From Halorussus lipolyticus (lineage in GTDB: Archaea; Halobacteriota; Halobacteria; Halobacteriales; Haladaptataceae): a DNA stretch of 24,000 nt. The notes beneath the pieces were generated by a model. The model worked only from the letters and a program-made list of their open reading frames with translations. It searched no databases and had not been told where the DNA came from. Shown here piece after piece: positions 1-24,000 of this stretch. A program made the position numbers and the translations under genes. Location of the stretch: assembly GCF_029338375.1 (NCBI RefSeq), contig NZ_CP119804.1, positions 1,670,955 through 1,694,954 on the forward strand, in the 5' to 3' direction. Numbering within the stretch: position 1 is the first letter of the stretch; every line of letters starts with the position of its first letter.

Positions 1-778
1 ACAGCACGAGGTCGCACTCGTCGGCGGCCTCCCGGAGGATGCGCTCCATCTCGTCGTAGTCGTCGCCAGCGTGGGGGTAGAGTTCTGGCTCGCCGCCCGC
101 TTCGGCGACTGCGGCGGCGATGGTGTAGCTGTTCACGTCGTAGATTTGCCCCGCCGCGCTGTCTACCTCGTCGCCGGGCCGGACCAACTCGTCGCCGGTC
201 GAGACGATGCCGACCGTGGGTTTGCCCCGGACCGGGACCTCCTCGACGCCGAGCGCCGACAGGAGACCGATTTCGCGGGCGGTAAGCCGCGTTCCGGGAC
301 CCAAGGCTCGCTCGCCCGCCGCCACGTCGGCCCCGGCGAGCATCACGTGGTCGCCCGGCGCGACCGCAGTTCGGATTTCGACCGCCTCGCCCTCCTCGGT
401 CTCGTCGGTTCGCTCGACCATCACCACGGCGTCCGCGCCCTCGGGCATCACCGCGCCGGTCGAGATTTCGGCCGCTTGGTCCTCGGCGATTTCTACGTCG
501 GGTTTCGTTCCTGCGTGGACAGTTCCGACGAGTTCGAGGGTAGCCGGGTCGGATTCGTCCGCGCCGAAGGTGTCGCGCGCCCGGACCGCGTAGCCGTCCA
601 TGCTCGCCCGGTCGAACCCCGGCACGTCGAGGCCAGCGTCGATTCGCTCGGCGAGGGTTCGGCCTCGGGCGTCTTCGAGAGGGACCTGTTCGGGGTCGGG
701 GGTCAGGTCGAGGCTGGCGATTGCTTCGCGGGCGTCTTCGGGGTCTGAGAGGTCTCTGAACTCTTTTCGGTCAGTCAT
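1..778 (-). CDS. moeA: Molybdopterin molybdenumtransferase MoeA, N-terminal ~259 aa (3' end runs off the window start)
   Basis: Absent from the ORF track because it is open at the window edge. My reverse-complement translation from the ATG (complement of 776-778) reads MTDRKEFRDLSDPEDAREAIASLDLTPDPEQVPLEDARGRTLAERIDAGLDVPGFDRASMDGYAVRARDTFGADESDP...GKPTVGIVSTGDELVRPGDEVDSAAGQIYDVNSY. It carries MoeA hallmarks (SMDGYAV, STGDEL) and is clearly paralogous to the 1155-2381 product. Confidence 0.85.
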   Translation of the reverse strand, partial: MTDRKEFRDLSDPEDAREAIASLDLTPDPEQVPLEDARGRTLAERIDAGLDVPGFDRASMDGYAVRARDTFGADESDPATLELVGTVHAGTKPDVEIAEDQAAEISTGAVMPEGADAVVMVERTDETEEGEAVEIRTAVAPGDHVMLAGADVAAGERALGPGTRLTAREIGLLSALGVEEVPVRGKPTVGIVSTGDELVRPGDEVDSAAGQIYDVNSYTIAAAVAEAGGEPELYPHAGDDYDEMERILREAADECDLVL

Positions 779-882
779 TGGGTATCAGCTCCGTGCAACT
801 GTTGGTGGTTGGTCGCTGTCTTCGGGGTTCTATGCGGGAGAAACAGGTCAGAGGCGACAGCAGAAGATTCGGAGATGAACGC

Positions 883-920
883 CTCTGAAGCCCGCGACCG
901 GGCGGCCCCTTCATCCACCC
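883..920 (+). repeat. Copy A (core only) of a MITE-like intergenic repeat family (TGAAGCCC ... GCGACCGGGCGGCCCCTTCATCC(C)ACCC)
   Basis: Positions 894-920 (gcgaccgggcggccccttcatccaccc) match 22976-23003 except for one extra C in the latter. The ccccttcatcc(c)accc core also occurs at 18327-18343. The true extent of copy A beyond the core is unclear. Confidence 0.45.
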
Positions 921-1154
921 GGACCGCACCGCAACCGCGGGCCACGGGCCTCCCCAACCGACTGCGCTTCTCGGCCTCCGCTACGCTCCGGCCTGCGATG
1001 CTCATCCCTCGCGCGGAAGGGGCGCGGCGCACGAGAGCGCCGCGCCAGCGCGCGCCGACCGCAGACAATTGTTTTTGTTTCCTTAGACAATATGTGGATT
1101 TTCTAGACATTTGAAAGTGCGTGTCTGAACGTCGGGCGTGATTTTCGTCCCGCT

Positions 1155-2381
1155 TCACGCCGACCACTCCCAGTCCTGCACGGAGACGGTCTCTCCCTCC
1201 GGAATTCCCTCGCGTCCCTCGGGCACTTCGACCCATCCGTCGGCGAGCGCCACGCTGGAGAGGACGCCCGACCCACTCGCTCTGGTCGGCGTTGCGGTCG
1301 TCGCGCCCTCGTCGTTTTCTCCCAATTGCACCCGAGCGAAGGTCCGGATACCGGGTTCGCTCCGAATCTTGCGGTCGAGGAGGGCCTCGGTCGTCGGAAA
1401 GTCGCTCTCGGGAAGCCCACCGACTCGCTTCAGCGCGGGCCGGAGGAACTGGACCGCGTTGATGATGCAGGCGACGGGGTAGCCGGGGAGCATCACGACC
1501 GGGGTCTCCTCCACGACGCCCACCGCGACGGGATGGCCGGGCTTGAGGGCGACGCCGTGGAACAGGATTTCCCCGAGGTCGGCCACGACTTCGGGGAGCA
1601 GGTCGCGCTCGCCGACCGAGGAGCCGCCGGTCGTGACCACCACGTCTTTCGTCAGGTCGCGCTGGATGGCTGTCCGGAGGGCCTCGGGGTCGTCGGTCAC
1701 CACGTCGCGGTAGGTCGCGTCGCCGCCCCACCGCTCGACGTAGCGCGAAATCGTCAGCCCGTTGGTCTCGACCACCTCGCCGGGACCGGGATTCGACTGA
1801 ACCAACTCCTCGCCGGTCGGAATCACCCCGACCGCGGGGCGCTCGCGGACCGCCACCGTTTCGACGCCGACCGACTTGAGCAGACCCAAATCCGAGGGCC
1901 GGAGACGGTGGCCGGGGTCGTAGAGGTGCTGGCCCTCCGCTACGTCCTCGCCGACCGGCGCGACGTTCTCGCCCTCCGCCACGGCGTCGAAAATCTCTAC
2001 CTCGTCGCCGAACTCGTCTACCTGCTCTATCATCACCACCGCGTTCGCCCGGTCGGGGAGTTCGCTCCCGGTGTGGACCCGGACCGCCGAGTCGGGAGTC
2101 AGTTGCTCGCTCTGTCGAAGCACCTCGGGCGACCGGTCGCTCGCGCCGAAGGTGTCCTCGGCCCGGACCGCGTAGCCGTCCATCGCGGCCCGCGGGTAGT
2201 GGGGGACGTTTCGCTCTGCGACGACCTCCTCGGCGAGGAGTCTGCCGTCTGCCGACGAGAGCGGGACCTCCTCGGTCCGGTCGTGAGAGACCACCGCGTC
2301 GAGGAGGCGCTCGCGGGCCTCGCCGACGCGGGTCTTGTCCTTGAACCCGGACTGCTTTCGGTCCGGTTGGTCTTCGCTCAT
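1155..2381 (-). CDS. moeA: Molybdopterin molybdenumtransferase MoeA (second paralog)
   Basis: The ORF track gives 1155-2441 (428 aa). I prefer the internal ATG at 2381 (MSEDQPDRK...), because the 20 residues upstream look non-native. Motifs AAMDGYAV, IPTGEELV and TTGGSSVGERD are typical of MoeA. Confidence 0.85.
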   Translation of the reverse strand: MSEDQPDRKQSGFKDKTRVGEARERLLDAVVSHDRTEEVPLSSADGRLLAEEVVAERNVPHYPRAAMDGYAVRAEDTFGASDRSPEVLRQSEQLTPDSAVRVHTGSELPDRANAVVMIEQVDEFGDEVEIFDAVAEGENVAPVGEDVAEGQHLYDPGHRLRPSDLGLLKSVGVETVAVRERPAVGVIPTGEELVQSNPGPGEVVETNGLTISRYVERWGGDATYRDVVTDDPEALRTAIQRDLTKDVVVTTGGSSVGERDLLPEVVADLGEILFHGVALKPGHPVAVGVVEETPVVMLPGYPVACIINAVQFLRPALKRVGGLPESDFPTTEALLDRKIRSEPGIRTFARVQLGENDEGATTATPTRASGSGVLSSVALADGWVEVPEGREGIPEGETVSVQDWEWSA

Positions 2382-2475
2382 GGGTCGAAATCGGCCGTCC
2401 GCGGGCAAAAACGTGTGGGAAAGCCCCGCAGACGGGACCACACCCTTTTTCGCCCCGCCGTCCTAAGACGCAGGT

Positions 2476-2832
2476 ATGTCAGCGCTTCGTGAGGCCATGC
2501 GGGAGTTGCCGGACGCGGTGTTCGCCGACTTGCTGGAGAGCGACGACGCCTACCTGCTGGTCATCGACCTGCCGGGTGCCAACGAGAAGACGGTGGACGT
2601 CGGCGTCTCCGACGGGAAACTCGAAATCGAGGCGCGCCGAGAGAAAGACGTGCCGATGGACTTCTCGTACCTCCAAGAGGAGCGCTCGCTGTTCCTCGAC
2701 GCCGACCTGCCCCTGCCGCCGGACGCCACCGGGGCCGACGCCGAGGCGACCATCGACCGGGGCGTGCTGGAGCTTCGCCTCCCCAAGCGCGAGGCCACCC
2801 CGGAACAGGAAATCCACGTCGAGAGCCGGTGA
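2476..2832 (+). CDS. hsp20: Hsp20/alpha-crystallin family small heat-shock protein
   Basis: 118 aa with an alpha-crystallin-domain pattern (AYLLVIDLPGANEKTVDVGVSDGKLEIEARRE ... ATIDRGVLELRLPK). It is divergent from moeA across a 94-nt promoter region. Confidence 0.85.
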   Translation: MSALREAMRELPDAVFADLLESDDAYLLVIDLPGANEKTVDVGVSDGKLEIEARREKDVPMDFSYLQEERSLFLDADLPLPPDATGADAEATIDRGVLELRLPKREATPEQEIHVESR

Positions 2833-2841
2833 CCCTGCGGG

Positions 2842-4515
2842 GTGGTCACACTGGCTAACCTCCGTGCGTACCGGCGGTTCTTCGTCGTCGCGTACCACTT
2901 CCTGCCGCTCCTGCTGAGTTACGCCCGCGACCGACGCCGGTTCCTGCTGTTCGGCAGTTCCCGGCGTGTCGATAGCCAGACACGCGTCGAACGCGCCAAC
3001 ACCCTGCTGGAGTCGCTTCTGACGCTCGGGCCGACGTTCATCAAACTCGGGCAACTCCTCTCGACTCGCCCCGACATCCTGCCGCCCGAGTACGTCGATG
3101 TCCTCTCGAAACTGCAGGACGAGGTGCCGCCAGCGCCGTGGGCCGAGGCCCGGTCGGTCCTCGAAGACGAGGTGGGTCCAATCGAGGAGCGATTCGACGA
3201 GTTCGACACCGACGCCATCTCCGGGGCGAGTCTCGGACAGGTCTACACCGCCGAAATCGACGGGAAGGAGGTCGCGGTGAAGATTCGGCGACCCAACATC
3301 GAGGAGTTAGTCAACGCCGACCTGCGCGTCATTCGGTGGTCGTTGCCCATCCTCTTGCGGTTCCTCGGGCAGGCCAGAGCCTTCTCGCTGGAGAATCTGG
3401 CCGACGAGTTCGCTCGCACGATTCGCCAAGAGATGGACTACGACCGGGAGGCCGCCATGCTTGAGGAGATTCGCTCGAACTTCGAGGGCAACGACGACGT
3501 GGCGATTCCGGCGGTCATCGACTCCCATTCCGGGCCGCGCGTCCTGACGATGGAGTACATCACCGGCACCAAAATCAACGACGTGGAGGAACTCGACGCG
3601 ATGGGCGTGGACCGCCACGAACTCGCGGTCAACCTCCAGCGGGCCTACCTCCAGATGTTGCTCGAAGACGGGGTGTTCCACGCCGACCCCCATCCCGGCA
3701 ACCTCGCGGTGTGCGACGACGGTACCATCGTCTTCTACGACTTCGGGATGTCGGGCCGGGTGGACGAGTTCATCCAGAACAAAATCATCGACTTCTACAT
3801 CGCCGTCGCCAACCAAGACATCGACGGAATTCTGGACGCGCTGGTCGAGATGGGCACCCTCAGCCCCGAGGCCGACCGGGCGACGATGGGGAAGGTGATG
3901 GAACTCGCCATCGAGGACGCCCGCGGCGAGGACATCGAGACCTACCGGGTCCAGCAAATCGTGGAACAGGTCGAGGACACCATCTACGATTTCCCCCTCC
4001 GCCTGCCCCCGAACCTCGCGCTGGTCCTGCGGGTCGCCACGGTGGTCGAGGGCGTCTGCGTCACCCTCGACCCGGATTTCGACTTCATCTCGGTCGCCAC
4101 CGACTACCTGACCGAGCAGGGGTATCGAGAGGAGTCCATCAAGCAGTTCGCCAGCGAGACCGGCGACCAGATTCAGCGGTCGATTCAGTCGTCGGTCCGC
4201 GTCCCGCCGAAACTCGAAAGCACGCTCGACCGAATCGAGCGCGACGACTTCTACGTCCGGGCCGACGTGGAGGACGGCAACGACGTGTTCGAGAACTTGG
4301 CCAAGCGACTCGTCTACGGCATGTTGCTGGCCTCGGGCGCGTTCTCGACCGCCTTCCTCTACGCGCTGGCCGACGTGCAGTCGGCGGCGGTGGCGGGAGC
4401 TTTCTCGGTCGGGGTCGCGGGCCTCCTCTACCGGACCTTCCGGAGCAAGAAGGGTACGCGAGTCACCCCGCAATTCACTCGCCACGAGATGCGCCAGCGT
4501 CGGGGCGGGGAGTAA
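2842..4515 (+). CDS. ABC1/UbiB (AarF) family atypical protein kinase with C-terminal TM segment
   Basis: 557 aa. It has the N-terminal KLGQLLSTRPDILPPEYVDVLSKLQDEVPP motif, AISGASLGQVY, AVKIRRP and HADPHPGNL, all canonical ABC1 signatures. The start is GTG at 2842 and there is no in-frame ATG nearby. Confidence 0.85.
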   Translation: MVTLANLRAYRRFFVVAYHFLPLLLSYARDRRRFLLFGSSRRVDSQTRVERANTLLESLLTLGPTFIKLGQLLSTRPDILPPEYVDVLSKLQDEVPPAPWAEARSVLEDEVGPIEERFDEFDTDAISGASLGQVYTAEIDGKEVAVKIRRPNIEELVNADLRVIRWSLPILLRFLGQARAFSLENLADEFARTIRQEMDYDREAAMLEEIRSNFEGNDDVAIPAVIDSHSGPRVLTMEYITGTKINDVEELDAMGVDRHELAVNLQRAYLQMLLEDGVFHADPHPGNLAVCDDGTIVFYDFGMSGRVDEFIQNKIIDFYIAVANQDIDGILDALVEMGTLSPEADRATMGKVMELAIEDARGEDIETYRVQQIVEQVEDTIYDFPLRLPPNLALVLRVATVVEGVCVTLDPDFDFISVATDYLTEQGYREESIKQFASETGDQIQRSIQSSVRVPPKLESTLDRIERDDFYVRADVEDGNDVFENLAKRLVYGMLLASGAFSTAFLYALADVQSAAVAGAFSVGVAGLLYRTFRSKKGTRVTPQFTRHEMRQRRGGE

Positions 4516-4629
4516 CCTTGACCGGGCACGCGCTCCGAGTCCCGTCCCGAGGGAACGCTGTTTTAGGATAGCCAAAAACGAGTTAGTGTTTTGGAAACTC
4601 TTTTTGACCAGTAGTGAGTAGATGGGGGT

Positions 4630-5568
4630 ATGAGCTTCGCCCAGAACCTCGTGCTGGTGTTCGTCGCGGGCCTCGTGACCGCGCTAGCGACGGGTCTCGG
4701 CGCGCTCCCGTTCTTCGTGGTCGAGGACTTCAGCGACCGGTGGAACGTCGCGCTCTGGGGCCTCGCGTCGGGCATCATGGTGTCCGCCTCGCTGTTCGGA
4801 CTGGTCAACGAGGGACTGGCGTACTCGTCGGGTGGCCTCCCGGTGTTGATGATTGGGGGCCTGCTGGCGGGCGTCGTGTTGGTGGAAGTCGCCGACTGGG
4901 CGCTCGACGCCATCGACATCGAGGGCGGCGAAAGCAACGAGAAGCATTCCGAAGACAATCAAATCAATCATGAAAACGAAGGCGTTCGTTCCGAAGACGA
5001 GGAGGTCCACGCCGACGGCGGCGGCGGTCACGACCACGGCGAACACGCGATGGAGGCCGAGGCGTTCGCGGAGGGCGACCTGCGGAAACTCGTCCTCATC
5101 CTCGGCATCCTGACGGTCCACAGTTTCCCCGAGGGCGTCGCGGTCGGGGTCTCGTTCGCCGAGTTGGGCTTCGAGGGCGGCATCCCGATTCTCGGGTTCA
5201 CGGTGCCCCTGCTGGCGGTGTTCATGACCGTCGCCATCTCAATCCACAACGTCCCCGAGGGATTGGCCATCTCCATCCCGATGCGAGCGATGGACGTGAG
5301 CAAGTGGCGGATGGTCGGCGCGGCAGTCTTTTCGAGTCTGCCCCAACCCATCGGCGCGGTCATCGCCTTCGCGTTCGTCCGGTGGGCCGAGGCCTTCCTC
5401 CCCTTCGGGTTCGGGTTCGCCGCGGGCGCGATGATTTATTTAGTCGCCACCGAGTTCATCCCCGAGGCGCTGGAGACCGGCGCGGAACTGCCGGGCGAGG
5501 GCCACCGGGAACTGCTGGCGGGCCTCGCGGTGGGCGTCGGCGCGATGATTCCGCTGATGTACGTCTGA
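4630..5568 (+). CDS. ZIP-family divalent metal (zinc) transporter with acidic/His-rich cytoplasmic loop
   Basis: 312 aa and multi-TM. The central loop is HADGGGGHDHGEH. The HSFPEGVAVG and HNVPEGLA motifs are typical of ZIP/ZupT permeases. Confidence 0.85.
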   Translation: MSFAQNLVLVFVAGLVTALATGLGALPFFVVEDFSDRWNVALWGLASGIMVSASLFGLVNEGLAYSSGGLPVLMIGGLLAGVVLVEVADWALDAIDIEGGESNEKHSEDNQINHENEGVRSEDEEVHADGGGGHDHGEHAMEAEAFAEGDLRKLVLILGILTVHSFPEGVAVGVSFAELGFEGGIPILGFTVPLLAVFMTVAISIHNVPEGLAISIPMRAMDVSKWRMVGAAVFSSLPQPIGAVIAFAFVRWAEAFLPFGFGFAAGAMIYLVATEFIPEALETGAELPGEGHRELLAGLAVGVGAMIPLMYV

Positions 5569-5622
5569 GGTGCGTTTTTCCGGCTTCCCTCGGCTTTACC
5601 TCGCTGGCGTCGTAGGGCCTGC

Positions 5623-6693
5623 ATGGACATCGCACCCTTCGAACTCGAACGCTGGTTCGCCGAGTACGAACACGAGGCCGACATCATGCTGGCCGAGAGC
5701 GGGATTCGGAGCCTCCGGGCCGACCGGTTCGACCTGAACCCCGGCAAGTTGGGCTACGTCATCCCGACCAACGGCGACCCCGAACTCAGGGCCGAGGTCG
5801 GAAGTCGGTACGACCGCGGAGCAGACGAACTGCTGTTCACCTGCGGGACCCAAGAAGCGAACCTCCTCGCGTTCCTCTCGCTGATGGACGAAGATAGTCA
5901 TGCCGTCGTTGTCACCCCAACGTATCAGGCGCTCCACGCTGTCCCCGAGTCCATCGGCGACGTGAGCAGGGTCTCGCTCGAACCCCCGGAGTGGGAACTC
6001 GACGTGGACGCCGTGGCCGACGCGATTCGGCCCGAAACCGAGGTGGTCGTCCTCAACAACCCGAACAACCCGACCGGGCGCTACCACCCCGAGGAGACGG
6101 TCCAAGCACTCTACGACCTCGCCGAGGACGAAGACGCCTACCTGCTCTGCGACGAAGTGTACAGGCTCCTCGCCGACGACCCCCTGCCGACCGTGGCGAG
6201 CATGGGCGACCACGGCATCAGCACGACCAGTCTGACCAAAGCCTACGGCCTCGCCGGCCTGCGGTTCGGCTGGATTGCCGGCCCCGAGGAGGTAATCGAG
6301 GAGGCGTGGAAATGGAAGGACTACACCACCATCTCGCCGTCCATCTTCGGTCAGCACATCGCCCGGCAGGCCCTCGGCGAGCGCGAGGACGCCATTCTGG
6401 CGGAGAACCGCGAGTTGGCCGCCCACAACCGCGAGCGAGTCCGGGAGTTCGTCGCCGAGTACGACCTCTCGTGGTACGACCCGGTGGGCGTCAACGGCTT
6501 CCTGTCGGTCCCGGAGGGATTCTCGGGGAGCGTGGACTTCTGCCGAGAAGTCGTGGAGGAGGAGGGCGTGGTCCTCGCACCGGGCGAGTTGTTCGGCTAC
6601 GACGACTACTTCCGCATCGGGTTCGGCCTGCCGACCGACGAGTTGGAGGAGGGCCTCTCGCGGGTGGCCGACTGCATCGAGCGCCGCGCCTGA
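5623..6693 (+). CDS. PLP-dependent aminotransferase, class I/II
   Basis: 356 aa with the fold-type I aminotransferase pattern: LNNPNNPTG, the SLTKAYGLAGLRFGW PLP-lysine motif, and FRIGFG near the C-terminus. Confidence 0.85.
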   Translation: MDIAPFELERWFAEYEHEADIMLAESGIRSLRADRFDLNPGKLGYVIPTNGDPELRAEVGSRYDRGADELLFTCGTQEANLLAFLSLMDEDSHAVVVTPTYQALHAVPESIGDVSRVSLEPPEWELDVDAVADAIRPETEVVVLNNPNNPTGRYHPEETVQALYDLAEDEDAYLLCDEVYRLLADDPLPTVASMGDHGISTTSLTKAYGLAGLRFGWIAGPEEVIEEAWKWKDYTTISPSIFGQHIARQALGEREDAILAENRELAAHNRERVREFVAEYDLSWYDPVGVNGFLSVPEGFSGSVDFCREVVEEEGVVLAPGELFGYDDYFRIGFGLPTDELEEGLSRVADCIERRA

Positions 6694-6952
6694 GAGCCGA
6701 TTCCGACGCCGAATCCCGTGGGACTCGGGGACGATACTCGCGGTGGAAGTTACCACGACTCTCTGATTTGGGGATACTTGCTCAGATTCAGTTTTAAAAT
6801 TTCTAGAGCCTTCTCAGCGTATTGTAAAACGTTAGTTCGACGGGGTGAAAAGACGGGAAACTAACTCGCCGGGGCTAAAACGCGCGAATTTCAGCTAACG
6901 CTCGCCCCTTTATATGATGGTGGGGGTTGTACGGAGAGATAGGTGACCCCCG

Positions 6953-7222
6953 ATGTCGAATGCCCCCTCCACGCTCGATACGCCCCTCCCCGACGAACGG
7001 CCCGACGAACTCGCCGACGCGCTGGACGCTGTGCGGTCCGCCCTCGACACCGCGTCCAAACCCTTCGAGTTCGCCGGGTTCTGGTCGGCAGTCGTCCTGC
7101 CGGCGCTCTACGTGCCCGTGCTGGTCGGCGGCGGCGTCCCCGAGCAACGCGCCGCCTTCGGCCTCTTGCTGGCAGTCCACGCCGTCGCGCTGGTCGCCGG
7201 ACACGGCTACCGCAACGACTGA
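6953..7222 (+). CDS. Small hypothetical membrane protein (89 aa, acidic N-terminus plus two hydrophobic segments)
   Basis: ORF track entry. AGGTGA (6941-6946) lies 6 nt upstream of the ATG, and TTTATAT (6909-6915) lies about 40 nt upstream. The composition is haloarchaeal-like. No family was recognised. Confidence 0.5.
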
Positions 7223-7371
7223 TTCCCGCTGACGTTCCCGGTGTCCTCCCGACGCACTCTCCGCTTTGCTCACGCCCTTCTTTGCCGCGTTCCCCTCTCT
7301 GCCACCCTCCCTTCTCTCCCCCGCTTCTCGCCCATCTGTCGTCCAAACCGACGGAAACCCATTCCAAACCG

Positions 7372-7377
7372 TTTATA
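7372..7377 (+). promoter_or_regulatory. TATA-box-like TTTATA upstream of the aIF5A gene (leaderless geometry)
   Basis: TTTATA is centred about 28 nt upstream of the ATG at 7402. This is the spacing expected for a leaderless archaeal mRNA. Confidence 0.4.
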
Positions 7378-7401
7378 CTACCCCGGACGCTATCCCGGCG
7401 T

Positions 7402-7782
7402 ATGGCAAAAGAGCAGAAGGAAGTACGGGACCTGCAGGAAGGCAACTACGTGATGATCGACGACGCCGCATGTGAAATCAACTCCTACAGCACGGCAAAA
7501 CCGGGCAAGCACGGTAGCGCGAAGGCCCGCATCGAGGCCGAAGGCGTCTTCGACGGCAAGAAGCGCAGTCTCTCTCAGCCTGTGGACGCCAAGATTTGGG
7601 TCCCCATCATCAACCGCAAACAGGGTCAGGTCGTCTCCGTCGAGAGCGACGACGTGGCGCAGGTCATGGACCTCGAAACCTACGAGACCATCACCATCAA
7701 GACGCCCGGTGATGTCTCGCTGTCGCCCGACGACGAACTCGAATACCTCGAAATGGACGACCAGCGGAAGATTCTCGAATAG
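7402..7782 (+). CDS. eif5a: Translation initiation factor 5A (aIF5A; elongation factor P homolog, hypusine/deoxyhypusine-modified)
   Basis: This is the C-terminal 126 aa of track ORF 6943-7782, starting at [48 protein letters not shown]. The [13 protein letters not shown] loop carries the modified Lys and is diagnostic. The upstream part of the long ORF is Arg/Pro-rich junk. Confidence 0.93.
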
Positions 7783-8598
7783 ATGTTCCCCGGCGCGTCC
7801 GCCGACCGCGACGAGGCCGATTACGTGGTCGTCGGCGCGCCCCTCGACGTTTCGACGACGTTTCAACCCGGCGCGCGATTCGGCCCGGAGCGCATCCGGC
7901 GATTCGCGCGCACCTACGACGACTACGACGCCCGGTCGGGCCGACACTTCTCCGACCTCGGGGTCCACGACCACGGCGACGTTCGGGCGTGGGACGACGC
8001 TAGCGAGTATCTGGAGTATCTGGAAGGGGTGGCGACCGACGTTCGGTGGGACGACGCCTTGCCCCTCCTGCTCGGGGGCGAACACACCGTCACGGTCGCG
8101 GGCGTCCGGGCGGTCGAACCCGACGCCTTCGTCTGTCTCGATGCCCATTTAGACCTCCGCGAGGAGTACGACGGCAACGAACTCAGCCACGCGACCGTGA
8201 CCCGCCACGTCCTCGACGTGGCCGACGAGGCGATTGTCCTCGGCGCGCGCACCGGGAGCGAGGACGAGTGGGACCGGGCCAGCGAGGACGACGTGACCGT
8301 CGTCCCGCCCGAGGAGGTCGGCGACTGGTCGCCCGACTTCGGTGCTGAAGATTCAGTCTACCTCAGCGTGGACATCGACGGCGCGGACCCCGGTTTCGCG
8401 CCCGGCACCGGCACGATGGAGCCGTTCGGCATGACGCCCCGCGAGATGCGCGACGTGGTGCGGGAGGTCGCCGACGCCGCCGACGTTTCGGGCTTCGACG
8501 TGGTGGAGGTCAACGACCGCGACGACGGCCAGTCCGCGGCCCTCGGCGGGAAACTCCTCCGGGAGTTCGTCTTCGCGGATGCCGATTTGTCGGAGTAA
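7783..8598 (+). CDS. speB: Agmatinase (arginase/ureohydrolase family)
   Basis: 271 aa. The ATG immediately follows the aIF5A TAG stop (gaaTAGATGttc). Ureohydrolase motifs are present: GGEHTV, LDAHLDLR, SVDIDGADPGFAPGTGT. Confidence 0.88.
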   Translation: MFPGASADRDEADYVVVGAPLDVSTTFQPGARFGPERIRRFARTYDDYDARSGRHFSDLGVHDHGDVRAWDDASEYLEYLEGVATDVRWDDALPLLLGGEHTVTVAGVRAVEPDAFVCLDAHLDLREEYDGNELSHATVTRHVLDVADEAIVLGARTGSEDEWDRASEDDVTVVPPEEVGDWSPDFGAEDSVYLSVDIDGADPGFAPGTGTMEPFGMTPREMRDVVREVADAADVSGFDVVEVNDRDDGQSAALGGKLLREFVFADADLSE

Positions 8599-8629
8599 GA
8601 AGTCGAAGTGTGAATTACTACTCGGTTCG

Positions 8630-9229
8630 TTACTGCTGTTTCCGACTCGAAGTTTTCACATGTATCTCGTAGCTTTCTTTATGCTCTTTGCCAGATAGCC
8701 CGATAGTTGAAATAACCACCTTTGGCGTTGCTTCCACTACTTTTTCGAAGGGTATACTTGGTTCTTTAATTACTTCTCCCTCTGGATTTAGAGTCGTGCT
8801 ATAATCTACGTATACTTCTTTCTCTTTAGAAGTATGGTTAATCCCGACCGAAATTGCTGATAGTTCCTCATCAATGCGTTCGTGCAGCAATTTGTTTATT
8901 TTACTAGTTGCTAATTCTGCACATTGTGCCTTTGCCCACTGCGAAAACGGGATTACATCATACGTCGGTACCATCCTCGTCTTGTTTTGAGTGTTCGAGG
9001 TAGGCTTTTTATAACCGCTTTTATATCTCACCGAATTATTTCCCTCGATGTACTCCACGTCCTTCTTTTGGATTTCCTTTCGGACGGAGACTTTTGGGGC
9101 TTGGCCTTGTTTGCTCATATCCGGAATTGCGGTCTCTCTTGTCTCGGAACTATTGCTCTGTTCGCTCAAGCAACCAGTTACGAGCGTAAGAACACTTACT
9201 GAAACAAATCCACGGCGCGTCTTCTTCAT
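8630..9229 (-). CDS. Tat-type lipoprotein, hypothetical; C-terminal ~110 aa homologous to the pre-protease region of the adjacent S1 protease
   Basis: 199 aa. The N-terminus MKKTRRGFVSVSVLTLVTGC has a twin-arginine motif followed by a lipobox Cys. Residues 151-172 (GEVIKEPSIPFEKVVEATPKVV) align with GKVISEPSITFEEVENNTPSYV of the neighbouring protein. Confidence 0.7.
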   Translation of the reverse strand: MKKTRRGFVSVSVLTLVTGCLSEQSNSSETRETAIPDMSKQGQAPKVSVRKEIQKKDVEYIEGNNSVRYKSGYKKPTSNTQNKTRMVPTYDVIPFSQWAKAQCAELATSKINKLLHERIDEELSAISVGINHTSKEKEVYVDYSTTLNPEGEVIKEPSIPFEKVVEATPKVVISTIGLSGKEHKESYEIHVKTSSRKQQ

Positions 9230-9269
9230 ATTTTTAGTACTCCGTAAAAGAGAATAAGACTTCTCCCAC

Positions 9270-10424
9270 CTACAGTGCGAGGTTGTACTCGTCGTTCATG
9301 ATCTTGTCTAACGCAATGGCTCCGGAATCAGTACCGTCGTTAGTCCAGCAATGCAAACCGACGAGCCAGTAGTAACCATCACCCGAGTCAAACCGATAGT
9401 GTGGACCTCCGGAGTCACCTCTAGCTTGGTCAGCAGTAGTCCAGAAGTTTCGCTTTCCATTCTTAGCTACCGTTTCCTTAATTGTACCCGAGTTCCTTCC
9501 TGCAGATTTCCCTTGATGAGTGATTTCGTATTGGTACCCATCGTTCGCAATCCAATCCCAGCCATGTACTTTGTTGACTGTATCCGTATACCCTCCCCCA
9601 TCCTCTGCGAGCTTGTTTGTATAATCGACGTCGCTGTACTTGTATTCTATCAGACCTGCATCCATTTGACCGCCGTCAACCCTGATAGAACTGTCAAGTG
9701 GGTAACCGAGGTTCTTATCCCACTCCGGTTGGTGAACCTGACCGGGTACCGAACCATCGTCGTTCTGTAATACGTGTCCTGCTGTCAAGAACCGGCGACG
9801 TGAAACACTATAGTCCCAGAACGAAAAGCAGAGCGTCCCACCCAAGTCAATTTTACAACCGCCAGGACATGGCCGATACGCCGTATCGTAGTATTCCTGT
9901 TGAATTTTCTCCTTCTTTTCGAAGACAACAGGTATTTTCTCGATAACTTCTGTATTCTCTGAGCCGCCAGCGGTTCCACTCACGTAGGAGGGGGTGTTAT
10001 TTTCTACTTCTTCAAATGTGATACTTGGCTCAGAGATCACCTTGCCGTTAGATTTCTTTAGTGTGTCGTAGGACACGACTACGTAGGGTTCAACCTGTTC
10101 TGGGGACGTCGAATCATACCTTACACCAGTGTTGATGGAGTTAGACGGACCTATTTTTTCGATTGCTTTCGAAACTCTCTCCGCGGCGTCATACGCGGCC
10201 TGGATTCGGACCCAACGTCCGCGGGGAATTGTCGAATGAATAGTCTCAACCTCAGGCGGACTATTCAGCCCATCTGGATGCTTGTATTCGTATCCTTTCA
10301 CGTATGGAACCTCTTTTTTTGGATCGGAGGTGACCTGCGCAATACTCTCCTGCGAGAGGGTATTAATCGTAGCCGCTGAAAGGCCTAAATTTGCGAGGGT
10401 GTTCATGAATCGACGCCGCCCCAT
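9270..10424 (-). CDS. Tat-secreted S1-family (chymotrypsin/streptogrisin-like) serine protease with N-terminal pro-region-like module
   Basis: Track ORF 9270-10454. I prefer the start at M11 (10424), giving MGRRRFMNTLANLGLSAA as a Tat signal. The catalytic triad context is FLTAGHV (His), QMDAGLI (Asp) and GDSGGP (Ser, encoded at 9402-9419). Confidence 0.8.
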   Translation of the reverse strand: MGRRRFMNTLANLGLSAATINTLSQESIAQVTSDPKKEVPYVKGYEYKHPDGLNSPPEVETIHSTIPRGRWVRIQAAYDAAERVSKAIEKIGPSNSINTGVRYDSTSPEQVEPYVVVSYDTLKKSNGKVISEPSITFEEVENNTPSYVSGTAGGSENTEVIEKIPVVFEKKEKIQQEYYDTAYRPCPGGCKIDLGGTLCFSFWDYSVSRRRFLTAGHVLQNDDGSVPGQVHQPEWDKNLGYPLDSSIRVDGGQMDAGLIEYKYSDVDYTNKLAEDGGGYTDTVNKVHGWDWIANDGYQYEITHQGKSAGRNSGTIKETVAKNGKRNFWTTADQARGDSGGPHYRFDSGDGYYWLVGLHCWTNDGTDSGAIALDKIMNDEYNLAL

Positions 10425-10699
10425 CAGTTCGTACTTATCTGATGACACCCACAAATTAAGTCATATAGATATAATTTATGTCTTTCTAACCATAGAAAAC
10501 ATAATCGGAATTGATGTATGATATGTGTTGAGGACTACCGTAGAGATAGTACTTTAGTTCGGAAAGGAGGGCGGTTCAGAGGTGTATCGAGTGTTCAATC
10601 GACATCTGACTACTATTGTATCTTCTTCAATAGTACCAACTGAGTAGGAGCGCGGAGATACAGATACAAGCCCCTCCCGCGAGAACACCAGCGTAGAAC

Positions 10700-11467
10700 A
10701 TGGACCTCGCCGAACTCGCCTCCCGATACGACGACCGCCTCCGAACCGACGACTTCGCCGACGTGGACGCCAGCGAGAACGGCCTGCAGGTCGGCCCCGA
10801 CCACCGCGAGGTCGAATCGGTCGCGTTCGCGGTGGACGCCGCCGAGCAGACCATCGAGACAGCGGCCGACCGAGGAGCGGACGCCCTCGTGACCCACCAC
10901 GGCCTCTCGTGGGGCGGCATCGACCGCGTTACCGGCCGCCAGTACGACCGCATCGCGCCCCTCATCGAGAACGACGTGGCGCTCTACGTCTCGCACCTGC
11001 CGCTGGACGCCCACCCCGAACTCGGCAACGCCGCCGGTATCGCCGACCTCCTCGGACTGGACGACCGCGAACCCTTCGGCGAGGTGGGACCGGAACACGT
11101 CGGCCAGCGGGGCCGCGCCCCCGAACCCATCCCGACCGACCACCTGCGCGAGACCCTCGAAGCCGAACTCGACCACTTCGGGCAGGGCGTGCGGGTCCTT
11201 GACTTCGGCCCCGAGGAAATCGAGGACGTGGCTGTCCTGACCGGGAGCGGCGTCGATTGGCTCGACGAAGCGGTCGAGGCGGGCGCTGACGCCCTCATCA
11301 CCGGCGAAGGCAAACAGAAGGTCTACCACGAGGCCCGCGAGGCCGGACTCACCGTCGTCCTCGCCGGCCACTACGCGACCGAAACCTTCGGCGTCCGGTC
11401 ACTCCAGACGCTCGCCGACGACTGGGGCCTCGAAACGACCTACATCGACGCGCCGACCGGGCTGTGA
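10700..11467 (+). CDS. NIF3-family dinuclear metal-centre protein (GTP cyclohydrolase 1 type 2 homolog)
   Basis: 255 aa. ENGLQVG, ALVTHHGL, ALYVSHLPLDAH and HYATE are characteristic of NIF3/YbgI. Confidence 0.85.
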   Translation: MDLAELASRYDDRLRTDDFADVDASENGLQVGPDHREVESVAFAVDAAEQTIETAADRGADALVTHHGLSWGGIDRVTGRQYDRIAPLIENDVALYVSHLPLDAHPELGNAAGIADLLGLDDREPFGEVGPEHVGQRGRAPEPIPTDHLRETLEAELDHFGQGVRVLDFGPEEIEDVAVLTGSGVDWLDEAVEAGADALITGEGKQKVYHEAREAGLTVVLAGHYATETFGVRSLQTLADDWGLETTYIDAPTGL

Positions 11468-11667
11468 GCCGAATGGCCGACTCCGACTCGCTTCGCGCGA
11501 CGATTCGCAACCCGTGGGTCCGGCGAGCCATCACGCTCGTTCTCCTCGGACTCGCGGGGGCCGTGGCGTTCGCGCAGGGCGGCGTCCTCCCCGTCGCGTT
11601 CGGCGCGCTCGTCGGGATGGTCGCCTCGGTGGCGGTCTACCGGTACGTCCGCAGTCGGAGTACGTAG
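11464..11667 (+). CDS. Small hypothetical membrane protein (67 aa; alternative ATG at 11473)
   Basis: ORF track entry. Its start overlaps the NIF3 stop. It has two predicted hydrophobic helices (AITLVLLGLAGAVAFA, VAFGALVGMVASVAVY). No family was recognised. Confidence 0.4.
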   Translation: MSRMADSDSLRATIRNPWVRRAITLVLLGLAGAVAFAQGGVLPVAFGALVGMVASVAVYRYVRSRST

Positions 11668-11704
11668 CCGTGGCCGAAATCCGGGGCGGGACGCTCGTCC
11701 TCGA

Positions 11705-12028
11705 TTAGGAGTCGCCCCGCGCTCTGACCTCGTAGTGTCGCGCCCGGTCGTCGTACCGCGAAAGGACTTTCTCGGCTTCCGGCGGAATATGGGCCTGCTC
11801 GTGGTCCTCGCCCGCGAACTCCTTCACGGCGTCCAGCGAGTCGAAGCGCATGACGGTGACGAATTCGACCTCCTCGTCGCCCCTGTTCGCGCGCCGGAGG
11901 ACGCGAAACCCGCGATAGCCGTCGATGTCCTCGTCGGCGAAGCGCGGGAAAATCTCGTCGTGGAGGAGGCGCTCGTACTCGTCGGCCTCCTCGGGCGTCG
12001 TCCATCCGTGCCAGATACGCTCTATCAC
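11705..12028 (-). CDS. ABM (antibiotic biosynthesis monooxygenase)/Dabb-like ferredoxin-fold domain protein
   Basis: 107 aa with a GTG start. The MIERIWHGWTTPEEADEYERLL...FVTVMRFDSLDAVKEFAG pattern is typical of small ABM-domain proteins. Confidence 0.7.
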   Translation of the reverse strand: MIERIWHGWTTPEEADEYERLLHDEIFPRFADEDIDGYRGFRVLRRANRGDEEVEFVTVMRFDSLDAVKEFAGEDHEQAHIPPEAEKVLSRYDDRARHYEVRARGDS

Positions 12029-12545
12029 GGCCGGGGCTTCGGCCCGCGGGGAGTTAATCTTCGCGGCGAACGAGTCGAAACCGCCACCGCCGAACTGGGA
12101 CTATCGGGGCGACATCGCCAATCAGTTGGTCGAAGAAGGACGCGACAGACGCTACGCGTGGGGTATCTCGGTCCGGGCGAGACCGAGGGCCGAGTCGCGC
12201 TGGACGCATTCTCTGAAATAGGTAGTATTAAAACCCTTCAATTCAACTTGAATCACGTGTCCGTCGGGTTTCAACAACCCTCGCGGTTGCCGGAGCTACG
12301 GTCACGCGACGGTTCTCGGCGGGTACGGGCCGCGGCCAACCGGCCCCGATAGCCGACCTTCGGGTACGGCTAATTGAACCGCCGCTGGCGTCCGACCGGC
12401 GTCACGTGGGCCCTCGTGGCAGTTGGCACTACCGCTTTTGAGAGTCTCACTTCGAATAGCGGCGTCGTCACGTGGTTATCAGCGTTGATACATCCATACA
12501 AGCTTATTTCACGCGCTTACATATCTATTTTCGAGAAAAACCAAG

Positions 12546-14870
12546 ATGGGACACAAATGGCCATTCGTGGAGAGAGTACGACGGAGCTACGCATCGAAGC
12601 TCGCGGTCGCGCTGGTGTCGGTCGTGGCGCTGACCGTCGTGGTCGGGGCGCTGATACACGTCCAGACCGGCGAGCGACTGCGGACCGACGTGCAAGACGA
12701 GTTGACTGCGTTCTCGAACTCGCGGGCCGACACGCTCGACACGTGGCTGTCGAGCGTCGAGACCCAGACGAAACTGACCTCACAGCATCCAGCCCTCAAG
12801 ACCGGCGACACCGACCGCATCCGGGGGCACTTGAAGGGGCTGGTAACCGACGGGACGGTCCCCGACGGCGTGGTCGCGGTCCACTACTACGACGCCGAGG
12901 AGGGAACCATCGTGACGAGTTCGAGCGACGAACTCGCGGGAGTCAGTCCCGGCGAGCAGGGCGCGCCCTTCGCCACCGACCCGCCGAACTACGACGGCGC
13001 TGACGACGTGTACGTCTCCGCGCCCTTCCGCGTCCCAATCGTGGACTTCCCGGTCGTGGCGGTCGTCTCGCCGGTTCCCGACCGACCGAACAAGCGGGTC
13101 ATCTACATGGTGAACATCGCCGAGCGAACCCGGTCGCTCACCGGCGGCGTCGAGGGCGGTTCGACGGTGGTCCTCGACGGACAGGGCCGGTATCTCGCCC
13201 ACCCCAACGCGAGCAAGCTACTGGCGATTCACCGCGGCGGGGACGACAGTCCCGCAGTCGAGCGCGGGGTCGCTGGCGAATCCGGATTCATGCAGATGGA
13301 CAGTGGGATGCTCATGGCCTACGCGCCGATGGAGTCGGCCGACTGGGTGGTCGTCGTCCACGCGCCACAGAGCGAGGCCTACGCGCTCGGGTCAGCAGTC
13401 ACGTCGAACATCCTCGGTCTCATCCTGCTGGCGGTGGTTAGCCTCGCACTGGTCGGCGTCACCGTCGGGAGCAACACGGTCATCTCGCTCCGCCAACTCT
13501 CGGCGAAGGCCGACGAGATGGCCAGCGGGGACCTCGACGTTGACTTGGAGACCGAGCGCCGCGACGAGTTCGGGTCGCTGTACGACTCCTTCGGCCGGAT
13601 GCGCGACTCGCTCCGGCAACAGATACGCGAGGCCGAGGAGGCCCGCGAATCCGCCGAGTCCGCGCGCCGGGAAGCCGAGGACGCCAAAGAGAGCGCCGAG
13701 GAGGCCCGCGAGGAGGCCGAAGCCCTCTCGTCGCACCTCGAAACCAAGGCCAACCACTACGAGGACGTGATGAGCGCGGCCGCAGACGGCGACCTCGGGG
13801 TTCGGGTGGACCCCGAAAGCCGGAGCGAGGCGATGGTCGCCATCGGCGAGTCGCTCAACGAGATGTTAGACGACATCGAGCGCACCGTGGCCAAAGTCAA
13901 GCGGTTCTCCTCGCACGTCTCGAACGCAGTCGTGGACGTGGAATCGAGCGCCGAGGAGGTCATGGCGACCGGCGAGGAGGTCAGCGAGTCGGTCGGCGAG
14001 ATTTCGGAGGGCGCGGCCAGACAGACCGAGAACCTCGGCGACGTGGCCGACGAGATGAACGCACTGTCGGCCAGCGCCCAACAGGTGGCGTCAACGGTGG
14101 ACGAAGTTGCGGCGACCTCCGAGCAGGCGGCCGCCGCGGGCCGGAACGGCCGGGAAGCCGCCGAGGACGCCCTCGCGGAGATGGATGCGGTCGAGACCGC
14201 AACCGAGCGGACCGCGGCCCAAATCGAGGAACTCGAAGACGAGATGGCCGCCATCGGCGAGGTGGTCGAGGTCATCACCGAAATAGCCGAGCAGACCAAC
14301 ATGCTCGCGCTGAACGCCTCCATCGAGGCCGCCCGGACCGGCGCGGAGGGCGACGGTTTCGCGGTGGTCGCAGACGAGGTGAAGAACCTCGCCGAGGAGA
14401 CCAAAGAGTCCGCCACCGAAATCGAGGGCCGCATCGAGCGCGTCCAGTCGAAGACGGCCGAATCGGTCGCGGAGATGCACGAGACCAGCGAGCGCATCAC
14501 GACCGGCGTCGAGACGGTCGAGGGCGCAATCGACGCGCTGGAGGAAATCGCGGAGTACGTCGAGGAGACCGACGCTCGAATCCGGGAAATCAACGAGGCC
14601 ACCGAGGACCAAGCAGAGTCGTCGTCCGCGGTGGTCGAGATGGTGGACGAAGTGGCGTCCATCAGCGAGGAGACCACCGGACAGGCCGAGTCGGTCGCCG
14701 ACGCGGCCGAGGCCCAGACGACCACGCTGGCGGAGGTCCGCGACGACGCCGAGGGACTGGCCGAGCGCGCGGCGGAACTCTCGGCCCTGCTCGACGACTT
14801 CCGGGTCACGAAGGGTACCGGACCGATGGACGAGACCGGCTTCGAGGCCGCGGAGGTGAGCGACCGATGA
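12546..14870 (+). CDS. htrII: Sensory rhodopsin II transducer (methyl-accepting chemotaxis/phototaxis protein HtrII) with large extracellular sensor domain
   Basis: 774 aa. TM1 is about aa 18-37, a roughly 250-aa extracytoplasmic Cache-like domain follows, and TM2 is about aa 286-308. After that come HAMP regions and the MCP signalling hairpin [38 protein letters not shown]. The stop overlaps the rhodopsin start (ATGA at 14867-14870). Confidence 0.92.
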
Positions 14871-15589
14871 TGGACCTCACGCCGGTCTGGTTCTGGCTCG
14901 GCACGCTCGGGATGGCCCTCGGCACGGCCGTCCCGCTCTGGCGACTCGTCTCTTCGGGGCGCTACCGGACCTACTACGCGGTGCTGGCGGGCGTCACCGG
15001 ATTCGCGGCGGTGGCGTACCTCACGATGGCGCTCGGCCTCGGAAAAATCGAGGCCGGTAGTGGTGCGCTCTACCTGCCTCGCTACCTCGACTGGCTGGTG
15101 ACGACGCCCCTGCTGGTGCTGTATCTCGGGATGCTGTGTCAACCGGACCGTCGGGTCTACGCCGCGCTGGTCGGCGTGGACGTGCTGGTCATCGGCGCTG
15201 GCGTGGTGGCCGGACTGCTCCCGTCGCCGTACAGCTACGTCGCGTATCTGGTCGGCTGTGTCGCTTACGGGGGACTCCTCTACCTGTTGCTGTCGGTTCT
15301 GCCCCGGCAGGCGACCCTCCACGGGGACCGCGTTGACGCGGTGTTCGCCAAACTCCGGAACCTGACCGTGGTCCTCTGGACGCTCTATCCGGTGGTCTGG
15401 GTACTCGGGCCGCTCGGCGTGGGCCTGCTACAGACCGGGACCGAGGTCATGGTCGTGACCTACTTGGACCTCATCAGTAAGGTCGGGTTCGTCGCCATGG
15501 CGGTCAACGGCGCGGACGCGCTCGACCAACTCCGGACCGAGGAGGCCCTGTCCGACCCGGCCGACGCTCCGGCGTCGGCGGCCGACTGA
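14867..15589 (+). CDS. sopII: Sensory rhodopsin II (phoborhodopsin)
   Basis: 240 aa with 7 TM. It has RYLDW (R72, D75), Y174 and [10 protein letters not shown] with the Schiff-base Lys205 (15479-15481). It shows strong colinearity with my recollection of N. pharaonis SRII (LRNLTV.LW..YP..W.LGP.GV.LL......V.YLDL..KVGF). GGAGGTGA lies at 14852-14859, just upstream. Confidence 0.92.
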
Positions 15590-15599
15590 CTGAGTTCCG

Positions 15600-15604
15600 T
15601 TTTT
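15600..15604 (+). terminator. Oligo-T run (T5) downstream of sopII, candidate archaeal terminator
   Basis: ccgTTTTTcgc lies 11 nt after the sopII TGA. Archaeal termination commonly uses T-runs. Confidence 0.3.
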
Positions 15605-15653
15605 CGCTCTCGCAATCGCGGCGTTCAAGCGTCTGGACCGACCAGCAACCCAC

Positions 15654-16703
15654 ATGACTGACGACCACGAGGACGGCGGCCACGACGACGAAGGGCACCA
15701 CGAACCCCACCGCGAGGAGTTCCACCACGACCCAATCGCCCACGCCGAGGTCCGGGCGGGGATGACCGTCGGCGAGTTGGCCGAGTCCTACGGCGACGCG
15801 GGCATCGGTGCCGCCGACATCCACGAGGCCGTGGACATCTACGCCGAGATGTTGGGCGACGACGACGTGACCAACTTCTTCGGGTTGGCGGGCGCGATGG
15901 TGCCGACCGGGATGCGCAGAATCGTGGCGAACCTCATCCGGGACGGCCACATCGACGCGCTGGTCACGACCGGCGCGAACCTGACCCACGACGCCATCGA
16001 GGCTATCGGCGGGAAGCACCACCACGGCACCGAGGACCCCGGCGAGGACCGGACCCTGCGCGACCACGACGAGCAACTGCGCGACGAGCAGGTCGATAGG
16101 ATTTACAACGTCTACCTGCCACAGGAACACTTCGCGCTGTTCGAAAATCACCTGCGCTCGGAGGTGTTCCCCGAAGTCGAAGGCGAAGGGGCAGTGAGTA
16201 TTCAGGAACTGACCGCGGCGCTCGGCAAGGCCAACAGCGAGGTCAACGACCGCGAGGAGATTTCGGAGGGAGCGGGAGTCGCGGCCGCGGCCTACGAGAA
16301 CGACGTGCCCATCTACTGCCCGGCGATTCAGGACTCGGTGCTGGGCCTGCAAGCGTGGATGTACTCCCAGACCGCCGACTTCACGCTCGACGCGCTGGCC
16401 GACATGACGACCATCACCGACCAAGCCTTCGAGGCCGAGAAGTCCGGCGCGATGGTGGTCGGTGGGGGCGTCCCGAAGAACTACGTCCTCCAGACGATGC
16501 TGGTCTCGCCCGAGGCCTACGACTACGCGGTCCAGTTGACGATGGACCCGCCACAGACCGGCGGTCTCTCCGGGGCGACGCTGGACGAGGCCCGGTCGTG
16601 GGGCAAGTTGGAGAAGGCCGCGCGCAACGCCTCGGTGTACGCCGACGCGACGATTACCCTGCCGCTGGTGACGGCGGCGGCCCGCGAGCGAATCGGCGAG
16701 TAG
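15654..16703 (+). CDS. dhs: Deoxyhypusine synthase
   Basis: 349 aa. FFGLAGAMVPTGMR, DALVTTGANLTHD, VVGGGVPKNY, GGLSGATLDEARSWGK are canonical DHS motifs. It has a His/Asp-rich N-terminal extension. Confidence 0.9.
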   Translation: MTDDHEDGGHDDEGHHEPHREEFHHDPIAHAEVRAGMTVGELAESYGDAGIGAADIHEAVDIYAEMLGDDDVTNFFGLAGAMVPTGMRRIVANLIRDGHIDALVTTGANLTHDAIEAIGGKHHHGTEDPGEDRTLRDHDEQLRDEQVDRIYNVYLPQEHFALFENHLRSEVFPEVEGEGAVSIQELTAALGKANSEVNDREEISEGAGVAAAAYENDVPIYCPAIQDSVLGLQAWMYSQTADFTLDALADMTTITDQAFEAEKSGAMVVGGGVPKNYVLQTMLVSPEAYDYAVQLTMDPPQTGGLSGATLDEARSWGKLEKAARNASVYADATITLPLVTAAARERIGE

Positions 16704-16785
16704 CGCGCTCGGTGACGCTCTACGGAAACACCGTTCCGGAATTTATGTTTACTTCGCTCCGGATTTCGGGATGGAGGTGACAGAA

Positions 16786-16830
16786 ATGGAAGAAACAGAC
16801 AGCAATGTCGGCGACATCGGTGGTCCGTAA
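16786..16830 (+). CDS. Micro-ORF a, 14 aa: MEETDSNVGDIGGP
   Basis: GGAGGTGA at 16773-16780 lies 5 nt before the ATG. A TTTAT motif at 16742-16746 lies about 44 nt upstream. The ORF ends GGT CCG TAA. Confidence 0.5.
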   Translation: MEETDSNVGDIGGP

Positions 16831-16921
16831 CTGCGGAGCGGTCGAGACCGCCGAACGGCGTGTCCGAAGTCGGACACTTATTTCCGGTCGGCGTCCGAGT
16901 TCACCGACGGAGGTGAGAACG

Positions 16922-16966
16922 ATGGAAGCAACTGACAGTAACACGTCCTCGACCAGCGGCCCGTAA
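16922..16966 (+). CDS. Micro-ORF b, 14 aa: MEATDSNTSSTSGP
   Basis: GGAGGTGA at 16909-16916 lies 5 nt before the ATG. TTATTT at 16878-16883 lies about 44 nt upstream. The ORF ends GGC CCG TAA. Confidence 0.5.
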   Translation: MEATDSNTSSTSGP

Positions 16967-17059
16967 GCGACCGACTCCGGGGTCGGTTCCGGCGAAACCG
17001 CTCGCCGAACCGACAGCTATTCGCGGACGGCATCCGACTCCTCGACCGGAGGAGAACGA

Positions 17060-17104
17060 ATGCGCGAGACTGACGGCGCGGCGACTGTCGTGACCGGCCC
17101 GTAG
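17060..17104 (+). CDS. Micro-ORF c, 14 aa: MRETDGAATVVTGP
   Basis: GGAGGAG at 17048-17054 lies 5 nt before the ATG. CTATTC at 17017-17022 lies about 43 nt upstream. The ORF ends GGC CCG TAG. Confidence 0.45.
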   Translation: MRETDGAATVVTGP

Positions 17105-17179
17105 ACTTCGAATCGGCCCCTCGGAACTTCGACAGTTATTTCGACGCATCTCCGGACGAGGAGAACGGAGGTGAAAACG

Positions 17180-17224
17180 ATGACTGCGACCGACAACCAC
17201 GGCTCCTCGACGAGCGGCCCGTAG
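17180..17224 (+). CDS. Micro-ORF d, 14 aa: MTATDNHGSSTSGP
   Basis: GGAGGTGA at 17167-17174 lies 5 nt before the ATG. TTATTT at 17136-17141 lies about 44 nt upstream. The ORF ends GGC CCG TAG. Confidence 0.5.
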   Translation: MTATDNHGSSTSGP

Positions 17225-17369
17225 CGCGACCGACCCGTCTCGGGAGTTCGTCGTCAGTCGGGATGGACTGACGGGACGCTCACGAGATTTATTGCTTCGT
17301 CTGTTATTTAAAATAATCAGAAGAATATTACTAGTCATGTCGTCAATGCTTTGCCGGAGGTGAACGAGA

Positions 17370-17414
17370 ATGTCCGAACACGACGAGATTGCCGGTGGCA
17401 GTAACGGTCCGTAA
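17370..17414 (+). CDS. Micro-ORF e, 14 aa: MSEHDEIAGGSNGP
   Basis: GGAGGTGA at 17356-17363 lies 6 nt before the ATG. AATATTA at 17324-17330 lies about 44 nt upstream, inside an AT-rich block. The ORF ends GGT CCG TAA. Confidence 0.45.
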   Translation: MSEHDEIAGGSNGP

Positions 17415-17435
17415 CTGATTTCCGCGATTCACGTC

Positions 17436-17440
17436 TTTTT
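17436..17440 (+). terminator. Oligo-T run (T5) after the last micro-ORF
   Basis: acgtcTTTTTcgg lies 22 nt after the micro-ORF e stop and about 95 nt upstream of the SprT-like ATG. Confidence 0.3.
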
Positions 17441-17535
17441 CGGCGGCCCAGTCTTCGGCGCAGTTCGACCGCGCCAGTTTTCGACCAGTCGGGACACTCT
17501 TGAGGCGGGCGTCCGACCGACCACCAACGACCGAG

Positions 17536-18198
17536 ATGTCCGACCCCCCGAACCCGTCCGACGCTCGCCCCGCGTCCGGGTCGCGCCTCTCGCCCGACAC
17601 CGACCCCGAGGAGTCCCCGACCGTCCGCGCCCTCGCTCACGCCGAGACCGACGAGGAGGTCCTCCTCGGCTCCAGAGCCTACTGCCGCGAGGCCACCCGC
17701 GAGTACGGTCTCGACGTGGACTTGTCGCCGGTCGAGTGGGAGGTCTCGACCCGCGCGAAGCGTCGGGCCGCCGCGGTCAAGCGCCCGAAGATTCCCGGCG
17801 CAGAGGTGGGCGAGCCACTCGACTGGCGCGAGGCGGCCGAGCGCACCGGAACCTCGCTTGCGGACCTCCGGACCTGCACGCTCTCGCTGACGCGGGCGGC
17901 GTTCGACGCCTTCGACGTGGGCGAGTGGACCGCCACCCTCCGCCACGAACTCGTCCACGTCGAGCAGTTCCAGCGGTTCGGCGCGACCGACCACGGCCCG
18001 GCGTTCCGGGAGCGCGCCGAGGCGGTCTCCTCGACGGTCAACTGTCCGCCGTTCGCGGACCCGAAGTACGTGCTTCGGTGTGGCGAGTGTGAGACCGTGG
18101 TGGGACGCCGGTACCGCGAATGTAAGTTGGTGCGCGAGTACGACGAGTATCGCTCCTCGTGCTGTGGCTCCGAAATTGTATGTTTGAGACAGAATTAG
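17536..18198 (+). CDS. SprT-like zinc metalloprotease domain protein with C-terminal Cys-rich zinc ribbon
   Basis: The track ORF starts at TTG 17500. I prefer ATG 17536 (MSDPPNPSD...). The motif HELVHVEQFQRFGATDHGPAF is HExxH plus a downstream His, as in the SprT family. The C-terminus is CGEC...CCGS. Confidence 0.8.
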   Translation: MSDPPNPSDARPASGSRLSPDTDPEESPTVRALAHAETDEEVLLGSRAYCREATREYGLDVDLSPVEWEVSTRAKRRAAAVKRPKIPGAEVGEPLDWREAAERTGTSLADLRTCTLSLTRAAFDAFDVGEWTATLRHELVHVEQFQRFGATDHGPAFRERAEAVSSTVNCPPFADPKYVLRCGECETVVGRRYRECKLVREYDEYRSSCCGSEIVCLRQN

Positions 18199-18212
18199 AT
18201 GTGTTTAGATAG

Positions 18213-18220
18213 TTTATATA
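18213..18220 (+). promoter_or_regulatory. Strong TATA-like box TTTATATA in an AT-rich block
   Basis: agTTTATATAttttctaaat is the only AT-rich stretch between the SprT-like stop and the DUF92 gene. A transcript from here would read through repeat copy B. Confidence 0.35.
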
Positions 18221-18313
18221 TTTTCTAAATATGGGGGTGTATTTCTTTGTGCCCTCTCGCTTCGTCTCGGCGTAACCGTGAGTGCAACCAACAGAATCGA
18301 AGTGATGAAGACT

Positions 18314-18425
18314 TCTCGAAGCCCCGCCCCCTTCATCCCACCCATGTCGGTTGGTTGTCCGAGCGCATCCTGCCGGTTGGTTGTCCGAGCGCATCCCGGT
18401 GGTCTGCTCCACCGAGCGCGTCCGA
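18314..18425 (+). repeat. Copy B of the MITE-like intergenic repeat family, with an internal 23-nt tandem duplication
   Basis: tctcgaagccccgcc plus the core ccccttcatcccaccc (18327-18343) are followed by gtcggttgg..ccgagcg, then ggtgg-N6-ccaccgagcgcgtccg, colinear with 22987-23056. The unit cggttggttgtccgagcgcatcc occurs twice (18348-18370 and 18374-18396). Confidence 0.55.
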
Positions 18426-18554
18426 ACGGCGTGGCCGACACCGACCTCACCCGCCGGAGTCAGACGCTCGTCTGACGGAAACCCCGGAACGGCGGCCGTG
18501 CTTCCGGGCGCTTCGGGAGGATTAAGTAGGCGTCGGGGAAAACGGGGGACTAAC

Positions 18555-19865
18555 GTGACCACCAGAGTTCGGCGCGCGGCGGCATACGCCGCGGTCTCTA
18601 CGCTCTCGCTCACAGCCCCGGTTTTGGGGTGGGCGACGGCCGCCGCGTTCGGAGCCCTCGCAATCGGGGCGCTCGCCGTGACCGACGGGCCGCTGTTCGA
18701 GTGGTTCGCCCGGCCCGCCGACCGCCAAGAGGGCCGACTCCACGGCCTCGCGGCGTTCGCCTTCGCGGCGACCGGCATCGCCCTGCTGGCGACGTTCGCT
18801 GGCCTGCCGACCCACGTCCTCGTGGCCAGCGTCGTCGTCGTGGGCTACGGCAACCTCGCCCAGCAAATCGCGTGGCAGTTCGACGCCGAACCCATCCTGC
18901 GGACCGGCGCGTTCGTCGGCGGCGGACTGATAGCGGGAGTCGTCGGGCAGGTCGTCGCGCTGGTCGCCGACGGCGTGGCGTTCTCGCCCGCGCTCCCCAA
19001 AATCGTCTTCCTCGCGGCCAGCGGGGCGGTGCTAGCGGGCCTGCTTCGCTCGGTGCTGTTCGCCCGCGACGACCCACTGGTGATGCTGTCGGTGGCCTTC
19101 CTGCTGTGGCTGTTCGCCGACCTGACCGTGGTCGTGACCGTCGAGGCCGTCGCGGTCGCTATCGCCGTGACCGCGCTGTTCGGCTACGTCTCGTGGTTGC
19201 TGGACACCGCCTCGATTCCGGGGATGATGACCGGCGCGCTGTTGGCGATGCTCACCATCGTCCTCGGGGGGTACGGCTGGTTCGCGGTCCTCATCTCCTT
19301 CTTCGGCATCGGGAGCCTCTCGACCAAGTTCCGCTACGAGGAGAAAGAGGCCCGCGGCGTCGCCGAGGACAACGAGGGCGCGAGAGGGAGCGGCAACGTC
19401 CTCGGGAACGCGGCCGTCGCGCTCGCGGCCGTCTTGGCCTACGCGGCCCGCGGTCGGCTTCCGATTCCGGGCGAAATCTTCCTGTTCGCGTTCGCCGGGT
19501 CCATCGCCACCGCGATGAGCGACACCCTCTCGTCGGAAATCGGCGGCGTCTTCGACAAGCCCCGACTCATCACCACCCTCGAACGCGTCGAACCCGGCAC
19601 CGACGGCGGCGTGACGTGGCAGGGCGAAGTCGCGGGCATCGCCGGCGCTGGGGTCGTCGCGGGCATCGCCGCGCTCCTGTTCGAGACGGTCGGCCCGACC
19701 GGCGCGGCGGTCATCGCGCTGGCGGGTGCCGGCGGGATGACGATGGACAGTCTGCTGGGCGCGACGCTGGAGGGCGACCGCCTCGGCAACCAGAGCGTCA
19801 ACTTCCTCGCCACCCTCACCGGCGCGCTCGTCGGCGCTGGCCTCGCGGTGGTCGTCCTGCCGTGA
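18555..19865 (+). CDS. DUF92/TMEM19-family polytopic membrane protein (COG1836-like) with an extra N-terminal TM region
   Basis: This is the in-frame part of track ORF 18351-19865. The upstream 68 codons overlap the repeat element and look non-native. GTG at 18555 is the first plausible start. The C-terminal half (GNVLGNAAVALA...SDTLSSEIG...GGVTWQGEVAG...DSLLGATLE) matches my recollection of the DUF92 pattern. Confidence 0.7.
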   Translation: MTTRVRRAAAYAAVSTLSLTAPVLGWATAAAFGALAIGALAVTDGPLFEWFARPADRQEGRLHGLAAFAFAATGIALLATFAGLPTHVLVASVVVVGYGNLAQQIAWQFDAEPILRTGAFVGGGLIAGVVGQVVALVADGVAFSPALPKIVFLAASGAVLAGLLRSVLFARDDPLVMLSVAFLLWLFADLTVVVTVEAVAVAIAVTALFGYVSWLLDTASIPGMMTGALLAMLTIVLGGYGWFAVLISFFGIGSLSTKFRYEEKEARGVAEDNEGARGSGNVLGNAAVALAAVLAYAARGRLPIPGEIFLFAFAGSIATAMSDTLSSEIGGVFDKPRLITTLERVEPGTDGGVTWQGEVAGIAGAGVVAGIAALLFETVGPTGAAVIALAGAGGMTMDSLLGATLEGDRLGNQSVNFLATLTGALVGAGLAVVVLP

Positions 19866-20284
19866 TTCGCCCCGCCGAACCGGCCGACCGAGAAACCCTG
19901 CGAGAGGTCCAGACTCACCTCCGAGAGCCGAATCCGCCCCTGCTGGACTACGCCATCGAGGGGCCGCCCCTGACCCTCGTTACTACCGCTCCCGACGACA
20001 CCCCGGTCGGCTACCTCGTCGCCTTCTACGACGACGAGGCTGGCTACGTCGCGGAACTCGTCGTGGCTCCCGACTACCGCCGAGAGGGTCGCGCCCGGAG
20101 GCTCCTCGGGGGTGCTTTCGACCGACTCCGGGACGCGGGTTGCTCGCGCATCCGCCTCGCGGTCCACCCCGACAACGACGCCGCCAGAACGCTCTACGAG
20201 TCGCTTGGCTTCGCGGACGTTGGTCGGGAAGAAGACCACTACGACGACGGACGCGAGGCTATCGTGATGACCCGCGACCTCTGA
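19862..20284 (+). CDS. GNAT-family N-acetyltransferase
   Basis: The last 140 codons of track ORF 18629-20284 read VIRPAEPADRETLREVQ...GYVAELVVAPDYRREGRARRLLGGAFDRLRDAGCSRIRLAVHPDNDAARTLYESLGFA, which contains the GNAT acetyl-CoA motif A region. The GTG start overlaps the previous stop (GTGA at 19862-19865). Confidence 0.8.
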   Translation: MIRPAEPADRETLREVQTHLREPNPPLLDYAIEGPPLTLVTTAPDDTPVGYLVAFYDDEAGYVAELVVAPDYRREGRARRLLGGAFDRLRDAGCSRIRLAVHPDNDAARTLYESLGFADVGREEDHYDDGREAIVMTRDL

Positions 20285-20295
20285 AAAATAGGTTG

Positions 20296-21798
20296 TTAGA
20301 ACTGCTCTGCGGTCCGGATTCGAACGTCAGCCGGTTGCTTGACGAACTCGCCGGTCTCGGCGGCGACGACCTGTCCGACCCCGCGCTGGGCCGACACGTC
20401 CAGCAGGCGCTGGTCGCACGTCCCGTCGAGGACCACGGCGTAGGGAACTTCGTCGGCCTCCTCCACGGCGTCGAAGGCGTTCTCGGCGGCGACCTCTGCG
20501 AGGACGCCGAAGGACTCGTTCAGCAGGCGAGCGGTCCCGGTCTCGGCGTCCACGACCGCCTCGATGTGTCCGCGGAGCGTCGCCGGGACGGCCGCCGAGT
20601 CGGCGTCTGGGTCGTCTGCTTGCGCCCCGTCGCCGTCGCTCTGGGCGGAGTCGGTTTCGGCCTCGACGGTCTCGTCCCCGGCGAGGGCCTCGGGGTCGTC
20701 TATCGTCTCGGGACCGTCCAGCGGTTCGTCGCCGCTGAGGAGGTCCGGCCCCTCGGTCGTCTCCGGGGCCTCGCCAGACGGTCCGTCCGGTCCGGTCTCG
20801 TCGGATTCCGGTGCCGGGCGGGCGCTCCCGTCGGTCGCCGCGGTGCCGGGTTCGGTGCCGCCGTCCGCGGGCGTCGGTTCCGCGTCTGCGGGGGCCGATT
20901 TCGCGTCGGCGTCCGGAGGTGCCGAATCTGCTTCCGACTCGGATTCGGTCGTCTCCTCGGTCTCACTGCTGTCGGCTTCTCGGTCGCCCTCGCCGACCAT
21001 CTCCTTCTCGAAGGGGCGCTTGCTCCGGAGCGCCGACATGACCTCGTGGCGCGCGAGGTCCTCGACCGACTTGTTGGCGGGCGAGAACGCCACGTAGTCG
21101 ATGTCGCCGACCTGTGCAAGTTCCTTCCGGATGAGGTCGCCACCCCGGTCGCCGTCGAGGAAGGCCGTGACGGTCCGGTTCTGGGTCAGGTCGGCCACCG
21201 CGTCGGGGACGTTGGTGCCCTCGACCGCGATGGCGTTCTTGACGCCGTACCGCAGGAGGTTCAGCACGTCCGAGCGCCCTTCGACCACGATGATGGCGTC
21301 GCTGTCCTCGACCCGAGGCCCGGCGGGCAGGCCCTCGAACTCCACGATGTCCTCGACGCGGACGCTCTGGCGGACCTCCTCGAGAATCTCTCGGGAGGTC
21401 ATCACGTCCTCGTCGAACGAGTCGCTGAGGAGTTCCTTGGCGCGTTCGACCACTTTCCGGCGCTTGGCGGCCCGCACGTCTTCGATGCCCGCGATGGAGA
21501 CGGTGGCCCGGCAGGGACCGACCCTGCTGATGGTTTCGAGCGCGGCGGCGAGGATAGAGGTCTCTACCTTGTCGAGACTCGACGCGATGGTGATAGTACC
21601 GAACGACTGTCCGTTTTCGCTGTCTATGTCGACGTCGATTCGGCCGAGTTTCGAGGACTGCTGGAGGTCGCGGAGGTCCAAGTCGTCGCCGAGCAAGCCT
21701 TCGGTCTGGCCGAAGACCGCGCCGACGACGTCACTCCGCTCTACCACCCCGTCCGCGGTGATATCGGCGTGAATGACGTATTTCGCTGTATCGTCCAT
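20296..21798 (-). CDS. dnaG: Archaeal DnaG primase (TOPRIM domain; exosome-associated) with a long acidic low-complexity insertion
   Basis: 500 aa. The N-terminus is [37 protein letters not shown]. The TOPRIM region is [27 protein letters not shown]...[11 protein letters not shown]. Confidence 0.9.
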
Positions 21799-22037
21799 GA
21801 GTGATGAACTGCCCCTTGGCGGGGCGTGATGATGGTGATGTGTCCATGAGCGTCGCGGCCATGGATGTTTTAAAATCGAACGGCCTGACTGAAATACCTG
21901 TCGTCAGCGGAACTGTTTAGGGAGAGACTGTTACTTTCTTTTGACATGCACTGCGACCTCCGGCCCGCGGGGCGTGTCCGACTGGTGGCCCGCAATCTGA
22001 GGCCGGAGGACTACGCCGGAAATCCGGGGACGTGGAC

Positions 22038-22769
22038 TCAGGATAGCAGGTCTGCCAGCGTCTCAGCGCCGTGTTTTAGCGATGTCTCGGGGTCCTCGGG
22101 TTGGTCGTGTTCGTAGACTAGCCACTCGGTGCCGGCCTCGTCGGCGGCCCGGACGCAGGCCTCGATGTCCAAATCCCCCTCGCCGAGTTCGACCGGCGTG
22201 GTGTCGGCCACATCCTTGAGGTGGACCAACGGGACCCGACCGCGCAGGTGGTCGAGCAAGTCGATTGGGTCGCGGCCCGCCGCTGTCGCCCACCCAACGT
22301 CGAGTTCGAGGTCGATGCCGGTCTCGTCGGCCAGTTGATCGAAGGCGGATTCGGCGTCCGCGTCGCCGAGCCCGGTGAACTCGTGGTCGTGATTGTGATA
22401 CCCGAGCGAGACGCCGTGGTCGCTCAGTCGGGCGTCGAGTTCCTGCAACCGGCGGCCGGTGTCGGCGACGGCCTGCTGGCTGGCGAAGTGGGTTTCGTCC
22501 AGATACGGGACGACGATTCGGTCGCAGTCGAGGGTGCGGTAGGTCTCGGCCACCGAGTCGAGGTCGGCCTCGAGGTCCTCGATACCGACGTGGGCCGCCG
22601 CGGCGTCGAGGCCGGCAGAATCGAGCGCATCGCTGATCTCCTCGGGGTCGGAATCGCCGAGGCCCGCGAACTCGACGGCCTCGAACGCGGTGTCGCCGAC
22701 TCGTTCGAGGAGTTCGGGCAGTGGTACGTCGAGGTCGCGGAGCGTGTAGAGTTGGATTGCTGGTCGCAC
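22038..22769 (-). CDS. Sugar phosphate isomerase/epimerase (xylose isomerase-like TIM barrel)
   Basis: 243 aa with a GTG start. IQLYTLRD, FEAVEFAG, LGYHNHDHEF, VHLKD are typical AP-endonuclease-2/xylose-isomerase-like barrel motifs. Confidence 0.8.
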   Translation of the reverse strand: MRPAIQLYTLRDLDVPLPELLERVGDTAFEAVEFAGLGDSDPEEISDALDSAGLDAAAAHVGIEDLEADLDSVAETYRTLDCDRIVVPYLDETHFASQQAVADTGRRLQELDARLSDHGVSLGYHNHDHEFTGLGDADAESAFDQLADETGIDLELDVGWATAAGRDPIDLLDHLRGRVPLVHLKDVADTTPVELGEGDLDIEACVRAADEAGTEWLVYEHDQPEDPETSLKHGAETLADLLS

Positions 22770-22876
22770 GCCGGGGATACGACGTCGTGGGGTAAATCGG
22801 TTGTTGCGAAAAGGGGTTAGGTCGCTTTATACTGATTAGTTGCGACCGTAAACTGCGGAATCGGAGCTGTGGACGT

Positions 22877-23056
22877 TTCTTGAAGCCCCCGCCCGGTCGC
22901 GGTCGCTCCGCGGCATATCCTCGGCTCTCAGCACCGCCCGCCTCGGATAGGGGCCGCGGAGACGACCACGTAAACGCGACCGGGCGGCCCCTTCATCCCA
23001 CCCGTCGGTTGGTCGGCCGAGCGTTCGCTCTGGTGGAAAGTTCCACCGAGCGTCCG
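22877..23056 (+). repeat. Copy C of the MITE-like intergenic repeat family
   Basis: It begins ttcttgaagcccccgccc. It contains gcgaccgggcggccccttcatcccaccc (22976-23003), then gtcggttggtcggccgagcg and ggtggaaagttccaccgagcgtccg, colinear with copy B. A weak inverted terminus follows (..ccgcggctcgaag). Confidence 0.55.
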
Positions 23057-23204
23057 CCGCGGCTCGAAGTGTCTCTGCGTTTCTTTAGCAATTGTTCTCA
23101 TTTCTAAAAGGAAGGAAAACGATTACCTATCGTCACAGAATACGCCCGGCGTTCGCTCGCGGGAGGGAGAAACCGGTTTGGGCACGGAGTCCCACAGAGG
23201 AGGT

Positions 23205-23900
23205 ATGGACGGACTGACAGCGGTCGTAACCGGCGCGAGTCGGGGAATCGGCGAGGAGGTCGCACGGCGGTTCGCTACCGAGGACGCACACGTGGTCGTC
23301 TGTGCCCGCGACAAGGCCGAAATCGAGGCCGTGACAGCCGACATCGAGGACGGCGGCGGGAGCGCCACCGCGATGCGGGCCGACGTGCGCGACGAGTTCG
23401 ACGTGGAGCGACTCATGGAGACCGCGGCCCGCGAGAGCGACGGCGGCATCGACTTCGTGGTTCCCTGCGCCGGTGTCTTCCACGGCAGTCCCGGCGAGAC
23501 GCCCCTCGCGGACGACGCCTACTCGGCGTTCGACGACAGTTTCCAGACCAACGTTCGCGGCGTCTTCACCGCGGTCAAGGAGGCCCTGCCCCACCTCGCC
23601 GACGACGCGCGGGTGCTGGTTCCCTCCGGGAAAATCGCCCGCGACGCAAAGCCGGGGTACGGTTCCTACGCCGTCTCGAAGGCCGGCGCGGAGGCGGTCG
23701 TCCGGCAGTTCGCTACCGAAATCGAGTATCCAGTCGGCGTCGTGGACCCCGGCGCGGTCGCTACCGACTTGACCGGCGGACAGGGCAGAGACCCCGCGGA
23801 CGCCGCGGACCTGATTCACTGGGCCGCGACCGAGGCGTCGGCCGACGACCTCGACGGCGAAGTGCTGGGTCTGAAGGAGTTCAAGCGAGCGACGGCGTGA
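23205..23900 (+). CDS. Short-chain dehydrogenase/reductase (SDR) family oxidoreductase
   Basis: The track ORF starts at 23178. I prefer ATG 23205 (MDGLTAVVTGASRGIGEE), which is preceded by GAGGAGGT. It has the TGxxxGIG Rossmann motif and the YxxxK catalytic pair (YAVSKAG). Confidence 0.85.
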   Translation: MDGLTAVVTGASRGIGEEVARRFATEDAHVVVCARDKAEIEAVTADIEDGGGSATAMRADVRDEFDVERLMETAARESDGGIDFVVPCAGVFHGSPGETPLADDAYSAFDDSFQTNVRGVFTAVKEALPHLADDARVLVPSGKIARDAKPGYGSYAVSKAGAEAVVRQFATEIEYPVGVVDPGAVATDLTGGQGRDPADAADLIHWAATEASADDLDGEVLGLKEFKRATA

Positions 23901-23901
23901 C

Positions 23902-24000
23902 TAACACACCGCGTAGACGATTTGAACCGACCCGTCTTCTTCGACCGTGACGTGCGCGTCGGCGTAGCACTCGCTGGTCCGGATGGTTTGACAGTCCCGT
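23902..24000 (-). CDS. 3' end of an unidentified minus-strand gene (partial, runs off the window end)
   Basis: My reverse-complement reading ends ...DCQTIRTSECYADAHVTVEEDGSVQIVYAVC-TAG, with the stop at the complement of 23902-23904. It is open to the window edge. Only 32 codons are visible, so the call is weak. Confidence 0.3.

Follow-up and report, generated by a model that had tools for sequence, protein, structure and literature searches.

Five tandem 14-codon ORFs with Gly-Pro-stop ends point to a young, lineage-specific family of predicted micro-genes in Halorussus

Gly-Pro-stop is a classic poor-termination context, and the fungal arginine attenuator peptide and the polyamine-responsive MAGDIS uORF of AdoMetDC both stall at termination. 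We know of no archaeal arrest peptide, and literature searches for one turned up none. Arrest peptides that stall during termination often have Pro as their last residue, and TnaC, from the Escherichia coli tna operon, requires both D16 and P24 (PMC8450073). In bacteria, TnaC is a single-copy leader of 24 codons; it depends on Trp12 and free tryptophan, ends at UGA with RF2, and governs Rho-dependent termination ahead of tnaAB. In the eukaryotic CMV gp48 uORF2, a tiny ORF ending in Pro-Pro-stop (CMV-AP in PMC8450073), the nascent chain inhibits peptidyl-tRNA hydrolysis at the stop. When eIF5A is depleted, ribosomes pause at stop codons, at GP and PG dipeptides and when Asp occupies the tunnel; termination is also slowed by Pro ahead of the stop (PMC5499558; review PMC13602936). 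Finally, ribosome profiling of Haloferax volcanii has revealed intergenic smORFs and uORFs (PMC7261190, PMC10117724).

The window (the whole stretch of DNA analysed here, 24,000 nucleotides of Halorussus lipolyticus) contains five + strand ORFs of 14 codons each, read directly from the sequence, between dhs and a gene for an SprT-like zinc metallopeptidase. All five start with ATG, encode Asp5 and have the 3' end GGY-CCG-TAR (stops TAA, TAA, TAG, TAG and TAA in units 1–5). GGAGGNGA lies 4–6 nt 5' of the ATG in every unit, and a TTWT-type A/T box lies 43–45 nt 5' of it in five out of five. The features of the window are:

6943-7782, + strand: ORF whose C-terminal ~120 aa are aIF5A (PF21485/PF01287)
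7783-8598, + strand: arginase-family (agmatinase-like) gene (PF00491)
15654-16703, + strand: dhs, deoxyhypusine synthase gene, left neighbour; 349-aa ORF, 92–93% identity to Halorussus deoxyhypusine synthases with PF01916
16723-16747, + strand: hairpin CGGAAACACCGTTCCG then GAATTTATG, terminator-like for dhs, doubling as the unit 1 A/T box (TTTATG, 44 nt to ATG)
16773-16830, + strand: unit 1; SD-like GGAGGTGA 16773-16780; ATG..TAA 16786-16830; peptide MEETDSNVGDIGGP
16836-16883, + strand: unit 1 post-ORF elements; hairpin GCGGTCGAGACCGC; hairpin GTGTCCGAAGTCGGACAC then TTATTT 16878-16883, the unit 2 A/T box
16909-16966, + strand: unit 2; SD-like GGAGGTGA at 16909; ATG..TAA 16922-16966; peptide MEATDSNTSSTSGP
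16969-17022, + strand: unit 2 post-ORF GC-rich hairpins, then CTATTC 17017-17022, the unit 3 A/T box
17048-17104, + strand: unit 3; SD-like GGAGGAGA at 17048; ATG..TAG 17060-17104; peptide MRETDGAATVVTGP
17136-17224, + strand: unit 4; TTATTT 17136-17141; GGAGGTGA 17167-17174; ATG..TAG 17180-17224; peptide MTATDNHGSSTSGP
17238-17335, + strand: long imperfect hairpin, arms 17238-17259 / 17266-17287, then a T/A-rich stretch with the unit 5 A/T box
17356-17414, + strand: unit 5; SD-like GGAGGTGA at 17356; ATG..TAA 17370-17414; peptide MSEHDEIAGGSNGP
17436-17440, + strand: T5 run 22 nt past the unit 5 stop, a candidate archaeal terminator that may insulate the array from the SprT-like gene
17478-17535, + strand: SprT-like upstream region (GTTTTCGACCAGTCGGGACACTCTTGAGG...), where homology to array-less relatives restarts
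17536-18198, + strand: SprT-like zinc-metallopeptidase gene, right neighbour (PF10263, E=2e-6)
A/T boxes of units 1–5: TTTATG 16742, TTATTT 16878, CTATTC 17017, TTATTT 17136, ATATTA 17325

A sequence-only reading of this DNA had described the five ORFs with their SD motifs, Asp5, Gly-Pro-stop ends and A/T boxes, all of which we confirmed, the ORF sequences agreeing exactly, and had named both flanking genes, as borne out by PF01916 homologues and by PF10263. It erred in stating that no + strand ORF is listed between these genes: the listing holds some, for example 16805-16966 (53 aa), which are upstream extensions of the micro-ORFs. An opposite-strand gene was rejected, as the 145-aa antisense ORF at 16901-17338 has no Pfam match and a non-coding composition (GC3 0.48). 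The micro-ORF peptides are acidic and hydrophilic and contain no signal or leader sequence, no Cys and no Trp. Most units have a GC-rich hairpin and/or T-run 3' of the stop. The hairpins begin 3–10 nt past the stops of units 1, 2 and 4 and are followed by T-runs; those after unit 2 comprise GACCGAC...GTCGGT (an alternative pairing, by eye) and 16982-17014 (computed fold), and GC falls to 0.47 in the 17238-17335 region. What comes next after these hairpins is a further unit, and the SprT-like gene has an upstream region of its own. Finally, with dhs adjacent to the array, aIF5A and the agmatinase-like gene, 8–10 kb upstream of it, are the remaining hypusine-pathway parts in the window. The sequence-only reading overlooked these two genes, as it did the poor-termination context of Gly-Pro-stop.

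Homologous units are found in two other Halorussus genomes only, H. caseinilyticus (L013), with one intact and one decayed unit, and a metagenome contig (L037), with at least three:

L013, 6997-7041: intact unit, homologue of unit 4; peptide MEETDNHGSSTSGP; 70 nt upstream of the annotated SprT start
L013, 7053-7110: decayed unit, homologue of unit 3; no ATG, no stop
L037, M_b: homologue of unit 1; peptide MRENDSNDSINSGP
L037, M_a: homologue of unit 2; peptide MRATDSNSSTISGP
L037, from 1563: third unit, homologue of unit 4; MHETDNHAST..

Wherever present, the units lie between dhs and the SprT-like gene, the latter being syntenic in every relative whose contig extends that far. Between 1 and 5 copies are present, in shuffled order, and hairpin GCGGTCGAGACCGC after unit 1 is near-identical in L037. 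Ten other relatives have no units, and eight of these ten have a DUF7967 gene at the site instead; a search of the dhs vicinity in array-less relatives for other SD-led Pro-stop micro-ORFs found none. The family is confined to a small Halorussus sub-clade and absent from ten close relatives, which suggests that it is young and dispensable. Its subtypes predate the split of the three genomes but have retained the frame, the length and the end motifs. Two possible sources of the units were rejected. SprT N-termini and upstream regions from five genomes are unrelated to them, which argues against a duplicated SprT 5' end, and DUF7967 left no tblastn trace in the window and is leaderless, SD-less and on the other strand; the 'M-A-T-D' start common to the units and DUF7967 is a widespread haloarchaeal N-terminus.

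The sequence-only reading, which is borne out in part, held at its core that selection acts on translation or the peptide and not on a DNA repeat, and proposed aligning homologues; the alignments support this core, and so does the pattern of decay, as the one L013 copy without an ATG has no stop either. Between genomes, the ATG, the frame, the 14-codon length, T/N4-D5 and G13-P14-stop are kept, while synonymous changes accumulate at wobble positions and codons 8–12 vary freely. All eight complete units (five in the window, three in relatives) are exactly 14 codons long, Asp5 is present in nine of the nine units with a readable codon 5 and Thr4 in seven of nine, and the CCG-TAA/TAG end is found in 5/5 window units and 3/3 complete-length units in relatives. 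Three homologous pairs, 20–36% divergent in nucleotides with third-position changes in excess, show 13 amino-acid differences against 21.8±2.1 expected (0/20,000 randomisations); the chance that ATG, frame and stop are all kept in the three pairs is 0.003, and pN/pS between homologous units is 0.2–0.4. Three different codons (ACA, ACT and ACC) are used for Thr4 and two (GGT and GGC) for Gly13. GC3 peaks in the proposed frame alone (0.70 versus 0.49 and 0.59), well below the 0.88 of ordinary genes.

The 3' end of the ORFs is distinctive. The Pro14 codon is CCG in 8/8 units against a background of 56%, and TGA is the stop in 0/8 against 71%, with TAA and TAG interchanging, both counts coming from related copies and not from independent events; among ordinary genes, 1/72 ends in Pro and 0/72 in Gly-Pro. 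The constraint at the termination site thus appears to extend beyond the amino acid. On the best reading of these data, selection acts on the start, the frame, the exact length, Thr4-Asp5 and Gly13-Pro14-stop, and not on codons 8–12, and we consider it likely that the units are real and selected as ORFs. The units' pN is 3–8 times that of dhs; such fast evolution, the copy number of 1 to 5 and the decayed copy suggest that the constraint is weak or recent.

The pattern GGAGG-N7-9-ATG-N9-GAY-N21-GGN-CCG-TAR matches five times in the window and never in 100 dinucleotide shuffles, which speaks against chance. Scanned against public contigs, the pattern gave 12 single matches in genome_contigs, 22 in metagenome_contigs and 1 in viral_contigs; none of the 35 is clustered, and seven have an internal stop. 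L037 is the one true relative among them, the rest being isolated and chance-like. The genome_contigs scan missed the pattern-matching H. caseinilyticus copy, so that collection lacks or masks it, and absence there is no proof for close relatives. A mobile or viral origin was rejected: plasmid and phage collections contain no similarity to the array, and the lone viral_contigs match is the same chance match as L034. Rfam gave no match at gathering score for the whole window and, at E<=10, a chance-level xerDC (E=6.3) outside the units, which speaks against a known RNA family. Searches of Pfam and NCBIfam with extended and concatenated peptides gave nothing below E=0.3, the 14-mers themselves falling under the 20-aa minimum of the search. 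A structured RNA was also rejected, as a better fold than in shuffles was seen for unit 1 alone (z=-3.4) and no structure is common to the units, and so was a simple tandem DNA repeat, as TRF finds none and the units resemble one another only in the SD, the A/T box and both ends of the ORF. The array is best read as a young, lineage-specific tandem family of micro-genes that are predicted to be translated.

The A/T box lies a fixed 44 nt from the ATG in six of nine units, and anywhere from 32 to 101 nt separates it from the stop before it. Its placement therefore follows the downstream ATG and not the preceding stop, more as in a promoter than in a terminator, and the haloarchaeal TATA motif is TTWT (PMC4983044). 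Each unit would thus consist of a TTWT-type TATA box, a perfect anti-16S 8-mer ~31 nt downstream, an ATG, 13 further codons and GGY-CCG-UAA/UAG; at ~31 nt from the TATA box, the 8-mer would sit at or next to the predicted transcript 5' end. The earlier proposal that each unit has its own promoter agrees with this spacing, the evidence being geometric. Its equation of a consensus SD with autonomous translation is unsafe: the SD motifs are there, but in Haloferax volcanii 5' UTR SD motifs do not drive initiation and are thought to serve distal operon genes (PMC3986360). That haloarchaea keep perfect SDs, though these are dispensable in Haloferax 5' UTRs, is a standing puzzle, for which eight perfectly conserved SDs before 14-codon ORFs are a direct test case.

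What the units do is less clear, and we favour, at modest confidence, a stall at the level of the ribosome (a Pro-stop termination module) over a released peptide; we put this reading well short of an even chance, with free bioactive peptides almost as likely. The functional event would be translation termination itself. Formation of the Gly-to-Pro bond and hydrolysis of peptidyl-tRNA(Pro) at the stop are each inherently slow, and e/aIF5A assists both. With Pro14 in the P site, the entire 14-mer would still be inside the exit tunnel, placing Thr4-Asp5 9–10 residues from the peptidyl-transferase centre, near the constriction, a geometry like that of TnaC Asp16/Pro24; Asp5 is indeed the residue conserved at a fixed distance (about 8–12 residues) from the C-terminal Pro, as in termination arrest peptides. 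Dwell time at the stop codon could be set by aIF5A-hypusine capacity or by some ligand, and a dwelling ribosome would cover the first ~12–15 nt past the stop, where the hairpins of units 1, 2 and 4 begin, so as to alter RNA 3'-end formation, stability, or read-through to the next unit and the SprT-like gene. Several points count against a stall. Known arrest peptides regulate a downstream gene; here there is no obvious cis target because a promoter and a terminator seem to be present in every unit, and the SprT-like gene has the same upstream region as in array-less relatives. The adjacency of dhs may be accidental, since ten array-less relatives have the same dhs neighbourhood, and a specific link of the units to aIF5A/hypusine is in our view unlikely. 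Equally doubtful is the full proposal that these could be the first described archaeal nascent-peptide arrest modules, that is, autonomous Gly-Pro-stop micro-ORFs in tandem, next to hypusine-pathway genes, whose termination rate reports aIF5A-hypusine (or a polyamine-type ligand) and which act via ribosome occupancy on their own short RNAs with no classical downstream cistron.

Released 14-residue peptides could instead be the product: a diversifying family that regulates processes inside the cell, serves in signalling or provides the substrates for an unlinked system of modification or export, with conserved ends (M-x-[EA]-T-D... and ...G-P) for recognition or exopeptidase protection and a variable core for specificity. 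The units look autonomous (fixed A/T box–ATG spacing, own hairpin or T-run), come in multiple diversified copies with hypervariable codons 8–12 between conserved ends, have no cis target and are constrained at the amino-acid level, all as this explanation would have it. However, no maturase, transporter or receptor gene is common to the surroundings of the window and L013 arrays, the peptides lack a signal or leader and Cys, no known peptide family matches, functional free peptides of this size are very rare, and the stop-codon and CCG constraint is not predicted; we regard free peptides as only a little less likely than a stall. A role in cis is less probable still. Here, the units would be leader or uORF modules for the SprT-like gene and the array a serial attenuator, with the post-hairpin TTATTT and T5 runs as terminators and ribosome behaviour on the micro-ORFs setting read-through from dhs/unit 1 to SprT-like. 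The array abuts the same-strand SprT-like gene in both wholly visible loci, the sole intact L013 unit lying 70 nt ahead of its annotated start; a hairpin plus T-run comes after dhs and after units 1 and 4, and unit 5 is followed by a T5 run; and haloarchaeal SD motifs go with internal genes of polycistronic RNAs (PMC3986360; also a rhodopsin example). Yet A/T box spacing tracks the downstream ATG and not the upstream stop, and the region that serves array-less relatives upstream of the SprT-like gene is still in place. Neither an alternative terminator/antiterminator pairing nor a regulatory codon run turned up, and the RNA folds no better than shuffles, unit 1 excepted; together these points make the attenuator improbable.

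The ORFs might also be incidental to a repeated non-coding element, either small RNAs with a 5' anti-16S sequence or promoter, terminator or protein-binding DNA. Between genomes, hairpin GCGGTCGAGACCGC and the ACACTTATTTCC box are conserved no less than the inside of the ORFs, the units' GC3 falls well short of that in ordinary genes (0.70 against 0.88), and the SD can pair with downstream UUAUUUCC in unit 1 and its L037 homologue. Such an element does not account for exact length, ATG and stop kept in eight copies, across 20–36% nucleotide divergence in three homologous pairs, with third-position changes in excess and amino-acid changes below expectation; start and stop were lost together in the single decayed copy, and there is neither an Rfam match (gathering score or E<=10) nor a structure common to all units, so that we give it little credence. 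Slightly less credible is a neutral by-product, in which a fortuitous SD-ATG-stop segment was recently duplicated in tandem, replaced the DUF7967 gene, and is functionless and decaying. The restriction to three closely related genomes with absence from ten relatives, the variable copy number, the shuffled order with one decayed copy, and the fast evolution all fit; in contrast, the subtypes are older than the three-genome split and still have the frame, the length and the end motifs, neutrality is rejected by the randomisation tests, and SD and A/T box positions are conserved.

If translated, the units would be among the smallest conserved genes known in any archaeon and, because a new array appears to have replaced an older gene at one locus, a clean natural case of very recent micro-gene birth and turnover. 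If stalling at the Pro-stop is true, they would provide the first arrest-peptide system for archaeal translation research and a built-in reporter of aIF5A/hypusine function, an essential activity that is difficult to investigate in archaea.

Among known systems, SecM (...GIRAGP) has in common with the units a Gly-Pro, which in SecM is the critical slow step at the peptidyl-transferase centre; unlike the units, SecM is about 170 aa long, stalls in elongation with Pro-tRNA in the A site and senses secretion force. The 7-codon microcin C precursor gene mccA, with its own ribosome-binding site and a hairpin after it, resembles them as a minimal autonomous gene (predicted here) with a 3' hairpin, encoding a hydrophilic peptide whose last residue does not vary. 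In MccA that residue is Asn, and the gene always lies beside mccB-E; the units end in Gly-Pro, and the window has no ThiF/MccB-like gene. Of the features of RiPP precursors, the units have only a variable core with conserved flanks: the 14-aa peptides have no leader, and no maturase or transporter is common to the window and L013 near the arrays. Attenuation leaders of the trpL/hisL type are not matched either, there being no common codon run and no common alternative pairing, and the downstream gene being an SprT-like peptidase. The H. volcanii smORFs are likewise unannotated small ORFs in haloarchaeal intergenic regions, and some have counterparts across haloarchaea; no tandem array of SD-led 14-codon Gly-Pro-stop ORFs surfaced in term searches of PMC7261190 or the abstract of PMC10117724.

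The closest parallels are the ORFs that stall at termination. In the eukaryotic uORFs a conserved Asp and/or terminal Pro recurs, and the polyamine/eIF5A connection of some parallels the dhs/aIF5A neighbourhood; unlike the array, they block scanning ribosomes and in this way affect a main ORF further downstream, whereas there is no scanning of archaeal mRNAs and units 1–4 have no main ORF after them. Membership of the TnaC family proper is not indicated, as the Trp12-Asp16-Pro24 motif is absent and no tryptophanase or permease gene is present in the window. The array also differs from TnaC in its archaeal host, its five autonomous copies and its exclusive use of UAA/UAG, and it lacks both Trp and tna genes. 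What the two have in common is a short ORF in which Pro is the last sense codon directly before the stop; an Asp upstream of it, 8 residues before Pro and essential in TnaC, 9 residues before Pro14 here, with the stretch between free to vary; and, if the units stall as proposed, a whole regulatory peptide held in the tunnel.

Reading ORFs across positions 16500-17700, between the genes for deoxyhypusine synthase (dhs) and a SprT-like metallopeptidase, recovered five plus-strand ORFs of 14 codons, exactly as the sequence-only reading had claimed.

Micro-ORFs in the window, read from sequence
16786-16830, + strand, unit 1 ORF, MEETDSNVGDIGGP then stop
16922-16966, + strand, unit 2 ORF, MEATDSNTSSTSGP then stop
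17060-17104, + strand, unit 3 ORF, MRETDGAATVVTGP then stop
17180-17224, + strand, unit 4 ORF, MTATDNHGSSTSGP then stop
17370-17414, + strand, unit 5 ORF, MSEHDEIAGGSNGP then stop

The strong Shine-Dalgarno (SD) motif proposed before each ORF is present, as GGAGGTGA in four units and GGAGGAGA in one, ending 4-6 nt 5' of the ATG, and all five ORFs end in GGY-CCG-TAA/TAG. Few columns are invariant in the five-unit alignment: a TAT core in the TATA-like A/T box, GGAGG-GA, ATG, GAC (codon 5) and GG-CCGTA. The TAT core lies 43-45 nt 5' of the ATG, where an A/T element had been described. The pattern GGAGG-N7-9-ATG-N9-GAY-N21-GGN-CCG-TAR has five matches in the window and none across 100 dinucleotide shuffles, the comparison that the sequence-only reading had set against chance. 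Elsewhere it matches 12 times in a collection with one genome per prokaryotic species, 22 times in JGI metagenomes and once in IMG/VR; all 35 matches are single and unclustered, and seven contain internal stops. Five copies within 630 nt are thus not chance. The search for haloarchaeal copies succeeded in one case, the metagenome contig L037, the other matches being non-haloarchaeal. However, a copy in Halorussus caseinilyticus (its dhs locus, L013, 6984-7041) fits the pattern exactly yet is missing from the genome-collection matches; either this genome is not in the collection or that stretch is masked there, so for close relatives an absence from it says nothing.

An nhmmer profile of the unit was run on 12 relatives' loci, comprising the dhs loci of eleven and L037, which came from the metagenome pattern scan rather than via its dhs locus. 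Units were found only in L013 and L037, the other ten loci having none, and the units are narrowly distributed. L013 has one intact copy, MEETDNHGSSTSGP then stop, just before the SprT-like gene, with GGAGGTGA and TTATTT at distances equal to those of the window units. A second, unit-3-like copy 3' of it is decayed: its SD is kept, its ATG is gone by a 3-nt deletion and its stop is gone too (GPPP...). L037 (1.6 kb, dhs 93% identical) carries three copies directly after dhs: MRATDSNSSTISGP then stop, MRENDSNDSINSGP then stop, and MHETDNHAST..., cut by the contig end. Copy number is therefore five in the window, at least three in L037 and one plus one decayed in L013, and unit order is shuffled. 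In 8 of the 10 array-less relatives the dhs-SprT interval is filled by a highly conserved, leaderless minus-strand gene for an acidic DUF7967 protein of ~100 aa, among them the following.

DUF7967 genes in the dhs-SprT interval of relatives' dhs loci
L014 6363-6665, - strand, DUF7967 gene
L015 6335-6652, - strand, DUF7967 gene
L016 7295-7576, - strand, DUF7967 gene
L039 6350-6676, - strand, DUF7967 gene
L040 6208-6483, - strand, DUF7967 gene
L043 6569-6871, - strand, DUF7967 gene
L044 6577-6879, - strand, DUF7967 gene

Every array-less relative with a fully visible interval has this gene, except L042, and it is missing from both the window and L013; gene and array appear mutually exclusive. 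Homology between the window and array-less relatives restarts at GGGACACTCTTGAGG, just 5' of the SprT-like gene. Together with the restriction of units to 2 of 12 loci, this makes the array a derived, lineage-specific replacement at one site. In L013 (7053-7230), the annotated SprT-like start (7111) falls at the end of the decayed copy and the first ~40 residues span the homologue of the window's non-coding upstream region (TCGGGACACTC...); this annotated N-terminus is probably too long. In another haloarchaeon (L046 6014-6189, dhs 86% identical), two near-perfect tandem repeat arrays, of 23 nt x 3.7 and 28 nt x 3.1, run from the dhs stop codon to the contig end; their sequences bear no relation to the units.

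The A/T box, mostly TTATTT, lies 44 nt from the ATG in 6 of 9 units and 32-101 nt from the preceding stop; with one distance steady and the other variable, it belongs to the downstream unit, which favours a promoter element. TATA centres sit near -27, so transcripts are predicted to start 1-3 nt before the SD. TTATTT matches the haloarchaeal TATA motif TTWT (PMC4983044); of the claim that each unit has its own promoter, the position stands and the role is predicted. In units 1, 2 and 4 a GC-rich hairpin begins within 3-10 nt of the stop codon on its 3' side and T-rich runs follow, and a T5 run lies 3' of unit 5. In unit 1 (16770-16890) and its L037 homologue (1411-1530), 5' GGAGGUGA can pair, G-U pairs included, with downstream CACUUAUUUCC, which would close the whole unit as one stem; UUAUUUCC is the anti-SD UCACCUCC with a C-to-U change. 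Strongly AT-rich stretches, 45-60 nt long and out of the ordinary in a genome of 65% GC, precede the last unit (17289-17335) and the sole intact L013 unit (6895-6950). A further AT-rich stretch (GC about 0.43) lies 3' of the SprT-like gene (18190-18245); beyond it, where a DUF92 membrane-protein ORF starts (18349-18396), come two copies of a 22-nt direct repeat, GGTTGGTTGTCCGAGCGCATCC, separated by 4 nt.

GGAGGTGA is rare, with 17 occurrences in 112 kb of Halorussus DNA versus about 4.6 expected; eight of them belong to units and five form the rhodopsin-gene SD inside the MCP-rhodopsin operon (window 14852-14870; L013 4171; L040 4198; L043 4171; L044 4173). There it lies inside the MCP (transducer) gene, at its 3' end, and 7 nt separate it from the rhodopsin ATG; the two genes overlap at ATGA, and this is a conserved case of an SD that serves a distal operon gene. 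This fits the finding in Haloferax that SD motifs in 5' UTRs do not drive initiation and are thought to serve distal operon genes (PMC3986360). Perfect SDs on apparently monocistronic micro-ORFs are therefore odd, which leaves room for polycistronic expression.

The claim that no described family has this architecture held in Rfam, Pfam and NCBIfam, the latter two searched with extended or concatenated peptides, and in literature searches; plasmid and phage collections gave no similarity. TRF finds no tandem DNA repeat. Single-unit RNA folds are no better than shuffles except in unit 1 (z=-3.4), and the composition of a long antisense ORF, which no Pfam model matches, is non-coding. The units also fall outside TnaC, trpL-type leaders, RiPP precursors and MccA by the membership criteria of each.

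Subtypes pair across genomes: units 1 and 2 with L037 copies M_b and M_a, unit 4 with the intact L013 copy (C_a) and M_c, and unit 3 with the decayed C_b. Alignment upheld the proposed conservation with synonymous drift in all eight complete copies, each exactly 14 codons long, but not in the decayed one. Asp5, Gly13 and Pro14 never vary and Thr4 hardly does; Thr4 is ACA, ACT or ACC and Gly13 GGT or GGC, so the amino acid is the conserved level. Unit 4 and C_a differ by four synonymous changes and no amino-acid change over codons 4-14, and pN/pS is 0.2-0.4 in unit pairs. When the observed substitutions were placed at random in three independent pairs, 21.8±2.1 amino-acid differences were expected versus 13 observed (0/20,000 simulations), and ATG, frame and stop survived in all three pairs in 0.3% of simulations. 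GC3 is 0.70 in the proposed frame, the only one in which it tops the codon positions (0.49 and 0.59 otherwise). Spacers between ORFs are variable (75-145 nt), whereas the SD-ATG distance and the length of the ORF stay constant. The argument for selection on translation or peptide rather than on a DNA repeat is borne out, and the units are probably real and selected as ORFs. The constraint is nonetheless weak: pN is several-fold above that of dhs, codons 8-12 have diverged further than the hairpin and A/T box that flank them, and GC3 is far under the 0.88 of ordinary genes. Neutral duplication debris, or a non-coding element with incidental ORFs, is less likely.

Conservation at the unit end seems to reach the codon level. 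Pro14 is CCG in 8/8 units versus 56% in 72 ordinary genes, of which a single one has Pro as its last residue and none closes with Gly-Pro; unit stops interchange TAA and TAG and are never TGA, the stop of 71% of those genes. The conserved set (start, exact length, Thr-Asp at 4-5, Gly-Pro-stop) looks ribosome-read more than binding-partner-read. Forming a Gly-to-Pro peptide bond is slow, and so is releasing a chain that ends in Pro. Yeast ribosomes deprived of eIF5A pause at stop codons and GP/PG dipeptides, and also when Asp is in the tunnel (PMC5499558; review PMC13602936). On these grounds, and those from TnaC below, we favour the inference that the units are termination-stall micro-ORFs. 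Because dhs (15654-16703; 92-93% identical to H. caseinilyticus, H. salinus and others) is next door, the stall may read out aIF5A-hypusine capacity. Genes for aIF5A and an arginase-family (agmatinase-like) protein lie further upstream (6943-8598, about 7.4-8.6 kb), followed by NIF3 and the MCP-rhodopsin operon; with dhs, all three are encoded on one strand in a span of about 10 kb, and the array therefore has a hypusine-pathway neighbourhood. Such a neighbourhood is also present in relatives without the array. Arginase-family and dhs genes occur together in L013, L015 and L043. The main objection to stalling is that the units are autonomous, with no obvious cis target. Nearly equal in standing is a reading in which the functional product is the 14-mer once released, one of a diversifying family of peptides whose ends are protected; that the array works as a serial attenuator of the SprT-like gene is less likely. 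We rate the array as micro-ORF or leader-type peptide genes of candidate function.

Terminal Pro is typical of termination-stalling arrest peptides, and TnaC requires Asp16 and Pro24 at fixed spacing (PMC8450073). Such Pro-stop arrest peptides would be the nearest known systems in their proposed working.
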